Assembly: GCA_965116885.1 (NCBI GenBank)
Contig: OZ220741.1
Span: 2,016,001-2,080,000 of the forward strand
Direction: 5' to 3'
Length of the DNA: 64,000 bases
Source of the DNA: Candidatus Latescibacterota bacterium
GTDB taxonomy: Bacteria > Latescibacterota > UBA2968
Part shown: positions 1 through 64,000 of the stretch, in pieces
Layout of the letters: the number at the start of each line of letters is the position of its first letter
Numbering within the stretch: the first letter of the stretch is position 1
The notes under the pieces: generated by a model
Told to the model about the DNA's origin: nothing
What the model saw: the letters and a program-made list of their open reading frames with translations, nothing else
Database searches by the model: none
Position numbers and translations under genes: made by a program

Positions 1-881
1 AGGCTCCCATACGGCCGCTTGATGATATAACTGAATGTCTGTTTGAGAATGCCGAATTGGTCTCCCGAGAGGAGGTAAATGTCGTTCACACGCTGAAGAT
101 GATAGGCATTGGTCCTCGCAATCTCCTCGCCCATATGTCTCAGCATTGCGTCATTCAGCTTAGCTTCCAGGCGCTTCAAAGAGGCGGTTTCGGAAAGGCG
201 CATATAGATCTCGATGCGAGCGGCTCCCCGTGGAAGCCAGGTGTCCCAGTATCTGAATTCATTCCTCAAACTCTTCGGAGAGACGAGAAAATCAAAAAAG
301 ATCGTAGATGTATGCGGGATATCCTTCAGAACACCTGCCACACGGTATTCCCCTCCGAATAAGTAGTTTTCTACTGAAAGGACCTGACCGATGGGGTTCT
401 CGCTTCCAAAGAATCTTTGAGCTGCGGATTGCGTTACCAGGATTGATCCCGGTTCCCTGAGCACCCGCTGGGCTGGTCCCCCGGTATGTACGGGAAAGTG
501 AAACATCTCCATAAGTCCTTCATCGGCCAGACAGAAGATCTGCTCGAATACTCTGTCTTGATATTTTATCCAGGCGTCACGGCGATGCAGACGAACTACT
601 TGATTTACTTCTGGCATTTCTTCCCGAATAACCAGGCCAAGCGCGCCAGACAGTCGCTCTGAGTATGTGGATTGACCCTGTTCGGATCGCGTCTCTCGCA
701 AGACCCGGTAGAGCAGATGAGATTCTTTGTGAAAGCGGTCATAACTAAACTCATGCCGGATAAAGAGCGCGATAAGCATCACAGTGGTCATTCCTATGGC
801 AAGTCCCGCGATATTCAGTACAGCATATTGCTTGTTTTTCAGCAGGTATCGAATCAAGACTGCGATATAGTTCTTCAGCAT
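1..881 (-). CDS. MacB/FtsX-family ABC transporter permease, partial (runs off the left edge)
   Basis: Not in the ORF track. Manual translation from ATG at 881 gives MLKNYIAVLIRYLLKNKQYAVLNIAGLAIGMTTVMLIALFIRHEFSYDRFHK, the same N-terminus as the neighbouring permeases. GGAGA RBS upstream. Confidence 0.9.
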   Translation of the reverse strand, partial: MLKNYIAVLIRYLLKNKQYAVLNIAGLAIGMTTVMLIALFIRHEFSYDRFHKESHLLYRVLRETRSEQGQSTYSERLSGALGLVIREEMPEVNQVVRLHRRDAWIKYQDRVFEQIFCLADEGLMEMFHFPVHTGGPAQRVLREPGSILVTQSAAQRFFGSENPIGQVLSVENYLFGGEYRVAGVLKDIPHTSTIFFDFLVSPKSLRNEFRYWDTWLPRGAARIEIYMRLSETASLKRLEAKLNDAMLRHMGEEIARTNAYHLQRVNDIYLLSGDQFGILKQTFSYIIKRPYGS

Positions 882-895
882 GAAGCGATCTCCGA

Positions 896-3322
896 TCACT
901 CATAACGCAGCGCGTCAACTGGATTGGCGCGTGCAGCGCGGATGGCCTGAAAGCTGATGGTGCAGAATGCGATTAAAAGCACCAGCAGGCTGCCGGCGAG
1001 AAATACGCCTGGATCCAGGTCGATTCGGTAGGCAAAGCGATCCAGCCATGACCGGGTGAAGAGATATGCGGCAGGCCATGCCAGCAAACTTGCGATGATG
1101 ATGAGTACCGCAAATTCCTTCAATAGAAGACCCAGAATATCGCCAGATGACGCCCCAAGGACTTTGCGAACGCCTATTTCTTTGGTGCGAACTTCTGTGG
1201 TATAGGCAATCAGACCCAAAAGACCCAGACAGGCGACAAAAATGGCCAGGCCCGAAAGATAGGTGAAGGCTTTCTGAGTACGCATCTCGCCGCGGTAGAA
1301 GTTGTTTAAGAAATCATCGACAAAGAGGAATTTGAAGGCCTGGGCAGGCACAAAATCCTTCCAGACTGATGCGAGAAAGTCCAGTGTTTTGGGCAGGTTG
1401 TCCATACGCACTTTCACGGTGACATATTCGTACCAGGGGCGATATATAAGCATCAGGGGGCGCACGGGATTGTGCAGACTGCTGTTGTGAAAGTCTTTGA
1501 AAATACCGACGACAGTGAAATTGAAACCTCTACCCCCAAAACTCCCAAAGCGCAGGACGGTACCCGGCTTTGCGCCGCCCAATGCCTGAGCAGCTGTTTC
1601 GTTCAGGAGCAAGTTGAATTGGTCCTTATCAGTTAGGGCCAATGGCCTGCCTTCAAGGATGGGGATGTCATAGACCTCGGTAAATTTGTGATCCACCGAC
1701 AAGAAGTGGACATTCACGGAATCTGCGTGGTCCAGCCGTCTGACCAACGAGCGGTCAGTATTATTTTCATAACCGGGCGGAGCCTGAGAAACAGTCGCGC
1801 TCAGAACGTCGGGACTTGTTTCAAAACGGTCTCGAATGCTTTCAAAGTGCTCGCGCAAGCGTCGATCTTCTTTAATCAGGGGCATTGTAATTAAGCCCTC
1901 TTTTGCAAACCCGAGGTCGCGTGTGCGGATATAGTTTGTTTGCTGCCAGGCAATGAGGGTACCAATGACGAGGACCACCGAAATGGCAAATTGGAAAGTT
2001 ACCAGACTTCGTCGAAGTTGGGATCGTCCGCCGGTCTTCTGTCCTGATCCCTTTAGAACTTGCACAGCAGCAAAGGATGATAAGAACATTGCTGGATAGA
2101 TCCCGGCAGTTAGACCGACAAAGAGCGCGAGCAATGCAGCACCGACGACGGACCAGGCATTTAGCTGTAAAGAAGAAATTAGCAGGCTGTTGACTGTAGG
2201 AAGGGCAAGCTCGACAATAGCGAGTGCTAAAATAGCCGATATCCCGGCGAGGAGAACAGTCTCTCCGAGAAACTGGGTGACAAGCTGGGCGCGTGTGGAT
2301 CCCACGGCCTTGCGCACACCCACTTCCAGGGCGCGGTTCGCTCCCCGCGCTGTGGATAGGTTTACGAAATTGACACATGCCAGTGCCAAAATGATTGCTC
2401 CTACAAGGCCAAAAGTATAGCAACGGTTGATGTCCCCCTGCACAAGACCGTCCTGTTGGTCCAACACATCCATCTGCAATTGGAAATCGCGTCGGGCATA
2501 TAAATGCTGACGACGCAAGGGCATAAGGTCGTAGGTGTCACGCGGATCTGCGCCATTGTCCAGATGACGGCGTGCAAAATCATCCAGCTTGGGACGAAGA
2601 GATGACGGGGAAGCATCAGGCGCGAGCCGAACAAAGGTTTTCAGAACAAGGAATTTTGTTGTGGAAGACCACTGCCTTCCCCATGGTGGAGTTGTGAGTC
2701 CGGTGGTTCCTTCATAAGTGATTAACAGGTCAAACACAAACTCACCCGATGTGGCAGCCGGCTGGTCGCGGAGAATACCACCGATGTAAAAGTCGCCTTC
2801 CACCCACTTGTAGTAAATCTTGAGCGTTCGCCCGATAACTTCAGTGGTGCCAAAGAGCTTTTGTGCAAAACTTTCTGTGATATAGACGGTTCCAGGTGTT
2901 AATTCGGGTGGTTGGCTGCCGTCAATTAATGGAAAGGTGAAAAAGCGCAGAAAATTGGGATCGGTCACAGTACCGCGCACATCGAAGCCGCGATCTTCAA
3001 GGCCAGCCCACATGGGCCGCGTGATGAAGTGTGTCATATCCTCAATTTCCGGCAGTTCATCGACAAGTGTGGAGCCAGCCCGATATTGGGTGCCGAATGG
3101 ATAGTATGGAAGGCCGCCACCTGATGGGTGTACAAGTCGCATTACGCGATGAATGCGGTCTATGTCCCGATGATAGGCGTCATAGCTGAACTCGTGCTGC
3201 AAGAACAGACCGACGAGGATACAAGCCGCCATTCCCACGGCAAGGCCAAAGATGTTGACAAGCGTGTAAAGGCGATGCCGAAAAAGATTGCGGAAAGATG
3301 TGCGGAGATAGCTCAAAATCAT
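896..3322 (-). CDS. MacB/FtsX-family ABC transporter permease (duplicated architecture, ~808 aa)
   Basis: NIFGLAVGMA..EFSYD N-terminus; LACVNFVNLSTAR..EVGVRKAVG; RTKEIGVRKVLGAS; C-terminal ANPVDALRYE. Start placed at MILSYL (3322); the ORF track starts at 3334. Confidence 0.95.
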   Translation of the reverse strand: MILSYLRTSFRNLFRHRLYTLVNIFGLAVGMAACILVGLFLQHEFSYDAYHRDIDRIHRVMRLVHPSGGGLPYYPFGTQYRAGSTLVDELPEIEDMTHFITRPMWAGLEDRGFDVRGTVTDPNFLRFFTFPLIDGSQPPELTPGTVYITESFAQKLFGTTEVIGRTLKIYYKWVEGDFYIGGILRDQPAATSGEFVFDLLITYEGTTGLTTPPWGRQWSSTTKFLVLKTFVRLAPDASPSSLRPKLDDFARRHLDNGADPRDTYDLMPLRRQHLYARRDFQLQMDVLDQQDGLVQGDINRCYTFGLVGAIILALACVNFVNLSTARGANRALEVGVRKAVGSTRAQLVTQFLGETVLLAGISAILALAIVELALPTVNSLLISSLQLNAWSVVGAALLALFVGLTAGIYPAMFLSSFAAVQVLKGSGQKTGGRSQLRRSLVTFQFAISVVLVIGTLIAWQQTNYIRTRDLGFAKEGLITMPLIKEDRRLREHFESIRDRFETSPDVLSATVSQAPPGYENNTDRSLVRRLDHADSVNVHFLSVDHKFTEVYDIPILEGRPLALTDKDQFNLLLNETAAQALGGAKPGTVLRFGSFGGRGFNFTVVGIFKDFHNSSLHNPVRPLMLIYRPWYEYVTVKVRMDNLPKTLDFLASVWKDFVPAQAFKFLFVDDFLNNFYRGEMRTQKAFTYLSGLAIFVACLGLLGLIAYTTEVRTKEIGVRKVLGASSGDILGLLLKEFAVLIIIASLLAWPAAYLFTRSWLDRFAYRIDLDPGVFLAGSLLVLLIAFCTISFQAIRAARANPVDALRYE

Positions 3323-3351
3323 TTTGTCCCCCATCCTGAAGCGTTGGTTAT

Positions 3352-5787
3352 TTAATGTTTTAATGCCTCCACAGGATTAATATGAGCCGCTTTCAATACC
3401 TGGGGTATCACGGAAAATATAGATATCGTAAAGGCACATATTCCGCCTACCAAGAAAGGAAATACTGTCATGTCAATTCGATATGCGAATCCCTGTAGCC
3501 AACTCATGATAGCCATATAGGAGATGGGTCCTGCCAACAGGTAGGCAAATAAAAAAAGCTTAAAAGACTCTGTAAGCATTAACGTGATGATATTGGTTTC
3601 TGACGCACCCAGCACCTTCCGGATCCCTACTTCCTTTCTCCTCTGTTCGGTCATAAACGAAACAAGGCCCAAAAGCCCCAGGCAAGCTACAAAGATGGAC
3701 AGCATAGAGAACACCCCAATAGCTTTGCTCAATTGACGTTCATTTTCATATTGCAGCATTAAATCATCATCCAGGAAAGTATAGCTGAAGGGGCGAGAAG
3801 GTAGAAATTGTTCCCAGGTCTGCTTCATAAACGCTACTGTTTCGTCGAAGTATTCAGGTGAGACTCTAAGGTAGAGTGTTTTAGCAACATAATCACTGGG
3901 ACATAATACCATAGGTTCAATGGATTCATACAAAGATTGCGTGTGATAGTTTTTTACGACACCTACAACGACGCCTGATTCCTGTCCTTTAAATCCGAAT
4001 CTTTTGCCTATAGGCTCTGTCCATCCCAGTGTCTTAATAGCTGCTTCATTGAGGATATATTCCTGTTCCCCTGTAAAAAAGTTACTTACAGCATTTTTTG
4101 AAAAATTTCGGCCAGCAATCAATTCAATGTCAAAAAACGGAATAAAGTCTTCATCAACCTCGTTTATTTGCATCCACCGCTCGTTTTGTTCACCTTGATA
4201 AGCATCGAAGGAATTAAGGGGTGCATCTATTCCGTGCTTAAAACGCGATATGGTGGCTCTGGTAATGTTCGGATGTTGTAAGAATGCTTGTTTTACAACA
4301 TTATACCTTTTATTCAGGGAATCGCTCATCCCATCTGGTGATTTGCGATGTTCCCAGAAGATCGGCATTGCGATTACCTGATCTTTGGCGAAACCAAGGT
4401 TCTTATTTTGGATATAGTGTACCTGTTCGAGCACAATAAATGTCACAACAATCAGGACGATTGAGATCCCAAATTGAAATATGATGAGGGCTTGCCGCAG
4501 TACCTTACCTCGGGATCCAGTATCAAGCCTTCCTCCCAACGTTTCTATCGGTCGAAAGTGCGATAAATAAAAGGCTGGATAAAATCCCCCTAAAAGGCTT
4601 ACCAATAGCGCCAATCCCAGAAATTTCAGTATTAAACCGCTGTTGAAATCCAGGGAGAGATTGATTCCCGCATAGGTATTAAATATTGGAAGTGCGAGTT
4701 CTACGATGCTAATGCCGATAACTAAACTTATAATTGCCAATAAGGATGATTCTCCTATGAACTGACATATCAAATTGTTTCGACTGGCACCAACGACTTT
4801 CCGAAGACCAACCTCTCTGGCTCTGTTTGCAGACCGTGCAGTTGCCAAATTTGTGAAGTTGATACAAGCAATAAGCAAAATAAAAATTGCTGCAAAAAAT
4901 ACCGTGTTGACCTGTGTGATGTTACCTTGAGGTATTTTGCCCTCAGATGCAAAGGTATGCCTGAGATCGTAATCCCGTTGGGAATAAAGATAAACTTTCT
5001 CTAAAGGCTGTAAAAAGTACTCCATGTTTACGGCAATCTCCCGTCCCATATGGCGTTCAATAAATGCGGGAAATTTAGATTCGAGAGAGGCTGGAGAAAT
5101 GTCCTTTTTTAATAGTACATAAATGGAAAATGCACGCCATCTGGCGCTGGGTTGCCATTCATGCCAGGTGGTAAATTCTGGGTGAACTGAGGATGAAAGA
5201 AAATCAAATTGCAATGTGCTATGCCTTGAGACATCGCGCATGATACCAGCAATCGTATAATCCCCCTCGACGTAACCTTCTCCTACATTGATCACCTTTC
5301 CAATTGGGTCTTTCTCTCCAAAAAACTTTTTTGCGGCTGATTCGGTTATCAAAACCGAGTTGGGTTGTAATAACGTTGTTTTATCTCCGCGAATAAGAGG
5401 AAACGTGAAAATATCCAGAAAATTGGGATCGGCGAGGCAAAAGGCTTGATTAAAAATCTTATCTTCGTGTTGAATCCATTCACGACGTATCATAATGCGA
5501 ACGGCTTCCTCAACTTCGGGAAGATCTTGAATCAGTGCAGGGCCTGCCGCGCCAGACAATCTCCAATCATATACTTTTTCCCTATTTTCAGACTTATATG
5601 CTCGAATCACACGATAAATGCGATCCCGATTCTCATGTTGGACATCATAGCTATATTGATCCTGAATAAATAGCATGATCAAGATTACAGAGGCGATACC
5701 TATTCCGAGTCCAATGATGTTTATAGCGGAATAAAATTTATATTTAAGCAGATTTCGAACTGCTATGAGGATATAATTGCGAAACAT
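3352..5787 (-). CDS. MacB/FtsX-family ABC transporter permease
   Basis: IACINFTNLATARS..REVGLRKVVGA; RRKEVGIRKVLGAS; NPVEALKH. Visibly more AT-rich than its paralogs. Confidence 0.95.
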   Translation of the reverse strand: MFRNYILIAVRNLLKYKFYSAINIIGLGIGIASVILIMLFIQDQYSYDVQHENRDRIYRVIRAYKSENREKVYDWRLSGAAGPALIQDLPEVEEAVRIMIRREWIQHEDKIFNQAFCLADPNFLDIFTFPLIRGDKTTLLQPNSVLITESAAKKFFGEKDPIGKVINVGEGYVEGDYTIAGIMRDVSRHSTLQFDFLSSSVHPEFTTWHEWQPSARWRAFSIYVLLKKDISPASLESKFPAFIERHMGREIAVNMEYFLQPLEKVYLYSQRDYDLRHTFASEGKIPQGNITQVNTVFFAAIFILLIACINFTNLATARSANRAREVGLRKVVGASRNNLICQFIGESSLLAIISLVIGISIVELALPIFNTYAGINLSLDFNSGLILKFLGLALLVSLLGGFYPAFYLSHFRPIETLGGRLDTGSRGKVLRQALIIFQFGISIVLIVVTFIVLEQVHYIQNKNLGFAKDQVIAMPIFWEHRKSPDGMSDSLNKRYNVVKQAFLQHPNITRATISRFKHGIDAPLNSFDAYQGEQNERWMQINEVDEDFIPFFDIELIAGRNFSKNAVSNFFTGEQEYILNEAAIKTLGWTEPIGKRFGFKGQESGVVVGVVKNYHTQSLYESIEPMVLCPSDYVAKTLYLRVSPEYFDETVAFMKQTWEQFLPSRPFSYTFLDDDLMLQYENERQLSKAIGVFSMLSIFVACLGLLGLVSFMTEQRRKEVGIRKVLGASETNIITLMLTESFKLFLFAYLLAGPISYMAIMSWLQGFAYRIDMTVFPFLVGGICAFTISIFSVIPQVLKAAHINPVEALKH

Positions 5788-5809
5788 CGTAATATCTCCT
5801 TTGGAGGAC

Positions 5810-6439
5810 TCAATCTGAATTCGTACCCGAAGCTATGAATATACCGATGCTGGCGAATTCGCCGCCACAACTCGACTGCGTTTCGCAACATGTGCCGATG
5901 CTGTCAATATATATGTCTCTCAGTCCCGCGCTCTGAAACCATTCTGCGATGTCTGCTCGTTTGAAACCCATCCAGCGGTCGTGGTGTTCTTCCCGCAAGA
6001 AGTCGAATTCGTGCTCGTCCAGATCTGTGATTACCAGTTTACCAGCGGGCTTCAGGGTTCGGACCATTTCTGCGATTGCTTCTGGCGGGGATTCAACGTG
6101 GTGGAGATACATGTTGGCAAAAGCATAGTCAACTGTTGCATCGGGAATGGGCAGGTTTTGGGCTTGTCCAACGCGATAGTCAATCGTCTTAATGTCCGCG
6201 AATTTTCTCTTCATTTCTTTCAGGATTGCTTCAGACTGATCAACTGCAATGACCTGAAGTCCCTTCTGTATCAGACCTTCAGAGATAAAGCCTGTGCCCG
6301 CGCCAATGTCAGCGGCAATTTTGCCTTTTTGGATAGCGGCGGTAGAAAGTGCTTCTTCCCTGACTTCATCGGAGAAGAAGTTTTCGCGCATTTCGTCCCA
6401 GTCCTGGGCAACGCGATCAAAATAGTCCTTACTGTTCAT
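5810..6439 (-). CDS. Class I SAM-dependent methyltransferase (UbiE/Methyltransf_11-like)
   Basis: ADIGAGTG motif I; ANMYLHHV; EMVRTLKPAGKLVITD; Cys-rich C-terminus. Confidence 0.9.
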   Translation of the reverse strand: MNSKDYFDRVAQDWDEMRENFFSDEVREEALSTAAIQKGKIAADIGAGTGFISEGLIQKGLQVIAVDQSEAILKEMKRKFADIKTIDYRVGQAQNLPIPDATVDYAFANMYLHHVESPPEAIAEMVRTLKPAGKLVITDLDEHEFDFLREEHHDRWMGFKRADIAEWFQSAGLRDIYIDSIGTCCETQSSCGGEFASIGIFIASGTNSD

Positions 6440-6469
6440 TGGTATTTATTCCTTGCTGCAAAAGGTATA

Positions 6470-7276
6470 TCAGGAATACCTGAATAGATGGGTTTGCCAT
6501 CTCGATAAGGGGCTGTGTTGCGTTTGATTGAACAGCTCCAAAGCGGCTCGAGCGTCCAGGCTTTCAGATGGTTGCAATGGGTTGCAGAAGGTGTATTCGA
6601 GGCCGCCTCTGTTTTCTTCAAGCGCGTATGATTCCAAACAGTGCATCAGGTCTGGTCGTTCAAGATCAAATGGAACACTATCCGTGGTCGCCAGGACGCC
6701 TTCGTGATGGAATCCCGGGACGTCTTTCTCCAAATTGGTGATCCGCGGCTGGCCGTACTGATAGGAAATGCTGAGGAATACACAACCCCCGCTGATGAGG
6801 AATTCTCTGGCACCGCGCAGGACGATTCTTCTGTACCCGAATCCGTCGTCGTTTTCGCTGGACGGTGGGTTGGCCAGGATAAAATTCACTTTTCCTTTCA
6901 GGCTTTCCAGTTCACGGCGGTCCGTGTCGGAAAACGGCTCGAAGGAGTCAGAGCGCATGAATTTGGTTTTTGCTGCGACCCTGTTCAACCGTGCGTTCTC
7001 ACTGGCTGTCGCCACGTCTTCTTCAGAGATGTCGAATCCAACTATGCGGTTCACTTCAGGAATCCGACTGGCAGCGATGGAGAGACATCCACCTCCGCAT
7101 CCCCAATCAATTCCAATGCCGTGAAGCAGGTGTTTGTGTACGCCGATGGCCTCGATTGAGATACGAGTGGCTGGGGTAATAGGAGACGTTTCGGGTGGAT
7201 GCTGAAGTGTGATTTTGCCAAGTCCATACGTCGCGTCGTTTTTCAAAGTGGTCTGGTGTCTTGATATCTGTTCCAT
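6470..7276 (-). CDS. SAM-dependent methyltransferase, HemK/PrmC/MTS-like
   Basis: IDWGCGGG motif I and ILANPP amino-methyltransferase motif IV; GGAG RBS. Confidence 0.8.
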   Translation of the reverse strand: MEQISRHQTTLKNDATYGLGKITLQHPPETSPITPATRISIEAIGVHKHLLHGIGIDWGCGGGCLSIAASRIPEVNRIVGFDISEEDVATASENARLNRVAAKTKFMRSDSFEPFSDTDRRELESLKGKVNFILANPPSSENDDGFGYRRIVLRGAREFLISGGCVFLSISYQYGQPRITNLEKDVPGFHHEGVLATTDSVPFDLERPDLMHCLESYALEENRGGLEYTFCNPLQPSESLDARAALELFNQTQHSPLSRWQTHLFRYS

Positions 7277-7284
7277 TATGTCTC

Positions 7285-9720
7285 CTACTCATCCCGCAGC
7301 GCGTCAACCGGGTTGGCGTTGGCTGCCCGCCAGGCTTGTCCGCCTACGGTGATGAGCACAATTCCCAGTGTCAATAGCCCTGTGGCAATGAACATGAGTG
7401 GCTCCAGTTCGATGCGATAGGCGAAATCATTGAGCCAGGAGGACATGAGATAGTAGGCCACTGGCCATCCGATTACGTTGGCTATGACAGTGAGCCACAG
7501 GAAATTGCGGGTCAGCAACAGAATGATTTTGCCTTCTGACGCACCGAGTACTTTGCGAATGCCGATCTCTTTGGTGCGCTGTTGTGTGGCGAACGCGATC
7601 AATCCGAGCATTCCCAAACAGCTAATAAAGATGGACAGCGCGGCAAAAATCCCGCACACCTTTTGCAGGGTTATCTCCGACTGGTAATACGTATCGAGCA
7701 CTTCGTCGAAGAATTGATACTCAAAAGGTCGGCCCGGCAAAAACTGCTTCCACACGCTTTCCAGCGTGGCGAGTTGTGTCCTCAGGTCCCCAGGTGCCAG
7801 GCGTACGGCGACCCAATGCAAACTGGGGGAGTTTTCCAATATCATGGGTGCAATGCCGTGGTGCAGTGACTGGTTGTGGTAATCCTTGACTAAGCCGATT
7901 ACCCGGGTCTGAATCCGACCACTAGAAGAAAAAAAAGACTTGCCCACGGGATCGTCCCATCCGAGTTCCCGTGCGGCTGTCTCATTGATCAATGCGGAAC
8001 CTTCCCATTTGTTTTCGTCGATTCTGCGAAAGTTAGGCATACCAATCAGACTCCTGCCCGATACAATGGACAATCCGAACAGATCGAGATAACTGTCGTC
8101 AATGCCGTTCCAGTATAGCTTGAATGTCGCATCGCCATGCCCTTCGGCGCGCAGAATGCGTCTATCTACAGCGATCCGCCCAGGCGGTGTGTGAAATGCC
8201 GATGCTTTCAACACACCCGGTTGTGCGCGAAATTCATTGACGATGGCTCCCGCCTTTGGCCGCAGTCCCCGGTCTTTCAAAAAGAACGGCATCATGACAA
8301 TGTGTTCCTTTTCAAATCCCAGTTCTTTGGTACGCACGAATGAGAGCTGACTATACACCACCAGCGTCGTGATGATCAAGACCACAGATATGCCGAACTG
8401 CAGCACAACCATCAGTTGATTCAATCCCATGCGCCGAGATTGTAGTGTGCCTTTTAACGCGCGAACCGGCTCGAATGCCGATAAGACAAATGATGGATAG
8501 CTCCCGGCGAGCAGGCCCGTACCCAATAATACGCATAATGAAAATGCCAAGACGAAGACTGAACTTGCGTCGGTCAAATGCAGATTGACGTCCATGAATT
8601 CATTAAAAAAGGGCAGTGTGTTGGAGGCAAATAATACTGCCAGCACACCTGCCAGTAAGACGATGAGCATGGACTCGCCCAAGAATTGACCCATCAATTG
8701 TAGCCGTGTCGCGCCTACGACCTTGCGCATGCCAACTTCGCGTAGCCGACTGGCTGACCGCGCCGTTATCAGGTTGATGTAATTGATGCAGGCGATCAAT
8801 AGCACGAGTAGTCCAATGAATAGCAGCGTATAACAGCGCGTGATATCCCCGGCATTGATCTCCGCTGTGCCGTAATCCTGCATGGAGTACAAATGGATGC
8901 GGTCGAGCGGTTGCAAATAGAAATCATAGCGTTCGGGACCGTCAAGCTGATGGTCGGCTGCAAATGCGTGTAGTTTTTTCTCCAGTTCAGCAACATCGGC
9001 TCCCTGGCGTAACAATACATAAGTCCGCAATGGTCCGATAAACCAATTTGAAGGCCACTCGTCCCACACCAGTCGTCGCCATCCGTTTTCCGGATATTTC
9101 TCCGATGGTTGTGGATATGTGGTGGTGAGAAAGTCGAACTGTAGCTTGTCATTTGATGTCTTTGGTTGGTTCTTCAGAATACCGGTGACTGTGAAATCGC
9201 CCTTAAACCATTTGTAGTGAATATTGACGGTTTTGCCTATGGGGTCTTCATTGCCGAATAGCTTGTGAGCCAGTGTCTGAGAGAGATACGCGGTATGGGG
9301 ATCGTTTAGTCCGGTTTTGGGATCGCCGACCACCATCGGGAGCGTAAAGACATCGAACATCTCTGCATCGGTTATGCACACGCGCGTATTGACGCCGCGA
9401 TCTTCGTTAGATGCCCACATGCCTCTGACGAGCATCCGGCTCACTGCCTCAACTTCGGGGAATTTGTCGCGCAGATGCGGGGCGACGGGCTTTGTCCCCA
9501 GGTCGTAGCGCTCGCCACTGACATCCTTGATTTTTCGGATGACCCGGTAAATGCGGTCGCTCTTTTCGTGGTGCTGGTCAAAACGAAACTGATAACCCAC
9601 GTACAATACCGCCAGCAACATACACGCAATACCCACAGCCAATCCCAGGATATTCAGGATTGAATAGAAGGCGTGCCGCCGCAGATTTCTGAATCCAACG
9701 GTGAGGTAATTCCAGAGCAT
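7285..9720 (-). CDS. MacB/FtsX-family ABC transporter permease (first gene of the array)
   Basis: NILGLAVGIA; IACINYINLITARS..REVGMRKVVGA; RTKEIGIRKVLGAS; ANPVDALRDE; GGAGG RBS. Confidence 0.95.
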   Translation of the reverse strand: MLWNYLTVGFRNLRRHAFYSILNILGLAVGIACMLLAVLYVGYQFRFDQHHEKSDRIYRVIRKIKDVSGERYDLGTKPVAPHLRDKFPEVEAVSRMLVRGMWASNEDRGVNTRVCITDAEMFDVFTLPMVVGDPKTGLNDPHTAYLSQTLAHKLFGNEDPIGKTVNIHYKWFKGDFTVTGILKNQPKTSNDKLQFDFLTTTYPQPSEKYPENGWRRLVWDEWPSNWFIGPLRTYVLLRQGADVAELEKKLHAFAADHQLDGPERYDFYLQPLDRIHLYSMQDYGTAEINAGDITRCYTLLFIGLLVLLIACINYINLITARSASRLREVGMRKVVGATRLQLMGQFLGESMLIVLLAGVLAVLFASNTLPFFNEFMDVNLHLTDASSVFVLAFSLCVLLGTGLLAGSYPSFVLSAFEPVRALKGTLQSRRMGLNQLMVVLQFGISVVLIITTLVVYSQLSFVRTKELGFEKEHIVMMPFFLKDRGLRPKAGAIVNEFRAQPGVLKASAFHTPPGRIAVDRRILRAEGHGDATFKLYWNGIDDSYLDLFGLSIVSGRSLIGMPNFRRIDENKWEGSALINETAARELGWDDPVGKSFFSSSGRIQTRVIGLVKDYHNQSLHHGIAPMILENSPSLHWVAVRLAPGDLRTQLATLESVWKQFLPGRPFEYQFFDEVLDTYYQSEITLQKVCGIFAALSIFISCLGMLGLIAFATQQRTKEIGIRKVLGASEGKIILLLTRNFLWLTVIANVIGWPVAYYLMSSWLNDFAYRIELEPLMFIATGLLTLGIVLITVGGQAWRAANANPVDALRDE

Positions 9721-9774
9721 ATCGGGCCTCCGTCTCTATTGTGCAGTAAAGTACAACGGGTTATACAATTGTGA

Positions 9775-9791
9775 AGCAAAAATTATGCCAG
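9775..9791 (-). promoter_or_regulatory. Sigma54 (-24/-12) promoter of the permease array
   Basis: Minus strand reads CTGGCATAATTTTTGCT, with GG and GC at the spacing of the TGGCAC-N5-TTGCW consensus; 54 nt upstream of the ATG at 9720. Confidence 0.8.
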
Positions 9792-9853
9792 AAAAGTCAA
9801 ATATTGGAATTACAACAGGTTACGAAAATCATCTGAATTTAGCGTCTTGTAAA

Positions 9854-9892
9854 GTGTCCGATTTTGATACAGTGGTGTCCGAAAATGAACAC
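9854..9892. promoter_or_regulatory. Two tandem imperfect palindromes, putative enhancer sites for a sigma54 activator
   Basis: GTGTCCGATTTTGATACA (9854) and GTGTCCGAAAATGAACAC (9875) start 21 bp apart. An IHF-like TTACAACAGGTTA (9810-9822) lies between them and the -24 box. Confidence 0.65.
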
Positions 9893-9984
9893 TTGATCGT
9901 AGAGAAACGTTAGCTGTGAAAAATTCGTGAACCTTATGACAAAAACTGAATCTATTGTATGAACGCGCGTATTGGAGTACTCTG

Positions 9985-10170
9985 ATGAATAATTCATTAC
10001 CAGGCGACAAGACCCTGGTTGATAAAGCCTGTGGTGGCGATGAGAGAGCATTTGCCGATCTGATTAACCAGCACCGATCTCTGGTGTTTGGGGTTATATG
10101 GGCTGTGCTGCGAGATGCTGATGATACCGAAGATGCCACGCAAGAGACATTTATCCGAAACTGCGCGTAA
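9985..10170 (+). pseudogene. ECF sigma-70 factor, N-terminal fragment (region 2) truncated at the IS left end
   Basis: DKTLVDKACGGDERAFADLINQHRSLVFGVIWAVLRDADDTEDATQETFIR is typical ECF region 2. The frame reads into the IS end and stops; region 4 is absent. GGAG RBS. Confidence 0.85.
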
Positions 10171-10260
10171 AACCCACTCGCAGAGAGCTTTAGCGTTGGG
10201 TCGCATGGCGAAGCGCATAGAATCCCTGCTTTCGCAGGGACATGCTTATGGGGGATTACT

Positions 10261-10362
10261 TTAGCATGGTGGCACATTGCTCAAGGCAATGTGGGCGGTG
10301 GAGCGGTGTACAAGTGCGCCAGCACTTCATCAACCAAAATCATCCGTTTACAGACCACATAA
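10261..10362 (-). pseudogene. tnpA: Degenerate IS200-type tnpA (Y1/HUH transposase) remnant
   Basis: Minus strand reads YVVCKRMILVDEVLAHLYTAPPPTLP*, resembling fused TnpA segments (xHxVWCPKxRxxxLxxEV and HLFIxAPPT). Divergent from tnpB, as in IS605. Confidence 0.45.
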
Positions 10363-10365
10363 AAC

Positions 10366-10400
10366 TTGCATAACTTACTGTTTTTATGTATATTTATACT
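10366..10400 (+). promoter_or_regulatory. Sigma70-type promoter for tnpB, probably leaderless
   Basis: TTGCAT-17 nt-TATATT, followed 6 nt later by ATG 10401; no SD sequence. Confidence 0.55.
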
Positions 10401-11507
10401 ATGGAATACTTAACATACAAATACAAAATGTATAGTCTCTGTGACCGCAATAAGTATCTGCACTATGAGATAGACGCTTTTGCTGAGGTGTATAATCATT
10501 TCATTGCTTTGCACAAGCGATACTATCGGCGTTTTGGCAAATATCCGAGTAAGTTCACAATGATTAACCATTTGGCAAAGCTGAAAAGAACAACACGCTT
10601 TGCACATTGGCGTTTGTTGCCGTCACAGGCATTGCAAAATGTGATTGAGCGCATAGACTTTGGCTATCAGAAATTCTTTGCCAGAGACAACAAGCGTCCG
10701 CCCACATTCAGGTCTCGCTTTCGATATCAGTCCTATACGCTGAAGCAAGCAGGATACAAATTCCTCGAGCGTAACAAGGTGCGTATTGGCAAGCGTATAT
10801 TCAGATACCATAAGAGCAGAAAGTTCGATGTAGAGCGTATCAAGACGGTCACAATCAAACGTGACCGTGTAGGCGATTTGTGGCTATGTGTTGTTGCAAA
10901 GGCTGAGGGTATCAAGTCATTCATGATCAAGAACGGTAAAACCGCAGGTTTTGATTTTGGCTTGAAAACATATCTAACAGCCTCAGACAGCACAAGGACA
11001 CAATCGCCATTGTTCTTCAATCGTAATTCGAGGAAAGTCAAAAAGGCTAATCGCAATCTTTCTCGCAAGAAGAAAGGTAGCCATAACCGTCATAGAGCCA
11101 GAGTAAGTCTTGCCAGAGCGTATAGGCGCGTTGCTAATCAGCGCAGAGACTATCACTGGCAACTTGCCCATCAACTGTGTAAAGAATATGACGTCATGTA
11201 TTTTGAAACGCTGAATATCGACGCCATGAAAGCGTTGTGGGGCAGAAAGATTAGCGATTTGGGCTTCTCAGACTTTTTGAACATTCTCAAGTATGTTGCC
11301 AAAAAGACGGGCAAGGTTGTCAAACAAATCAACAAATGGCTACCCACGTCAAAGACTTGTTCCAATTGTGACACAGTCAAAGAGGACCTCGAATTGCGAG
11401 AGAGAATATTCCATTGTTGCGAGTGTGGTCTTGAGATAGACAGAGACCTCAACGCGGCGATAAACATTCACAGGTGGGGGCGTCCACCTCTGGCGGAGGT
11501 AGCGTAA
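10401..11507 (+). CDS. tnpB: RNA-guided endonuclease TnpB (IS200/IS605)
   Basis: RuvC I GFDFGLK, RuvC II YFETL, zinc finger TSKTCSNC...CCECG, RuvC III DRDLNAAINI; basic, ~368 aa. Confidence 0.97.
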   Translation: MEYLTYKYKMYSLCDRNKYLHYEIDAFAEVYNHFIALHKRYYRRFGKYPSKFTMINHLAKLKRTTRFAHWRLLPSQALQNVIERIDFGYQKFFARDNKRPPTFRSRFRYQSYTLKQAGYKFLERNKVRIGKRIFRYHKSRKFDVERIKTVTIKRDRVGDLWLCVVAKAEGIKSFMIKNGKTAGFDFGLKTYLTASDSTRTQSPLFFNRNSRKVKKANRNLSRKKKGSHNRHRARVSLARAYRRVANQRRDYHWQLAHQLCKEYDVMYFETLNIDAMKALWGRKISDLGFSDFLNILKYVAKKTGKVVKQINKWLPTSKTCSNCDTVKEDLELRERIFHCCECGLEIDRDLNAAINIHRWGRPPLAEVA

Positions 11508-11633
11508 GACTTGCCGACCTTCGGGAACGCAAGCAACTACTGTTGATCCCACAATCCCTGCTAAAGCAACAAGGTTGTAGAATCCCAATGCTTTAGATTT
11601 GGGAGTACGTCAAGAACTGTCGCTTCTCATTAC
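11465..11633 (+). ncRNA. Predicted TnpB omegaRNA/reRNA scaffold plus guide (5' boundary approximate)
   Basis: Hairpin-rich region overlapping the tnpB 3' end and running to the right-end TCAA. By known TnpB biology the guide is the flank GAACTGTCGCTTCTCATTAC. Confidence 0.65.
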
Positions 11634-11970
11634 GCCCATTTCAGGCGGCAATGCTCAGGTTTTCTTTCGAATGTCCGAAGACGAACGGTGCTGGTATTTG
11701 CTGGATTTCTTATTGGGCTGGCAGGCGGTCGCCATTAGCAAGGTTACGCCCGAGGGGCTAACCAAGCTCAGTGTGGTCAATTATCCCATTGAGCACGGAC
11801 AGGAATACGATGTGCAAATCGCCGCCCGGGGCGCGTCTCTTACTTCATATATTGATGGCAAGTTGGTCAATCAGGTGACCGATTTCAGCTATCAATCTGG
11901 ACCGATTGCGCTGAATGTATGGGAAAGCAAAACGGCTTTTCGAGATCTTCGTTTTCGTATTTTGCATTGA
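11614..11970 (+). pseudogene. C-terminal fragment of a DUF1080/concanavalin-like beta-sandwich domain; 5' part lost at the IS right end
   Basis: ELSLLITPISGGNAQVFFR...GQEYDVQIAARGASLTSYIDGKLV...YQSGPIALNVWESKTAFRDLRFR; no native start codon or RBS. Confidence 0.7.
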
Positions 11971-11976
11971 AGCTAT

Positions 11977-12007
11977 AAAAAAAGGGGGCCGGTAGCCCGG
12001 TCCCTTT
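11977..12007. terminator. Intrinsic terminator between convergent genes
   Basis: AAAGGGGGCCGG-TAGC-CCGGTCCCTTT stem, with a long U-tract on the minus strand. Confidence 0.7.
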
Positions 12008-12010
12008 AGT

Positions 12011-12166
12011 TTAGTCCTGAGAGCGCTTGTCTCTGAAATTGGCAATTCCAAATATGGTTACCGCTGCTACGAGTATCCCCAGGGTCCAATTTGAAGGTAA
12101 GGATAATGCAGGTACAAGTAGCACTATGAGAACACCAAAGGAGCCTATAAAACGACGCAAAGACAT
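12011..12166 (-). CDS. Small hydrophobic membrane protein (51 aa), or 3' half of a frameshifted gene
   Basis: MSLRRFIGSFGVLIVLLVPALSLPSNWTLGILVAAVTIFGIANFRDKRSQD; GGAAAGG upstream. Confidence 0.55.
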   Translation of the reverse strand: MSLRRFIGSFGVLIVLLVPALSLPSNWTLGILVAAVTIFGIANFRDKRSQD

Positions 12167-12252
12167 TTGACCTTTCCGCCATTTTTTATATAATCCATTA
12201 CTTGAAACGCAAACAGAACGCCTATAGCAAGGATCAGCAAGATCATATACAT
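12145..12252 (-). CDS. Small hydrophobic peptide (35 aa), or 5' half of a frameshifted gene
   Basis: Below the ORF-track cut-off: MYMILLILAIGVLFAFQVMDYIKNGGKVKCLCVVL; GGAGAGGA RBS. Confidence 0.5.
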   Translation of the reverse strand: MYMILLILAIGVLFAFQVMDYIKNGGKVKCLCVVL

Positions 12253-12283
12253 GGTTTTCCTCTCCTGAGATAATGGATAACAT

Positions 12284-12317
12284 AAAGCCAGCAAGTTCTG
12301 TTTTTCTTGCTGGCTTT
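12284..12317. terminator. Hairpin / intrinsic terminator
   Basis: Perfect 12-bp stem AAAGCCAGCAAG...CTTGCTGGCTTT. Confidence 0.7.
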
Positions 12318-12356
12318 CTTATTGGAGAACCATATTACAGTTATCAACTTCCGATA

Positions 12357-12659
12357 TTACTGTTTATCCGTAGCTTTTCTGAAACATCTGACTATACCAT
12401 CCACAGATATATAAAGAATGGCGATGCCACCCACAAAAACGGGTAGCCTGTGTTCACTTAGTTCTCCAAGTGCTGTATCATCGTAAATGATAGCAGTGTA
12501 TCCGAGAAATATCCCTGTCATAAGCCCGACACTCGCCATAATGATCGTAATGATTTGTGGAAGGTCAGGTTTCTTTTTTTTATAAAAGACGATACATGTG
12601 TAAATAAGCGAAAGTACTGCACCGAGAATTAGGCCGATTTTTTGTATGGTAAGCGACAT
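12357..12659 (-). CDS. Hypothetical membrane protein (about 3 TM helices)
   Basis: 100-aa hydrophobic ORF; its ATG abuts the upstream stop codon. Confidence 0.65.
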   Translation of the reverse strand: MSLTIQKIGLILGAVLSLIYTCIVFYKKKKPDLPQIITIIMASVGLMTGIFLGYTAIIYDDTALGELSEHRLPVFVGGIAILYISVDGIVRCFRKATDKQ

Positions 12660-12896
12660 CTATCCCCTGCTTCCAACCTTGTATCCACAGAAAACACCGA
12701 CAGCACCTCCGATGGCAATTCCCACTGGCCCAAAGGGACTGCCAAGTACCAGGCCACCTATAAATCCTGAAACTGCGGGTGTGTATGAAGCAAGGGGAGA
12801 GATTTGTGGTTGTCGGTACAGATTTTTATGATCAACGGATGCTGTGTTATCTGTTTGTTTGTGCTGATTTTTGCGATCAAATAATCCCACAGTCAA
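12660..12896 (-). CDS. Hypothetical glycine-zipper protein
   Basis: SGFIGGLVLGSPFGPVGIAIGGAVGVFCG GxxxG repeats; AAGGAG before a TTG start. Confidence 0.6.
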   Translation of the reverse strand: MTVGLFDRKNQHKQTDNTASVDHKNLYRQPQISPLASYTPAVSGFIGGLVLGSPFGPVGIAIGGAVGVFCGYKVGSRG

Positions 12897-12994
12897 TCTC
12901 CTTTTCTACTTGAGAATTATCTTATGGTGATATGGTCTCTTTCAATGATACCCAAAAGATACTTGATAAACAAACGGATTTTGTTTGTTTCGTA

Positions 12995-14977
12995 TTACCA
13001 CCCGTGAATTCCGTGCCCCTGATCTGGAAACCAGATGACATCTACGAGGAATGCGATTCCGATTGCAAATACAAATCCCACGATTAATCCATAACAACAC
13101 GGGCGCACCCGCCGGTAGAGCAAGATCCCTCCAAATTGCAGCACCAGCAACTTGGCCAGCCATACCAGGAAGATGTCGAGAATATAGATGCGCATGTACC
13201 AGCTATACATTACCATCAATCCCATGGGATGGAGAGGCCACCAGGGGATCCTCGCCTGCAGTACGGCAAATAGTAGCGCGCCCAGGGTGCCCAACAGGTA
13301 CACGCCTGTTTTTTCTATATCTGGGACAGACCGATCTGTATCGCCAACTGCTCCGGCGATGATATTGTACCGTTCGCGCGCCGAACCCTCCAATGCCCAG
13401 GAATGAAAGCTGGCTCCGCCCCAGGTATAACACAGCCAGACCGTATAAGAAGCGCCAATGATCACGCCGAGGAGCACGCCGATCCAGATCAGTCGGTTTG
13501 TCTTTGTCGATCCCGCCATTGTCCGTTCTATATTGGGCAGCGCCGTTGGCACGCGCCAGCCTGCCAGCAGACGGTGATTCACCATGTGCGTGCTTACCAG
13601 CGTGGGTGTGGACATGTTGCGCGTGCCCACAAACATATCACCCAGTATGGTCGTTCCGCCTGCCCAAAAGGGAAATAAATAGGCGAAGCCCGTGGCAGCT
13701 ACGAGCTTCATCGATACAAAGAGGCCGATCCAGAATGCCGCCATCCACAATATCAGTGTTGATGGGCTGTTTCCCGACTGATAAAGCCAGAATGCCATAT
13801 AGATCAACCCGCCCGCGAGCACCAGCAAAGTGCTACGCGGCGACAGGATCATGGTTTCGGAGGCTTCTCCTGCAACTGGACTGCAAACCTGTCTCCAGAC
13901 GCGTTTCAGATGCCCGCGTGCTGCCCATATCGCCCAGAGAGCCAGTCCCAACATCGCCCCGTTGGAAAAAAGGTTCACGATGACGCCCGCATCGGCTTCT
14001 TGCCCGCTCATTCCCACTGTGAACCCCACGCGGTTCATGGCGTATTGTGCCCCCAGCCCTACGAGGTAAACCGACCAGATGCTGAACAGGATGTTCAAAT
14101 CGCACAGAAAAGTAAATCCCATCAGGGTGGGCAGAATGCGGTAGGAGAAGGCAAATGGCGGCAAGTACCGGGACAGGGGCGCGCCTCTGCGTCCGGTTCG
14201 CCCGAACATGGGGTCAAAAATTGCAATGCGGGGAAAATCGGGGATGAAGTATTCTGCGATGTTCCAGAGGAGGGGAAATGCCGCGATAAAAAATCCCGCC
14301 CAGAATGCCTTGCTTTGCATAAAGGCAGGCCAACCCGGTTTTCGATCAAATCCTTCGGTGAGTTCCAGGGAGACTTCGGCGAGGGGATAGACCAGGCGCT
14401 CGTGTTGCGCCCATTGTTTTTGAAATAATGCGGTTAATCCCAGACCAATGGCCGTGATTGCGAGAGCGATAGATCCCGCCCAGAAAATGGGTCCCAACCA
14501 CGCGCCCCAGGGTACGTCTGACCACAGCCCTTGATAGAAGCCATCGACCACACCCGGACTGTTTAATGGCAGCATCCAGTTGGGCAAGTCGTCAAAGTAC
14601 AGTTCTTCCCATCGGTTCTCTGGCGAGGCAAAATAACGCGGTGCGGCCATCATGCCAGCCCATTGCGTTGCCCAGTTAAAACCGGCGAACAAGCCGCCGA
14701 CCCACAAGAGGCAAAATAGTACCCGCATCTCTGTTGCGGACAGGGATAACCGGGGCCAATAACGCTTTAATACCGAGTTGCCCAGGAGCCAGAATACGAA
14801 GGGCAATAATACGGTCATTGGCAGATTGGACATTGCCAGGAGACCGGATCGCGTGCTCAATTCCACATAGGTTGACATTGCACACGCAAAGACCAGCGTG
14901 CCTACCATCGCCAATACGGCGGTTTTGCGTACCCGGCTCTCGGTTTCTAAAGTTTCAACGCTTTGTAATTGGGCCAT
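12995..14977 (-). CDS. DUF6785/DUF6784-type polytopic membrane protein (putative OPT-like transporter)
   Basis: 660 aa with many TM helices; KQWAQHERLVYPL, WWPLHPMG and GGILLYRRVRP family motifs. Confidence 0.8.
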   Translation of the reverse strand: MAQLQSVETLETESRVRKTAVLAMVGTLVFACAMSTYVELSTRSGLLAMSNLPMTVLLPFVFWLLGNSVLKRYWPRLSLSATEMRVLFCLLWVGGLFAGFNWATQWAGMMAAPRYFASPENRWEELYFDDLPNWMLPLNSPGVVDGFYQGLWSDVPWGAWLGPIFWAGSIALAITAIGLGLTALFQKQWAQHERLVYPLAEVSLELTEGFDRKPGWPAFMQSKAFWAGFFIAAFPLLWNIAEYFIPDFPRIAIFDPMFGRTGRRGAPLSRYLPPFAFSYRILPTLMGFTFLCDLNILFSIWSVYLVGLGAQYAMNRVGFTVGMSGQEADAGVIVNLFSNGAMLGLALWAIWAARGHLKRVWRQVCSPVAGEASETMILSPRSTLLVLAGGLIYMAFWLYQSGNSPSTLILWMAAFWIGLFVSMKLVAATGFAYLFPFWAGGTTILGDMFVGTRNMSTPTLVSTHMVNHRLLAGWRVPTALPNIERTMAGSTKTNRLIWIGVLLGVIIGASYTVWLCYTWGGASFHSWALEGSARERYNIIAGAVGDTDRSVPDIEKTGVYLLGTLGALLFAVLQARIPWWPLHPMGLMVMYSWYMRIYILDIFLVWLAKLLVLQFGGILLYRRVRPCCYGLIVGFVFAIGIAFLVDVIWFPDQGHGIHGW

Positions 14978-14992
14978 GAGTTAATAAGGGAT

Positions 14993-16366
14993 CTACCAAT
15001 CTCCGCGCTGGTATTTGTCCCAGGTTTCAAAGAGTGTCTGTTTCAATGCGCGAAGTTCTTCGGCTGTGCTGGGATGTCGGGTGTGTGTATAGACAGCCCG
15101 GTTGATGTCGGTTACTGCCTGGATCAGATTTTCGCGCGGATTGCCCTGCAGGTCGTAATAGCCATTCTGGTTGTTTTTTGCGAGTGTGTCGCCGCCCTGA
15201 TCGTACATACAGGCGCAATACGTGACGCCCAGAACCTGCGGGTCTTTGTAATGTCTCATCAGGCTTGCGCGGTATATTTCTCCGCGTGCGTCGTGAGATG
15301 ATACACCCGCGTGACGCTTGCCCTTTTCGCCGGGGTAGTGGAATCCGAAATAGTCATCCGACATGAGGATGGGCAATTCCGCGATATCGGCCAGTTCGTT
15401 GACTGAAATTGTGCGGTTAACATGTTGGGGTGCGATCATGTCGATGTAGGGTGCCGCTGCTTTCCACGAGTCTCCGGTTAAAGCCCATTCTTTGATAAAA
15501 GAGCCAAAGATGAGATGGTTGCTGTCCCACCTCCGAATGGCGGTATGGGCGATCTTGTAGAGTGTGACACACATGTGGGAGAGGATGGCTTCGAAATCAT
15601 CTAATTGTCGAGGATTTAGTGTTTTTCGTATTGCCGGATAATTGCGGTTCTCAAAGGCCTGGTCGTAGGCGAGTATTTCCGTTTGTTTCAGGTCGGTAAT
15701 CTGGCTCAAAGCAATGTCGTATGTCCGGTTGAATTCTCGAACGTCGTTGTCATACCGTTGCGCGAGCAGGTCGATGATGGCATTTCGTCCAGGACTGTCT
15801 GGCGGTAGGGACAGATGGTGGTTCACCCAGTGTTCTGAATGGTTAAATGCGCCGAAGCCATAATAATAGCCCATTACGAGCGGGTCATCTGCAGCGGCTG
15901 GACAAGCTGCTGCGGCTCTGGATTCGATCAGTTGTTCAAACGCGGGATCAAAAATATCCGGGAGTGTTTCTCCTTCGACAAATTCCCAGGGGTGCTTCAG
16001 CAAGATTACGCCAACCGCAAAGGGGAAATTCTCTTCTCGAAATATTGCTTCTGATTCTGCGATATCGACAAATCCATTCAGGTTGCGTTCCGGGCTTGTG
16101 GCACCGCCCAGGGCGCAGTTAAAGCCCATTGTACGGGCATTGGCAAGGGAGCCACGCACCCATGCTTCCCGGTCGCCTCCATAAACATTCTCGCAGGCCA
16201 CATCGCTTTCTCCCGACAACAGATGGCTGAGCGCCACGGGAAAAAAGACGTTGCCCTGTGGCGTTATAAACCAGTTTCGCCCATCAATTTTTTCCAGATG
16301 AAAAAAGCCGGTCTTTTCACCCTGGATACCCGTCCATCCACCGTATTCGTCCAGTTCGTTGTTCAT
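14993..16366 (-). CDS. Beta-agarase (GH50)-like glycoside hydrolase-fold protein
   Basis: DEYGGW...TGFFHLEKIDGRNWFITPQG, GFN, PDIFDPAF, DDPLVMGYY, AIRRWDSNHLIFG. Start uncertain (16366-16405). Confidence 0.7.
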   Translation of the reverse strand: MNNELDEYGGWTGIQGEKTGFFHLEKIDGRNWFITPQGNVFFPVALSHLLSGESDVACENVYGGDREAWVRGSLANARTMGFNCALGGATSPERNLNGFVDIAESEAIFREENFPFAVGVILLKHPWEFVEGETLPDIFDPAFEQLIESRAAAACPAAADDPLVMGYYYGFGAFNHSEHWVNHHLSLPPDSPGRNAIIDLLAQRYDNDVREFNRTYDIALSQITDLKQTEILAYDQAFENRNYPAIRKTLNPRQLDDFEAILSHMCVTLYKIAHTAIRRWDSNHLIFGSFIKEWALTGDSWKAAAPYIDMIAPQHVNRTISVNELADIAELPILMSDDYFGFHYPGEKGKRHAGVSSHDARGEIYRASLMRHYKDPQVLGVTYCACMYDQGGDTLAKNNQNGYYDLQGNPRENLIQAVTDINRAVYTHTRHPSTAEELRALKQTLFETWDKYQRGDW

Positions 16367-16405
16367 TGCGTTCATTCCTATGCGTTTCCCTCGTGCATTT
16401 TTCAT

Positions 16406-16450
16406 AAAAAAATAGGCGCCGACGGATGAGGGTACTCCGCCAGGCGCCTG
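16406..16450 (-). terminator. Intrinsic terminator after the PorV-family gene
   Basis: Minus strand AGGCGCCTGGCGGA...TCCGTCGGCGCCT followed by a poly-T run. Confidence 0.7.
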
Positions 16451-16474
16451 TGTACGACGGATGCAAACGCAGTC

Positions 16475-17548
16475 TTACTGTCCAAAGTCAAATCCGACCG
16501 TCACGACATGCACTGAACCCAGACGGCCAAATTCGATATAGGCGTAATCCACGCTGATCCCGTATTGATCGCGCTTCAGATTGAGGCCCCCGCCAGCGGT
16601 GAGGCCCTCTTCGTCGTAGTTGAAGCGGTACCCACCGCGAAGATAGGCCAGGTTTCGCAATCCGTATTCGGCGCCTACATGCATTTTTTCGTCGCCGTCA
16701 TTGGGATGCGTAAACTCGGTTGCCACCGTGAGGAGATGGGGTTGATCCTCTGACTGTTCGACCAGATCAAAAGCCGCACCGAGTTTGAATACCATGGGCA
16801 TTCGCACTTGCGATGGCGGTATTTGGATCTGTTCGTCGTATTTGGTGAATTCGGTATCGGGGCCAAAATTCTGCCCGAGCATTGCAAGCCGCAGGCTTTT
16901 GATGCCGGTGTGATAGTATGTGCCGATATCGATGGCCCAGTTACCGGTGGTGGCATCGTCCAGGGTTTCCTGGAAGTACTTCACCGTGCCGCCTATCTGC
17001 AAGCGGTCTGTGATACGCCGACCGTAATTGAAGCCCACGGCGAGGTCGCCGCCAGAAAACGTGCCCAGGCCTTCTATTACGGGCTGTGTGCGACCCAGGG
17101 TTTCGCCACCGTCACCAAATAGTTCCTGGTTTTCCGTGCGTACCATATCCCCGTAATCGAGGGTATTGATACTGAGGCCGAAAACACCCCACTGGTCAAA
17201 ATTTTTGACCACAGCACCGGAATAATAGGTGATGTCGGCAATCCAATTCATGCTGCTGCCCGACAGGCTGATATTTGTTATGTCTGAGATCGCGGCGGGA
17301 TTGGTCAATGCGGCGTTGGCGTCTGCCTTGCTCAATACCGTTGCAATACCTCCCAGACTCGCCATGCGCGCCGAGGTGGGCAATTTGGCAAATTGCCAGC
17401 CCGACCGCCCCACGCGGCTGTAGGGCAGAGCCTCAATACCCGGTCCCACTTCTGCTTCGAATCGCCGCTGTGCGAACCCCTCACTTGCAAATCCCAGCAC
17501 GAGCAAAAGAATTGGGATCATTGTCCATTTAAATGTACAACGTTTCAT
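16475..17548 (-). CDS. PorV/PorQ (UPF0164) family outer-membrane beta-barrel
   Basis: Signal peptide; QFAKLPTSARMASLGG..NPA; HVGAEY..LRGGY; VDYAY..FGRLG..H. Confidence 0.85.
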   Translation of the reverse strand: MKRCTFKWTMIPILLLVLGFASEGFAQRRFEAEVGPGIEALPYSRVGRSGWQFAKLPTSARMASLGGIATVLSKADANAALTNPAAISDITNISLSGSSMNWIADITYYSGAVVKNFDQWGVFGLSINTLDYGDMVRTENQELFGDGGETLGRTQPVIEGLGTFSGGDLAVGFNYGRRITDRLQIGGTVKYFQETLDDATTGNWAIDIGTYYHTGIKSLRLAMLGQNFGPDTEFTKYDEQIQIPPSQVRMPMVFKLGAAFDLVEQSEDQPHLLTVATEFTHPNDGDEKMHVGAEYGLRNLAYLRGGYRFNYDEEGLTAGGGLNLKRDQYGISVDYAYIEFGRLGSVHVVTVGFDFGQ

Positions 17549-17560
17549 TATAGCCTCCGC

Positions 17561-19630
17561 TTATCGAATGATCATGAATTTCCCAACGTGGGACTGGCCT
17601 TCTTGTCCCGCGACATGAGAGGTTACGTGATAGATGTAAAGTCCCGCGGCCGGGCTTTCGGAAAAGTCGGTCTGCAAATAATTGCCATTGGCCTGACTGC
17701 CCCAGGTGGTTTCTCCAAAACCGTCGTGTTCAATAATTTTTATCAGATCGCCCGCAAGCGTGTAAATCCGGATGGTGCATTTGGCCGGGATATTTACAAA
17801 AGCCAGGCGATTGTTCTGAGATGCATCCAGCAACCCGCTTCGCTGCCGGAAGGGGTTGGGTACCACGCGGATTTGGGTCATATCATCAGAAGGTGCTTTG
17901 GGGGCTTCCGTAGCGAAAAATGTATAGGCCGTTATGCCGCTTTCCAGGCCGTGCCTATCGTAGGAGGTCACCGCAAAGCGGAAGGGGATACCGGGGTCGG
18001 TCTCGACTTGAAAAGAGATCTTGTCGCCCTGCTTATAGGTTGCGGCTTCCGCTGCGGAAATATCCTCAAGCAGTTCCCAGGGACCGGTGATGTGAATTTC
18101 TGACCGGTAAACCCGATATCCGGCAAAGTCATTTTCACCTGTGCCCGGGTCCTGGTAATTATCCGGAACAGCTTGCCATGTTAAGGTGAAACCCTGTGTC
18201 CCGGTACTGGCGTCGGCAAATGGCTCAGCTTCCAGCTTGGGGTATCCGTCTTCGACAAATGGTTGGGTTCCCACAAGAGGGGGCGGATACTGATCGGCGG
18301 GTAGCTTGTAGTTATTGGCGATCAGTTCCAGAGCCGAATCCCAGTTTTGCTTCAACGCAGCAATACCTTCTGCCTGGTATCGTTGTGCGGCTTCTAATCC
18401 ACCGCGTTGCGACACATTGCGATCCATCTCGCCAAAGCAATAGAGGATGATCAGTTCAATTTCATCGCCGGGCTGAAAATTGTAGGGACCAATATAGGAA
18501 TACAGCATGGGGGATCGCTCGAAGAGATTGCCATCCACCGATCCGTCTTTGGGACGGGATGGGTCGTTCCAGAGGTCAATCCAACTCGCCCGCTCCTGAT
18601 CGTGTGAAAAGGCTATCAAATCCTGTTCCCAGCTTTGTCCGGCCCACAAACGCCCGGATTCGCGCGCTGGTACGCGCGCATCGCTCATCCTGCCCGCGAA
18701 GTTGCCCGTCCGTGTTGCGGATTCAGCCGCAGCGAGGATATTGTAATGGGGTTCTTCGGGCTGACCGTTGTAAGTCAGATTTAGAATGCCCCACGCCCGG
18801 GCTTCTGGTTCGTAGAGTCTGCGGTCCAGAGACCCGGCTTCGGTGATATTGCCGGGGTCACCCCCATCGCCGGTCACGTCTCCCGGCGACTCGAATACGC
18901 CAAACGAAAGGGGCGCGCTTTCCGTGGTCGGCCACTGCACATCGTCGTAGAATATGAAAATTTTCCGTTCCGGATCCCAGTCGAATTGCATGTCGTTCTT
19001 GAACTTGAAGGCGTTGTTCACGAGCTGACCGTTGTTGTACTGAACCTGAGCGGGAAAACACATGTAGAAATCTTCAAAGGGTACGTCATCGACATGTTTG
19101 ATCTTGATCTTGTGGATGACAAAATCGTCGTATTTAGGCACACTCCACACCATTGTCTTGGTGGTGATCTGCATTGCTCCCATTGGATCGGCCGGGCTGG
19201 CTGGATTCATTTTGAACGTCTGGAAAACCCCTTCGCCCCATTGCTCGGCCTCGTTGGTACCGCCTGGTCCCACAAAATTGTAATTGTAATTGTTGACCAT
19301 GGGCGTTACGGCACCGCCAAAAGACACAATACTCCGTTCTGTTAAGTTGATCTTGACCCGCCGCCCCTGATTGTTGACCCAGATCCAGGGCGCAATCATG
19401 TCCATGTGATCCGGTGCTTGATAATAGCCGGGATATGAAACGACATTGGGAATCGCCGTTTCTGCGTAATTCGCCGCGGTACTCGTGCCCCACCACAATC
19501 TTCCGGCGGTAAACTCGATTGGGTTGTTGCCCACGAGTTGGCTTTCGGGCACCTGAGCATTTACAACCTCCGGCAACATCAGCACGAGGCACATCACCCA
19601 GAGTGGGAGAAGCCTGCGTATTGCATTCAT
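17561..19630 (-). CDS. Secreted protein with an FN3-like domain and a C-terminal T9SS-sorting/FlgD-Ig-like domain
   Basis: Signal peptide; LTW..FAGYRVYRS..FAVTSYD..GLES; IRVVPNPF..FVNIP..CTIRIYTLAGDLIK..GLYIYHV..GKFMIIR. Confidence 0.8.
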   Translation of the reverse strand: MNAIRRLLPLWVMCLVLMLPEVVNAQVPESQLVGNNPIEFTAGRLWWGTSTAANYAETAIPNVVSYPGYYQAPDHMDMIAPWIWVNNQGRRVKINLTERSIVSFGGAVTPMVNNYNYNFVGPGGTNEAEQWGEGVFQTFKMNPASPADPMGAMQITTKTMVWSVPKYDDFVIHKIKIKHVDDVPFEDFYMCFPAQVQYNNGQLVNNAFKFKNDMQFDWDPERKIFIFYDDVQWPTTESAPLSFGVFESPGDVTGDGGDPGNITEAGSLDRRLYEPEARAWGILNLTYNGQPEEPHYNILAAAESATRTGNFAGRMSDARVPARESGRLWAGQSWEQDLIAFSHDQERASWIDLWNDPSRPKDGSVDGNLFERSPMLYSYIGPYNFQPGDEIELIILYCFGEMDRNVSQRGGLEAAQRYQAEGIAALKQNWDSALELIANNYKLPADQYPPPLVGTQPFVEDGYPKLEAEPFADASTGTQGFTLTWQAVPDNYQDPGTGENDFAGYRVYRSEIHITGPWELLEDISAAEAATYKQGDKISFQVETDPGIPFRFAVTSYDRHGLESGITAYTFFATEAPKAPSDDMTQIRVVPNPFRQRSGLLDASQNNRLAFVNIPAKCTIRIYTLAGDLIKIIEHDGFGETTWGSQANGNYLQTDFSESPAAGLYIYHVTSHVAGQEGQSHVGKFMIIR

Positions 19631-19706
19631 CTAAAACTCCTTTGTTGTTTGAGAAGGGAATTGCAGGCCGGGTATCGTTCGTTCTTCTCGACACCCGGCT
19701 ATTTGG

Positions 19707-22700
19707 CTAATAATCAATCGACAGCGAGAAGAACAACTCTCTCGGATTCAGGTCCGGGCGGTAAATCGTCCACTGATTCGGCTCTACCCATTCGGCTGAA
19801 GCACCATCTGGCGTCAGATAGGAGGCTTTTATCACGGGCATTTCACCCTTTTCAATGTAGTTGAACAAATCTTGTCCGCCGAACAGTTTCAGGATTTTGT
19901 TGTTGAAGACATTGTGTATGTCTATTGCGAATTCGCCCTTCATTCCACCCACCAGTTCGAAACGCTTGGAGAGACGCGCATTGGTGCGGTGATAGGGTTT
20001 CCACGATCGGTTCAGCGGTTCGGTGCTCGTATCGCCGGGCGGATGATAGGTGTATCGCTGCGCCGAAGCATAGGTATAGTGCATATTCAAGAACCAGTTG
20101 CCCATCACCGGGCCAAAGTCGTTGGGTGTGCTGAGCAATGCATTGAGCTTAAACGTGTTGTGCGGGTTCCACAACTCCAGATTGTTCTCGCCGGATCCGT
20201 GATAGCGATCCCTTCCGAGTTGCTTGATCGAACCGTCTGGTTGTTGGATGGGAATATAGAGGGCCGTCGGACCATAGGCACCCGTGCTGGAATAGGACAG
20301 ATCGTATTTGAGTTGGAGGCGCACATTTTGCCAGCGCTTGGTACTCAATTCCAGTTCCAGACCGCGTGCATCCAGGCGTGCTCCCGCCATCGAGAAAGCG
20401 CCCCGGTTGGTGAACCCACTCTGAGGTGTTTGCTTCTGCGGATTGTTGGGATCCATAAACAAAGTGAATTGAAGCGTTGCACTGTTGCCGGTTTCTTCCT
20501 CACGTCCCTGTCGGAAACCTCGCCTTGTCAGATCCTTGGCGTCTTTGTAATACATGGTTACATCCAGACCGAGCGCCCCGGCAATATCCTGATCAAAGCC
20601 CACTTCGTACTGGATCATCTTTTCGAACCCGATCTCCGGGTTGCCACCTGTGCCCCACCAGTGGATATAGTTGTAATCCTCGTTGGGATTTGCATCGTAG
20701 TTGGGTGGCAGTTGAACGCTCGGATCAGAGGGTGCCCCGCGGTTCCAGATGGCCTTATTCCCGGCAATTTTTACCCAGGGAGGTCGCTGGTTAAAATGTC
20801 CGTACATAAAGTGCAATACGGTGCTCGCGGTAATGGGATGCGCGATGCCCACGCGGGGTGAAATCGCGACCTGTAGCGGTGTCTTGGCGGCATGGGGACC
20901 GTCCGGATCAAAGGACAGAATTCCGCCCGCAATATTGCCATCGGTAATACTCGACAGCGCGTAGGGATCCCAAAGGATGTAATTCACGTTCCGGTTGGCG
21001 TTGAACATGTCCAGGCGCAAGCCGAGGTTTACGATCATGCCTTCGGCTTCGATTTGATCCTGCACATAAGCGGTGAAATCCCAGGGGCTATAATCCCTGT
21101 TTGGCACCTTGTTAAACGGTTGTGAAGCCGATCCAAATTGCCCACCGTACCAGGTATCGATATACTGCGGATCGAATGATAGGCCCGCCTTGACCAGATT
21201 GTGTTCGTTGACCTGGCTGGTCAGATCAAAATTGATTGATGTTCGCCAGGTATTGGCGAACAGTTTGGCGTTATCTCTCGGCCATTGCCACCGCCGTCCG
21301 CCAGTGCTGACCGGACTGGTGGGGAACCAGGTGGGTTCCAAAAATGCCGGGGTTCGATCGAGTTGATCCTGGAATAAGACGGGATTCGTATCCAGGTTTT
21401 CGTAATGCGCGTCGTAATCCATTCGGTAGTGCTGAATGCGGAAATCCATAAATGTGCGCGGACTGAAGACGTGCGTCAGTTTTAACATTGCCGCATTCGT
21501 CCGAATATACTGTGGAGGCGGCACGCGCGAGTTATTGCCGGTAATTACGCTGTTGCCGTTCGAATTCCATTTCTCTCTCTGAAAAGGCGTTCGGATTCCA
21601 CCCGATGGAAGATTCCCCATTGAACCACCCATATCGTCGGACGACATGTAAGACAATCTGGGCTGACCGCTGTTATCGGTGCCCTGGTGGTTGAACGATG
21701 CCGTGATTTTGGTGTTCTGGGTCAGGTTGTAATTCAATTTGGCGAGCGCGCTCCATTCGGGGCTGTATTTGAAAACACTCGGCCATCTGGTTACACCTTG
21801 CAAATACTTGCCGCTTAACAACAGATCCATATTGGAGGAGATGGGACCGAAAGCAGCGCCTTCCCACTCCCACTGGTCCAGATCTGCGTAATTACCCATG
21901 TCTTCCGGCGGCGTTGTGAATTCCTGATATTTCTGCCAGTTGAACTCAGGTGTAGGATTTTGGCCCTGCTCTGTCCAGTAGTTATTCCAGGAGGCTCCCA
22001 TGTCGTTTTTATCGAAGAACTCTTTGGTGATTACCTGGTTCTCGACATTTTCCTCGCTGTAAATATTGCGGCCCCAGTGGTACTTCCCGCGCGGGCGCAT
22101 GCGCGTTTTGGCAGTCGTGTGCCAGCGGTCTCGCGCTGATCGCGTTACGATGTTGATGATCCCATCGTTGGCCCGGCCGTATTCCGCGTTGTATCCACCC
22201 GTGAGTATTTCCATTTCCTGGATGGCCGCGGTATTGGTCACGACAAAGCTGGATTGGGTATTGCCGTCCCGCACATCCACGCCATCTATAATATAGGCGG
22301 CGGTGAAGCCATATCCTCCGCGGATACTTCCCCGAACCCCCACTCCAGATTGGGTTTCCACGGCCTCTTCCACGGAATTGGCCCAACTCAATTCCAGGTC
22401 CATCGTCGTCATCGCCTGCTTGCTCCCCGTGAGGTCGAGTTCTACGGGGGGGCGTTCGGCCATGACCAGTATCTCGGCTGCTTCAAGGGTTTCTTCGGTC
22501 AGTTCAAAATTGAGTTTTGTGGTCTGGTCAATTTTTACGCGGACATCGGTCTGCGTGACCTTTGTATATCCCACCATTGACGCCTGTACTTCCAGCAGGC
22601 CGGGTGGGACATTGAGGATAAAATAGTTGCCATCGGCGTCTGTTGTCGCACCCAGGCGGGTGCCGAGCACGACGACGTTTGCGCCGGGCAATACTTCTCC

Positions 22701-22805
22701 CGATTTGGCGTCTTTTATTACGCCGGCAACCTTCCCCGTGGTACCTGCAAAGGCTTGAGATACCAGGCAAAGGGAAATGATAAACAGCAAACACATTCGC
22801 TTCAT
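19707..22805 (-). CDS. TonB-dependent receptor with an N-terminal carboxypeptidase-regulatory-like domain
   Basis: GKVAGVIKDAKSGEVLPGANV..GATTDADGNYFILNVPPG; plug AIQEMEILTGGYNAEYG..GIINIVTR; terminal aromatic strand FFSLSIDY. Confidence 0.93.
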   Translation of the reverse strand: MKRMCLLFIISLCLVSQAFAGTTGKVAGVIKDAKSGEVLPGANVVVLGTRLGATTDADGNYFILNVPPGLLEVQASMVGYTKVTQTDVRVKIDQTTKLNFELTEETLEAAEILVMAERPPVELDLTGSKQAMTTMDLELSWANSVEEAVETQSGVGVRGSIRGGYGFTAAYIIDGVDVRDGNTQSSFVVTNTAAIQEMEILTGGYNAEYGRANDGIINIVTRSARDRWHTTAKTRMRPRGKYHWGRNIYSEENVENQVITKEFFDKNDMGASWNNYWTEQGQNPTPEFNWQKYQEFTTPPEDMGNYADLDQWEWEGAAFGPISSNMDLLLSGKYLQGVTRWPSVFKYSPEWSALAKLNYNLTQNTKITASFNHQGTDNSGQPRLSYMSSDDMGGSMGNLPSGGIRTPFQREKWNSNGNSVITGNNSRVPPPQYIRTNAAMLKLTHVFSPRTFMDFRIQHYRMDYDAHYENLDTNPVLFQDQLDRTPAFLEPTWFPTSPVSTGGRRWQWPRDNAKLFANTWRTSINFDLTSQVNEHNLVKAGLSFDPQYIDTWYGGQFGSASQPFNKVPNRDYSPWDFTAYVQDQIEAEGMIVNLGLRLDMFNANRNVNYILWDPYALSSITDGNIAGGILSFDPDGPHAAKTPLQVAISPRVGIAHPITASTVLHFMYGHFNQRPPWVKIAGNKAIWNRGAPSDPSVQLPPNYDANPNEDYNYIHWWGTGGNPEIGFEKMIQYEVGFDQDIAGALGLDVTMYYKDAKDLTRRGFRQGREEETGNSATLQFTLFMDPNNPQKQTPQSGFTNRGAFSMAGARLDARGLELELSTKRWQNVRLQLKYDLSYSSTGAYGPTALYIPIQQPDGSIKQLGRDRYHGSGENNLELWNPHNTFKLNALLSTPNDFGPVMGNWFLNMHYTYASAQRYTYHPPGDTSTEPLNRSWKPYHRTNARLSKRFELVGGMKGEFAIDIHNVFNNKILKLFGGQDLFNYIEKGEMPVIKASYLTPDGASAEWVEPNQWTIYRPDLNPRELFFSLSIDY

Positions 22806-22872
22806 GTGTCAACTCCTTTGTTTGTGGTTGTGACGGGGATGACTTCCCCGCCTGACGACTTGGTTTCTTTCT

Positions 22873-22896
22873 TCAAAAATCACTAACTCTCGGCAT
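22873..22896 (-). other. Candidate 7-aa leader ORF (MPRVSDF) upstream of the TonB receptor
   Basis: AGAAAGGAGGT-7 nt-ATG CCG AGA GTT AGT GAT TTT TGA, followed by hairpin GGCGGGGA..TCCCCGTC. Confidence 0.4.
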
Positions 22897-22913
22897 TAAA
22901 AGGACCTCCTTTC

Positions 22914-23717
22914 TCAGTGTAAATTGTCCGTTCTCAATATCCAGTCCAACGGGGTCCAGTCCGTTTGGGGTGGTCCCGCTTTTGGGACGTATTGATATTT
23001 GGGGTCTGCCCTCAGCCATCCGTGAAGCCCAACGCGTACGTGGTCGCCCCGGTTGGCAGAAGCGGCGTGTACCATCAGATAGTGACATATCGCCACGTCA
23101 CCTGCCCGTGCGACGACGGGGATTGGATCGTTGAGCGGGATGTCCGGCGCGCCTGTGCTGCCGGTTGTGCGCCATTTTTCTCCGAGGTCGATGTTGTTGG
23201 TATAAGCCCACGAAAATACCTGCCGCGGGCTGCCCGGCCATACGGTGAAGGCGCCGTCGTGTGCATCCGTGTCTGTGAGATAGGCCATGACGAGGAGGAG
23301 AAAGTGGGTGGGATATGCGGTGAGGCCATTGCCCTGGCGCGTGCCGTCGATATGCGCGCCGCCCGGTTCAAATTGTTTGGGTCCCGGCTGCGGAAATCGC
23401 AATATGGGGCTTAATCCCGGTTCATTGGTGATAGCTGGTCCGGCGAGTTCACGCACGATGGCTTTTAGTTTGGGTGAGATACACAGGGTCCGATCAATTG
23501 CAATGCCTTCCTGAGTTACATGCATGCCATTTTTGTCTTTGGGCCATGTTTTTGACTCATCTGGCACGATGCCGGTTTTATTTTTGAGTTCTTTTAGTCC
23601 CGCACGCACGCGGTCCGGATTGACCAGTCCCGGGACGATGACAAATCCGTCATTCACAAATTGCGCGACCTGCGCCTGCGTGAGGTGCGCTGTGCCTTCT
23701 GGCTTGGAGATAGACAT
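22914..23717 (-). CDS. Phytanoyl-CoA dioxygenase (PhyH) family Fe(II)/2-oxoglutarate oxygenase
   Basis: FVNDGFVIV; HID; VWPGS; AGDV..H. Confidence 0.9.
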   Translation of the reverse strand: MSISKPEGTAHLTQAQVAQFVNDGFVIVPGLVNPDRVRAGLKELKNKTGIVPDESKTWPKDKNGMHVTQEGIAIDRTLCISPKLKAIVRELAGPAITNEPGLSPILRFPQPGPKQFEPGGAHIDGTRQGNGLTAYPTHFLLLVMAYLTDTDAHDGAFTVWPGSPRQVFSWAYTNNIDLGEKWRTTGSTGAPDIPLNDPIPVVARAGDVAICHYLMVHAASANRGDHVRVGLHGWLRADPKYQYVPKAGPPQTDWTPLDWILRTDNLH

Positions 23718-23747
23718 GGAAATATCCCGAGGTTTTGAAGGTTGGTA

Positions 23748-24467
23748 TTACAGTCCTGCTGGTAAGAGAATGAGTTCGGGTATTCGCGCACGGGCGGGCG
23801 TGGTCGCTACATACAGGCATGCATCGGCTACGTCTTCAGGTTTTAATGCTTTGGCCATGACTTCTGGGGGTGTAGGTACGGGACGCTTTAAGACGATGGG
23901 CGTGTCGCACAATCCGGGGAAGATTACTGTGGTGCGAATGCCGTTTTCCTGTTCTTCCTGGAATGTCCCGTGCGCCAGGCCAGACATGCCGTGTTTGGAT
24001 GCCTGATAAGATACGCCGGAGACATCGGGCGATTGTACACATCCAGAAGATAAATAGATGATCAGGCCCGATTGCTGTTTTCGCATGACGGGCAATACCG
24101 CTTTTGTGCAGTTGAATGCGCCGGTCAGGTTTGTGCCGATCATCATGTCCCACGTTTCGTGGGTTAATACTTCGAGGCTGCGGTCCGGGATGTTTGTTCC
24201 CGTGGCGTACACGAGAATATCGATTTGTCCGAATTCATCCAGTGTTGTCTGGATTAAGTGGTTTACCTGTTCTATGTCCCGCGCGTCTGTGGGACATGAG
24301 ATTGCGCGGTTTCCTATTTCTGCTGATAGGTCGTCTAATTTGTCTTTGCTTCGCGCTGCCAGTACCACGCTGGCACCTGCCTGAGCATAAGATCGCGCGG
24401 TCGCTTTTCCCATTCCCGAACTGCTTCCCACAATTATAGCGACTTTGTTCTCCAGCGCGTGATGCAT
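23748..24467 (-). CDS. SDR family oxidoreductase
   Basis: VGSSSGMG and YQASK motifs; start MHHALENK with AAGGAG RBS. Confidence 0.92.
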   Translation of the reverse strand: MHHALENKVAIIVGSSSGMGKATARSYAQAGASVVLAARSKDKLDDLSAEIGNRAISCPTDARDIEQVNHLIQTTLDEFGQIDILVYATGTNIPDRSLEVLTHETWDMMIGTNLTGAFNCTKAVLPVMRKQQSGLIIYLSSGCVQSPDVSGVSYQASKHGMSGLAHGTFQEEQENGIRTTVIFPGLCDTPIVLKRPVPTPPEVMAKALKPEDVADACLYVATTPARARIPELILLPAGL

Positions 24468-24565
24468 GGGCTTCTCCTTCAGGTTGGACTCATTCAAATA
24501 CAGTTTTACAATGTAATAAGGTCTATAAATACGCGCAAGTGTAACAGGAAGGGTAACAAGGTGAG

Positions 24566-24641
24566 CGGGCGACCACAGGGGGTCGCCCCTACAGGCTGGA
24601 TTAACAATACCATCGTAGGGAACGGCCCCCGTGCCGTCCCG
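24566..24641. repeat. GTAG-family REP doublet, copy 1
   Basis: CGGGCGACCACAGGGGGTCGCCCCTAC ... GTAGGGAACGGCCCCCGTGCCGTCCCG; near-identical copies at 26131 and 48154. Confidence 0.85.
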
Positions 24642-24744
24642 CATGCTCAGCCCCAGTATTCGTATTGCATGCACATGCGTAGAATCGTATCTTTTACAGA
24701 TAGTGGGAGATTGTGTAGATACTGAAAAACTGAAAGGACAAAAG

Positions 24745-26097
24745 ATGAGCGATTTGTTGATCGAAAAATATATGGCAAAGACGCCAAGGTCACGCGCGTT
24801 ATACCAGCGGGCGCGGGAGACGTTTCCCAGTGGGGTGACGCACGATACGCGCTATTTGAAGCCCTATCCGCTTTCTGTTGCCCGGGCACAGGGTGGGCGC
24901 AAGTGGGATGTGGATGGGTGTGAGTATGTCGATTATTTTGGGGGGCACGGTGCGCTGATTTTGGGGCATAATCATCCGGAGGTGACCGAGGCTGTGCGGG
25001 AGCAGTTGAGCAGGGGGACGCATTACGGTGCGTCGCACGAGTTGGAATTGGAATGGGCAGAGCAGATTATTCGGATGGTGCCGTGCGCGGATAAGGTGCG
25101 TTTTACGTCGTCGGGGACAGAGGCGAGTCTTTTGGGGTTGCGCGTTGCGCGCGCTTTTCAGAATAAGTCGAAGATTCTGCGTTTTACGACGAATTTTCAC
25201 GGCTGGCACGATCAGGTGGCTTTTGGTGCTTCGACGAGTTTTGACGGTACGCCTCCGAGTGGTATTACTGAGGATCATATTGAGAATGCCGTGTTGTGCG
25301 AGCCGAATAATATCGATCAGGTTACACAGGCACTTGAGAGTCGGGATGATGTTGCCGCGGTTATTCTGGAGCCGACGGGTGCGAGTTTTGGGCGGGTGCC
25401 CACGCAGGGCGAGTTTTTGCGCCAGCTTCGCGCTGTGACCCGAGAACACGGCGTGTTGCTCATTTTTGACGAGGTGATTACGGGTTTTCGCGTGGCGCCT
25501 GGCGGTGCGCAGGAATATTATGGGGTGACGCCGGATCTGGCTCTTTTTGCGAAAATTGTTGCGGGGGGTTTTCCCGGTGGGGCGATTGCGGGGCGCGCGG
25601 ATTTGCTCGATGTGATGACGTATCGCGACGATGCTTCGTGGAATGACAGATACCGCGTGCCACACCAGGGTACGTTTAATTCGAATCCGGTTTCAGCGCG
25701 TGCGGGGTTGACGACGCTTAAAATTGTTGCGGAGAATGAGATTACCGACTGGGCCAATCGGAATGGCGAGGTGTTGAGAAACGCGCTCAATGATGTGATT
25801 CAGAGACGTGGGATGAACTGGCTCGTGTACGGTGAGTTTTCGGGGTTTCAATTTTTGCCGTTGTCCGAGGATCAGACGTACACATGTTCGGATATTTACG
25901 ATGGCACAGTGCCTCATTCGGTTCTCAAGGGCGGGATTTCGATGAGGCAGATTCATCAGCTTCGCTGCGGTCTGATTGCAGAGGGGGTCGATGTGATGCC
26001 CTGGCCCGGTGGTGTGATTTCTGCAGTTCACAGCGATGCGGATATCGATCAGACGGCTCAGGCGTTTGATCGGGTGTTGGCGGTGTTTAAAGACTGA
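24745..26097 (+). CDS. Class III PLP aminotransferase (glutamate-1-semialdehyde aminomutase-like)
   Basis: WDVDGCEYVDY, RFTSSGTEA, LLIFDEVITGFR, PDLALFAKIVAGGFP, GTFNSNP. Confidence 0.92.
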   Translation: MSDLLIEKYMAKTPRSRALYQRARETFPSGVTHDTRYLKPYPLSVARAQGGRKWDVDGCEYVDYFGGHGALILGHNHPEVTEAVREQLSRGTHYGASHELELEWAEQIIRMVPCADKVRFTSSGTEASLLGLRVARAFQNKSKILRFTTNFHGWHDQVAFGASTSFDGTPPSGITEDHIENAVLCEPNNIDQVTQALESRDDVAAVILEPTGASFGRVPTQGEFLRQLRAVTREHGVLLIFDEVITGFRVAPGGAQEYYGVTPDLALFAKIVAGGFPGGAIAGRADLLDVMTYRDDASWNDRYRVPHQGTFNSNPVSARAGLTTLKIVAENEITDWANRNGEVLRNALNDVIQRRGMNWLVYGEFSGFQFLPLSEDQTYTCSDIYDGTVPHSVLKGGISMRQIHQLRCGLIAEGVDVMPWPGGVISAVHSDADIDQTAQAFDRVLAVFKD

Positions 26098-26130
26098 ATA
26101 TATGAATTCGCCCTATCCTGAAATACAATA

Positions 26131-26203
26131 CGGGCGACCACAGGGGGTCGCCCCTACAGCAAACCGCAATATCATCGTAGGGGACGGCCCCCGTGCCGTC
26201 CCG
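26131..26203. repeat. GTAG-family REP doublet, copy 2
   Basis: Direct repeat of 24566-24641 with a partly conserved spacer (CAATA.CATC). Confidence 0.85.
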
Positions 26204-26247
26204 TGCGTCATCGCGGCATGGTTAAAGCCGCGATCCAGTGTTTTTTG

Positions 26248-26817
26248 TCACGTTACCAGGATCCGTACATTCCGAAAATCAATGGGGCTGCGGTGGTTTT
26301 GAAGGCCGATGTATCCGGTTTTTAAGCGGTCTTTGAGGTCCGGGTGTTTGCCTGTGTCACAGGATATGACTTCGCGTCCGTTGATGATGACGTTTACCAT
26401 TGTTCCCTGGCAGGATACTTCAATTGCGTTCCATTCTCCCGCTGGATGAGACGGATCTGACGTGGGGGCGACCGCGTCGTAGATGGCGCCGTTTGATTTG
26501 TTGTTGAGTGGGTCGTGCGGTACGTCGTAAATTTGTATTTCCATCCCTTGATAGGCGGGGCGTCCTTCTTCACTCGTCCGCAGGAATATTCCGCTGTTTC
26601 CGCCCGCGCTGTTTCGATAGTCCAGGCGCAGTACAAAGTCTGTGTACGTAGTTTTGGGGCGTATCCATCCTCTGCCTTCGCCATCGCATACCATCAATCC
26701 GTTTTGGACTTCCCAACCTTCTTCCGGTCCGATAATTTTCCAGTCGTTCAGGTCTTTGCCGTTGAATAAGAGTTCAAATCCTTCGGCTTGTTCTTCTGGG
26801 GACAGGTGTGTTGCCAT
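26248..26817 (-). CDS. DUF1080 (3-keto-disaccharide hydrolase) domain protein
   Basis: LLFNGKDLNDW, NSGIFLR, EIQIYD, GAIYD, GEWN, GYIGLQNH..FRNVRI. Confidence 0.93.
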   Translation of the reverse strand: MATHLSPEEQAEGFELLFNGKDLNDWKIIGPEEGWEVQNGLMVCDGEGRGWIRPKTTYTDFVLRLDYRNSAGGNSGIFLRTSEEGRPAYQGMEIQIYDVPHDPLNNKSNGAIYDAVAPTSDPSHPAGEWNAIEVSCQGTMVNVIINGREVISCDTGKHPDLKDRLKTGYIGLQNHRSPIDFRNVRILVT

Positions 26818-26846
26818 TGGAGTTCCTCCGTAAATAGGTTATACCC

Positions 26847-28034
26847 CTACGCTGCACCCGTTTCCCGCCATTTGATGAGTGCGTGGGCGACGGTTTCTAC
26901 CATTTCTTTGACGTCGGCGTTGTGCGCGTCAATGCTGTCGGGAATGGCTTGCAAAAAGGTGCGGATTGTGCCGGCTTGTTCGCAGATGTGTTTGTCGCCA
27001 TAGACGTTGTGTTCAGGTTGTCGGGGGTCGATGAGTACTTTTCGATTTTTTAATGGTTCAGTGTGGTAGTTTTCGAAGATGGCTTGTTCGAGGATTTCCG
27101 CTTTTGCCCGTAGATGGCGCGGCATGGATGCTTTGTCGTGCATGCCAATGCTTCGCGTGAAGTCTGGCCGCGTAAAGTGGGCGTGGACTTCTATGGATGC
27201 ATCTGGCTTTTTGTCGAGGAAATATTGCCACAGTGCCGCGGTTTCTCTGGGTGCGCTTTTGCCTTCTACGAGGTGGTTAATTCCGAATTTTGGGACTTCG
27301 CCTATGGCATTGGTTACGCTGTGTCCTTCGCAAACGCCGTCGGGGTTTGTGATGGGCATGAGGCAGAATTGTATGTGGTTCAGTAATCGCTGTGTGCGTG
27401 CGGTTGGGATGGTCAAGCTGTGGGCTATGTGCAAGATGCCATAGGATACGGGTTCGCACGATTGCATTGTGGCATCGACGAGTAGCGTCAGGTCGCGTGG
27501 TTCGGTTTCCAATACGCAAATGGGTCGTCCCTGGGCAGAGTGGCCGATTTCCCGGTAGGTCCAGATGTCGTATTGTTGGGATAGTTGCCGCGCTTTTTCG
27601 TAGACGACGGAGGGGTCTTCATAAGGGGCAGATGCGATGCGGAGGGTTTCTCCGGGTTGGATGTGGACGGATATGTCGATGTGTTCTGCCGGGTGAAAGT
27701 CCGTGTTTTCTGATGGTACCCACGTCCATCCCGTGTTTTCTCGCCAGATCCACCAGGGGGGATACATGTAGTTCGCGCCTTTTTTGCTGAGTAGGAATCG
27801 CAACGTTGCCCACTTTGCGCGGTTGCCGAGGTGACGCACGCGCACATGGGCCATGTATTCTTTGGGTACGCCTGCGCCGTCGAATAGTTCGTCTAACAGG
27901 TCCTGGAACCATTGCGGGATTTCTTCTTTTTTGTATCCGATTTCGCTTATGCCGGATTCTATGATTCGCATTTCTCCGGCACTGCTACACGGAAAGTTGT
28001 CGTCGATGATGATGTCGTTGTTTTGGAGTTTCAC
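26847..28034 (-). CDS. M14 zinc carboxypeptidase-like protein
   Basis: IGHSAQGRPI, MPITNPDGV, PRET, IEVHAH; the HxxE motif appears as QSCE. Confidence 0.7.
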   Translation of the reverse strand: MKLQNNDIIIDDNFPCSSAGEMRIIESGISEIGYKKEEIPQWFQDLLDELFDGAGVPKEYMAHVRVRHLGNRAKWATLRFLLSKKGANYMYPPWWIWRENTGWTWVPSENTDFHPAEHIDISVHIQPGETLRIASAPYEDPSVVYEKARQLSQQYDIWTYREIGHSAQGRPICVLETEPRDLTLLVDATMQSCEPVSYGILHIAHSLTIPTARTQRLLNHIQFCLMPITNPDGVCEGHSVTNAIGEVPKFGINHLVEGKSAPRETAALWQYFLDKKPDASIEVHAHFTRPDFTRSIGMHDKASMPRHLRAKAEILEQAIFENYHTEPLKNRKVLIDPRQPEHNVYGDKHICEQAGTIRTFLQAIPDSIDAHNADVKEMVETVAHALIKWRETGAA

Positions 28035-29021
28035 TCAACACACCATTCCGCGTTTTGCGCGAATCCCATGGGCGGGCGGGTCGTCGCCGATCCAGCGTTC
28101 GTCAACGGGTTCCGATGCGCGTTGATATCGCGTGTCGGATGATATGCGGTATTGTTTGGAGTGGTTGTCGGAGCTTGAGTGGAGTGTGTACATTGAGAAT
28201 ATCAGCAGGTCTCCCATTTCGTATTCCGATACCAGCCAGCGTCCGCCCAGTTCTTTGCGGGTGGCTATCGCATTAGAGGAATACGATCCGGTCGAGTTCC
28301 ACTTTACAGCAGCCCGCTCTTGATTGGTCAAGTTCCGTCCTTCGGCGCGTGCGCGTTCTACAATTTCCTGGGCATCGCCTTTGTTTTCACAGTACAGATC
28401 GACGTCTGTTGAGCCATATCCCGATTTCAGATCGTGTAATTTGTGTGAGTTTTCGAGTAGCATCAATCCGCCCATGTAGGAGGGTACATCGCCATAGGGT
28501 ATCCAGGCGGTGTAGAGGTTTTTTGTTCCGCGGCCCATATAGACGATGTCGCAGTGGGGATTGGTGGCGGTGTGCAGTCCGGGCTGTTTGGCTCGAAACC
28601 AGGTGTAGTCAAAGTAACGTGCAGGTCCGTCTAAAAAGAAGTCGAAAAACGACATGATCGGGCCTTCGTGGATTACTTTGTCCAGGGGGGGATTGTTGCG
28701 CGCGAGCAGGGGCATAAACGATCCGGTTGCGCGTCCGTCAATTTTCTTTTTTGAAGCTGCAATGCCGTCGATTGCCGGATAGCGTTCGTCTAATACACCC
28801 GCGCCCATGAGCCGATCCATGACTTCCTGCCGAGCGGCTAATACTTCGTCTTTGTTCAGGTGATTTTTGAGAAATAAATAGCCATTCTCTGCCATTCGGC
28901 GGTGGAGTTCGTCGCGATCATCTATCGCGTCATTGGATGCGCGTAAGCCGCCAAAGTCGTCCGACGAGTGGCCCAGGGGTTCGCCCTGATACGTGAGTTT
29001 TAATGCTTTTTCCATTTCCAT
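28035..29021 (-). CDS. PhyH family dioxygenase
   Basis: NGYLFLK; PHCDIVYMGRGT; WIPYGD; GDLLIF..LHSS; RISSDTRYQ. Confidence 0.9.
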   Translation of the reverse strand: MEMEKALKLTYQGEPLGHSSDDFGGLRASNDAIDDRDELHRRMAENGYLFLKNHLNKDEVLAARQEVMDRLMGAGVLDERYPAIDGIAASKKKIDGRATGSFMPLLARNNPPLDKVIHEGPIMSFFDFFLDGPARYFDYTWFRAKQPGLHTATNPHCDIVYMGRGTKNLYTAWIPYGDVPSYMGGLMLLENSHKLHDLKSGYGSTDVDLYCENKGDAQEIVERARAEGRNLTNQERAAVKWNSTGSYSSNAIATRKELGGRWLVSEYEMGDLLIFSMYTLHSSSDNHSKQYRISSDTRYQRASEPVDERWIGDDPPAHGIRAKRGMVC

Positions 29022-29152
29022 AGATTCCTCCAGGATGTTTTGTTATGTGTAATATAAAACAAATAATTTAGATAAACAATGCTGTGCGTTAGGGGTAATG
29101 GAAAATAGTTTCTCTTTTTTGGTTGTGTTATATTTTCTAACAGTGGGATTAT

Positions 29153-29197
29153 GTCTCCCCTCCCCGTATCGGGGAGGGGCCGGGGGAGGGGTCAGAA
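29153..29197. repeat. C/G-run palindromic repeat, copy 1
   Basis: GTCTCCCCTCCCCGTATCGGGGAGGGGCCGGGGGAGGGGTCAGAA; 44/45 identical to 49168-49212. Confidence 0.85.
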
Positions 29198-29228
29198 TTC
29201 GTTTTAAGACAGCTTTTAAGGAGTTTTT

Positions 29229-29972
29229 ATGTTTCTCGCCAATATGACTTCTCCCGATGTCGATGCTTTGTCGCGGGATTTGCTGGTTATTATTCCCGTG
29301 GCTTCGCTTGAGCAACACAGTTTGCATTTGCCCGTTTTTACCGATACGATGATTCTTCAGGAGGTGGTCAACCGCATTGAGAAGCGGTTGTCTGAGGATG
29401 TGTTGATTCTCCCGGTTATGTGGCTGGGGTATTCGCAGCATCACATGAAGTATCCCGGTACGGTTTCTGCGTCTTCCGAGACGCATCTGGCGATTATGAA
29501 CGATGTTCTCGTTTGTATGATTGAACACGGTTTTACGCGATTTCTTCTGATTAATAGCCACGGGGGTAATGAAGCCAATATTTCAGTTTTACGGCAGCGC
29601 GTTATGGAGAGGTATGAAGATGTCGATCTTTATACGACTACGCCGTATGCCGGATCGTCGGATAAAAATATAAATGAGGTTTTGTCGCTGGGGACAAAGG
29701 GGTCCGGGCATGCCGGCGAATGTGAAACTGCTATGATTATGGCGATAGATCCCGATCTGGTGAAGACAGATGCTTTACACGAGGATGGTCAGCGCCGCCG
29801 GGAGAGTATTCGGGGTTTGCGTCTTTACAAGCGGTTTGATCAGAATACAGATCACGGGGGGTTGGGAGATCCGCGTCCTGCTACGGCAGAGATGGGAGAG
29901 CAGATTTTTCAAGTTGCCGAAGATTTTCTGGTTGAGGCTATACGGGAAATTTATCGGGATGGAAGGCGTTAG
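29229..29972 (+). CDS. Creatininase family amidohydrolase
   Basis: SLEQH..HLP..TD; NSHGGN; GHAGECET; GLGDP. Confidence 0.92.
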   Translation: MFLANMTSPDVDALSRDLLVIIPVASLEQHSLHLPVFTDTMILQEVVNRIEKRLSEDVLILPVMWLGYSQHHMKYPGTVSASSETHLAIMNDVLVCMIEHGFTRFLLINSHGGNEANISVLRQRVMERYEDVDLYTTTPYAGSSDKNINEVLSLGTKGSGHAGECETAMIMAIDPDLVKTDALHEDGQRRRESIRGLRLYKRFDQNTDHGGLGDPRPATAEMGEQIFQVAEDFLVEAIREIYRDGRR

Positions 29973-29979
29973 TGTACGT

Positions 29980-30004
29980 GTAGGGGCGAGGCACGCCTCG
30001 CCCG
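29980..30004. repeat. Single GTAG-family REP
   Basis: GTAGGGGCGAGGCACGCCTCGCCC palindrome. Confidence 0.75.
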
Positions 30005-30049
30005 TCCTGGTCAGGGTACAAAACAAGCAGATAGGTGATTTCCAAAATA

Positions 30050-30076
30050 AAAGCCCGCACAGATTGTGCGGGCTTT
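30050..30076. terminator. Bidirectional intrinsic terminator (ssb / creatininase gene)
   Basis: AAAGCCCGCACA-GAT-TGTGCGGGCTTT. Confidence 0.85.
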
Positions 30077-30092
30077 GTCGTTTGTATCGCGC

Positions 30093-30575
30093 CTAAAATG
30101 GCAGGTCGTCGTCTGCGGCATAAGGCGGTGGATCTGGATTGGCCGTGTCGTCCGATGCAGAATCGTTTGACTGTGGTTTTGACTGCCCTCCGCCCTGAGG
30201 CGCGCCACCGCCATAGCTACCATCCATACCGTCCATTTCGCCGCGGGTATCGAGCATTTGCATGTCGCGGGCAACCACTTCGGTGGTGTAGCGCTTTAGT
30301 CCATCTTGCCCTTCCCAACTGCGCGTTTGCAACTTGCCTTCGATATAGACTTTGCTGCCTTTGCGCAAATACTGGTTACAAATTTCAGCCAAACGGCCCC
30401 ACACGACAATGCGATGCCATTCGGTGCGTTCTTGTCTTTCGCCACTGCTGTCGGTCCAACTTTCGTTGGTGGCGATGCTAAAGTTCGATACGGCTGTGCC
30501 CCCTGGCGTGTATCGAAGCTCGGGATCGGCACCAGAATTGCCGATCAAAATGACTTTGTTGACTCCTCGTGCCAT
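30093..30575 (-). CDS. ssb: Single-stranded DNA-binding protein
   Basis: [41 protein letters not shown]; acidic tail DDDLPF; AAGGAGG RBS. Confidence 0.98.
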
Positions 30576-30682
30576 ACGTGGCCTCCTTAGGATTGAAGTA
30601 TGCGTTTCAGGGATCATGGCACGACCCTGTAAGAACTTGGTACGAATATACTTTTGCATGTGGGATTTGTCAAGGTAACAGT

Positions 30683-30788
30683 ATTAAAAATTGAGAATTA
30701 ATAATTAAAAATTGAAGAGCGAGGACAATGAAGAGGTCTGAACTGCGACCAGTTGAAAACCGTTCCCTAATTTTTAATTTTTAATTAT
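30683..30788. repeat. AT-rich heptamer tandem repeats in inverted arrangement
   Basis: ATTAAAAATTGAGAATTAATAATTAAAAATTGAA ... TAATTTTTAATTTTTAATTA. Confidence 0.6.
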
Positions 30789-30815
30789 CTTGGATACATA
30801 TTCAAAGGAGGTTTT

Positions 30816-31763
30816 ATGGAATATCGCATATTGGGACGCACGGGGCTGAAGGTTTCGATTATGGGTATTGGCGGCGGTGGGCCTACGCAAATGGGGCAAA
30901 AGACGGGTGTCGATCAGGCGGGCGTGAATCGTTTGGTGCAGCGCGCGCTGGATCTCGGTATCAATTTTTTCGATACGGCTGCTGCGTATGGCGAGAGTGA
31001 GACGATTCTCGGAAATGCGCTCAAGGATGTGCCGCGCGATGATTATATTCTGGCGACGAAATTTCACGCCCATCATCACCGCAGTAATGAGCTTGCGAGT
31101 CCAGGGGAAGTCGTCGATTCTATTGAGCGCAGTTTGAAGCGTTTGCAGGTGGATTATGTCGATGTGATGCAGTGGCACGGTGTTCGTCCATACCATTATT
31201 CTGAGGCTATTGAGCAGTTGTGGCCCACGGTGGAGCGGTTGAAAGATCAGGGGAAGTTCGGGTTTATGGGGGTGAGTGAGACGTATGCCGAAGATCATAA
31301 GCACGAGATGTTTTCTATGGCTTTGTCGGATGATTTGTTCGATACGGCTATGGTGGGTTATAATTTGTTGAGTCCAACGCCCGAGCACGAGGTTTTGCCT
31401 ATGTGTCAGGAGCGGGATGTGGGCGTGATTTGCATGGTTGCGGTTCGGCGGGCACTGGCTCGGCCCGATGTGCTCAAGGAGCGCATTGCGTATGCAAAGG
31501 ATAAGGGGTTGATTGCGCGAGACGCGCTGGAGGATGAGGATCCGTTGGGATGGCTGGTCAAGGGCGATGTTACGTCGTTGCCCGCGGCGGGTTACAAGTA
31601 TGTGAATGCACATCCCGCGATGGGTGTGGTGCTGTCGGGGACCGCTAATATCGATCATTTGGAGGAGAATGTGAAGGCGATTCTCGGCCCGCCTTTGCCA
31701 GATGAAGATATGGCGCGGTTGCGGTCTATTTTTGGCGATGTGTGGGAGCCGTTGGGGAATTAA
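30816..31763 (+). CDS. Aldo/keto reductase
   Basis: MEYRILGRTGLKVS; GINFFDTAAAYG.SE; SLKRLQVDYVD. Confidence 0.95.
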   Translation: MEYRILGRTGLKVSIMGIGGGGPTQMGQKTGVDQAGVNRLVQRALDLGINFFDTAAAYGESETILGNALKDVPRDDYILATKFHAHHHRSNELASPGEVVDSIERSLKRLQVDYVDVMQWHGVRPYHYSEAIEQLWPTVERLKDQGKFGFMGVSETYAEDHKHEMFSMALSDDLFDTAMVGYNLLSPTPEHEVLPMCQERDVGVICMVAVRRALARPDVLKERIAYAKDKGLIARDALEDEDPLGWLVKGDVTSLPAAGYKYVNAHPAMGVVLSGTANIDHLEENVKAILGPPLPDEDMARLRSIFGDVWEPLGN

Positions 31764-31773
31764 AGGAGGTTTT

Positions 31774-32964
31774 TTGAATAATCCAATTTCTGAGTGGAAT
31801 CGGGACTTTCGTTTGCTGGCGCTTGCGGTTGCTTCGCAGGGGATTTTTTTTGGCGTGCAGTTGACGCTTTACAACAATTTTGTTGTTGATCGCCTGAATA
31901 TCGACGCGCACGAATTGGGGTATGTGGAAGCCCTGCGCGAGGTGTCGGGGTTTATGAATGCGTTTTTTGTCGCGCTGATGGTGCGGTTCGCGCCTCCTGT
32001 TGTGGCTGCGATTTCGCTGATGGTTATGGGCGCGGGCATTATGGCGTATGCGCAGGTTGATTCGGTTTTTTTGCTGGCGGTGTATTCGTTTGTGTGGGGT
32101 GTGGGGTTTCACTGCTGGATACCGATGGAGCAGTCGATGGCGTTGCTTTTTTCGCCAGAGGGTAAGAAGGGAAAGTGGTTGGGGCAGTTGCGCAGTGTGA
32201 ATAGTGTGGCGTGGTTGTTGTCTATTCTGATTTGTAAGTTGGCTTACGATTTTGTCGGGTACAATGGTTTGTTTATTATGGCGGGTGCTGCTACTGTGGG
32301 CGGTGGTTTTGCCATTTTGTTTGCGTCTCGCAAGCGGCCAGCTCACGAGCGGAGTTTTGTGTTTAAGCGGCGGTATGGTCTGTATTATGCGCTGAATTTT
32401 TTGCAGGGTATGCGGAAGCAGATGTTTATTACGTTTGCGATTTTTGCTCTGGTGAAGATCCACGGGATGCCCGTGCATACGACGATGATTCTGGTGCTGA
32501 TGAATCAGACGTTGATTACGCTGACTGCGCCGACGATGGGCAAGTTGGTGGATCAGTACGGCGAGCGGAAGATGCTGTCGCTCAGTTATATTGGATTGAC
32601 GTTTGTGTTTCTTGGATACGCGGTGGTGACGCATCGGCCCACGCTGTACGTTTTGTATTGTGTCGATAATATTATCTTTTTTGGCGGGATTGCACTGACG
32701 ACGTATTTGCACAAGATCGCGCCGGAGTCGGATCTCAAGCCGTCGCTTGCGATGGGTGTGACGATGAATCATGTGGCTTCGGTCGCAGCACCGCTTTTGG
32801 GCGGTTTCGCATGGCACTATTTTGGCTATCAGGTGATTTTCTTTAGCGGTGCTGTTCTGGCTCTGATTTCGCTGATTGTGAGTCAATGGGTAGATCCCGA
32901 GGGGCAGCTTGAGCGAGAACGGGAGGAGATGTCCGGTGGCGTGGCTGCACAACCCGTGTCGTAA
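31774..32964 (+). CDS. MFS transporter
   Basis: About 12 hydrophobic segments; GKLVDQYGER motif-A-like; TTG start after AAGGAGG. Confidence 0.9.
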   Translation: MNNPISEWNRDFRLLALAVASQGIFFGVQLTLYNNFVVDRLNIDAHELGYVEALREVSGFMNAFFVALMVRFAPPVVAAISLMVMGAGIMAYAQVDSVFLLAVYSFVWGVGFHCWIPMEQSMALLFSPEGKKGKWLGQLRSVNSVAWLLSILICKLAYDFVGYNGLFIMAGAATVGGGFAILFASRKRPAHERSFVFKRRYGLYYALNFLQGMRKQMFITFAIFALVKIHGMPVHTTMILVLMNQTLITLTAPTMGKLVDQYGERKMLSLSYIGLTFVFLGYAVVTHRPTLYVLYCVDNIIFFGGIALTTYLHKIAPESDLKPSLAMGVTMNHVASVAAPLLGGFAWHYFGYQVIFFSGAVLALISLIVSQWVDPEGQLEREREEMSGGVAAQPVS

Positions 32965-32977
32965 GCGGAGACATCCG

Positions 32978-34912
32978 ATGTCAGATAATGCGTTTGATAT
33001 ATGGGAACCGATGGTTGAAGATGACGAGGCGATCCGAGCGGCGTTGGAGGATGCGAATATTCCCGCGCTGATGGTTTCTCTGGTGCATTTGACCGGGGAT
33101 ATGGACATTGTTCGGGGGGAGATTCGCCCACGGGCGCGGAATCTGGCGGATCCACAGGCGGGTGTGAAAGAGGAGCAGCAGGCGGTTGTTCGGGAGATTG
33201 CTTTTGAGGTGTTGAAGGCCTATCGGGATCGCGGTTGTACTTTGCCTCCTGCACCGGACCGGGCGCGGGTTTGGGAGATGATGAATTTTATGATTGGGGA
33301 GGAGATTCCCGAAGATTACGGGGCGTTTTTGGAGGGGGAGTTGTCTTTGAATGGCGAGGATCCGTTTGTGCCTCCGGGGATGGATGATTTGCCCGGGGAT
33401 AAGCGGCGGGATTTTCGCGTTTTGATTATTGGGGCGGGGATGTCCGGGTTGCTGGCGGCGCATCGGCTTCAAGAGGCGGGGATTTCGTTTACGGTGGTGG
33501 AGAAGAATGCCGATGTGGGGGGGACATGGCTGGAGAATACGTATCCTGGATGCCGTGTTGACAGTCCAAATCACTCGTATTCCTATTCTTTTGTGCCCAA
33601 GAATTGGCCGCAGTATTTTTCCACGCAGCAGGTGCTTCTCGATTATTTCAGACAGTTTGCAGCGGATTTTCGTCTGCGCGAGCATATTCGGTTTCAGACA
33701 GAGGTTGTGTGTGGTCGTTTTGATGAAGCGCGAAAGGTCTGGAAGGTTGAGGTGCGGGATAAAGAGGGGGTGCGGCAGACGATGGAGGCAAATGCCATTA
33801 TCAGTGCTGTGGGGCAGCTCAATCGCCCAAAGTTGCCGGATATTGCGGGGCGTGAGTGCTTTCGGGGGATTGCTTTTCATTCTGCGCGATGGCCGCGGGA
33901 GTGCGATTTGACGGATAAGCGCGTTGGGGTGATTGGTACGGGCGCGAGTGCCTTTCAGTTTGTGCCGGAGATTGCAAAACAGGCGCGCGATGTTTTTGTG
34001 TTTCAGCGTACGCCGCCCTGGATTCAGCCCAATCCGCATTATCACGCGGATGTGCCAGAGGGGCAGCACTATCTTTTGAATCATGTGCCGTTTTACGCCA
34101 AGTGGTTTCGGCTGTTTATGTTCTGGCGTTCGGCAGAGGGGATGCTCGGTGCGGCGAAAAAGGATCCGGCATGGCCGCATCAGGAACGCGCGGTGAGTAA
34201 GGCGAATGACAAGGTGCGCCAGCGGATTATAGAATATATCGAGTCCGTGCTGGGCGATGATCCCGAGTTGATGCAGAAGTGTATTCCAGATTTTCCACCG
34301 GCCGGCAAGCGCATGTTGTGGGATAATGGCCTGTGGTTGCATACTTTGAAGCGGGAGAATGTGCATCTGATTACGGATCCGATAGAGAGGATTACGGAGT
34401 CCGGTTTGACGACGCGGTCAGGTGAGGACTATGATTTTGATGTGCTGATTTACGGTACGGGGTTTCAGCCGAGTCGGATGTTGTGGCCGATGACGTTTGA
34501 GGGGGTTGGGCGCAGGGATTTACAGGCGCATTGGGATGGCGATCCGCGCGCGTATAAAGGCGTTTCTATTCCGGGATTTCCCAATTTTTTTTGTATGTAT
34601 GGTCCCAATACGAATATTGTTGTGAATGGGAGTATTATCTTTTTTTCTGAGTGCGAGATGAGGTATATCCTGGGGTGTATCAAACTTCTGATTGAGACGG
34701 GATGCGCTGCGATGGATTGCAAACGGGATGTGCACGATCGGTATAATGAGCGCATTGATGCGGGTAATCTGGAGATGGCATGGGGCGCGCCAAATGTTCG
34801 GAGTTGGTATAAGAATGAAGCAGGGCGGGTGACGCAAAATTGGCCGTTTTCAATGCACGAGTTCTGGAAGCAAACGCGGGCACCCGATCCCGAGGATTAT
34901 GTGTTTGTTTAA
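32978..34912 (+). CDS. Baeyer-Villiger/flavin monooxygenase (4-hydroxyacetophenone monooxygenase-like, N-terminally extended)
   Basis: IIGAGMSG; GGTWLENTYPGCRVD; BVMO fingerprint FRGIAFHSARWP; IGTGASA. Confidence 0.92.
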   Translation: MSDNAFDIWEPMVEDDEAIRAALEDANIPALMVSLVHLTGDMDIVRGEIRPRARNLADPQAGVKEEQQAVVREIAFEVLKAYRDRGCTLPPAPDRARVWEMMNFMIGEEIPEDYGAFLEGELSLNGEDPFVPPGMDDLPGDKRRDFRVLIIGAGMSGLLAAHRLQEAGISFTVVEKNADVGGTWLENTYPGCRVDSPNHSYSYSFVPKNWPQYFSTQQVLLDYFRQFAADFRLREHIRFQTEVVCGRFDEARKVWKVEVRDKEGVRQTMEANAIISAVGQLNRPKLPDIAGRECFRGIAFHSARWPRECDLTDKRVGVIGTGASAFQFVPEIAKQARDVFVFQRTPPWIQPNPHYHADVPEGQHYLLNHVPFYAKWFRLFMFWRSAEGMLGAAKKDPAWPHQERAVSKANDKVRQRIIEYIESVLGDDPELMQKCIPDFPPAGKRMLWDNGLWLHTLKRENVHLITDPIERITESGLTTRSGEDYDFDVLIYGTGFQPSRMLWPMTFEGVGRRDLQAHWDGDPRAYKGVSIPGFPNFFCMYGPNTNIVVNGSIIFFSECEMRYILGCIKLLIETGCAAMDCKRDVHDRYNERIDAGNLEMAWGAPNVRSWYKNEAGRVTQNWPFSMHEFWKQTRAPDPEDYVFV

Positions 34913-34918
34913 TTTCTC

Positions 34919-37345
34919 ATGTTATCAAACTATTTCACTATCGCATGCCGCAATTTGTGGTCGCACAAGCGCGATACGCTGATCAATTTGCTCAGTCTTA
35001 TTGTGGGGCTGTCGTGTTGTGTGATGGCGATTGTGATTATTTATTGCGAGATGAGCTATGACCGGTTTCATCCGGATGTGCATCGCATTTATCGGGTTTT
35101 GCGGGAGCGGGTGAGCAATGAGCAGACGCAGGTGCGGTGGCTGACTTCGGGGGCGCTCGCCCGGACACTTGAGGCGGAGATGCCCGAAGTTGAGTTGGCG
35201 TCCAAGAATCGCATTTATCCGGTTGTGGTGCGCTTTGAGGATCGAGAATTTACGCTGGCGCAGGGGCAGGTTGACGACCGATTTTTTGAGTTGTTTCATT
35301 TTCCTTTTGCTATTGGTGATGCCGATGTGCTTGAACAGCCGTATCGGGTTGCGATTACGGAGTCAGCGGCAGAGAAGTTGTTTGGCAAGGCCGATCCCAT
35401 AGGCAAGGTTATTACGATTCGCGAGCGGTATTACGGCGGCGATTATACGGTTGCCGCTGTTTTGCAGACGCCTCCAAAGTTTTCGTCCATTCAGTTTGAT
35501 TTGCTGCATTTTACCAATGGGCGAACAGTGGAGGCTGTTTTTGATTGGACGCAGTGGAAGGGGTTGGTGCAACAGGCGGGTATTGAGACTTTTGTGCGTT
35601 TGCGCGATGGGGTAAATGCGGGTGAATTTGAAGCAAAGATGTCGGGTGTTATTGAACGGCATATGGGCGCAGATGTGCGCCGGATTCTTTCGTTTCGCTT
35701 GCAGCCTCTTGCGCGGGTGCATCTGTATGGGGTTCGGGATTACAATTTGTCTTCGGGTGGCAATGTTCAGACGCTCTATCTTTTTGCGGCGATTGCGGTG
35801 CTGGTGCTGGCGATTGCGGCGATTAATTTTGTCAATCTCTCTACGGCGCGTTCGATGTACCGCGCGCGCGAGGTGGGGATGCGAAAGGTGGTTGGGGCGC
35901 GTCGCGGTCAGTTGGTTCAGCAGTTTTTGTGCGAGACGGTTTTGCTGGCGTTGCTGGCTGTGGTTATAGCCGTGCCTCTGGCGCGCGTCGCGTTGTCGGA
36001 AATCAGCGCGCAGACGGACGCGCATTACGCGCTTGACGCGCCGATGCTGTTCGTGCTCTTGCCGGGTCTTTTAGGGCTTGCCGTGTTTGTGGGGTTGATG
36101 GCGGGGGTATATCCGGCGTTTTATTTTTCGGGGTTTCGTCCGGCTGATGTGCTCAAGGGCGTCGCGTATTTGCCGGGTGCGCGGCTTCGGCAGGTTCTGG
36201 TTGTGGCGCAATTTGCCGTTGCTATTTTGCTTGTGATTGTTGCGGATGTTATTTATCGGCAATTGGACTTTATTCAGCACAAGGATCTCGGTTTTGACAA
36301 AGAGCATCTCGTTTTGCTGCCGATCTTTAAGCTGGATCGCCGGCTCAAGACCAATGATGATCCCTGGCTCGTGGCACAGTACAATGCTGTAAAGCAGGCG
36401 TTTTTGGTACATCCCAATGTTGTTTCGGTGTCTGCGTTTCGCTTTTTGCCCGGGCGTGATGGCGGTGGTTTTGTGCGGATTGTCAAGCCGGAAGGTCAGG
36501 ACCATACCGAGTGGCGAATGCCCGTGCAGGAGGCCGATGAAGATTTTTTTTCTACTTTCGGTGTGTCTATTATAGCTGGTCGCACGTTTTCACCCGGGGT
36601 TGAGCGCGATCGCACGCATGCGTATATTCTCAATGAGTCTGCTGTGCGCGCGCTTGGCTGGACGGTAGAGGATGCCGTGGGGCGGCGTTTTGGGCGGGCG
36701 CGTTCAGAAGAGGATGCCAAAGGTACTGTGATTGGCGTGGTTTCAGATTTTCACTACGCTTCTCTTCGACAACCGATTGGGCCAGCGGTTTTTGCTTATC
36801 GGCAGTGGTTTTACGATTATCTGGCGCTGCGGGTACGCGATTTTTCAGGGGTTCGACCTTTTCTCAAGGAGACCTGGGATACATTTATGCCAGCCGATAA
36901 GCCTTTTGAGTTTACATTTTTGGACGAGGAACTCGATGCGATTTATCGGGCGGAAAGAGATTTGGGACAGGCTGTTACCGCTTTTGCCGGGCTGGCTATT
37001 TTGCTGGCGTGTTTGGGGTTGTTCGGTTTGGCGGCTTTTACGGCTGAACGCCGCAGGCGCGAGATCGGTATTCGCAAGGTGCTCGGTGCGTCTGTTTCAA
37101 GTGTTGTTTTGTTGTTGTCCAAAGCGTTTTTGAAGCTGGTGCTTGTCGCCAATCTCATTGCCTGGCCCGTTGCCTATTATTTGACAAATACCTATTTGCA
37201 AAATTTTGCGTATCGCGCGTCCCTCAGTTTGTGGCCTTTTGTTTTTTCGGGTTTGCTCGCGCTCCTGATTGCGCTTTTGACCGTTGGTACGCAGGCGTTC
37301 AGGGTTGCGCATGCTAATCCCGTGGAAGTACTGAGGCATGAATAG
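34919..37345 (+). CDS. MacB/FtsX-family ABC transporter permease
   Basis: IAAINFVNLSTARS..REVGMRKVVGA; RRREIGIRKVLGAS; ANPVEVLRHE. Confidence 0.95.
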   Translation: MLSNYFTIACRNLWSHKRDTLINLLSLIVGLSCCVMAIVIIYCEMSYDRFHPDVHRIYRVLRERVSNEQTQVRWLTSGALARTLEAEMPEVELASKNRIYPVVVRFEDREFTLAQGQVDDRFFELFHFPFAIGDADVLEQPYRVAITESAAEKLFGKADPIGKVITIRERYYGGDYTVAAVLQTPPKFSSIQFDLLHFTNGRTVEAVFDWTQWKGLVQQAGIETFVRLRDGVNAGEFEAKMSGVIERHMGADVRRILSFRLQPLARVHLYGVRDYNLSSGGNVQTLYLFAAIAVLVLAIAAINFVNLSTARSMYRAREVGMRKVVGARRGQLVQQFLCETVLLALLAVVIAVPLARVALSEISAQTDAHYALDAPMLFVLLPGLLGLAVFVGLMAGVYPAFYFSGFRPADVLKGVAYLPGARLRQVLVVAQFAVAILLVIVADVIYRQLDFIQHKDLGFDKEHLVLLPIFKLDRRLKTNDDPWLVAQYNAVKQAFLVHPNVVSVSAFRFLPGRDGGGFVRIVKPEGQDHTEWRMPVQEADEDFFSTFGVSIIAGRTFSPGVERDRTHAYILNESAVRALGWTVEDAVGRRFGRARSEEDAKGTVIGVVSDFHYASLRQPIGPAVFAYRQWFYDYLALRVRDFSGVRPFLKETWDTFMPADKPFEFTFLDEELDAIYRAERDLGQAVTAFAGLAILLACLGLFGLAAFTAERRRREIGIRKVLGASVSSVVLLLSKAFLKLVLVANLIAWPVAYYLTNTYLQNFAYRASLSLWPFVFSGLLALLIALLTVGTQAFRVAHANPVEVLRHE

Positions 37346-37452
37346 GTGTGTAACAGGATTTAAGTCGCAGCACAATGCCAGTAATCCAGAGGAACTCGCG
37401 TCTTTCTGATACGTATAATATTGAAACTGATCACTACTACGGAGGTCCTCCC

Positions 37453-37872
37453 ATGTTCTTCACACTTCTCTTCATCACGCTCGTAGTCGCCGCTCTCGTG
37501 TCTTTTATCGCCGTGCGTGCGTTTAGCAGCGCGATTACCAGTATTCTTCATCGGCTTATTGATGATGCGATAGCAAGCGCGTGGGTGCGCTATATGAAGT
37601 TTGCGATTTTTGTGGTGGGTATTTCTGGCGGTGTGCGTGTTCGTTCGCTGGAGCGTTATATTTTGCCGCAGGAGCATTTCGATTCCGCAGGTAAATCCCG
37701 CGATATGCCGCCCTTTGAGCTGACTACCGAACGCTGGGTGCTCGAGATTTATCGCACGATTATCGAGTCCCTGCAATCTATCGCGTGGATGTTGCTCGTC
37801 TTTTTTATCGTGTCACTCGGTATGTACATTGTCGTGCGTATCTTTGAAATGCGACGAGGGACGAGCGAGTGA
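37453..37872 (+). CDS. Hypothetical membrane protein (about 3 TM helices)
   Basis: GGAGG RBS before MFFTLLF; hydrophobic helices. Confidence 0.75.
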   Translation: MFFTLLFITLVVAALVSFIAVRAFSSAITSILHRLIDDAIASAWVRYMKFAIFVVGISGGVRVRSLERYILPQEHFDSAGKSRDMPPFELTTERWVLEIYRTIIESLQSIAWMLLVFFIVSLGMYIVVRIFEMRRGTSE

Positions 37873-37942
37873 TGAGTAGAGAGGGCGATAAAGCGCTGGA
37901 CATCGGATTGCAGAGAATTATATTGGCGCAAAGGGGTCTGGT

Positions 37943-38473
37943 ATGGAGAAAATAGAGAAAAAAGTGATACCGGGCTGGACCGGGAGATGCTATGAGGATT
38001 TCGAGGTGGGCGAAATCTATCGAAGCCGGTTCGGGCGGACGGTGACGACGGCTGACAATCAGTTGTTCACGCACCTGACCCTGAATACCAATCCGCTTCA
38101 CTTTGACGAGGAGTACGCCCGCCGAACGCGGTGGGGAAAGATCCTGGTGAATAGCACGTTTACGCTCGCGCTGGTCGTGGGAATGAGTGTCCCGGACGTG
38201 AGCGAACAGGCGATGGCGAATCTGGGTTGGAGCGAGATCCGGCTTCCGAACCCGGTATTTGTGGGAGATACGCTCTATTGCGAGACGGAGGTGCTCGCCA
38301 GGCGAGAGTCGAAGTCGTACCCGGAAGCGGGTATCGTGAAGGTGCGCACGCGGGGCGTGAATCAGCACGGCCGCGTCGTCATAGATCTGACTCGCAGCGT
38401 GATGGTCTATAAGAGGGCGCACGCGCCGTCGGAGGATGCCTTTCCCGAAATTCACGAGGAGAAAGGCGGATGA
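37943..38473 (+). CDS. MaoC-family (R)-specific enoyl-CoA hydratase, RipB/itaconyl-CoA hydratase-like
   Basis: GRCYEDFEVG..GRTVT..DN..NPLHFD..NLGW..PVFVGDTLY. Confidence 0.9.
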   Translation: MEKIEKKVIPGWTGRCYEDFEVGEIYRSRFGRTVTTADNQLFTHLTLNTNPLHFDEEYARRTRWGKILVNSTFTLALVVGMSVPDVSEQAMANLGWSEIRLPNPVFVGDTLYCETEVLARRESKSYPEAGIVKVRTRGVNQHGRVVIDLTRSVMVYKRAHAPSEDAFPEIHEEKGG

Positions 38474-39327
38474 AGTCGATGCGGTCCTGGCTTTTTGTGC
38501 CGGGGCACCGGCAGCAGATGATTGACAAGGCCCTGGGTCTGCCAGCGGATGTGTTGATATTCGATCTGGAGGACGGCGTCCCGGAGGCTGAGAAGGGCGT
38601 TGCGCGCGGTCGTGTCGCTGCCGCGCTGGACGGCGCATGTGGCGGCTCAAGGCGGTTCGTTAGAGTTCACGAGGCCGGTTCATCCGAATTGGACGCCGAT
38701 TTGCAGGCGATCGCGCGTGCGGGGTTGCAGGGACTCGTGTTGCCCAAAGTGCAGGGACCGGAGGATGTGCTTCAGGTATGCCAGTGGTTGGATCGGCACG
38801 AGACCAGAGTGGGTATTCCATCTGGAGGCGTCGGGCTTCTGGCAATCATTGAGAGTGCCCGGGGTCTGGTTCAGGCGCCTGCGATCGCATCCGTCACATC
38901 CAGGCTGGTGGGGCTTATGTTCGGCGCGGAGGATTTCGCGTTGGATATGGGCCTCTTTTCGCATCCGGGACAGGGATTGGTCAACTACGCCCGATCGGCG
39001 CTGGCGGTGGCTGCGGCAAGCGGGAAAATTCGGGCTATAGACAAGGTGTTTACGGATATCAGCGATCCTGACGGGCTGTCCGTGGAGGCGCAACAGGCTC
39101 GGGATCTGGGATTTGCTGGAAAAGCCGTGATCCATCCGGGTCAGGTTGGGGCAGTGAATGAAATTTTCGGTCCCACGGAGGCCGAGGAGAGGTGGGCACG
39201 GCGAATTGTTGAGGCTTTTGAACGGCGGGCGGACGAAGGCCCGGCGACCGTGGATGGTCGGATGGTAGATAGGCCGATTCTGGAACGGGCGCGATGGATC
39301 CTGGATCGCCTTGAGAAAGAGGGTTAA
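38470..39327 (+). CDS. CitE/HpcH family CoA-ester lyase (citramalyl-CoA lyase-like)
   Basis: RSWLFVPG; DLEDGV; LPKV; IESARG; FGAEDF; GFAGKAVIHPGQ; DGRMVDRP; ATGA overlap with the upstream gene. Confidence 0.93.
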   Translation: MKSMRSWLFVPGHRQQMIDKALGLPADVLIFDLEDGVPEAEKGVARGRVAAALDGACGGSRRFVRVHEAGSSELDADLQAIARAGLQGLVLPKVQGPEDVLQVCQWLDRHETRVGIPSGGVGLLAIIESARGLVQAPAIASVTSRLVGLMFGAEDFALDMGLFSHPGQGLVNYARSALAVAAASGKIRAIDKVFTDISDPDGLSVEAQQARDLGFAGKAVIHPGQVGAVNEIFGPTEAEERWARRIVEAFERRADEGPATVDGRMVDRPILERARWILDRLEKEG

Positions 39328-39328
39328 C

Positions 39329-40534
39329 TTGCACGATCAAAACCAATATCCGCCCCTGGATGGAATAAGAATTGTCTCGGTGGAGCAGTTCGGAGCGGGT
39401 CCGTGGGCAACGATGATGCTGGCGGACCTCGGGGCGGAGATCATCAAGGTCGAGAATCCCGAGACTGGTGGCGATGTCGCGCGTTATGTGCCACCCTATA
39501 CCGCTGAACAGGATAGCGTGTATTTCCAGAGTTTCAACCGGAACAAGAAGAGTATGACGCTGAATTTGCAGCATATAGGAGGGCGGGAGGTGTTGCATCG
39601 GCTGGTGGGGATTTCGGATGGGGTGTTCAACAATCTGCGCGGAGACCTTCCGGCCCGGCTGGGTTTGGACTATCCGGCGCTGCGTGCGGTTAAGGCTTCA
39701 ATTGTGTGTTGCTCGCTTTCCGCGTTCGGACGGCATGGGTCTCGAGCGGGCGAACCGGGATACGATTATCTGATGCAGGGATATGCCGGATGGATGAGTC
39801 TTACGGGCGAGCCAGATGGTCCACCGACGAAGACAGGACTTTCCCTCGTGGATCTCGGCGCGGGCACCATGGCGTCTCTGGGCATGGTCAGCGCGATTTT
39901 TCGCGCCAGACAGACGGGCTTGGGGTGCGATGTAGATGTGAATTTGTTCGATACGGCGCTGGCGAATCTGGGATATGTGGCGGCGTGGTTCCTGACCAGA
40001 GGGTATCAGGCGCATCGGACGCCCGATTCTTCTCATCCATCACAGATCCCGTCTCAGGTGGTGCCGACTAAGGACGGATGGCTGGTGATCATGTGCGCAA
40101 AGGAGAAGTTCTTTCAAAATCTGGTACGCGTCCTGGGGGTGCCGGAACTGGCGGAAGATGCCCGGTTCTGCTCTTTTGCTGATCGCTTGGAGAATCGGGA
40201 TATTCTGGTTCCGATTCTGAAGGATCTCTTCCGCAAGAAGACAACCGACGATTGGCTGGCGCTGCTCAAGGGCAAGGTGCCCTGCGCGCCCGTGAATACG
40301 GTTGCGCAGGCTTTTGCCGATCCGCAGGTGGCCGAGGATAATATGATACTGGAGTTGCCGCATCCGGAGTTCGGAGCCGTCCGGGTGGTGGCGAGTCCCA
40401 TAGAGGTCGGCGGTGGATCAGTTGAACCCCGGCGCGGGCCTTCACTGGGGGAACACAACGAGCCGATTCTGAGTGAATATCTCGGATATTCAATGCCAGA
40501 GATTGAGAAACTCCGAAGCGATGGCGCCATTTGA
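39329..40534 (+). CDS. Family III CoA-transferase (CaiB/BaiF)
   Basis: PLDGIRIV..AGPWATMMLADLGAEIIKVE; NRNKKS; PGYD; LGEHN. Start is TTG at 39329 or 39311. Confidence 0.95.
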   Translation: MHDQNQYPPLDGIRIVSVEQFGAGPWATMMLADLGAEIIKVENPETGGDVARYVPPYTAEQDSVYFQSFNRNKKSMTLNLQHIGGREVLHRLVGISDGVFNNLRGDLPARLGLDYPALRAVKASIVCCSLSAFGRHGSRAGEPGYDYLMQGYAGWMSLTGEPDGPPTKTGLSLVDLGAGTMASLGMVSAIFRARQTGLGCDVDVNLFDTALANLGYVAAWFLTRGYQAHRTPDSSHPSQIPSQVVPTKDGWLVIMCAKEKFFQNLVRVLGVPELAEDARFCSFADRLENRDILVPILKDLFRKKTTDDWLALLKGKVPCAPVNTVAQAFADPQVAEDNMILELPHPEFGAVRVVASPIEVGGGSVEPRRGPSLGEHNEPILSEYLGYSMPEIEKLRSDGAI

Positions 40535-40538
40535 ATTT

Positions 40539-41906
40539 TCATGCATTGGGCAATTCTGTCCGCAATGCGAATTTTTCTTCGGGCGTTCCCGCGCCTTTTA
40601 ATACTTCCAGATACGCTTTGTGCAGTCGCTGTGCTTCGGCCATGTTTTGCTGGTTATACACGTTGTTCTTTTGCGCGAGGTCTGTTTGGAGGTTGTATAG
40701 TTCCGCTGGCCAGTTGGGTCCGCGATAGTGCAAGGTCCAGTTGCCGTCTGTGATGCTGGAACACACGCTGCGGTCTTCGCGCACGGGCAGGGTTGCCGAT
40801 GTGACGGCGACTTTTCGTTGTTCTTCTGTTTTTTCGCCTTTTAAGATGGGGGCGACGGATATCCCGTGCAGTCCATCGGGTTTTTTTATGCCTGCAAGGT
40901 CGAGTATTGTGGGCATGAAATCGACGGGTTGTGTTAAAACTTTTGTGCGTTTTCCCGCTGCGTTGCTGCCTGGTACATAGCCCATGAAAGCTGTGTGGGA
41001 TACTTCTTCGTAATAGGGCCAGTCGCCATCTGGTCCCTGTCCGCTTTTGCCAATGCGCCCGTGATCGCCGATGTAGTGTCCGTGGTCAGACATGAAGATT
41101 ACGGCTGTGTCTTCCCAGAGATTCAGGTTTTCTACTTTTTCCAACAGGTGTCCGACCCAGGTGTCCATGAGTGTGACTTCACCTGCGTATAGTGCGCGCG
41201 TGTGTTTGATTTCTTCTGCGCTCAGGTAATCGCAGTAGTCGTAAATGGGATGGTCGATGACTTCGCCTGTGTATCCGGGGTTGTACATATTGACGTAATG
41301 CGCGGGGGGGTCCCACGGTTCGTGGGGGTCAAAGGTGTCGATGTAGAGGAAGAATTTTTCGTGGGTGTGATTTGCTTCCAGCCAGTCTGCGGCGCGTTGC
41401 ATGGTGCGGGCGACAAAGGTGTCGCGTTCTGTTTCCCAGTGTGCTGCGCGCCAGCGATAGTGATATTGTTGCATGCGCTCAGGTGTGCGAATTTTTTCGG
41501 GGACTGATTCGAAGGGGACGGGTACATCGTCTGTGATTGAGCGGTCGCCTTCTTGCCCGCGAATCCATTCCCAGCCCAAAAATCCGCGGTCAAATTGATG
41601 TCCGTCTCTTACCAGGTGCGGTGTATCGCATAAGAGCATGGTGACATACCCCGCGTCTGTGAGGAGTTCGGATAAGATGATTTCATCTTCGGGGAGCGGT
41701 GTCCAGCCGCGAAAGGGAAATGTCAACCTGCCGGTCATCATGTCTGTGCGCGTGGGTATTGTTGGGAACGATGCCTGATACGCGCGGTCAAAGACCATGC
41801 AGCGTTTGGAGAATGCGTCTATATGCGGTGTGCGGATCCATGTATTTCCGTGACAGCCCAGGTGATCGTAACGCAGGGTGTCGGACATTACGACAATGAT
41901 GTTCAT
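40539..41906 (-). CDS. Sulfatase-like hydrolase (alkaline phosphatase superfamily) with Thr at the nucleophile position
   Basis: NIIVVMSDTLRYDH; SFPTIPTRTDMMTG; FDPHEPW; SDHG; ELYNL..D. Confidence 0.88.
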   Translation of the reverse strand: MNIIVVMSDTLRYDHLGCHGNTWIRTPHIDAFSKRCMVFDRAYQASFPTIPTRTDMMTGRLTFPFRGWTPLPEDEIILSELLTDAGYVTMLLCDTPHLVRDGHQFDRGFLGWEWIRGQEGDRSITDDVPVPFESVPEKIRTPERMQQYHYRWRAAHWETERDTFVARTMQRAADWLEANHTHEKFFLYIDTFDPHEPWDPPAHYVNMYNPGYTGEVIDHPIYDYCDYLSAEEIKHTRALYAGEVTLMDTWVGHLLEKVENLNLWEDTAVIFMSDHGHYIGDHGRIGKSGQGPDGDWPYYEEVSHTAFMGYVPGSNAAGKRTKVLTQPVDFMPTILDLAGIKKPDGLHGISVAPILKGEKTEEQRKVAVTSATLPVREDRSVCSSITDGNWTLHYRGPNWPAELYNLQTDLAQKNNVYNQQNMAEAQRLHKAYLEVLKGAGTPEEKFALRTELPNA

Positions 41907-42085
41907 GTGTGACCCTCCAAAAAAGGTTTCTGAGTGCTGAGAATTGAGCTTGGGTAAAATAATTCCTTTTTTTAATTCTGCAACACGAACGCCAGATGGT
42001 TCAAAATGGGGTTGCGGTTTGTATATTTTTTTATCTATGTTTTTGAGGGTGAATATTTACGATCACACGCATTTGGGAGGAGATG

Positions 42086-42970
42086 ATGGATTCTATTTAT
42101 GGGATTGTGCCGCCAGTGGTGACGCCGTTTCGGGAGGATGACTCGCTTGATGAGGGGGCGTTTCGTGCGGATATTCAGTATATGATTGAGACGGCGAAGG
42201 TGCATGGGTTGGCGGTGACGGGGAGTACGGGCGAGGGGCATACGCTCAGAGATGATGAGGTGAGGCAGTTGACGCAATGGGCCGTGGAGGAAGCCGATGG
42301 GCGAGTGCCTGTGATTACGGGGATTATTACGGACAGTACGAAGTCGGCAATTGAGCGCGGGAAGGCTGTGGCCGATTTGGGTCCGGTGGCGTTGCAGGTG
42401 ACGCCGGTGCATTATTTGTTTCGGCCAGACGATGATGCGATGGTCAGGCATTTTGAGGCGTTGTGTGAGGGGACGGGGTTGCCGGTGATGATTTACAATG
42501 TGGTGCCGTGGACGTATTTGTCGCCGGAGTTGTTGACGCGGATTATTGACGAGGTGGAGGGTGTGGTGGGGGTGAAGCAGAGTGCGGGAGATATGAAGTT
42601 GCTGGCTGATTTGTTGTTGATGGCCGGAGATCGAGCGCGGATTATGACTGCGGTAGATGCGTTGTTGTATCCGTCATTTGTTTTGGGTGCACACGGTGCG
42701 ATTGCGGCGATTTTGACGGCGGTGCCCGAGTTGTGTGTGGCGGTGTGGGATGCGTGTCGTGCAGGTGATCATAAAAAGGCGTTGGATTTACACGAGAAGT
42801 TGCTGCCGATTTGGAATGCGATTTTTGATGATAATTTGCCCGCAAATACCAAGTATGCGATGAAGCTACAGGGGCGCGATGGGGGTGTGCCGCGCCCGCC
42901 AATGCCACCGTCGTCTGCCGAGCAGGAGGGGCAGGTTCAGGCGGCATTGGAGAATGCAGGTGTGGTTTAA
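42086..42970 (+). CDS. Dihydrodipicolinate synthase family aldolase/dehydratase
   Basis: PPVVTPF; GSTGEG; IYNV; GVKQSAGD (Schiff-base Lys). Confidence 0.92.
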   Translation: MDSIYGIVPPVVTPFREDDSLDEGAFRADIQYMIETAKVHGLAVTGSTGEGHTLRDDEVRQLTQWAVEEADGRVPVITGIITDSTKSAIERGKAVADLGPVALQVTPVHYLFRPDDDAMVRHFEALCEGTGLPVMIYNVVPWTYLSPELLTRIIDEVEGVVGVKQSAGDMKLLADLLLMAGDRARIMTAVDALLYPSFVLGAHGAIAAILTAVPELCVAVWDACRAGDHKKALDLHEKLLPIWNAIFDDNLPANTKYAMKLQGRDGGVPRPPMPPSSAEQEGQVQAALENAGVV

Positions 42971-44343
42971 TCTTTGGACTTCATCCGGATTGGCATTAAT
43001 AATGCCAGCCATTCCGCATTCAGAGGCGTGCGCAAGATGATCGCTTTTCCCTGTTCTCTAAATTCCATTGTGATTTCATCGCTGTCTTCAATATCCAGCG
43101 CATGCAGGACCTGTTTTAGATACGCGAAGTTCACGGCGAACCTGAGTGTGTCTTCTGATGGTGTTTCAAATTTGGCATTGAGGGGGACCTGAAATATCCA
43201 ATCCGCAATGCCTCCTGGCGAGTCGTTATCTTTCGCGTCGTGGAGATATTGGAATTTGCCATTGTCTTCTCGAGCATATCCCGTATCTCGGGATGTGAGA
43301 AAGGTTATGGTTTGGGTCAGTGGCGAGAGGTGTAGATCTACCCGGGGGCGATATTGCCAGGTATCTGATTCTGGATGCCGCGCTTCCATGAAGTCTTGTA
43401 GTAAGTTCAGGGCGTGTGCTAGAAGAGCCGAGGGGATGGAAACGCGCATTGAGGGATCTTCTTGTGGGATGACCTGTTCGTATTTGACATAAGGACCTTC
43501 GATCAGGGGTACCTGAAGGGTTGTGCCGTTGCTCTGGATTTCTGCGGTCTCTTCCGCAATTTTCAATGTGGCCTGTTCGGGGAGTTGGATGTCTGACCAG
43601 GGTCCGAGGACAATGGGTGCGGCCAATTCCGAGAGGCTTTGCAATGTGCGAATGATCATGATATGTCCGTTGGTCGCAGTCGCGCGACCGCCTGTGTCGA
43701 GACATACGCCCTGCAAGATCGGGCGTTTTTCATCGTCGCTTACAAAACCAATTACTTTTTTGAGCGCGTCCATGTCCGCGCGGTCCAGTTCAGTTGTTTG
43801 TGTTTGAATATCCGACATTTTGTGTAGCTCTCCTTTTAATTTGAGACGCGCACGCCTCAGGCGCCCGCGCACGGTTTCTACCGTGAGGTTCAGGAGGTCG
43901 GCTGTTTCCGCGTAAGAATACCCTTTGAAATAGTGGTGGGCGATTACCTGGCGATGTTCAGCCGATAGGATGCGTAGCGCGGCTCGTACAACATGTTTGA
44001 TTTCTTCTTCTGTGTGCGCTGCAGGTTCTGGATAAAATGTTTCTTCCAGTCGCAATTGCACGGCTCGACGGCGATGATGGGAGTTGACGGCGTTGCGTAC
44101 GATGCTGTGTAACCAGGGTCTAAATCGGTCGGGTTTGCGAAGTTGATGCAGATTTTCGTACGCTTTGATAAATACGATTTGGACCAGGTCTTCTACGTCG
44201 TCAACCAATCGCACAGATTGGGCAATTTGGGCATACACATATCGCGAATAGCGTTGCACCAGAACTGCGAATGCTTTGCGGTCGCCGTCCAGAATTCTGG
44301 CGATGAGCGCGCTGTCTTCAATGTGTTCCACGAATTGCTCCAA
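42967..44343 (-). CDS. ECF sigma-70 factor fused to DNA polymerase III beta-clamp domains II+III
   Basis: aa 1-172 are sigma regions 2 and 4 (DDVEDLVQIVFIKAY..FRPWLHSIVRN; GYSYAETADLLNLTVETVRGRLRRAR). aa ~190-455 carry DnaN motifs (VSDDEKRPILQGV, ATNGH, LIEGPYVKYEQVIP, FAVNFAYL, LLMPIRM). Confidence 0.88.
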   Translation of the reverse strand: MEQFVEHIEDSALIARILDGDRKAFAVLVQRYSRYVYAQIAQSVRLVDDVEDLVQIVFIKAYENLHQLRKPDRFRPWLHSIVRNAVNSHHRRRAVQLRLEETFYPEPAAHTEEEIKHVVRAALRILSAEHRQVIAHHYFKGYSYAETADLLNLTVETVRGRLRRARLKLKGELHKMSDIQTQTTELDRADMDALKKVIGFVSDDEKRPILQGVCLDTGGRATATNGHIMIIRTLQSLSELAAPIVLGPWSDIQLPEQATLKIAEETAEIQSNGTTLQVPLIEGPYVKYEQVIPQEDPSMRVSIPSALLAHALNLLQDFMEARHPESDTWQYRPRVDLHLSPLTQTITFLTSRDTGYAREDNGKFQYLHDAKDNDSPGGIADWIFQVPLNAKFETPSEDTLRFAVNFAYLKQVLHALDIEDSDEITMEFREQGKAIILRTPLNAEWLALLMPIRMKSKD

Positions 44344-44374
44344 GAGAAATCAATCCACGCGTGTTTAAATAAAA

Positions 44375-44400
44375 GACGAGTCTGTATCCCGAAAGTGTCG
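44375..44400 (-). promoter_or_regulatory. Candidate ECF-type promoter of the sigma-clamp gene
   Basis: Minus strand CGACAC-16 nt-CGTC, between the upstream terminator and the start codon. Confidence 0.4.
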
Positions 44401-44409
44401 TATGGATAT

Positions 44410-44441
44410 AAAAAAAGCCCCGGATTGTTCCGAGGCTTTTT
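44410..44441. terminator. Intrinsic terminator of the PhyH gene at 44456
   Basis: Minus strand AAAAAGCCTCGGA-ACAA-TCCGGGGCTTTTTTT. Confidence 0.85.
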
Positions 44442-44455
44442 GATTTTGGGGACTT

Positions 44456-45274
44456 TTAAGCATTGGGACACTTAAAGTCCAGGCCGTCCATGATGACTTT
44501 GATCTGATCGGATGGTTTAAAATAATCTGTCGCCGTATATTTTTCGCCCAGGTCGCCCATTAACCGACGGCGGCGAGGTGTCATGCGGGATAGCACTTCT
44601 TCGGGACATTTTTCATAATCGTAGGGCCTGCACCACATTTGTCCATACCGGAAGGTGATGCTGCGCCGCACGACGTCTGTGTGATTTGGTGCGACGGCGT
44701 GCCACATGGTGTTGGGGAAGATCGCGCAATCTCCCGCTTCGGCAATGAGTTGTATTGCACCGGGCGGTGTTTCATTGCGGGATCCTTTGGGCATTGGGCG
44801 GCGATGACTGCCGGGTACCAGACAGAAGTTTGCACAATTTTCGTGTGGAATATCGGTGAGGAAGAACTGTATTTTGAAGTTTAATGGCAGACTGTCTGGC
44901 GTGACCCGAATTTGTGCCAGTGAGCGTCCGGCATCGGTGTGCCAGCCGATCAAGTTATCGGATTTGTCATTTGGATAGCGTACGTAAATTTGCGATCCCA
45001 TGATCTGGATATAAGGTCCCATCAGGTCGAGGATGACGCCAAATAAGTTGGGGTGGTCCATTAATCCGTCGATCCGATTCGTTCGGAAGAGCGTTTGGAT
45101 GATGGTATAGACGCCTTTTTCGAGTACTTTGGGATATTTGGCTTCGTACTTCGCGATTACTTCATTGGCCGCGTCGAGATATTCCGCTGCTTCGTCTTTG
45201 GGAATTACATTTTTAAGATGTAAATATCCCTGTTCCTGCCACTGTTGCCGCATGGATTTGCTCAAGTGGTTCAT
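44456..45274 (-). CDS. PhyH family dioxygenase
   Basis: QGYLHL; WHTD; LVPGSH; AGD..WH. Confidence 0.92.
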   Translation of the reverse strand: MNHLSKSMRQQWQEQGYLHLKNVIPKDEAAEYLDAANEVIAKYEAKYPKVLEKGVYTIIQTLFRTNRIDGLMDHPNLFGVILDLMGPYIQIMGSQIYVRYPNDKSDNLIGWHTDAGRSLAQIRVTPDSLPLNFKIQFFLTDIPHENCANFCLVPGSHRRPMPKGSRNETPPGAIQLIAEAGDCAIFPNTMWHAVAPNHTDVVRRSITFRYGQMWCRPYDYEKCPEEVLSRMTPRRRRLMGDLGEKYTATDYFKPSDQIKVIMDGLDFKCPNA

Positions 45275-45387
45275 GTCAAAGCTCCTGTTTTTTGAATGTT
45301 GTTTTAGACCTTAGCCCTTGCCTGATGGTGTATAATGCGATATTTTCTCGATGAAACTATCGGAAAACAATATAAAAGGAGGCTTTT

Positions 45388-45708
45388 ATGCTCGTGTTGA
45401 CAACCCCCAATATTGAAGGGAAAACTATTGATAGCTATCAGGGCATTGTGACGGGTGAAGCTATTTTGGGTGCCAATTTTTTTAAGGATATCTTTGCGAG
45501 TCTCCGCGATATTGTCGGCGGGCGTTCAGCCGCGTATGAGTCAGAACTCCGCAGAGCCAAAGATCTCGCCATTGAGGAAATGGTCGAACAGGCACGCGGT
45601 ATGGGCGCCAATGCCGTCATTGGCGTGGATCTCGACTACGATACGGTTGGCGAGGGCAGTATGCTTATGGTCAGTGCCAGTGGCACGGCTGTTACTTATC
45701 GGAATTGA
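45388..45708 (+). CDS. ybjQ: YbjQ/UPF0145 family protein
   Basis: [59 protein letters not shown]. Confidence 0.95.
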
Positions 45709-46584
45709 GACGTTCGTTATTTTGTATTGTGTTTTGGAAAATTTCGATTCTTTCACCACGGTTTGCGATTCGTAAATGGATCCGCTTCGGAGTGCGCCCG
45801 GCCAGGGCATTCTCACGGGTACGGCTTCCACGCGCGGGATGTTGGTCGGTTCGCCGCGCACGATTGTTTCATTGAACAAATCCCAGTTGTTCAGGCCCGA
45901 TAGGGGATATGCATCGATCGCGCAGTATTGAAATAGGAGCAGTCGGCGGGGTTTGTCGGATGTATTGGATACTGATCCGTGTAGCATGCGCACGTGATGG
46001 ATTGTGATGCCGCCTGCTTTTACCATTACGGGCACGGCGCCTTTGTCGCTAAAGGTCGAGTCGGTTACGGCGCCGCAGAAATGGCCGTCGAGGTGATGGT
46101 CGTAAATTGGCCCTTTGTGTGAGCCGGGAATGACGAGCAAGGGGCCGTTTTCTTCTGTCATGTCGTCGAGTACTATGCCCACGGCGAGCAAGTCGTCGTT
46201 GCTATGGGGATAAAATGCCCAGTCCTGATGCCACTCGACCGGGCTGCCGTAGCCGGGTTGTTTCATGTTGAGCTTGTTGCCATTGCACCGCAGGCCGTAT
46301 CCGATCAATTGCGATACGATTCCCAAAATTTTCTCGTGATGCAGGGTCTTGCGATATACTTCATGTAGCAAAATCGGACTTTTTAAGCGTCTCAGTTTTG
46401 GGTTTTCGGGTGTGTGTCCGGGTTCGAGGTCGAATGCTTCGGTGTGATCGGTGACCTCCCGCGATTTTTCCACATATTCATCGGTTATCCGCCGCAGGTC
46501 GTTGACTTCGTCTTCACTGAGCACGTTCTCCACACCGAGATATCCGTGTTCGTGGTAAAACGCAATTTGTTCTTGAGTGAGCAT
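45541..46584 (-). CDS. PhyH family dioxygenase (C-terminal ~58 aa probably stop-loss read-through)
   Basis: [21 protein letters not shown]. The ORF overlaps ybjQ by 168 nt. Confidence 0.88.
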
Positions 46585-46600
46585 GGGTTACTCCTTCTTT

Positions 46601-48073
46601 TTATGGATGTCGGTATTTGTTTCCAAATTTTTCGCGCAGTAAGACCGCGCCTTCTGCACGGTCGGTTTCTGCAAGGCGGTCGCAATAGTCTTCGAAAGCT
46701 CCCCAGGTGTGCATTGGTCCGCCTTCTTGCATGACTGTCCAGAGGGGGTCGTTGTCGTAGGGCCGCGGCATGGTTTCCATCATGTGGTCGTGCCAGTTCA
46801 TCAGCCGATACGCAGCCTCGCGGCATATATCGGGATTTTCAGCGGCTACGTCGCGCATTTCATAGGGGTCGTCTGATAGATTAAATAATAATTCGCGCGG
46901 GTAAAGTCGATATCCGTCGTGATAGGTGCGGATGTAGATCCAGTCGTCAAAGCGGACAGCCCGCTGACATACATGCGCGCACTGGCTCAAGATCAATTCG
47001 CTGCGCCCGGCATCTGCGCCTTCGGTAATGACCGGGGCATAACTTTCGCCATCCCACAACGCCTGTTTTTGCCCGCATAGAAGATCGGATAGTGTGGGCG
47101 CTAAATCAATATTGTAATGCAGGCCCTCGTCTGTGATTCCAGACTGCCCGCCGGGCCATTTTACGATCATAGGAATATGGCAGGTCGCCTGATCGGCTGT
47201 TCCGTGTTCGCCGTATATGCCGAGTTCGCCCATGTTTTCGCCGTGATCTGCGCTGATGATGATCGCGGTGTCGTCCAGTACGCCTTTGTTTTCTAATATT
47301 TCCACAATGATGGCAATTTGATCATCTACGTACCGGATCGCGGTGTCATATCCATCGATCATCCGTCGCAGGTCGTCCATGTTGTCCAGGCGCCCGGGGT
47401 GCCGGGGAAAGCGCGGATTGGGGCGGTCGTTCCACATCATAATGTCCTGCGCGGTGTGGGGACCGACGAGTTTTTTGTGTTCTTCCAGTAATTCGGGGGT
47501 CAGCCAGTCCGGCAGGGGGTCATCGGCAAAGGGTTCGCCGTATTCCGCTGGCGCGCGATAGGGTGTGTGTACATCCCAGTAGTTGATGTGTAAAAACCAT
47601 TTGTCGTCCGAGGCATTGTCATTTAGCCACTTTTCGACTACAGGTGTTACTTCTTCGGCTGATTCCATGCCGCCTTTGCCGGTGTTGTGTATTTCGTTGA
47701 AGCCCGCGTAAAAATGCCACGCGGCATGCCGCTGTCCAAAGGGGCTGATCATGGATGTTTTAAAGCCCTGACGTTGCAGGAATCCGGCCAGTCCCTCGTT
47801 TGCCAGTCGATCTCGAAATCCGCGGTTTGGTCCATTTATGCGCCGTTCTGACGCTGTGCCGCCGTGCCCTACGACGCCCGAATGAATGCCGAATTGCCCG
47901 GAGTAAAATGCCGTGCGCGATGGCAAGCAGGGTGCGTCTGTTGTATAGACCTGGTTAAATCGAATGCCTTCGGCTGCAATTTTGTCGATTGTAGGCGATG
48001 TGTTGCGGTGATATCCGTAACAGCCGAGGTGTGTGGGATTTAAGGCGTCGAGATCGAGGTACAGGATGCGCAT
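46601..48073 (-). CDS. Cys-type sulfatase
   Basis: TPTIDKIA; CLPSR formylglycine motif; ADHGE; HIPMIVKWPG; ELLFNL..DPYE. Confidence 0.93.
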   Translation of the reverse strand: MRILYLDLDALNPTHLGCYGYHRNTSPTIDKIAAEGIRFNQVYTTDAPCLPSRTAFYSGQFGIHSGVVGHGGTASERRINGPNRGFRDRLANEGLAGFLQRQGFKTSMISPFGQRHAAWHFYAGFNEIHNTGKGGMESAEEVTPVVEKWLNDNASDDKWFLHINYWDVHTPYRAPAEYGEPFADDPLPDWLTPELLEEHKKLVGPHTAQDIMMWNDRPNPRFPRHPGRLDNMDDLRRMIDGYDTAIRYVDDQIAIIVEILENKGVLDDTAIIISADHGENMGELGIYGEHGTADQATCHIPMIVKWPGGQSGITDEGLHYNIDLAPTLSDLLCGQKQALWDGESYAPVITEGADAGRSELILSQCAHVCQRAVRFDDWIYIRTYHDGYRLYPRELLFNLSDDPYEMRDVAAENPDICREAAYRLMNWHDHMMETMPRPYDNDPLWTVMQEGGPMHTWGAFEDYCDRLAETDRAEGAVLLREKFGNKYRHP

Positions 48074-48153
48074 AGATGTTCCTTTTCTGTTTTGGTTAGT
48101 TTAAGGGATAATTTACCTTTAAAATCGTTTCTTAGCAAGTTTATCAGTGGTCT

Positions 48154-48233
48154 GTAGGGGACGGCCCCTGTGCCGTCCCGCACGACCACCTGTGTCTGAC
48201 CTTCTGCGGGCGACCACAGGGGGTCGCCCCTAC
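48154..48233. repeat. GTAG-family REP doublet, copy 3 (units in the opposite order)
   Basis: GTAGGGGACGGCCCCTGTGCCGTCCCG ... CGGGCGACCACAGGGGGTCGCCCCTAC. Confidence 0.85.
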
Positions 48234-48307
48234 AAAACGGATTAACTTGACGGATCGGCCCGTTGACATTATCCTGCATCGCACAAACAATAGCGAGGAG
48301 GCCGCAG

Positions 48308-49111
48308 ATGATAGAGCCGACAATTTCTCTTTCACAGGAACAAATTCATTCATTTCACGAGGATGGATTCCTCGTTCTCAATGCGATTACCACGGAGGAG
48401 GAGGTGGAACAGCTTCGGGAAATTTACGATCGGCTTTTTTCGGATCGCACGGGGTGGGATCAGGGGAGTCAGTTTGATCTGGCGGGTACCGATGAGGATG
48501 ATCAACCACGCCTTCCGCAAATGCTCGGTCCCAGCCGTTTTGCGCCCGAGTTGAAGGATACGCTCTATCTGGCTAATGCGCGGGCGATTGCGCGGCAGTT
48601 GCTGGGTTCTGATATGCTCGATAGGAATGGCGAACATATGATTTACAAGCCGCCGCGTATTGGTGCGGCAACGCCGTGGCATCAGGATCAGGCGTATCAC
48701 GATCCTGCGATGGCGTATAAAGGTGTAAATTTCTGGATGCCGCTGGACGATGCGACGGTTGAGTCGGGTTGTTTGCAGTTTATTCCGGGTAGCCACAAGC
48801 TCGATGTTTTGCCGCATCACAGCATTAACCGGGATCCGCGCATTCACGGTCTTGAGGTTGATGATCCCGAACAGTATGCTGAACGGGCAGTTCCCTGTCC
48901 TGTTGCGGCTGGTGGGGCTTCGCTTCACGCGTGTTATATGCTGCATTACGCAGAGCCAAATCGCACAGATGTTCCGCGGAGGGCTTATACGCTTACGTTC
49001 AGGACGCCACCCCAGACGCGCGATAAACCCGTTGATGCATATTGGCAAAAGAACAAACAGACGGCGCGGCAAACAAGGGCGAATGCGTATCAAACAAGGG
49101 GTTCTATGTAG
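48308..49111 (+). CDS. PhyH family dioxygenase
   Basis: FHEDGFL; PWHQD; WMPLDD; FIPGSH; LHYA; GAGGAGG RBS. Confidence 0.93.
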   Translation: MIEPTISLSQEQIHSFHEDGFLVLNAITTEEEVEQLREIYDRLFSDRTGWDQGSQFDLAGTDEDDQPRLPQMLGPSRFAPELKDTLYLANARAIARQLLGSDMLDRNGEHMIYKPPRIGAATPWHQDQAYHDPAMAYKGVNFWMPLDDATVESGCLQFIPGSHKLDVLPHHSINRDPRIHGLEVDDPEQYAERAVPCPVAAGGASLHACYMLHYAEPNRTDVPRRAYTLTFRTPPQTRDKPVDAYWQKNKQTARQTRANAYQTRGSM

Positions 49112-49123
49112 TTGTTTATTTGG

Positions 49124-49212
49124 ACCTACCCCCCTAACCCCCCTTCCTACGAGGAAGGGGGGATCAGGTCTCCCCTCCCCGTCTCGGGGAGGGGCCGGGG
49201 GAGGGGTCAGAA
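49124..49212. repeat. C/G-run palindromic repeat, copy 2 (doublet)
   Basis: CCCCCTTCCT-ACG-AGGAAGGGGG hairpin followed by the 45-nt unit shared with 29153. Confidence 0.85.
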
Positions 49213-49223
49213 AAGGAGATTTT

Positions 49224-50231
49224 ATGAAAGTTCTCGTTACAGGCGCCGCCGGTCAGGTCGGTTGCCGACTGGTGCGCCAGTTGCTTGACCAAAATTGTGA
49301 AGTGCGGGGGACTATTCTTCCCGACGATCCCGCGCGCAGCCGTCTCGACGGTGTCGATATTGAGTTGCGCGAGGGGGATTTGACGGATTTATCTTATGTT
49401 AAAGATGCTGTCGAGGGCGTGGATGCGGTTATTCATACCGCCAATCTCGTCGGTCCGCATTTTGAACTCAACAATCAGATCAATATCCAGGTTACACGCG
49501 CGTGTGAGGGCGTTGCCGATCGTCTCGAACGCTATGTTTATACCAGTTCTTCGGGTGTGTTTCCCAATAATGGCGAAAATGTTCCGTGTGCTTATCACCC
49601 GGTGGATGAATTGCATCCCAAACGGCCGGATGGCGAGTATTCTATGTCCAAGTATTTCGGCGAGGTGATGGCAGAACGCGCGAATCGGGAGACGGGTTTG
49701 CGCTATTCGATTGTGCGTCCGAGTCACGTTTTGTCCGGGACTAAAATTTTGAACCAGTTCAGTGTTGCGCGCGTGGTCAATTTGTTGAAGAAAAGTCAGG
49801 AAAGACCCGGTACTGAACTCTATATGGCCGATGGTACAGAACTGTGGCACGATATCGAAGATAGGGCGGTTTCTCCGCAGCAACCGTGTAGTATTACGGA
49901 TGAGGACGGACGCCCATGGCTTTATCAACCGCAGGATGCCCGCGATATTGCCCATTGTCTGGTTTGTGCGCTGAATTCTGGCGCAGCACTGGGTGAGTCG
50001 TTCAATGCCGGCGCGCCAGAGCCTTTTCCTTTTACCGAAGGGGCGCGGTTGATTGGAGAAAGAAGAGGGGTTGATCCGCTTGAGGTCAGGGTTCCGCTAC
50101 AGTATATGTATGACCATGCGATTGGCAAGGCGAAGAGTCTGATTGATTATCGTCCGCAAGGCGATTTGAATGCGATGATTGAGTCGGCTTTTGCGTGTGA
50201 AGAAGGTGCGACGGATTATACCTGGGATTGA
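49224..50231 (+). CDS. NAD-dependent epimerase/dehydratase
   Basis: VLVTGAAGQVG; YSMSK; AAGGAG RBS. Confidence 0.92.
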   Translation: MKVLVTGAAGQVGCRLVRQLLDQNCEVRGTILPDDPARSRLDGVDIELREGDLTDLSYVKDAVEGVDAVIHTANLVGPHFELNNQINIQVTRACEGVADRLERYVYTSSSGVFPNNGENVPCAYHPVDELHPKRPDGEYSMSKYFGEVMAERANRETGLRYSIVRPSHVLSGTKILNQFSVARVVNLLKKSQERPGTELYMADGTELWHDIEDRAVSPQQPCSITDEDGRPWLYQPQDARDIAHCLVCALNSGAALGESFNAGAPEPFPFTEGARLIGERRGVDPLEVRVPLQYMYDHAIGKAKSLIDYRPQGDLNAMIESAFACEEGATDYTWD

Positions 50232-51250
50232 AGGCGCGTTCGCAAGGCATCTATCAGATTATCTGATGGTTCGCAGGGGAGTTCTACGGGCCGATGTTCC
50301 AATGCGCTTGTGTAGATTCCCAGGATGATGTTGAAGTCGCGCAAGGCGAGATTGTGGTTCAGGGGATGGACTTTTGTGTCGTCTTCTATCCATTGTAGCA
50401 TGGCGTCTGTCATGGCGGCTTGTCCGAGTATGTCTTCGTCCGGGTATTCGTGCGTGCCCCGTTCTATGTGGCCATCGATGCCTGTTTCCCACGACCACAT
50501 GGTCCAGTGTACATATCCCCGCGTGCCATAGGCGGCGATCCGCTTGTGGACATTGGTGCGGTCTTCATTTGTTACGCGGGGGGCATAAGGTCCCGAGATG
50601 AGTTGGGCGCGCAGGCCATCGGCGTATTCTATTGCTCCGATGCACTGGTCGGGCGCGAAGTGCTTTTTGGGCGTGTCTTCCAGGCCGTCTGTGCCAGAGG
50701 CTTGTCCCATTACTTTTGTGGGGAGGCCGTCTGGATGAAAGGCGGCAATGGATTGTAGCGCATGGGTGCCCTGATACGCCAGGTTCATGCCGCAACTCGC
50801 TTCGATAAATCGGATGTCGCCGATTTTTCCCTCCTGTACAATATTTTGCAAATGCTGTCTGCGCGGGTGAAAGTGTAGCTGGTGATTTACCGCGATTTTG
50901 GTTTTTGCGGTTGCTGCAAAGTTTTTGATCGCGCGCCAGTCTTCTCCCTGAATTGCTATGGGTTTTTCCACGAGGACAGCGGGTACTCCGGCGTTTTCCG
51001 CGGCTTCGAATACTTCCAGTCGCACACTGGGCGGGGTATTTACGTGTACCAGGTCTGGCTGTTCTTTTTCAAACATTTCCCGATAGTCCAAATACCTTAT
51101 ATCGACGTCAAATGTATCGCCAAATGCGTGCAGATTTTCTTCTGTTCGCGTGGAGATTGCGGCGAGTTTGCCGTGCGTTACGTGTCGATACGCTTCCGCC
51201 AACCCCCGCGCGCGTCCGCCGCTTACGCCGATTATTGCACATTTAAGCAT
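50216..51250 (-). CDS. Gfo/Idh/MocA oxidoreductase
   Basis: AIIGVSG; YLDYREM..PDLV; VEKPIA; HAL. Confidence 0.9.
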   Translation of the reverse strand: MLKCAIIGVSGGRARGLAEAYRHVTHGKLAAISTRTEENLHAFGDTFDVDIRYLDYREMFEKEQPDLVHVNTPPSVRLEVFEAAENAGVPAVLVEKPIAIQGEDWRAIKNFAATAKTKIAVNHQLHFHPRRQHLQNIVQEGKIGDIRFIEASCGMNLAYQGTHALQSIAAFHPDGLPTKVMGQASGTDGLEDTPKKHFAPDQCIGAIEYADGLRAQLISGPYAPRVTNEDRTNVHKRIAAYGTRGYVHWTMWSWETGIDGHIERGTHEYPDEDILGQAAMTDAMLQWIEDDTKVHPLNHNLALRDFNIILGIYTSALEHRPVELPCEPSDNLIDALRTRLQSQV

Positions 51251-51267
51251 TGAGTTCTTCCTCCAAA

Positions 51268-51352
51268 AGTCAGTAGTCAGTAGTCAGTCCAACCAGTCCC
51301 CAGTCCCTCTTTTTTATCTGCATTTATCTGCGTTTATCTGCGTCATCTGCGG
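51268..51352. repeat. Short tandem repeats (AGTCAGT x3; CCAGTCC x2; TTATCTGCGT-like x4)
   Basis: AGTCAGTAGTCAGTAGTCAGT; TTATCTGCATTTATCTGCGTTTATCTGCGTCATCTGCGG. Confidence 0.75.
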
Positions 51353-51354
51353 AT

Positions 51355-52374
51355 TCATGCCCACGGTTTCAATACGACTTTTGCACATTCGCCCGTGGTT
51401 TGCAATTCCCAGGCTTTTTGTACGTCTTCGAGTGAGAATGTGTGTGAGATCATCCGGTTCAATTTGTCTGTGTTTGCGCGGACGACTTGCATGAGTTTTG
51501 GTACGTCTTTTAAGTTGTAATGCCAGGAGCCGACGAGTGTGATGCCTTTTCGGATCATGTCCTGGCTGATGCGCAAGGGGGTGTCTTCTCCGCATTCGCC
51601 GACGAATGCGACCTGTCCGCGCCGTCGCACGGTGTCGATGCACATGCGGTGTGCAGATACGGCGCCCGAGCAATCTACGGCGGCATCTACGCCAATGCCG
51701 TTGGTGAGGTCCATTATTTGTTGCAGGGCGTTTTCTTCGAGGGGATCGATTGCTTCGTCTGCGCCCAGTTCGAGTGCTTTTTCGCGCCGATAGGGGTTGA
51801 TATCTACGGCTATTACACGTGCGCCCAGGTGTTTGCCGTTGATTACGCCTCCAAGTCCCACGGGACCGAGTCCGGTGACCATGAATGTGTCGTAGGCGTT
51901 TATTTGCATGCGCTGTATGGCGCCAAATGTGGGACCCAGGCCGCAGCAGGCCATTCCGCCGTGTTCGTAAGAGACGTCGTCTGGGATTTTTGGGAGTAGC
52001 CAGTCGGGTTTCAGGAGGTACTGCGCCATGGTGGCTCGGCCTTCGTTTCTACCCGTGAATTCGGCGAAGTTTGCGCTTTGTTGACAGTGGATATAATCGC
52101 CGCTGATACACAATGGGCAGGTACCACACGGATATTGGGGCATTACGGCTACGCGGTCGCCTACTGATACGCGCCCGGGTTGGGCGATTTCGACGACTTC
52201 ACCGGCTGCTTCGTGTCCCAGGGAGGTGGTTTCTCTGCCACCTGTAAATCCTTTGTATTCTGTACACATCGGCGCGGCGTGAACTTTTACCAGTACCCAG
52301 TTGTCTTTTGGCTTTGGGTCTGGTACGTCTATGACGCCGCCTTTGCGTTCACCAAATATTGCAGCTGCTTTCAT
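51355..52374 (-). CDS. Zinc-dependent alcohol dehydrogenase (MDR family)
   Basis: C..GHE..G; CGTCPLC..C structural Zn site; GLGPVG. Confidence 0.95.
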   Translation of the reverse strand: MKAAAIFGERKGGVIDVPDPKPKDNWVLVKVHAAPMCTEYKGFTGGRETTSLGHEAAGEVVEIAQPGRVSVGDRVAVMPQYPCGTCPLCISGDYIHCQQSANFAEFTGRNEGRATMAQYLLKPDWLLPKIPDDVSYEHGGMACCGLGPTFGAIQRMQINAYDTFMVTGLGPVGLGGVINGKHLGARVIAVDINPYRREKALELGADEAIDPLEENALQQIMDLTNGIGVDAAVDCSGAVSAHRMCIDTVRRRGQVAFVGECGEDTPLRISQDMIRKGITLVGSWHYNLKDVPKLMQVVRANTDKLNRMISHTFSLEDVQKAWELQTTGECAKVVLKPWA

Positions 52375-52472
52375 TTTTACCTCCAGAATGGGGTTGACAA
52401 GGGTCATGTCTCGCTATTCATTCACATTCGATAGAATATTTCGAACGATAGAGTTCAATGGGAGAATATGTT

Positions 52473-53552
52473 ATGAACAAACCCATCCGCATGGCCGTGG
52501 TCGGTGTTGGGCGCATTGGCGTTTTTCACGCCCGGCATGTTCAGGAACTCGCCCGGGAAACGGGTGTGTGTGAACTCGTCGCTGTGTCCGATACTTATGG
52601 CGATACGGCCAGTCGCGTTGCAGCAGCGCTTCGGGCAGATCAGACGACGGAGATTCACGCGTTTAACGATGTGTCTGATCTGACGTCGTCAAATTTGATC
52701 GATGCCGCGCTTGTTGCGTCGCGCACAGAAGATCACGAACGCGATGCGCGCGTGCTTGTTGACGCGGGTTGTCGCGTGCTTTTGGAGAAGCCGCTGACTC
52801 ATTCGCTCGCGTCTGCCGAGGCTTTTGTTGCCGATTTGAATCGGGATCCCAGAAGGAAAAATGCGCTGATGCTGGCTTTTATGCGCCGGTTTGACGCTCC
52901 GTTGTTGAGGGCAAAAGCGTTGTTGGAACAAAACGCTATTGGCAATGTGTTCAAAATTGTTTCGGTTCTGGAAGATCCAATTCCACCGCCGGATGGCTAT
53001 AATAGCGCGGGTTTGCTCAGCGATATGGCTGTTCACAATTGCGACGAGATTCTCTGGTTGCTCGGCGGTCCTATGCCGGAATATGTCGCCGCGTTTGGGT
53101 CCAATCTTTACAATTGTACGATCAGTACTGTTGAAGAGGATTACGACGATGCTTTTTTGCAGATGTGGTTTCCCGGTCGCTTAATCGGTCAGGTTATGGT
53201 CAGTCGCAATCACGTTGCGGGATATCGCAATGCGACCTGGATTTATGGCGATGGCGGGGTGATTCACGTGGGGCATTTTCAGGAGGATCCGCACAAGGTT
53301 GAGGTGGAGGCTTATGGTCGCGATGGTGTGATCCATAAAGAATCTATTTCTTTGCGGGATTACGGTCCCGATGTGCCCGTTTTTATTACCCGTTTTGGCG
53401 AGTCGTATAAGAATGAACTCGCGTATTTTATTACGCAGTGTATCGACGATGCGCCGTTTAGCGTTACGCACGAAGATGGTCTCAATGCGATGCGCGTTGC
53501 CATTGCTGGGGGCGAGGCGATATGTCCTGTGGAAGACGCGAGAAGGGTGTGA
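52473..53552 (+). CDS. Gfo/Idh/MocA oxidoreductase (inositol 2-dehydrogenase-like)
   Basis: VVGVGRIG; LEKPL; FMRRFD; DMAVH. Confidence 0.9.
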   Translation: MNKPIRMAVVGVGRIGVFHARHVQELARETGVCELVAVSDTYGDTASRVAAALRADQTTEIHAFNDVSDLTSSNLIDAALVASRTEDHERDARVLVDAGCRVLLEKPLTHSLASAEAFVADLNRDPRRKNALMLAFMRRFDAPLLRAKALLEQNAIGNVFKIVSVLEDPIPPPDGYNSAGLLSDMAVHNCDEILWLLGGPMPEYVAAFGSNLYNCTISTVEEDYDDAFLQMWFPGRLIGQVMVSRNHVAGYRNATWIYGDGGVIHVGHFQEDPHKVEVEAYGRDGVIHKESISLRDYGPDVPVFITRFGESYKNELAYFITQCIDDAPFSVTHEDGLNAMRVAIAGGEAICPVEDARRV

Positions 53553-53559
53553 CATACGT

Positions 53560-54420
53560 CTAACACGTTACGTCCTTGCCTTCGCTGCCATAGACGGCGA
53601 GGCGTTCTTCTGAAGAAATTTCCTCTATGGATCCGGGGATGTAATGCAGTTGCAGGGCGCGGCGACGTCGGTTTGATCGATTTTCCGGGGAGCCGTGGTG
53701 CAGTCGGCCGTGCCAGAGCAATACGCCGCCGGGTTGCAGGGCTACTGCGGTGATGTGGTTGCGGACAACGTCGGTGTCGCATATTTGCCAGTCGCGTCTT
53801 TTGAAATGTATGACGGGACCTGCGCGATGGCTTTGGGGGATGACGTGCATGCATCCATTTTCGGGATCCGCGGGGTCGAGGGCAACCCAGGCGCTGACGA
53901 TGCAGGTGTGCATGGGCACGTTAAAGTAGGCGTGGTCCTGGTGCCAGGGTTTTTCGCGTCCAATGCCGGGTGGTTTTAGCATGGCCTGGTTGGCGAATAA
54001 TTTGGGGGGTTCGCCCATGATGCGGGTCAAGATATTGAGTAGTCGAGGGTCTTCGCCAAATGCGTCCAGGCGCGGGTCGAATCCGACAAATCGGGTGAGT
54101 TTTCGCACGAGTAGTTCGCGGGCGTGACCCACTGAGCGTTTGACCTGTTTGGCGCGTCCGCGCTCGAATTGTACGCCACGGAATTCGCGGTTTTGCCCCG
54201 CTATCAATTCTTTTACTGCGGCCATGCCGTCGTTGACCTGTGCGCTGGAATATGCGCTCTGTATTGGCAAAAAGCCCTGTGCGTGAAATTGTGCGATGTG
54301 TTCGTCGCTTACGTTTTCAAAGCCGTCAACGCATTCGGCGATGCGGGCGTATTTGTAGAGCGCGGGGTCGTATTCGCCAGGCTCGTACGTGTCTTGCAGG
54401 GTATCTGTTTCTTCTTTCAT
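53560..54420 (-). CDS. PhyH family dioxygenase
   Basis: KPWHQD; WVALD..ENGCM; HHGS. Confidence 0.93.
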   Translation of the reverse strand: MKEETDTLQDTYEPGEYDPALYKYARIAECVDGFENVSDEHIAQFHAQGFLPIQSAYSSAQVNDGMAAVKELIAGQNREFRGVQFERGRAKQVKRSVGHARELLVRKLTRFVGFDPRLDAFGEDPRLLNILTRIMGEPPKLFANQAMLKPPGIGREKPWHQDHAYFNVPMHTCIVSAWVALDPADPENGCMHVIPQSHRAGPVIHFKRRDWQICDTDVVRNHITAVALQPGGVLLWHGRLHHGSPENRSNRRRRALQLHYIPGSIEEISSEERLAVYGSEGKDVTC

Positions 54421-54442
54421 AACAACCTCCTTGGGAGATCTT

Positions 54443-55219
54443 ATGCTTGATCTCGAACTTATTGAACCGTCAGAAGTTGACCGCGCTGCCTCTGTTTTTC
54501 ACCGCGATGGGCTTGCCGTTGTGACGGAGGCGCTGACCGATGAGCAGTTCGCTTTTCTGAAGGATGGCGCGCATCGCGTCGTTGCGGAGCAGACGAGCGC
54601 GATTCCGCTGGAGAAGGCGAACAGGGGGTTTGCGCGTTATTCGTTTGGTTCGCAGATCCATCATCCCGAATGGGCGATGCTGGTTGATCTGCCTACTATT
54701 CTACCTATTATTGAAGCTATTTTCAATAGTAATCAGTTTGTGTGCAGTGGTGCTGGCGGCGATTATTCGCTGCCGGGGGCAAAAATTCAGCATTTGCACC
54801 GCGATATGCCCGATTTGATCAATGATCCCGAGCAGCGGGTGACGATTATGGATGTTCCAGTGCCGTTTATTGTGGTCAATTTTCCGATGATTGATTTTAG
54901 TGTGGAGAATGGGGCTACGCGCTTTATCCGAGGTACTCACCGCTCGCGCCAGTCGATTCCCAGTCTGGAGGATGAACCCGATTGGATGAAGCATTCCGTG
55001 GCTTGCGCGCCGAGTAAGTCGGCGATTTTTCGAGATGTGCGCTGCTGGCACGGGGGGACGGCCAATATGTCTCGGGATGTGCGTATTATGACGAGTGTGG
55101 GCTATTACGCGCCCTGGTTTCGCCGACCCGGTCGAGATGGCGAGATGCCCCGCGCGATTTACGATTCTCTGTCAGAGCGCGGTAAAGCGCTGTGTCAGTC
55201 TATTGTGGCGTTGGAGTAA
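54443..55219 (+). CDS. PhyH family dioxygenase
   Basis: FHRDG; QHLHRD; ENGATR..GTH; WHGGTAN. Confidence 0.92.
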   Translation: MLDLELIEPSEVDRAASVFHRDGLAVVTEALTDEQFAFLKDGAHRVVAEQTSAIPLEKANRGFARYSFGSQIHHPEWAMLVDLPTILPIIEAIFNSNQFVCSGAGGDYSLPGAKIQHLHRDMPDLINDPEQRVTIMDVPVPFIVVNFPMIDFSVENGATRFIRGTHRSRQSIPSLEDEPDWMKHSVACAPSKSAIFRDVRCWHGGTANMSRDVRIMTSVGYYAPWFRRPGRDGEMPRAIYDSLSERGKALCQSIVALE

Positions 55220-55257
55220 AAGCGGAATAGGGTCCTGCGCCAGCAGTTTATCATAAT

Positions 55258-55285
55258 GTAGGGGGGGTGCCCCCGTGCCCGCCCG
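55258..55285. repeat. Degenerate GTAG-family REP
   Basis: GTAGGGGGGGTGCCCCCGTGCCCGCCCG. Confidence 0.55.
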
Positions 55286-55328
55286 TTGGGGTGGCAGAGT
55301 GGAATTAATTTGGATAAGGAGGCAAATA

Positions 55329-56357
55329 GTGAAACTGGTCGTTCTTTCCTACAGTCACCACGGACGCGGTATGGCGCGTACGGCGCACGGTCTCGGTCAC
55401 GATATTGTCGGTGTTATGGATGGCGATGCAGGTCCCCGGCAACAGTTGGCAGAGGAGTTCCATTGCCGTGGGTTTGAGACGGCTGGTGCGTGTCTCGATG
55501 CGTGTCAGCCAGATGCGGCGCTTGTTGCGGGGAAACACGTCGAGATGCCGTCTCATGTGCAGGCGTGTGTGGATCGCCGCGTTCCCTATCTTCTGGATAA
55601 GCCGTTTGCCGATTGTGCCGATCGCTTGCGTCCCGTTGCGGAGGCTTCGGAGAAGTACGGGGTGTTCAGTGCGTTGGTGTTGCCCAATCGCGCGAGCCGA
55701 ATTGTCCGCGTGGTGGAAGATATGGTGGCAGATGGCAGTTTGGGCGATCTGGTGCTGTATAATAGCAGGTTGAATAATGGTCCTCCGTCCCGCTATGATC
55801 CGACGCCGTCAGCATGGCATAATGATCCGGGTATTTCCGGTGGTGGTTGCTGGGCTGTCGAGGCGGCGCATGGGATTGATACGTTTTTGCAGTTTGTTGG
55901 TGATCGGCGTGTTTCTGTAGTTGGTGCAGTTATGTCCAATGCGATGTACAGCCGGGGGGTGGAGGATAGCGGTGTCGGCGTGTTGCGTACGGATGACGGT
56001 ATTACCGGGATTGTTGAGTCTGGTTATTCTTATCCGGCGGGTACGCGCAGTGGGGATCATTTTTTTAGATTTATTGGTACAAAGGCTTCGGTTTTTGAGC
56101 AGTACGGTCGCAATGGCGAGTCTTTGATTGAGGTTCACACGACGGAGGGCGTCCAGTTTTGCGAGGATATTTCGCACGGGGAGCGCATGGAGCGGGTGAT
56201 GGGCAAGGCGTTAGACGCGAGCCGTGAGGGCAATGCGTTTGAGCCGACGATTGTTGATGCGGTGCGTATTCTCGAGATTCAGGATGCTGTTTATGCCCAT
56301 GCGCGCCAGGGTGTGATGACCCATGGTCCGCATCCGATGGGGGCGCAAGGTTTTTGA
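55329..56357 (+). CDS. Gfo/Idh/MocA oxidoreductase
   Basis: LDKPF; SGGG..EAAHGID; VED; GTG start after AAGGAGG. Confidence 0.88.
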   Translation: MKLVVLSYSHHGRGMARTAHGLGHDIVGVMDGDAGPRQQLAEEFHCRGFETAGACLDACQPDAALVAGKHVEMPSHVQACVDRRVPYLLDKPFADCADRLRPVAEASEKYGVFSALVLPNRASRIVRVVEDMVADGSLGDLVLYNSRLNNGPPSRYDPTPSAWHNDPGISGGGCWAVEAAHGIDTFLQFVGDRRVSVVGAVMSNAMYSRGVEDSGVGVLRTDDGITGIVESGYSYPAGTRSGDHFFRFIGTKASVFEQYGRNGESLIEVHTTEGVQFCEDISHGERMERVMGKALDASREGNAFEPTIVDAVRILEIQDAVYAHARQGVMTHGPHPMGAQGF

Positions 56358-56373
56358 AAAAGAGGAGATTACT

Positions 56374-57090
56374 ATGTCTAAAACGGCTGTTATTTCAGGG
56401 GTCGGCTCTGGTTTAGGCGCCGCGCTGGTGAGGAAGTTTGCAAGCGAAGGCTATCAGGTGGGGTTGCTGGCCCGGTCCTCTGATTATATCCAGGATCTGG
56501 CCGAAGAATTGCTGCAAGAAGGTGTGAGAGTTCTGGCTTTACCCACGGATATCACCGATCCCCAGCAGGTGATCCGGAGTTTTGCCCGGGTGCGCGAGGA
56601 ATTGGGCACGGTTGATGTCCTGATCAACCACGCCGGCAATGCCTCATGGAAAGACTTCCACGAACTGACTCTGGATGAGTTTGAACTGTCCTGGCGCGTG
56701 TGTGCCTATGGCTCCTTTCTGTGCGCCAAAGAAGTGGTCGGCGATATGCTGTCTGCGGGTGGCGGTGCCATCCTTTTCACCGGAGCTACCTCGTCCATTC
56801 GAGGCCGGGCAGGTGCCCTTGCCTTCAGCAGTGCCAAGTTTGCGGTGCGCGGTTTGGCCTGGGCGTTGGCCCGCGAGCTGTGGCCCAAAGGCATTCACGT
56901 GGCCCACGTTATCATAGATGGGGTGCTGGATACCCCCTTGTTGCACGAGAGAGGAGATGTCGAGGAGAGCGAACCGCTCATGAATATTGACGCCGTGGCC
57001 GATGCCTATTGGCGTCTGGTGCAGCAGGACAAAGGCGCCTGGGGTTTCGAGATCGATTTACGGCCCCACGATGAGGGGTTCTTTGAGTGA
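56374..57090 (+). CDS. SDR family oxidoreductase
   Basis: SGVGSGLG; TGATSSIRG; FSSAKF; GIHVAHVIIDG. Confidence 0.93.
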   Translation: MSKTAVISGVGSGLGAALVRKFASEGYQVGLLARSSDYIQDLAEELLQEGVRVLALPTDITDPQQVIRSFARVREELGTVDVLINHAGNASWKDFHELTLDEFELSWRVCAYGSFLCAKEVVGDMLSAGGGAILFTGATSSIRGRAGALAFSSAKFAVRGLAWALARELWPKGIHVAHVIIDGVLDTPLLHERGDVEESEPLMNIDAVADAYWRLVQQDKGAWGFEIDLRPHDEGFFE

Positions 57091-57206
57091 ATTCATAGCA
57101 CTGCGCCATCTGGATAGCTATATCGGACGCATATGGGAAGGCGTTCAAGTGAGCAATCGCAGGTTCCCAGACGATTGTTGATGCGGTGCGTCTTTGGGGT
57201 TATGGA

Positions 57207-57578
57207 TTACAGTATAGGATCAATCGTTACATCGCCACCGTTTACAATCGTTAATATCACGCGATTTCCATAGAGTAATGACATGCCGATCAATGGTCCG
57301 CCTTCTGCTTGCAAAACAATTACTTCGCGTTCTTGGCCATGCCATATCACTTTTGCAAGATAGACATCCAATACTACTGTATTTCCATCACCAAGGGTGG
57401 CACGCCGATTTCCCGCCAGTTGAAGATTGAGGCGGTTGACTAAATCACTCGGTAGGGTCAGATATCCATTGAAGCCTGTATCTATGGCTGCTTCAACTCT
57501 TTCTATTTTTTGATTTTGGCTAACAATTTCCAATTCAATAACAGCTTCTCGGTTGGCTGTAACCTGTCCAGTAATCAT
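57207..57578 (-). CDS. Clan AA (retropepsin-like) aspartic protease
   Basis: IDTGFNGYL catalytic motif; PLIGMSLL; ATGA overlap with the upstream gene. Confidence 0.9.
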   Translation of the reverse strand: MITGQVTANREAVIELEIVSQNQKIERVEAAIDTGFNGYLTLPSDLVNRLNLQLAGNRRATLGDGNTVVLDVYLAKVIWHGQEREVIVLQAEGGPLIGMSLLYGNRVILTIVNGGDVTIDPIL

Positions 57579-57844
57579 TGTGTGTTCACCGAAAAGCTAC
57601 TACCGATGCGATAGGCGGTTGGGTACCCGATTCGCAAACCGTAAATGACTGCATTGGGATGTTTGGCAAGTAGCTGTTTCGTAGCGACCAAATCGTCGGC
57701 GTTGATTTCGTATTTACCTGTTTCAATGTCTATGACCAAGAACTTGCCTTTGTGCTTAGGATCCACTTTGTCCCGGATCTGTTGCACATATATTGCTTCA
57801 CCGCGTGATTCGACTTCCTGAGATGTATAATTAGTATAGGGCAT
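57575..57844 (-). CDS. Small DUF5678-like protein coupled to the aspartic protease
   Basis: GEAIY..HKGKFLVIDIETGKYEI..RIG; AAGGAG RBS. Confidence 0.75.
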   Translation of the reverse strand: MPYTNYTSQEVESRGEAIYVQQIRDKVDPKHKGKFLVIDIETGKYEINADDLVATKQLLAKHPNAVIYGLRIGYPTAYRIGSSFSVNTQ

Positions 57845-57975
57845 GATCTTTCTCCTTCAAGGATTTCAGGGATGTAAAGCACTACCAGGTCGCCGACTTC
57901 GGACTGAGATGGCTCTTATCAGGGCTGCCAGACGAAACTGCTCATGGGTGATAGAGGTTGAACAGTTTCGACGCC

Positions 57976-58333
57976 TTACTTGATATGTTTGCCACATACT
58001 GCTGTCAGTGGGCAGGAATTACACTGGGGTTTGGTGGGAAAACACCAATCCTTTCCGATCTTCCAGGCTGGCCAGTCCAGTTCGCCGGGAAATTTCGGAT
58101 TCAGAAGTCTCGCAGCGAATATTGCTTCTTCTTCTGCCTTAGAGTAAGTCAACCCTGTGCGTTGAAATACACGTATGACATGTACATCGGCCTTGATATC
58201 TATTTGATGTTCCTGCCCTGTAAACATTCTCCACTTATCATGCAGCATGCGGACGGCCATATGGATGCGATACCCTGACCAACGCCATGAATGCTTTGGA
58301 GCCTTTTTTTAACTTCGGCGGGCGACGCATCTT
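57976..58333 (-). pseudogene. Endonuclease III/HhH-GPD family fragment with Fe-S cluster loop; truncated and frameshifted
   Basis: HhH motif LQSIHGVGQGIAS in one frame; frameshift at TCC-AT-ATG (~58260); then DVHVIRV..R.G and CFPTKPQCNSCPLTAVC. No N-terminus. Confidence 0.75.
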
Positions 58334-59878
58334 TCAGGCGCGGGCTGTCTCGAACCCCACCAGGTTGCGGGTTTCTCGGCTGAACTCTACGGCGATGAGA
58401 TGTATCGGCTCGCCGCGATCGCGGTATTTGTCGGCGTAGCGTTTCTGTTTCAGTTGCGCCATTGCGGTGCCTTCGGGTGATAGTTCAACTACTTTGAACT
58501 CGAACAGATACACATTGCCGTTGAAGCGAACTGCCATGTCCAGACGCCCATGGCTGCTGCTGTCCTCCACAACGATGTCCAATCCCACCGATGCGAAGTA
58601 GGAGTAGAACACGCTGGCGTAATAGCCTTCGTAATTCGCTATGTCGTTGTTTGTGTGCCACTGATAGGGAATGCTGGCGAAGAACGCTTTGAACAGGTTC
58701 TCCAGGCCAGCGAAGTCATTGATCAGCAACAGGTCATATAGACGGGCAATGTGCTCTGCCTGCTGCGTCGGGTTCCCTGTCAAGTGGTTCAGCAGACTTT
58801 CGTTCAGGCTCTGGCGCACTTCCTGGTTTGGATAGCCCAGACGGTAGTAGGTCCTGCTGCCTCGCGGTTCGGTATGTCGAATGGTTAGATAGCCGGTCTG
58901 GAACAACAGGGCTTCGGTCGCGATGTGGTCAACGTCAAATGTAGATAACAGTTCGTCATTGCCCAACAGGTTGTCCAGGGTCAGCGTCCCAACTCCGCGC
59001 GAGATCAAGGTCTCGATCAGGAATGTTGGGGTGCCGGTCTCGAACCACCACGCGCCGAAGCGTCGGCTGTCGAAGAGCAGGAGGATGTCGAAGGGGTTAT
59101 AGACCTCCTCTCCCAGCCAGCTATAGCCGTTGTACCAACGGCGTATTTCGTCGCGGTCAAAGCCGGGCAGTTCCGGTGCAAACACTGTGTCCAGGTCTGC
59201 ATCGGTGTAGCCGCAGATGGCTGAGTAGCGCGCATCCAGCGTGATGTCTTTGAGGTTGTTGAGGCCCGAAAAGAGGCTGACTTTGGAGAATTTGCTGACG
59301 CCAGTGAGGAAAGTGAACTTGATATACGCGTCGCTGTCCTTGATGGTTGCGTACAGGCCGCGCAAAAAGTCGCGGTTGGCGCGTGCGACTTCTGGTACTT
59401 CAAGTGCATCCAGAATTGGTTTGTCGTATTCATCTACCAAAACGGCCACTGGCTGCCCGGCACGGTCATGTAGTGCCTCTATCAGATAGGCGAAACGACC
59501 CGGTACTGTCTCGGCCTCAACAACCACCCCGGTTCGACGTTCTATGGCGGCCAATTGATCCAGGAGGTTCGCTTGCAGGTCGCCCGACTCTTTGAAGTTG
59601 CCGCTACCAAAACTCAAGCGAATCACCGGATAGCGGACAGACCAGTCCCAGTGGTCGTGGATATAAAGCCCTTTGAACAGCGGTTCATTGCCTTCGAATA
59701 ATTCCTTCAGTGTGTCCAGAAATAGACTCTTGCCAAAGCGACGCGGACGCGACAGGAAGTAATGCGTACCTCCATCCAACAGTTGCTTCATGTAAGCTGT
59801 TTTGTCAACGTAGTAGCAGTTTTCCTCTCGCATCTTGCGAAAGGTCTGAATACCGATAGGTAGTCTGCGTCTGGTCAT
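58334..59878 (-). CDS. AAA-ATPase-like protein with a C-terminal PD-(D/E)XK nuclease domain
   Basis: LPIGIQTF..YYVDKT; SRPRRFGKS Walker A; LVDEYDKP Walker B; GRLD..FEFK..Q...Y. Confidence 0.93.
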   Translation of the reverse strand: MTRRRLPIGIQTFRKMREENCYYVDKTAYMKQLLDGGTHYFLSRPRRFGKSLFLDTLKELFEGNEPLFKGLYIHDHWDWSVRYPVIRLSFGSGNFKESGDLQANLLDQLAAIERRTGVVVEAETVPGRFAYLIEALHDRAGQPVAVLVDEYDKPILDALEVPEVARANRDFLRGLYATIKDSDAYIKFTFLTGVSKFSKVSLFSGLNNLKDITLDARYSAICGYTDADLDTVFAPELPGFDRDEIRRWYNGYSWLGEEVYNPFDILLLFDSRRFGAWWFETGTPTFLIETLISRGVGTLTLDNLLGNDELLSTFDVDHIATEALLFQTGYLTIRHTEPRGSRTYYRLGYPNQEVRQSLNESLLNHLTGNPTQQAEHIARLYDLLLINDFAGLENLFKAFFASIPYQWHTNNDIANYEGYYASVFYSYFASVGLDIVVEDSSSHGRLDMAVRFNGNVYLFEFKVVELSPEGTAMAQLKQKRYADKYRDRGEPIHLIAVEFSRETRNLVGFETARA

Positions 59879-59911
59879 GGTTCACTCCTGTCTGCCCTCT
59901 TCAAATAGATT

Positions 59912-60973
59912 CTACAGCCGAATCCAATCTGATAGGTTCTCGTGCTGGAAGATCATGGTCTCCTGGATGTTCGATATCCGTCCCTTTCCCGCTTCTTTGG
60001 CCCGTTGGTACATCGCGTATGCAATAGCGACATCGACATAGGCCAGGCCAACTGCGTTGAAGTAGGCCCGTTCTTCGGGGGTCTCCCTTCCTCCTTTTTC
60101 GCCGGAGACGACTTCGACGAGGTTCGCATAAATGTCCTCGTCCGAGAGTTGTCCGTCCTTATACATGCGACTGAGCGTTTGCGTTCTGTGCTTTACGGTT
60201 TCCCAATCGTCGCACACAATTTTATCGCATTGTTTCGCCACGTCATACTCGTCCTCCCAGCCGCCGATATGGCTGTAGAAAGTGCCGGGTTTTATCCAGG
60301 CCGCTTTGAGAAGCGGGGCTTGTGCGCTCGTGGCTGTGACGAGAATGTCGGCGCCCTCTATGGCCCGCTGTGCATTTGTATGGGCGGCGGAAAAGCGCAT
60401 GTCTTGAAAGAGTGTCGCCATTTCGTCGATGAATTGCTGTTCTTCGTGGTCATACTTGGCAGAAACTCGGCACTCCTCAAGGGCTGGAAATACCGTTTTC
60501 ATGGCGATTAAGTGCATCTTGGCCTGTTCCCCCGCGCCAATGAAGGCAATGCTCTTAGAATCCGGCCTTGCGAAATGCCTGGCGGCAATGCCACCCATTG
60601 CGCCCACGCGCATATTCGAGCACAAGGTGCCATCCATAAAGGCGATGGGGTAGCCTTTCTCGATTTCGGATAGGATGAAGACTGCGGAGAGATTCTGCTG
60701 GCCGTATTTCTCGGGATTGAACGGGAATACGGATACCCACTTAGCCCCGCATATCTTTTCGGGCAAGAGGGTTGCAGGCAGGCAGTTAATGCGTTCCTGG
60801 GTGTCTTCATTGAAAATCTGAACTACTTTTTCCGGAAAAAGGATGTCGTTTTTTTCGAAGGCGAGCATGGCGTTTTCCGCCGCGCTCATGGCAAGCCGCA
60901 TGTCCAGGCATCCGGCTTGCAGGAGGTCTTCTTGAGAGAGAAAGAGACATTCGATGCGATGCTTATCCGTCAT
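59912..60973 (-). CDS. Ornithine cyclodeaminase/mu-crystallin family protein
   Basis: AKWVSVFP.N; MR.GA.GG; FIGAGEQA; GLAYVDVA; AAGGAG RBS. Confidence 0.9.
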   Translation of the reverse strand: MTDKHRIECLFLSQEDLLQAGCLDMRLAMSAAENAMLAFEKNDILFPEKVVQIFNEDTQERINCLPATLLPEKICGAKWVSVFPFNPEKYGQQNLSAVFILSEIEKGYPIAFMDGTLCSNMRVGAMGGIAARHFARPDSKSIAFIGAGEQAKMHLIAMKTVFPALEECRVSAKYDHEEQQFIDEMATLFQDMRFSAAHTNAQRAIEGADILVTATSAQAPLLKAAWIKPGTFYSHIGGWEDEYDVAKQCDKIVCDDWETVKHRTQTLSRMYKDGQLSDEDIYANLVEVVSGEKGGRETPEERAYFNAVGLAYVDVAIAYAMYQRAKEAGKGRISNIQETMIFQHENLSDWIRL

Positions 60974-60986
60974 GGGTTCTCCTTTT

Positions 60987-62027
60987 CTATAGATTAACGC
61001 GCAGATTGCCCGCGTGGTGGGAGTCCAATATGCCCAGCATGATTTGAAGCGTTTTTCTGGCTTCGCGCGCGGGCGAGACGAGTGTGCCGCCGTTTTCCAG
61101 GATGTGGATGAGTTCTGTGACTGCGCCAATTTGTCGGATCGATATATACGGCTCTACGGGGACTGCTGCATGAGACCACCAGCGCGGCTCTTGTTGGGTA
61201 ATGACCTCGAATTTTTGATCTGAGATTTCAATCCGTCCATTTTCACACGTCAGAGAAAATTTTGATCCGTTAAACGCCATTTTGTGGCAGTTGTAAAATG
61301 CGCGTACGCCATTGTCAAAATGGATATACGCAGAGGCATAAGGGTCGGTCGCGGGATCGTGCCCGCCATCGCCTTTGTATTCGGTGAAGTGCTCGAATCC
61401 GGGTTCCAGTTCGCCGACCAACCATTCGGGGTTTGCTTCGGCAAAAAAGCACATCATGTCGATCATGTGCGTGCCGTTGCGGAACATCATGGCGCGCGTC
61501 CCAAATTGGTCGCAGACGATGGTTCGCAAACGGCCCATTTCGCCGGATCGGATCATTTCCCTTGCTTGTAGATAACTCGGATACCAGCGGCGCGTGTGTT
61601 CGATCGAGAGCAATACGTTATTTGCTTCTGTGGCTCCGATCATGCGGTCGGCGTCGTCCATGGTTGTGGCAATGGGTTTTTCGCACAGGATTGCCTGGGC
61701 GGATCCCTCGGCGGCGGCTACTGTGATATCGGCGTGTGCGTGATCAGATGTCGCGACACTGACGAAGTCGGGCTGCTCTTTGTCCAGCATTTCCCTGAAA
61801 TCTGTGTACGTGTTCACATCGGGCCAGACGTCGCCCCATCGCTCGCAGAAGTCATCCAGTACCTCCTGGCGCAGGTCGCATACGCCGACGACTTCTGTCT
61901 GTGCGTGTTTGTGGTATGCCGATGCATGAGACGGTGGCATGGCGCCAAAGACGGGTCCTCTCGTTTCATGCGGGCGGCTGGCGCCAATGCCCGTCAAGCC
62001 TACGATTACAGCGCGGTATGTGTTCAT
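60987..62027 (-). CDS. Gfo/Idh/MocA oxidoreductase
   Basis: VGLTGIG; YTDFREML..PD; CEKPIA; NGTHMID. Confidence 0.92.
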   Translation of the reverse strand: MNTYRAVIVGLTGIGASRPHETRGPVFGAMPPSHASAYHKHAQTEVVGVCDLRQEVLDDFCERWGDVWPDVNTYTDFREMLDKEQPDFVSVATSDHAHADITVAAAEGSAQAILCEKPIATTMDDADRMIGATEANNVLLSIEHTRRWYPSYLQAREMIRSGEMGRLRTIVCDQFGTRAMMFRNGTHMIDMMCFFAEANPEWLVGELEPGFEHFTEYKGDGGHDPATDPYASAYIHFDNGVRAFYNCHKMAFNGSKFSLTCENGRIEISDQKFEVITQQEPRWWSHAAVPVEPYISIRQIGAVTELIHILENGGTLVSPAREARKTLQIMLGILDSHHAGNLRVNL

Positions 62028-62043
62028 CTTATTCCTCCCTGGA

Positions 62044-63093
62044 TTAATCCAGTAAGCGGTTAACGACGTGGTCTTCTGCGGCGATGAGGGGATGTTGCTC
62101 ATTTTGCAACGGCAAGGTGACGGGTTCGCCTGTGTGTGCGGCTTGATAGGCGGCTGTTGTGAGCAGGGCAACGGATAGTCCCTCTTCTGCGCTGGTGACA
62201 GGTGTTGTGTCTTGTTCGATGCAGTCGATGAGATGCGCCACACCTGCTGCCATACCCGCTGCTCTGGGCGGTGGCGTATCGACGAGTTTTCCGTTGACGG
62301 AATATCCCAGGCGATCTACTTGAACCCACGCGCCTTCTCCTGTGATGTTGACGCAATCAAATGTGGCATCCTCGCTTCGTGCCTTTGATCGTCCTGCGGT
62401 GAGTGTTGCCGTGAAATCGGGATATTCACACCAGAGCGTGGCGATGTCTTCTGTGCCAAATTGCTCGTATTCCTCAAAGTAGAGATTTTGCATTTGGCAA
62501 CTCACCCTGTTGGGCATACCAAAAAACCAGAGCAGAGCATCCACGGTATGGCTGCCCAAATTCATCAGTTCACCCCCACCATTTTGCACGGCTGGTGTCG
62601 GATAGCTTACATAAGCCATGAGGTCGCCAAAGAATTGCTTCACGCTGTTGTGGGCATACGCGGAGATATGTCCGTATTCGTCCCGGTCAAGGGCTTCTTT
62701 GAGTTTTATCATTGTCGGTGAAAATCGCGATGGGTACGTCAGAAGCACTTTGTTTGATGCGCCTGCGACAGTATCGACAATTTCTCTGGCTTCGACAACG
62801 GTTCGCGCGATGGCTTTATCGACGAGTACGTGTTTGCCGCAATCGAGTGCTTTTTTGATTAGCGTGCGCTTGAGATAGAAGTCCGTGCAGATGGAGACGA
62901 TATCTACGTTCGGGTCTTCCAGGACTGCGTCGTAGTCTTGTGAGACCTCGAGGCCGTAGAGTTGAGATAGTGCCTCGCCTTTGCCTTCGTGGTGCTCTGC
63001 CGCTGCGACGATTTCGCAATCTTCTCGTTCATGCCAGATCGGGCCGTAGGTATTCTGGTGCGCCCGATTGCCAATGAGTCCAATGCGATACAT
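62044..63093 (-). CDS. Gfo/Idh/MocA oxidoreductase
   Basis: IGLIG; GKHVLVDKAI; GGGELMNLGSHTVD; TED. Confidence 0.9.
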   Translation of the reverse strand: MYRIGLIGNRAHQNTYGPIWHEREDCEIVAAAEHHEGKGEALSQLYGLEVSQDYDAVLEDPNVDIVSICTDFYLKRTLIKKALDCGKHVLVDKAIARTVVEAREIVDTVAGASNKVLLTYPSRFSPTMIKLKEALDRDEYGHISAYAHNSVKQFFGDLMAYVSYPTPAVQNGGGELMNLGSHTVDALLWFFGMPNRVSCQMQNLYFEEYEQFGTEDIATLWCEYPDFTATLTAGRSKARSEDATFDCVNITGEGAWVQVDRLGYSVNGKLVDTPPPRAAGMAAGVAHLIDCIEQDTTPVTSAEEGLSVALLTTAAYQAAHTGEPVTLPLQNEQHPLIAAEDHVVNRLLD

Positions 63094-63096
63094 GGT

Positions 63097-63912
63097 TTAT
63101 TTCCCTCCATAAGTGGGCGATGAAAATTCGGGCTGTTGCGACCAGTGGTCAACTTTTCCCATGATGCCGTAGAGTTCGGGTCGCCGGTCGCTCAGATGGT
63201 TTTCATCGGATGCGTCTTTGAGATCGATTTCGTGGATCAATACATCTGGTACATTGGATTGCAATTTTGCCGCGACTTTGCCGCGCGGGTCCGTGATCAG
63301 GGCTACGTTGGGATGTGTGAAGCAGACGAACATCTGATTTTCATAGGATCGCGTGCGCATCCACCATTCATTTTCTTCATGCCACATGCCATAGGTTGGC
63401 ATGAGACAGATTTTCGCACCTTTGAGCCGCAATGTGCGAATTGATTCGGGCCATCGGCGGTCCGCACAAATGACCATGCCCACTGTGCCAATGTCGAGGT
63501 CGAATACGGGCAGGTCATCGCCACGCACAAAGCGGTGATCGTGCGATTGTAGATGCGTTTTGTAATATGTTCCGACAATTTTTCCCGCGCGGTTCACCAA
63601 TATAGCGGCATTGTAAAAATATCCCGCGCGTTTTTCAGTGTATCCAAAAACGATGTGGGTGCGCGATGCGTGCGCCATCTCGCATACCTGTCGGATGTAC
63701 GCGCTTTGCTCGACGTTCTGGGCGACTTCGGCAAAGCGCTCTGCGGTCCAATTTTTTTCGGTTACTGCATATCCATCCAGGAAGCATTCCGGGGTTATGA
63801 AGACATCTGCATCTCCTCCATGTGTCTCAAATTGTTTTTCAAATATCGCCCAATTTTTCTCGACATCCCACTTTTTTGGCATGGCTTTTAGCATGCCGAT
63901 TTTGATTTGCAT
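63097..63912 (-). CDS. Carbon-nitrogen hydrolase (nitrilase superfamily)
   Basis: Catalytic triad TPE, YYKTHL, ICADR; RSYEN; RRPELY. Confidence 0.93.
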   Translation of the reverse strand: MQIKIGMLKAMPKKWDVEKNWAIFEKQFETHGGDADVFITPECFLDGYAVTEKNWTAERFAEVAQNVEQSAYIRQVCEMAHASRTHIVFGYTEKRAGYFYNAAILVNRAGKIVGTYYKTHLQSHDHRFVRGDDLPVFDLDIGTVGMVICADRRWPESIRTLRLKGAKICLMPTYGMWHEENEWWMRTRSYENQMFVCFTHPNVALITDPRGKVAAKLQSNVPDVLIHEIDLKDASDENHLSDRRPELYGIMGKVDHWSQQPEFSSPTYGGK

Positions 63913-63922
63913 GTTGTTTCTC

Positions 63923-64000
63923 CTATTCCACACCTCTCAGAGCTTGTTCAAAATCCGCGCATAAGTCCTCTGCAGCTTCAATGCCGACTGCTACGCGGAT
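63923..64000 (-). CDS. 3' end of a PLP-dependent Cys/Met metabolism enzyme (cystathionine gamma-synthase/lyase family), partial
   Basis: IRVAVGIEAAEDLCADFEQALRGVE* matches the family C-terminal motif RLSVGIE..EDL.ADLEQAL. Confidence 0.75.
   Translation of the reverse strand: MRVAVGIEAAEDLCADFEQALRGVE

Follow-up and report, generated by a model that had tools for sequence, protein, structure and literature searches.

The window, by which we mean the whole 64-kb stretch of DNA from an uncultured Latescibacterota bacterium analysed here, encodes a sigma factor of the extracytoplasmic function (ECF) type that continues, in the same reading frame, into a module homologous to domains II and III of the DNA sliding clamp DnaN. 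The fusion is old and conserved and is no assembly artefact, and so far as we found, its clamp-fold extension would represent a conserved, previously undescribed built-in regulatory domain of ECF sigma factors. We lean, if only slightly, towards the reading that the protein is an autoregulated ECF (group 4) sigma factor in which a diverged two-domain beta-clamp paralogue, a 'pseudo-clamp', serves as the C-terminal regulatory domain. The gene is defined by the following features:

42967..44343, minus strand: open reading frame of the sigma-clamp fusion, 458 aa from TTG or 454 aa from GTG at 44331
44329..44341, minus strand: GGAG (44341-44338), 6-nt spacer and GTG (44331-44329), read from the sequence; 454-aa homologues start here

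On the minus strand, positions 42967..44343 form a single open frame of 458 aa from TTG, stop codon included, and the plus-strand frame over the same positions is riddled with stops. Translation thus bears out the uninterrupted 458-aa reading frame reported in a preliminary description of this DNA, which gave no strand. The probable true start is the GTG four codons beyond the TTG, at 44331-44329, which would yield a protein of 454 aa; this codon is favoured because GGAG lies 6 nt ahead of it and because 454-aa database homologues begin there. The protein (residues numbered from the TTG) divides into four conserved parts:

44062..44262, minus strand: sigma region 2, residues 28-94 (Pfam PF04542, E 5.9e-13)
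43837..43989, minus strand: sigma region 4, residues 119-169 (Pfam PF08281, E 2.4e-12)
43450..43803, minus strand: clamp domain II-like half, residues 181-298 (hhalign, AlphaFold secondary structure, Foldseek)
42979..43449, minus strand: clamp domain III-like half, residues 299-455 (hhalign, AlphaFold, Foldseek)

Residues 1-175 comprise a complete ECF sigma factor with regions 2 and 4 only. The matches to Sigma70_r2 (48.9 bits) and Sigma70_r4_2 (46.7 bits) are both over cutoff, as is that of PF07638 (29.1 bits), and a Pfam scan of the fusion protein found no sigma regions beyond 2 and 4. The NCBIfam model TIGR02937 scores 92.6 bits against a cutoff of 42.9, and the best-scoring protein of solved structure is E. 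coli sigma-E (1or7_A, E 3.7e-15). By these profile matches, the sigma part belongs to the ECF (group 4) sigma-70 family.

Domains II and III of DnaN have their homologue in residues 181-455, whose predicted fold is also similar (profiles, AlphaFold, Foldseek); domain I is absent, and the sigma factor occupies the N-terminus instead. The sigma domains are significant in single-sequence searches, whereas the clamp domains become so with profiles and by fold: DNA_pol3_beta_3 (PF02768) and DNA_pol3_beta_2 (PF02767) score 16.2 and 14.9 bits in the single sequence, and neither reaches the gathering cutoff of 27. Among 24 homologues, PF02768 matched in 14 and PF02767 in five at E <= 0.1. A four-sequence profile searched against the PDB returned beta clamps in 20 of its 21 matches (7ybd_A, E 1.3e-9), and hhalign aligned the module with a DnaN (probability 98.2, E 5e-14) and with E. 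coli DnaN (probability 94.8, E 5e-8), spanning DnaN residues 123/133-366/369. The two full-length AlphaFold models have a pLDDT of 80.5 and 88.3 and a pTM of only 0.57 and 0.69, with the module of the second model exceeding a pLDDT of 90 for the most part. Searched with Foldseek, they gave best E values of 1e-14 and 2.9e-12; at least 500 PDB matches were obtained, and among those listed all are beta clamps and none is PCNA or gp45, with target-normalised TM-scores of 0.74-0.77 against the 248-249-residue beta chains 8vam_G and 8vat_G. The preliminary description had proposed a complete ECF sigma factor (here residues 1-175, from Pfam and TIGR02937) followed by a DnaN II+III module without domain I. 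Both parts of this architecture hold (the latter by profiles, hhalign and Foldseek), and the C-terminal half does model as a clamp fold.

The fusion is widespread. In a homologue search, 35 of 52 matches span at least 92% of the query, at identities of 38-99%. Scanning genomes with a seven-sequence module alignment yielded 25 species-level loci, of which 22 are from Latescibacterota; all 25 carry the fusion in one frame, with an ORF length of 453-486 aa in 23. The same architecture occurs in at least 43 additional clusters (50% identity), since 43 of 147 further representatives contain both the sigma part and the module, and the family comprises at least 45 such clusters. All 24 aligned homologues, all 25 loci and the 43 further representatives carry the extension of ~280 aa. 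The preliminary description had named restriction to one assembly, or a stop at the junction, as grounds against the fusion; the single frame at every locus speaks against both. No separate canonical dnaN lies within the 64-kb window. In a phylogenetic tree, a single branch (SH-aLRT 99) separates 57 two-domain modules from 20 canonical DnaN proteins. The module thus resembles DnaN in the homology and predicted fold of domains II and III and in its cleft-equivalent residues, and differs in lacking domain I, in scoring under the Pfam gathering thresholds, in being fused to a sigma factor and in forming a clade apart. One further protein, P0044 (589 aa, from a 2.6-kb contig), likewise combines an N-terminal ECF sigma factor with a C-terminal clamp, their sigma parts being 33% identical, but its three DnaN domains all score over the Pfam thresholds, and the tree puts it with canonical DnaN (SH-aLRT 98). 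From these features, P0044 is judged to be an independent fusion or a chimera.

Two elements precede the gene:

44405..44445, minus strand: intrinsic terminator, hairpin and U-run (RNA fold -18.9 kcal/mol, z -6.96)
44375..44399, minus strand: ECF-type promoter-like motif GAyACTTT-N13-CrTC (GACACTTT ... CGTC), from a pattern search

None of 200 shuffles folds as well as the terminator, which a simple terminator scan did not list. It is predicted to close the upstream PhyH-like gene (44456-45274), so that the sigma gene would be transcribed separately; the gene 3' of the fusion is convergent. Pfam identifies the neighbours in the window as PhyH, DHDPS, sulfatases and a CoA-transferase and those of another subfamily as a UMPH-1 nucleotidase and HU. 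Among the related loci, no neighbour cluster common to all subfamilies was found, and Pfam scans of the neighbours revealed no anti-sigma domain. As its arrangement indicates, the fusion gene is monocistronic and has no conserved partner gene. PADLOC matched neither the fusion nor a stand-alone module to any defence system.

The promoter pattern has a single match in the 64-kb window, where 0.04 are expected and 4 of 100 shuffles contain at least one; no second site was found in the window when one mismatch was allowed. Of the 25 loci, 20 have it immediately 5' of the fusion gene, among them members of subfamilies ~40% identical in protein; this count was made in the same sequences from which the pattern was derived. 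Autoregulated promoters of ECF sigma factors combine an AAC-type -35 element with a CGT-type -10 element. Comparison with this consensus suggests that GAyACTTT-N13-CrTC is ECF-like, and the motif at 44375..44399 probably serves autoregulation. Extra matches in loci L017, L020 and L022 were judged to be due to chance; the one in L017 is antisense inside a DegT-type aminotransferase gene.

Several known ECF groups carry additional C-terminal domains, namely ECF41, ECF56, ECF294 and ECF295 (SnoaL-like), ECF42 (TPR), ECF238 (Cys-rich) and ECF264 (DUF1835), and the fusion shares with them an extension longer than 50 aa behind a sigma2-sigma4 core. It further resembles ECF sigma factors with C-terminal extensions in that its gene has no anti-sigma gene nearby and has a putative ECF-like promoter of its own, and in that family-specific residues of the core and linker vary together with the extension; it differs in that the extension is a beta-clamp fold. 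C-terminal extensions are described in a passage of PMC7826278 as the second most common mode of ECF regulation, usually without an anti-sigma factor. The main text and one supplementary file of the 2021 ECF re-classification make no mention of a clamp-fold extension, nor does a 2022 ECF review. A description of a sigma-DnaN II+III fusion was likewise not found in the literature searched, which agrees with the earlier statement that no characterised fusion of this kind was known.

Clamps bind their partners through a cleft between domains II and III, and the segments that line it in E. coli beta have counterparts in the module:

43657..43674, minus strand: TNGHIM, residues 224-229, aligned to E. 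coli beta T172-L177
43465..43503, minus strand: IEGPYVKYEQVIP, residues 281-293, aligned to E. coli beta V237-P249
43117..43134, minus strand: VNFAYL, residues 404-409, aligned to E. coli beta F319-V324
42982..42999, minus strand: LMPIRM, residues 449-454, aligned to E. coli beta V361-L366

All five motifs quoted in the preliminary description are present, and hhalign sets each opposite the E. coli beta segment named for it there. At single positions, V286 falls opposite E. coli beta P242, V291 opposite V247, N405 opposite N320, Y408 opposite Y323, M450 opposite M362 and P451 opposite P363 (hhalign). An alignment of 24 sequences shows G226, V291, P293, P451 and R453 in 24/24, V286 in 23/24 and M450 in 22/24; among 40 diverse fused proteins, N405 is present in 35 and P451 in 39. 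The cleft equivalents kept are, in E. coli beta numbering, G174, P242 (here Val), V247, P249, N320, M362, P363 and R365, and the pocket that the preliminary description saw as retained is conserved among homologues as far as its sequence equivalents in the 24-sequence alignment go. The equivalent of cleft His175 is variable (13 His, 10 Ala and 1 Ser among the 24 sequences). According to passages of PMC2685083 and PMC7261172, V247, M362 and P363 of E. coli beta touch clamp partners. The conserved cleft residues also join domains II and III, and their retention may be structural.

Under the pseudo-clamp reading that we favour, the extension would act in cis as a regulatory or input domain of the sigma factor, by analogy with those ECF groups in which a C-terminal extension occurs and an anti-sigma factor is lacking. 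The retained cleft would be the likely input site, binding a short linear peptide. The preferred candidate ligand is the protein's own sigma2-sigma4 linker, which contains a family-specific Q-x-x-hydrophobic motif starting at Q96; in that case the sigma factor would stay inactive until the linker leaves the cleft or is outcompeted there. A peptide of another protein could take its place.

44047..44058, minus strand: linker motif Q96-L-R-L99, Q-x-x-hydrophobic (translation), resembling the start of a clamp-binding motif

Q96 is present in 38 of 40 diverse fused proteins, and the same column holds a glutamine in only two of 12 other ECF sigma factors, one of which is itself a sigma-DnaN fusion. 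Passages of the clamp literature give the consensus of clamp-binding motifs as Q-phi-x-L-F or Q-phi-x-L-x-L. In other subfamilies, the linker motif reads QLDLL, QLNLL, QPALF, QPLLL or QETLPL; that of the window's subfamily, QLRLEE, is without a hydrophobic residue at position five or six, where a true clamp-binding motif has one. In the AlphaFold models, the motif is drawn, at low confidence, as the end of a long helix (71-102/103) and not as an extended peptide in the cleft, with a pLDDT of about 66-71 in its region and of 44-47 thereafter in both. The sigma2-sigma4 linker must thread through RNA polymerase, and linkers of ECF sigma factors contact the polymerase or template DNA; Q96 could make such contacts instead of entering the cleft. 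A fully worked-out switch, in which the cleft holds the linker's Q-x-x-hydrophobic motif, a competing clamp-binding peptide, possibly from a replisome or repair protein, frees the sigma factor and a free pseudo-clamp starting at Met176 (see below) tunes the system in trans, is rather doubtful; if it did operate, transcription would read the replication state.

The same cleft might instead, as the preliminary description first proposed, connect the sigma factor to the replisome directly by binding the clamp-binding motifs of host replication and repair proteins (polymerases, the clamp-loader delta subunit, Hda, MutS/L), or the module might pair with host DnaN, so that sigma activity would report replication stress or free clamp partners, with clamp-targeting antibiotics as possible inputs. 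Retention of the cleft equivalents, including the partner contacts V247, M362 and P363, speaks for such coupling; we nevertheless regard it as quite unlikely, given that no replication or repair genes lie nearby, that the genomic context varies by subfamily and that cleft His175 is not conserved. Another possibility is that the extension has no peptide-binding or sensory role at all and stabilises the sigma factor or offers a surface for dimerisation or scaffolding, its 'cleft' residues being retained for folding. Every clamp builds its domain II/III junction from these residues, the analysis identified no partner and the single sequence falls under the Pfam thresholds, all of which would fit an inert module. 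The strong conservation across deep divergence, however, as well as the invariant family motifs RHP, RDxGY and DW and the linker motif, suggest selected surfaces, and we consider a purely structural extension quite unlikely.

The beta clamp encircles DNA as a closed ring whose channel is lined by twelve helices, and the module departs from it at several points, one of them a family-specific insertion:

43198..43290, minus strand: family-specific domain III insertion, R352-W382, with RDxGY and DW motifs, a gap opposite DnaN (hhalign)

Unlike in DnaN, domain II is without the second channel-lining helix in both AlphaFold models, there being no helix between strands 244-246 and 258-262, and domain III bears an insertion of ~30 aa plus an RHP loop. 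The former, R352-W382, is without counterpart in canonical DnaN; G355, Y356 and W382 are each present in 24/24 aligned homologues and W382 in 35/40 diverse fused proteins, and the insertion has a pLDDT of 62/58 in the first model and 85/79 in the second. The RHP loop belongs to a second family-specific insertion, DFMEARHP, which hhalign places at the end of beta's first domain III helix, a site that we take to be part of the dimer interface. The aligned channel helices contain fewer Lys/Arg residues than those of DnaN, a weak hint only, as the hmmalign alignment is poor and one DnaN helix is unaligned. Given the missing domain II helix in the models and the insert at the ring-interface position, the module is unlikely to encircle DNA. 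The conserved QTxEL at the start of the module was rejected as a clamp-binding motif, as it forms the first beta-strand of domain II (AlphaFold, hhalign).

These features bear on a further alternative, in which three modules would close head to tail into a six-domain ring like that of PCNA or gp45, as the preliminary description had considered, or two would form an open arc; sliding on DNA, the ring would carry the attached sigma factor to promoters. In T4 late transcription, the gp45 clamp acts with gp55/gp33. A passage of a bioRxiv report (10.1101/2025.01.04.631326) describes that phage Mu MuC needs the host beta clamp for transcription. A DNA-tethered sigma factor would be the fused analogue of either system, and these precedents for clamp-dependent transcription, the match in size between the two-domain module and the PCNA and gp45 protomers, the retention of the cleft used by the clamp loader and the case of P0044, by phylogeny a separate joining of an ECF sigma factor to a DnaN with all three domains, all speak for it. 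Neither model, however, shows the second inner helix of domain II, the inner helices are less basic than in DnaN (in the rough alignment), an insertion occupies the dimer-interface position at the end of the first domain III helix, and the closest structures listed are all dimeric beta clamps and not PCNA or gp45, which makes a tether of this kind very unlikely in our judgement. The fusion would share with the T4 and Mu systems a clamp fold tied to promoter-specific transcription via a clamp-binding motif and a cleft. In those systems the clamp stands apart as a ring loaded on DNA and it is the transcription factor that bears the motif, whereas here the clamp-like part is covalently attached, truncated and probably forms no ring, and the motif-like peptide resides in the same polypeptide.

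The junction between the sigma part and the module carries a candidate internal translation start:

43816..43833, minus strand: internal GGAG (43833-43830), 11-nt spacer and ATG of Met176 (43818-43816) at the sigma/module junction, read from the sequence

Met176 is present in 24/24 and 33/40 aligned proteins, and GGAG lies 9-11 nt upstream of its ATG in the window and in 25/25 loci, compared with 16 of 210 other in-frame ATGs. Two products might therefore arise from one gene, the fusion protein and a free pseudo-clamp that would act on it in trans, either inhibiting it in the manner of an anti-sigma factor or serving as a decoy; database entries of 'stand-alone' modules would then represent internal-start products or split versions of the gene. 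Besides the conservation of Met176 and of the GGAG spacing, this proposal could account for 17 module-only proteins whose first residue is the aligned Met or lies close to it, and which the tree disperses among the fused forms (15 changes, as many as or more than in shuffles). Against it, the conserved residues [K/G/E]-E partly force the GGAG, the loci are related and represent only about 5-6 independent lineages, the window's 11-nt spacer is long, and the module-only entries may be artefacts of gene calling or contig edges. Dual products, although compatible with the pseudo-clamp reading, thus seem rather unlikely to us.

Each new type of fused regulatory domain amounts to a new input logic. 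If the beta-clamp fold has indeed been recruited for regulation, the fusion would be the first case found in which the scaffold and cleft of a replication clamp are re-used within one polypeptide, and it would offer a testable link from replication and repair signals, or from clamp-targeting compounds, to gene expression. The fusion family is common in Latescibacterota, a phylum not known to have cultured representatives, and may be a significant regulator there. A two-domain clamp also bears on the evolution of clamps with different domain numbers. The nearest clusters in the ESM Atlas (score 0.85) are short 'putative DNA polymerase III beta' proteins from Fusobacteriota and phages, which we note as leads only.

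The fusion gene and its closest upstream signals lie as follows:

42967-44343, minus strand: single open frame of 458 codons, with TTG first
44341-44338, minus strand: GGAG, followed after 6 nt by a GTG at 44331
44405-44445: strong hairpin with a U-run at the 3' end of the upstream PhyH-like gene (-18.9 kcal/mol, z -6.96)

The uninterrupted ORF of the preliminary description, which named no strand, is thus a minus-strand frame, the plus strand over the same interval being stop-rich, and all five motifs quoted there (5/5) are found in the translation. Because the GGAG stands 6 nt before the GTG, and because 454-aa database homologues have their first residue at the position of this codon, the real protein probably comprises 454 aa; residue numbers follow the 458-aa frame throughout. 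The N-terminal half was correctly recognized as an ECF sigma factor. Pfam matches both of its conserved regions (Sigma70_r2, residues 28-94, E 5.9e-13; Sigma70_r4_2, residues 119-169, E 2.4e-12) as well as Sigma70_ECF, and the match to the NCBIfam model TIGR02937 (92.6 bits) exceeds its cutoff of 42.9. The nearest solved chains are ECF sigmas, with E. coli sigma-E (1or7_A, E 3.7e-15) on top, and residues 10 to 175/176 are all-helical in both AlphaFold models.

The C-terminal half had been described as DnaN domains II and III without domain I, and its homology to DnaN is secure despite sub-threshold Pfam scores for the single sequence (DNA_pol3_beta_3, 16.2 bits; beta_2, 14.9 bits; cutoff 27). 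In phmmer, the C-terminal 287 aa match the Clostridioides difficile clamp 7ybd_A at 1.4e-4, which improves to 1.3e-9 with a 4-sequence profile, beta clamps making up 20 of the 21 PDB matches. Comparison by hhalign with a 370-aa DnaN gives a probability of 98.2 (E 5e-14) over DnaN residues 133-369; for a 24-sequence family profile against E. coli DnaN, the probability is 94.8 (E 5e-8), with residues 179-454 against beta 123-366 as the meaningful part and an extension into sigma region 4 that is spurious. The AlphaFold models, built from 24 and 52 sequences, reach mean pLDDT values of 80.5 and 88.3 and pTM values of 0.57 and 0.69, respectively. Foldseek returned at least 500 PDB matches per model, every match listed being a beta clamp (best E among the matches listed, 1e-14 for 7ybd and 2.9e-12 for 3f1v_A), with target-normalised TM-scores of 0.74-0.77 against the 248-249-residue beta chains 8vam_G and 8vat_G. 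Domain I is missing, as proposed.

The sigma-module fusion is real and old. Among 52 database matches, 35 are 38-99% identical to the query over at least 92% of its length, and a genome scan yielded 25 loci, many of them on complete chromosomes, whose titles name Latescibacterota/Latescibacteria (22), Gemmatimonadota/Gemmatimonas (2) and an uncultured bacterium (1). The sigma part is in frame with the module in all 25; the ORF measures 453-486 aa in 23 of them, while one of the other two stops early at 372 aa (L016) and one is cut off by the contig end (L024). Against 1.84 billion representatives, a profile had 2579 matches at E <=1e-3, 121 at 1e-10 and 26 at 1e-30. Local HMMs divided the database proteins P0054-P0200 (147 among the matches listed) into 43 with sigma plus module, 23 with a near-complete module only, 52 of three-domain length and 29 fragments or others, and Pfam annotation of 69 of these proteins is consistent with the assigned classes. 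The fusion, kept in one frame in 25/25 loci and present in 43 further listed representatives, is therefore not unique to this assembly. In a quick maximum-likelihood tree, a branch with an SH-aLRT of 99 separates all 57 modules of two domains, of which 40 are fused and 17 stand alone, from 20 canonical DnaN proteins; the module-only forms are interspersed among the fused ones, with 15 changes, a number not below that seen in shuffles. One 589-aa database protein, P0044, joins an ECF sigma to a full three-domain DnaN for which all three Pfam models passed. Since its clamp part clusters with canonical DnaN (SH-aLRT 98), P0044 either arose by a separate fusion of sigma and clamp or is a chimera produced in assembling its 2.6-kb contig. 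A further architecture of the same clamp-like module is seen in P0084 (348 aa) and P0120 (317 aa), two-domain proteins standing alone, each with a SEC-C zinc-binding motif (PF02810, E ~1e-9) at its C-terminus.

At the level of sequence, the module also appears to retain the peptide-binding pocket ascribed to it. The hhalign register places T224, N225, G226, H227, I228 and M229 opposite beta T172-L177 and M450, P451, I452, R453 and M454 opposite beta M362-L366, and it pairs V286, Y288, V291 and P293 with beta P242, Y244, V247 and P249, and N405 and Y408 with N320 and Y323. In E. coli beta, L177, P242, V247 and M362 are described as touching the delta subunit, and P363, M364 and L366 as important for binding (PMC2685083); V247, M362 and P363 are described as lining the peptide site (PMC7261172). 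Six cleft-equivalent positions (G226, Y288, V291, P293, P451 and R453) are invariant in the 24-sequence alignment, where 23 sequences share V286, 22 share M450 and 23 have L or M at position 229; H227 is variable (H 13, A 10, S 1). Across 40 diverse fused proteins, P451 is conserved in 39, P293 in 37, N405 in 35 and M450 in 33.

Elsewhere, the module departs from canonical DnaN in ways that bear on whether such two-domain units could assemble into a DNA-encircling ring resembling PCNA or gp45. Beta has a second channel-lining helix in domain II, whereas in both AlphaFold models strands 244-246 and 258-262 are joined without a helix; this stretch is modelled with pLDDT values of 83-94, contains prolines and is 4-6 residues shorter than its DnaN counterpart. 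A seven-residue insertion (DFMEARHP) with invariant H323 and P324 (24/24) follows the first helix of domain III, at what we take to be the place of the beta dimer-interface residues I272 and L273. Because the models lack this helix and the presumed interface carries an insertion, the ring arrangement is disfavoured. A further insertion relative to DnaN, of ~30 aa (R352-W382), contains G355 and Y356, invariant in 24/24, and W382, kept in 24/24 of the family alignment and in 35/40 diverse fused proteins.

ECF sigma factors with fused regulatory extensions are known; the fold class of this extension appears to be new. Full-text searches of the open-access literature found no paper joining an ECF sigma, a C-terminal extension and a sliding clamp, and no report of ECF with DNA_pol3_beta or of a DnaN-like protein with a sigma factor. 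A broader open-literature search returned nothing relevant except work on phage Mu, whose transcription factor MuC needs the host beta clamp. Clamp and DNA polymerase are absent from the main text and one supplementary file of the ECF re-classification, and likewise from a 2022 review of non-canonical ECFs. C-terminal extensions are described as the second commonest mode of ECF regulation, with 19 groups, usually without an anti-sigma factor and with the extension type following the core sequence (PMC7826278). By analogy, the pseudo-clamp would be the cis-regulatory or input domain of its sigma factor.

A possible ligand lies within the sigma half itself. The sigma2-sigma4 linker, the sigma segment that has to enter RNA polymerase, carries a family-specific motif, R-R-R-x-x-Q96-x-x-hydrophobic (Q96-x-x-hydrophobic at 44047-44058, minus strand). 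Of 40 diverse fused proteins, 38 have Q96, as do at least 90% of a set of 52, while Q occupies this column in just two of 12 other aligned ECF sigmas, one being P0044. The Q96-x-x-hydrophobic part resembles the clamp-binding motif, given as Q-phi-x-L-F (QL[S/D]LF) or Q-phi-x-L-x-L, in which Q is described as entering subsite II and the LF pair subsite I (bioRxiv 10.64898/2026.05.27.728225). The window has QLRLEE, an incomplete version; variants elsewhere are QIRFEQ, QLRWED, QPALF, QPLLL, QPVLL, QETLPL, QLHLPF, QLDLL and QLNLL. The co-occurrence of a retained cleft with a clamp-binding-like linker peptide suggests a lock, in which the pseudo-clamp cleft would hold the linker. Both AlphaFold models show the linker as a low-confidence helix, not a docked strand.

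The junction between the two halves may contain a second start codon. Met176 is present in 24/24 proteins of the family alignment and in 33/40 diverse fused proteins. A GGAG stands 9-11 nt 5' of its ATG in the window (43816-43833, minus strand) and in 25/25 loci; among the remaining in-frame ATGs of these genes, just 16 of 210 have such a GGAG. Conserved residues partly dictate this GGAG, and the loci stem from only a few independent lineages. Module-only database proteins have their first residue at or near the aligned Met176. This ATG may serve as an internal translation start yielding a free clamp-like module.

Upstream of the gene, a motif, GAyACTTT-N13-CrTC, is kept across subfamilies ~40% identical in protein and precedes the fusion gene in 20/25 loci. 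It is the sole match in the 64-kb window (0.04 expected), also with one mismatch allowed; the pattern was built from these same sequences, and its weight comes from being conserved between subfamilies. Its likeness to an ECF promoter suggests autoregulation of the fusion gene. Extra exact matches on the minus strand of L017 (2009-2033, antisense within a DegT/DnrJ-type aminotransferase gene), L020 (2026-2050) and L022 (1787-1811) are probably fortuitous or a shared relic.

Pfam scans of neighbouring genes revealed no anti-sigma domain, no neighbour cluster is common to all subfamilies compared, and neither a further sigma factor nor a further clamp homologue occurs in the 64-kb window. The neighbours in the window are sulfatases, PhyH dioxygenases, a CoA-transferase and an aldolase, with a convergent DHDPS-family gene downstream overlapping the fusion gene by 4 nt; in another subfamily, a UMPH-1 nucleotidase and HU lie downstream. 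At L023 (3640-9176), the fusion gene sits between two TPR-extended ECF sigma genes (567 and 634 aa), so that three ECF sigmas with extensions are clustered there. The region 39311-52407 of the window looks like an island for sulfated-substrate degradation; none of its genes is conserved beside the sigma gene in other subfamilies. It is rich in sulfatases (40539-41906, 46601-48073) and PhyH-type dioxygenases (44456-45274, 45541-46584, 48263-49111), and additionally contains the CoA-transferase, HpcH/HpaI aldolase and DHDPS-family genes. Within it, a YbjQ_1-family ORF (45388-45708, plus strand, E 5e-40) appears to overlap the 3' end of the long minus-strand PhyH ORF annotated at 45541-46584, in the C-terminal part of a product whose Pfam PhyH match is limited to residues 10-214.

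Follow-up and report, generated by a model that had tools for sequence, protein, structure and literature searches.

In the window, i.e. the complete 64,000-nucleotide stretch of Latescibacterota DNA that was analysed, a single unbroken ORF of 458 aa was found on the minus strand (42967..44343, from a TTG), in agreement with the original prediction. The true start is likely the GTG at 44331, which gives 454 aa, since the database homologues have this length. The N-terminal part proved to be the complete ECF sigma factor that had been proposed: the Pfam regions Sigma70_r2 (44062..44262, minus strand, residues 28-94) and r4 (43834..43989, minus strand, residues 119-170; r4_2 match at 119-169) both exceeded their cut-offs, and TIGR02937 scored 92.6 bits against a cut-off of 42.9. 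Regions 2 and 4 are connected by a short linker and region 3 is absent, which is the arrangement of ECF (group 4) sigma factors. The C-terminal extension comprises 283 aa, where more than 50 aa define an ECF with extension. The other mark of these proteins, the absence of a conserved neighbouring anti-sigma, was observed as well: neither an anti-sigma nor any other neighbour was conserved across families among 48 loci, and the neighbourhood offered no functional clue.

The extension consists of a DnaN domain II-like part (43465..43818, minus strand, approximately residues 176-293), in which a loop takes the place of the second helix, and a domain III-like part (42982..43464, minus strand, approximately residues 294-454) with family-specific inserts and the LMPIR end. 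All five clamp motifs quoted in the original prediction were found in the protein. The fusion is not an assembly artefact, as no stop was met at the junction in any of the 56 homologous loci examined. The sigma/clamp junction was also spanned by one contig from a DNA run and one from an RNA library. Parts of the ORF were covered by RNA-library contigs, a coverage that is uninformative on expression level, strand and start. As anticipated, a separate canonical dnaN is present elsewhere in the genome, in a dnaN-recF pair.

The C-terminal part alone stayed under the Pfam cut-offs (DNA_pol3_beta_2, E 0.034; DNA_pol3_beta_3, E 0.0097). Nevertheless, its clamp fold was confirmed in three ways: six of its seven PDB sequence matches were beta clamps, the family profile matched a beta clamp with E 2.6e-13, and the AlphaFold2 model of this part (pLDDT 88.1, pTM 0.87) superimposed on E. 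coli beta residues 121-366 with Z ~22 and an rmsd of ~2.8 Å over ~233 residues. Against beta clamps generally, Z was 20-23. The alignment to residues 121-366 only also bears out that domain I is missing; thus, the fusion shares with DnaN (PF00712/PF02767/PF02768) the fold of domains II and III, and differs from it in lacking the three domains per chain. The fusion clamp parts formed a clade apart from the host's DnaN in a quick IQ-TREE tree, and dN/dS values of 0.14-0.38 in 10 pairs showed purifying selection on the clamp part. In the ESM Atlas, the best feature scores (0.84) fell on two-domain DnaN-like clusters, which was taken as a lead only.

The fusion module was detected in 66 of 168 genomes of the phylum and also in PVC-group records; kin are included in all locus and family counts given here, which are not independent. 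A metagenome scan for a distant clade yielded 80 loci with matches over the sigma part only, which were reused as ECF controls. Among 67 scanned proteins, 17 had neither a sigma part nor a full DnaN (clamp-only representatives). Of seven stand-alone clamp proteins looked up, six were on contigs <2 kb and two clustered with members of 457-466 aa, and for this reason they were not counted in favour of a split gene. Literature searches returned no description of a sigma-DnaN fusion and nothing on MerR-DnaN fusions.

The original prediction had considered a trimeric ring sliding along DNA, similar to PCNA or gp45, as a tether for the sigma factor, as in T4 late transcription. Two clamp domains per chain do correspond to PCNA geometry, sigma-less subunits could come from the internal start described below, and the title of a preprint (10.1101/2025.01.04.631326) states that phage Mu late transcription uses a clamp. 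However, the second helix of domain II was coil or lost in both AlphaFold2 models (clamp part and full length). In the segment of this helix, the content changes from 1.8 K/R and 0.6 D/E in DnaN to 0.8 and 1.9 in the family, and in the helix-1/loop segment of domain III from 4.1 K/R and 2.7 D/E to 3.2 and 5.5. Two of four hand-set inner-ring segments are thereby switched from basic to acidic, while the charge of the other two ranges is unchanged; the two helices per domain and the basic inner ring of DnaN were accordingly not found. Arg269 is retained in just 4% of the family. The 294-300 hairpin of E. coli, with a median of 7 residues in DnaN, is expanded to ~24 in the family, corresponding in the window protein to a ~25-residue insert (DxGY...W; 43201..43287, minus strand) at the ring-closing edge, and in domain III the insertions lie next to the strand and the helix by which DnaN rings are closed. 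With these ring features lost, a PCNA-like trimer is very unlikely.

The peptide pocket was evaluated at the 18 residues of subsites I and II listed in PMC11139829. In comparison with E. coli, the window protein has 11 identical residues, among them His175, Met362 and Arg365, three conservative replacements and four changes (R176I, P242V, R246Q, V344G), so that the claim of a retained pocket holds for most of it and not for the whole. The predicted conservation among homologues was borne out. On 48 sequences dereplicated at 70%, it amounted to 0.65 in the pocket vs 0.41 in the rest of the domain (18 vs 220 positions; Mann-Whitney p ~1e-6), and DnaN-consensus residues were retained at 71% of the pocket vs 45% of other DnaN-conserved positions, in a comparison where several of the pocket residues also serve the structure and the DnaN sequences were chosen by similarity to the family. 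From these alignments, the pocket positions are under selective conservation. Within the family, only 38% of the members still have His175 and 50% have Pro242, which indicates a drift in pocket specificity, possibly away from the ligands of real clamps.

The identity of these 11 residues would also suit a sensor or brake coupled to replication, in which the pocket binds host Pol III, TLS polymerases, MutS/L or Hda off the clamp, reports replication stress and, once amplified, titrates these partners and slows replication. According to the part of PMC11139829 consulted, the beta clamp retains strong binding to the delta subunit as a monomer. Nonetheless, this alternative has a small chance of being correct: His175 and Pro242 are often replaced, as given above, and replication and repair genes are neither conserved neighbours nor carriers of the promoter. 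Moreover, the gene is broken in at least five genomes (G060, G078, G085, G107 and G130), which fits a dispensable defence function better than replication coupling.

At the junction of both parts, an in-frame Shine-Dalgarno sequence (AAGGAG) precedes the ATG of Met176 (43816..43835, minus strand), the predicted start of a 283-aa clamp-only product. The junction Met was present in 56 of 56 loci, and in all of them the SD pairing was -8.1 or stronger, while even -6 was reached by only 19% of 455 other internal Met. The Glu codon within the SD was GAG in 54/55 cases vs 1047/1931 elsewhere in the same genes. This strict retention suggests that translation probably also yields the clamp domain by itself, as a free short product. 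For the gene in the window, pairing with 16S rRNA is stronger at the internal site than at the 5' start, and the free module is therefore probably in excess. The same SD+Met junction is common to the ECF-TPR, ECF-pentapeptide and ECF-Hsp70-piece fusions of these bacteria; being generic, it backs the existence of two products, not a role as decoy. No conserved internal start is mentioned for known ECFs with extensions in the passages compared.

The junction signals could also be regarded as fossils of an old gene fusion, with the clamp as a passive stabiliser whose pocket binds nothing. Some C-terminal extensions of ECFs are thought to be old sigma/anti-sigma fusions, according to the portion of PMC8999054 consulted, and broken copies are common. 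This explanation is very unlikely, given that the SD and its synonymous G are retained across clamp parts only ~30% identical, that the pocket is selectively conserved and that dN/dS is well below 1.

The linker between the sigma regions carries a motif starting at the near-invariant Gln96 (44035..44058, minus strand), which reads QLRL in the window protein and QLDLL, QLNLL or QPxLL in relatives. Of 47 dereplicated family members, 45 have Gln96, as do all 58 additional proteins with a fused clamp; among 113 other ECFs it was seen in six. The canonical definition of a clamp-binding motif (CBM) fits eight of the 47 linker motifs and does not fit that of the window; the hydrophobic pattern of the motif coincides in part with the 'VSLD' linker that is generic to ECFs. 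In the full-length AlphaFold2 model the motif was undocked, with pLDDT <50 there. Based on its partial likeness to a clamp-binding motif, it is a candidate intramolecular ligand of the pocket.

Upstream of the gene, a conserved ECF-type promoter was identified, with a -35-like element CGACACTTT (44392..44400, minus strand; GGATACYT in other genera) and a -10-like element CGTC (44375..44378, minus strand; CATC, CAAC or CGTC in homologues). It was found at one exact spacing in 25 of 39 loci (0.2 in shuffles) and within +/-1 in 32 of 39 (0.6 in shuffles), so that the bipartite element expected ahead of an ECF's own gene is present in these 32. A perfect hairpin with a U-tail at the end of the upstream PhyH gene (44410..44441, minus strand; fold -18.4 kcal/mol) is likely an intrinsic terminator that isolates the sigma gene. 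A simple scan for sigma-70 promoters and terminators gave nothing above shuffles, and this hairpin escaped it. The -35 is CGACAC in 6/6 loci of the own genus, where the sigma-4 helix reads RGRLRR, and of the GGATAC type in the 22 other scored loci, where the helix reads R/K-SRLQK. This co-change, a single evolutionary event, points to recognition of the promoter by the gene's own sigma. The internal start, the self-directed promoter and the linker Gln motif are features that had been missed by the original prediction.

The conserved promoter is rare elsewhere in the genomes tested. In G000, the gene's own promoter was the top matrix match, the strict own-type pattern occurred once, and nine relaxed upstream matches held one strict site, that of the gene itself; in G042, G106 and G134 the gene's own site was the sole match. 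A looser pattern gave background-level matches in five genomes and a loose own-genus pattern showed no excess over its control, in scans that would miss real targets with degenerate sites. Extra copies were detected in some genera: ahead of DUF5916/CBM9 genes in genus g25 and in G167, of a MacB/FtsX permease in G048 and G052, and of an ABC-2 permease in G164. These second copies would be expected from an ordinary fused anti-sigma or sensor, whose clamp only gates the sigma, whose short form is an excess inhibitor and whose small regulon has degenerate sites, with DUF5916/CBM9 proteins and ABC permeases as possible outputs. The generic internal start agrees with this explanation, and so may the full-length monomer model, whose pTM of 0.70 is somewhat above our estimate for an isolated clamp domain. 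It is still rather improbable, since none of the four DUF5916 genes of G000 has a site and no target common to different families was found. Furthermore, in loci L233 and L234 a stretch similar to the 5' end of the fusion follows the second site and is a relic of a moved or deleted fusion copy.

The proposal of a one-component regulator was supported by the higher conservation of the pocket, the lack of a conserved neighbour and the purifying selection. A self-contained, self-amplifying ECF circuit in one gene, with the logic of TipA, AlbA and ClpC2 transferred to a sigma factor, is considered somewhat probable; its ligand gating, short product and autoregulation are inferred. From this gene the cell would make the complete fusion and, probably in larger amounts, the clamp module by itself. 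In the resting state the clamp module would hold the sigma off, perhaps, though less likely than not, by keeping the Gln motif of the sigma linker within the pocket or close to it. Competition from a ligand that normally docks on the real DnaN pocket, either a CBM-bearing protein or a peptide antibiotic, would free the sigma. The freed sigma would transcribe mainly its own gene, and the additional free pocket domain would soak up the ligand and then damp the loop. A more specific version, a one-gene tripwire and sponge against attack on the clamp, combines a linker-plugged pocket, self-amplification and a ring-less DnaN decoy, and sees the sister ECF fusions as part of a general design; it is rather unlikely. 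According to it, a clamp-targeting antibiotic, toxin or phage protein would displace the clamp-binding-like motif of the sigma, the internal start would flood the cell with the decoy, and the ECF-pentapeptide and ECF-Hsp70-piece fusions with a like junction would be sister modules.

The known systems share parts of this organization. In the sources consulted, ECFs with a C-terminal extension likewise show a complete sigma2-sigma4 core, a long fused domain and their own ECF-type promoter, without a separate anti-sigma nearby. Unlike the extensions described there, the one found here has a DnaN II+III fold, and neither 'clamp' nor 'DnaN' occurs in the main texts on ECF classification or in the portion consulted of one PMC7826278 supplement. 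In comparison with DnaN, most residues of the CBM pocket are identical or conservative in the window protein, whereas domain I and helix 2 of domain II are lacking, the ring edge has inserts, two of four inner-face segments are acidic, and the sequence falls below the Pfam cut-offs and in a separate clade. Precedents for the proposed logic are found in PMC7762955, bioRxiv 10.64898/2026.09.21.753095 and PMC10030653. Mycobacterial ClpC2, which is homologous to part of an essential target of antibiotics, acts both as a sponge and as the sensor for its own expression (PMC10030653). It is a repressor freed from DNA by cyclomarin A, whereas here the release of a sigma is proposed and the sliding clamp would be mimicked. 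TipA (TipAL/TipAS) and AlbA (AlbAL/AlbAS) obtain from one gene a long regulator and a short in-frame ligand-binding product, under a self-directed promoter. A long and a short product and a self-directed promoter are also predicted here from sequence. TipA and AlbA belong to the MerR proteins and bind demonstrated ligands through dedicated drug-binding folds, in contrast to a sigma factor joined to a part-copy of an essential target, and no MerR helix-turn-helix or TipAS-type domain was matched among 12 Pfam families at E up to 1. By analogy, the fusion would resemble TipA and AlbA in logic without being a member of their class.

Bacterial replication centres on the DnaN pocket, at which drugs are also aimed. 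With a sigma factor attached to a copy of this pocket, transcription would be linked in a new way to threats to the replisome or to its state, and one gene with its 26-base promoter constitutes a ready reporter. If the fusion responds to pocket ligands, it could serve as a biosensor for clamp-targeting natural products, and sigma factors would join MerR proteins and repressors as users of the TipA/AlbA/ClpC2 principle. If the tripwire reading is true, the combination of ECF sigma, internal start and target decoy would be a general type of resistance system that has so far gone undescribed in these bacteria, and would point to new DnaN-targeting compounds in sponge communities.

The original prediction of one reading frame joining an ECF sigma factor to a two-domain clamp module was borne out. 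The 458-codon frame runs uninterrupted from a TTG codon on the minus strand (42967-44343), while the homologues, of 454 aa, agree with a GTG start at 44331. Sigma regions 2 (residues 28-94) and 4 (residues 119-170) scored above the Pfam cut-off, giving the complete N-terminal sigma that was foreseen, whereas the expected DNA_pol3_beta_2 and DNA_pol3_beta_3 matches in the remainder were sub-threshold only. The AlphaFold2 model of residues 176-458, built on a 45-sequence alignment, reached a pLDDT of 88.1 and a pTM of 0.87. Against the PDB it retrieved beta clamps only, among the matches listed, with E. coli clamp residues 121-366 aligned at Z ~22 and rmsd ~2.8 A; hhalign against E. coli DnaN II+III gave 95.6%. 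As modelled, the post-sigma part is a clamp fold. The sigma/clamp junction was spanned by one contig from a DNA run and one from an RNA library, and the RNA runs in which part of the region occurs carry sponge-metagenome labels. A separate canonical dnaN, then recF, was found 0.78 Mb away in the same genome, as anticipated. The neighbours (40539-49111) are sulfatases, dioxygenases of the PhyH family and, in convergent orientation, a DHDPS-family gene with a 4-base overlap at the fusion stop codon. Conservation of this context is limited to the genus, and no neighbour gene is conserved across families.

PMC11139829 gives 18 residues for the pocket that binds clamp-binding motifs (CBM). The claim that this pocket is retained held for most of them: in the window 11 are identical and 3 conservative, but 4 are changed (R176I, P242V, R246Q, V344G). 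Family conservation (48 sequences) was 0.65 at 18 pocket positions, a predefined set in which Ser346 replaces Arg246 of that published list, versus 0.41 at 220 others (p ~1e-6). This amounts to selective conservation of the pocket, in line with what had been expected of the homologues, except that His175 is kept in only 38% of the family and Pro242 in 50%; the DnaN comparison set was picked for similarity to the family. That the module senses or titrates host clamp partners through such a pocket is considered quite improbable.

The domain II helix-2 segment, which is coil in both models (clamp part and full length), and the domain III helix-1/loop shift from net basic to net acidic in the family; no charge change was seen in the other two hand-set ring-segment ranges. 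Arg269 is kept in 4% of the family, and the hairpin at E. coli 294-300 grows from ~7 to ~24 residues. These helix, loop and hairpin elements line or close the clamp ring. Their role is partly covered in PMC11139829. The ring features are lost from the fused module, and assembly into a trimeric ring can be given hardly any credence.

Of 47 dereplicated family members, 45 have Gln96 directly after sigma region 2, as do all 58 further clamp-fused proteins; among other ECFs it occurs in 6 of 113. It is also present in 9 of 22 related sigmas in which no clamp domain was detected, 6 of these resembling family members cut short. The linker carrying it may dock in the fused pocket. The motifs QLDLL, QLNLL and QPPLF are similar to the consensus for CBMs, Q-aliphatic-x-L/M-F/L (PMC11139829). 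However, only 8/47 linker motifs fit strictly, the window's QLRLEETF fails the strict definition, the hydrophobic positions overlap with those of the ordinary ECF linker, and residues 90-109 (454-aa numbering) have pLDDT < 50 in the full-length model. The Gln could touch promoter DNA instead.

In 56/56 loci a Met occupies one fixed position after sigma region 4, and the codons ahead of it are AAG GAG, GAG GAG or of the GGA type. With a generic anti-SD this site pairs at -8.1 to -13.3 kcal/mol in every one of the loci, which are related but have clamp parts only ~30% identical between families; -6 was reached by 19% of 455 other internal Met. Within the site, Glu is encoded by GAG in 54/55 cases, a codon that serves for 1047/1931 Glu residues in the remainder of these genes. 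For the window, pairing at the internal site (-8.9) exceeds that at the GTG start (-5.6), and across 39 loci the best 5' start averaged -6.3. Among other ECF fusions of these bacteria, the same signal was observed in those to TPR, pentapeptide-repeat and Hsp70-piece partners, and was absent from an ECF-BFN fusion and from a second long ECF fusion of the window's genome (C1:466197-467471; L227:698-1969), which is 424 aa long, seems to contain a membrane segment and lacks the junction Met. The signal is therefore habitual in this lineage and points to a second product, its role unspecified.

Among these other fusions, the ECF-pentapeptide-repeat genes (L232:3419-4363, L233:1654-2586, L091:2817-3791) carry an in-frame SD and Met immediately ahead of the repeat domain (-8.9 to -13.2). 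Repeats of this kind are gyrase-protecting DNA mimics. L106:1828-2835 joins an ECF sigma to an Hsp70 piece (Pfam positions 410-486, the peptide-binding region) with a junction signal of -13.8; it adjoins an ECF-BFN fusion and a sigma gene of the clamp type that runs off the end of the contig. The signal is also present in the ECF-TPR fusions L034:4185-6089, L034:8003-9715, L231:2-979 and L234:122-1042, and in genome G105 two of these flank the clamp fusion.

Upstream of the gene, GGATACYT, a spacer and CATC/CAAC/CGTC occur at one spacing in 25/39 loci (shuffles 0.2), and within one base of that spacing in 32/39 (shuffles 0.6). In the window's genus a -35-like CGACAC (44400-44395, minus strand) replaces the GGATAC type, the window's CGTC element lying at 44378-44375; a hairpin (44410-44441, minus strand) lies between the gene and the one upstream, setting them apart. 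Along with CGACAC, the sigma-4 helix has changed, reading RGRLRR instead of RSRLQK: one event, but one expected if the fused sigma reads the site.

In the window's genome the fusion's own site is the top matrix match and the only strict own-type match. Ten other genomes gave 15 strict matches versus 12 for a reversed control; 8 of the 15 are the fusion's own promoter, the only match in G042, G106 and G134, while the own sites of G059 and G101 miss the strict pattern. A class-wide search found matches in 76/132 genomes, with second sites present. Among 20 regions fetched, the site stands just before DUF5916/CBM9-type or adjacent genes in 9 from genus g25 and 1 from G167 (L230-L238, L246), before a MacB/FtsX permease in 2 and before an ABC-2 permease in 1; several others are inside reading frames. 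The four DUF5916 genes of the window's genome have no such site. In L233 and L234 the DNA past the second site resembles the fusion's own first codons, seemingly decayed, which points to relics. The regulon looks minimal, though degenerate sites would escape this search; that the module is simply a fused anti-sigma, its small regulon escaping notice, is judged unlikely.

The clamp part is present in 66/168 phylum genomes (E < 1e-25), all within the window's class (132 genomes), and the predicted recurrence of the architecture was confirmed by an in-frame upstream sigma in 56/56 loci read. Most named records of this protein are titled Candidatus Latescibacterota, three being Terrimicrobiaceae, Lentisphaerae and Opitutaceae. 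When 1.84 billion representatives were searched with a profile, 47 matches at E up to 1e-30 came up; 67 scanned of the 150 matches listed comprised 39 with sigma regions, 11 DnaN-like and 17 clamp-only or otherwise fused. In a quick tree, the 41 fused domains group with 5/6 relatives that have no sigma (SH-aLRT 92), and the host's DnaN falls outside this group, which is consistent with a single origin. In proteins P0100 and P0137 the family's clamp domain stands without a sigma and is followed by a C-terminal SEC-C motif; in P0084, likewise sigma-less, it has an N-terminal zinc ribbon. Another protein, P0199 (806 aa), has two tandem DnaN units, possibly a single-chain clamp ring. Clamp-part dN/dS was 0.14-0.38 (10 pairs), and that the junction or module is a fossil is deemed very improbable. 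Broken copies in G060, G085, G107, G130 and G078 indicate that the gene is dispensable. Two of these keep the promoter with the gene internally deleted: in G085, counted among the 66, the deletion joins two short AVN-coding repeats (L051:6482-6916), and in G078 the frame ends just past the Gln motif (L229:2313-2711).

By the features tested, the protein classes as an ECF sigma with a C-terminal extension; it is neither a DnaN nor a TipA-class MerR protein. It may nevertheless work like TipA (PMC7762955), AlbA (bioRxiv 10.64898/2026.09.21.753095) and ClpC2 (PMC10030653). The words 'clamp' and 'DnaN' are absent from the main texts of PMC7826278 and PMC8999054 and from part of one PMC7826278 supplement, whose full group tables could still bear on the matter. 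No description of a sigma-clamp fusion was found in the full-text literature by titles and abstract openings, subscription journals being thinly covered.

What was observed is the architecture, fold, selective pocket conservation, lost ring features, junction signal, promoter and isolation. In the reading proposed, the gene would make two products. The clamp module would inhibit the sigma, a pocket ligand would release it, the sigma would feed back positively on its own gene, and the free module would sequester the ligand. If a sigma acts chiefly on the gene that encodes it, what is useful must be the other product of that gene, hence the sponge reading. Such a self-amplifying circuit is, on balance, probable. 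Its full form is rather doubtful: a linker motif plugging the pocket would be displaced by a clamp-targeting antibiotic, toxin or phage protein, and a ring-less DnaN decoy would be made in excess.
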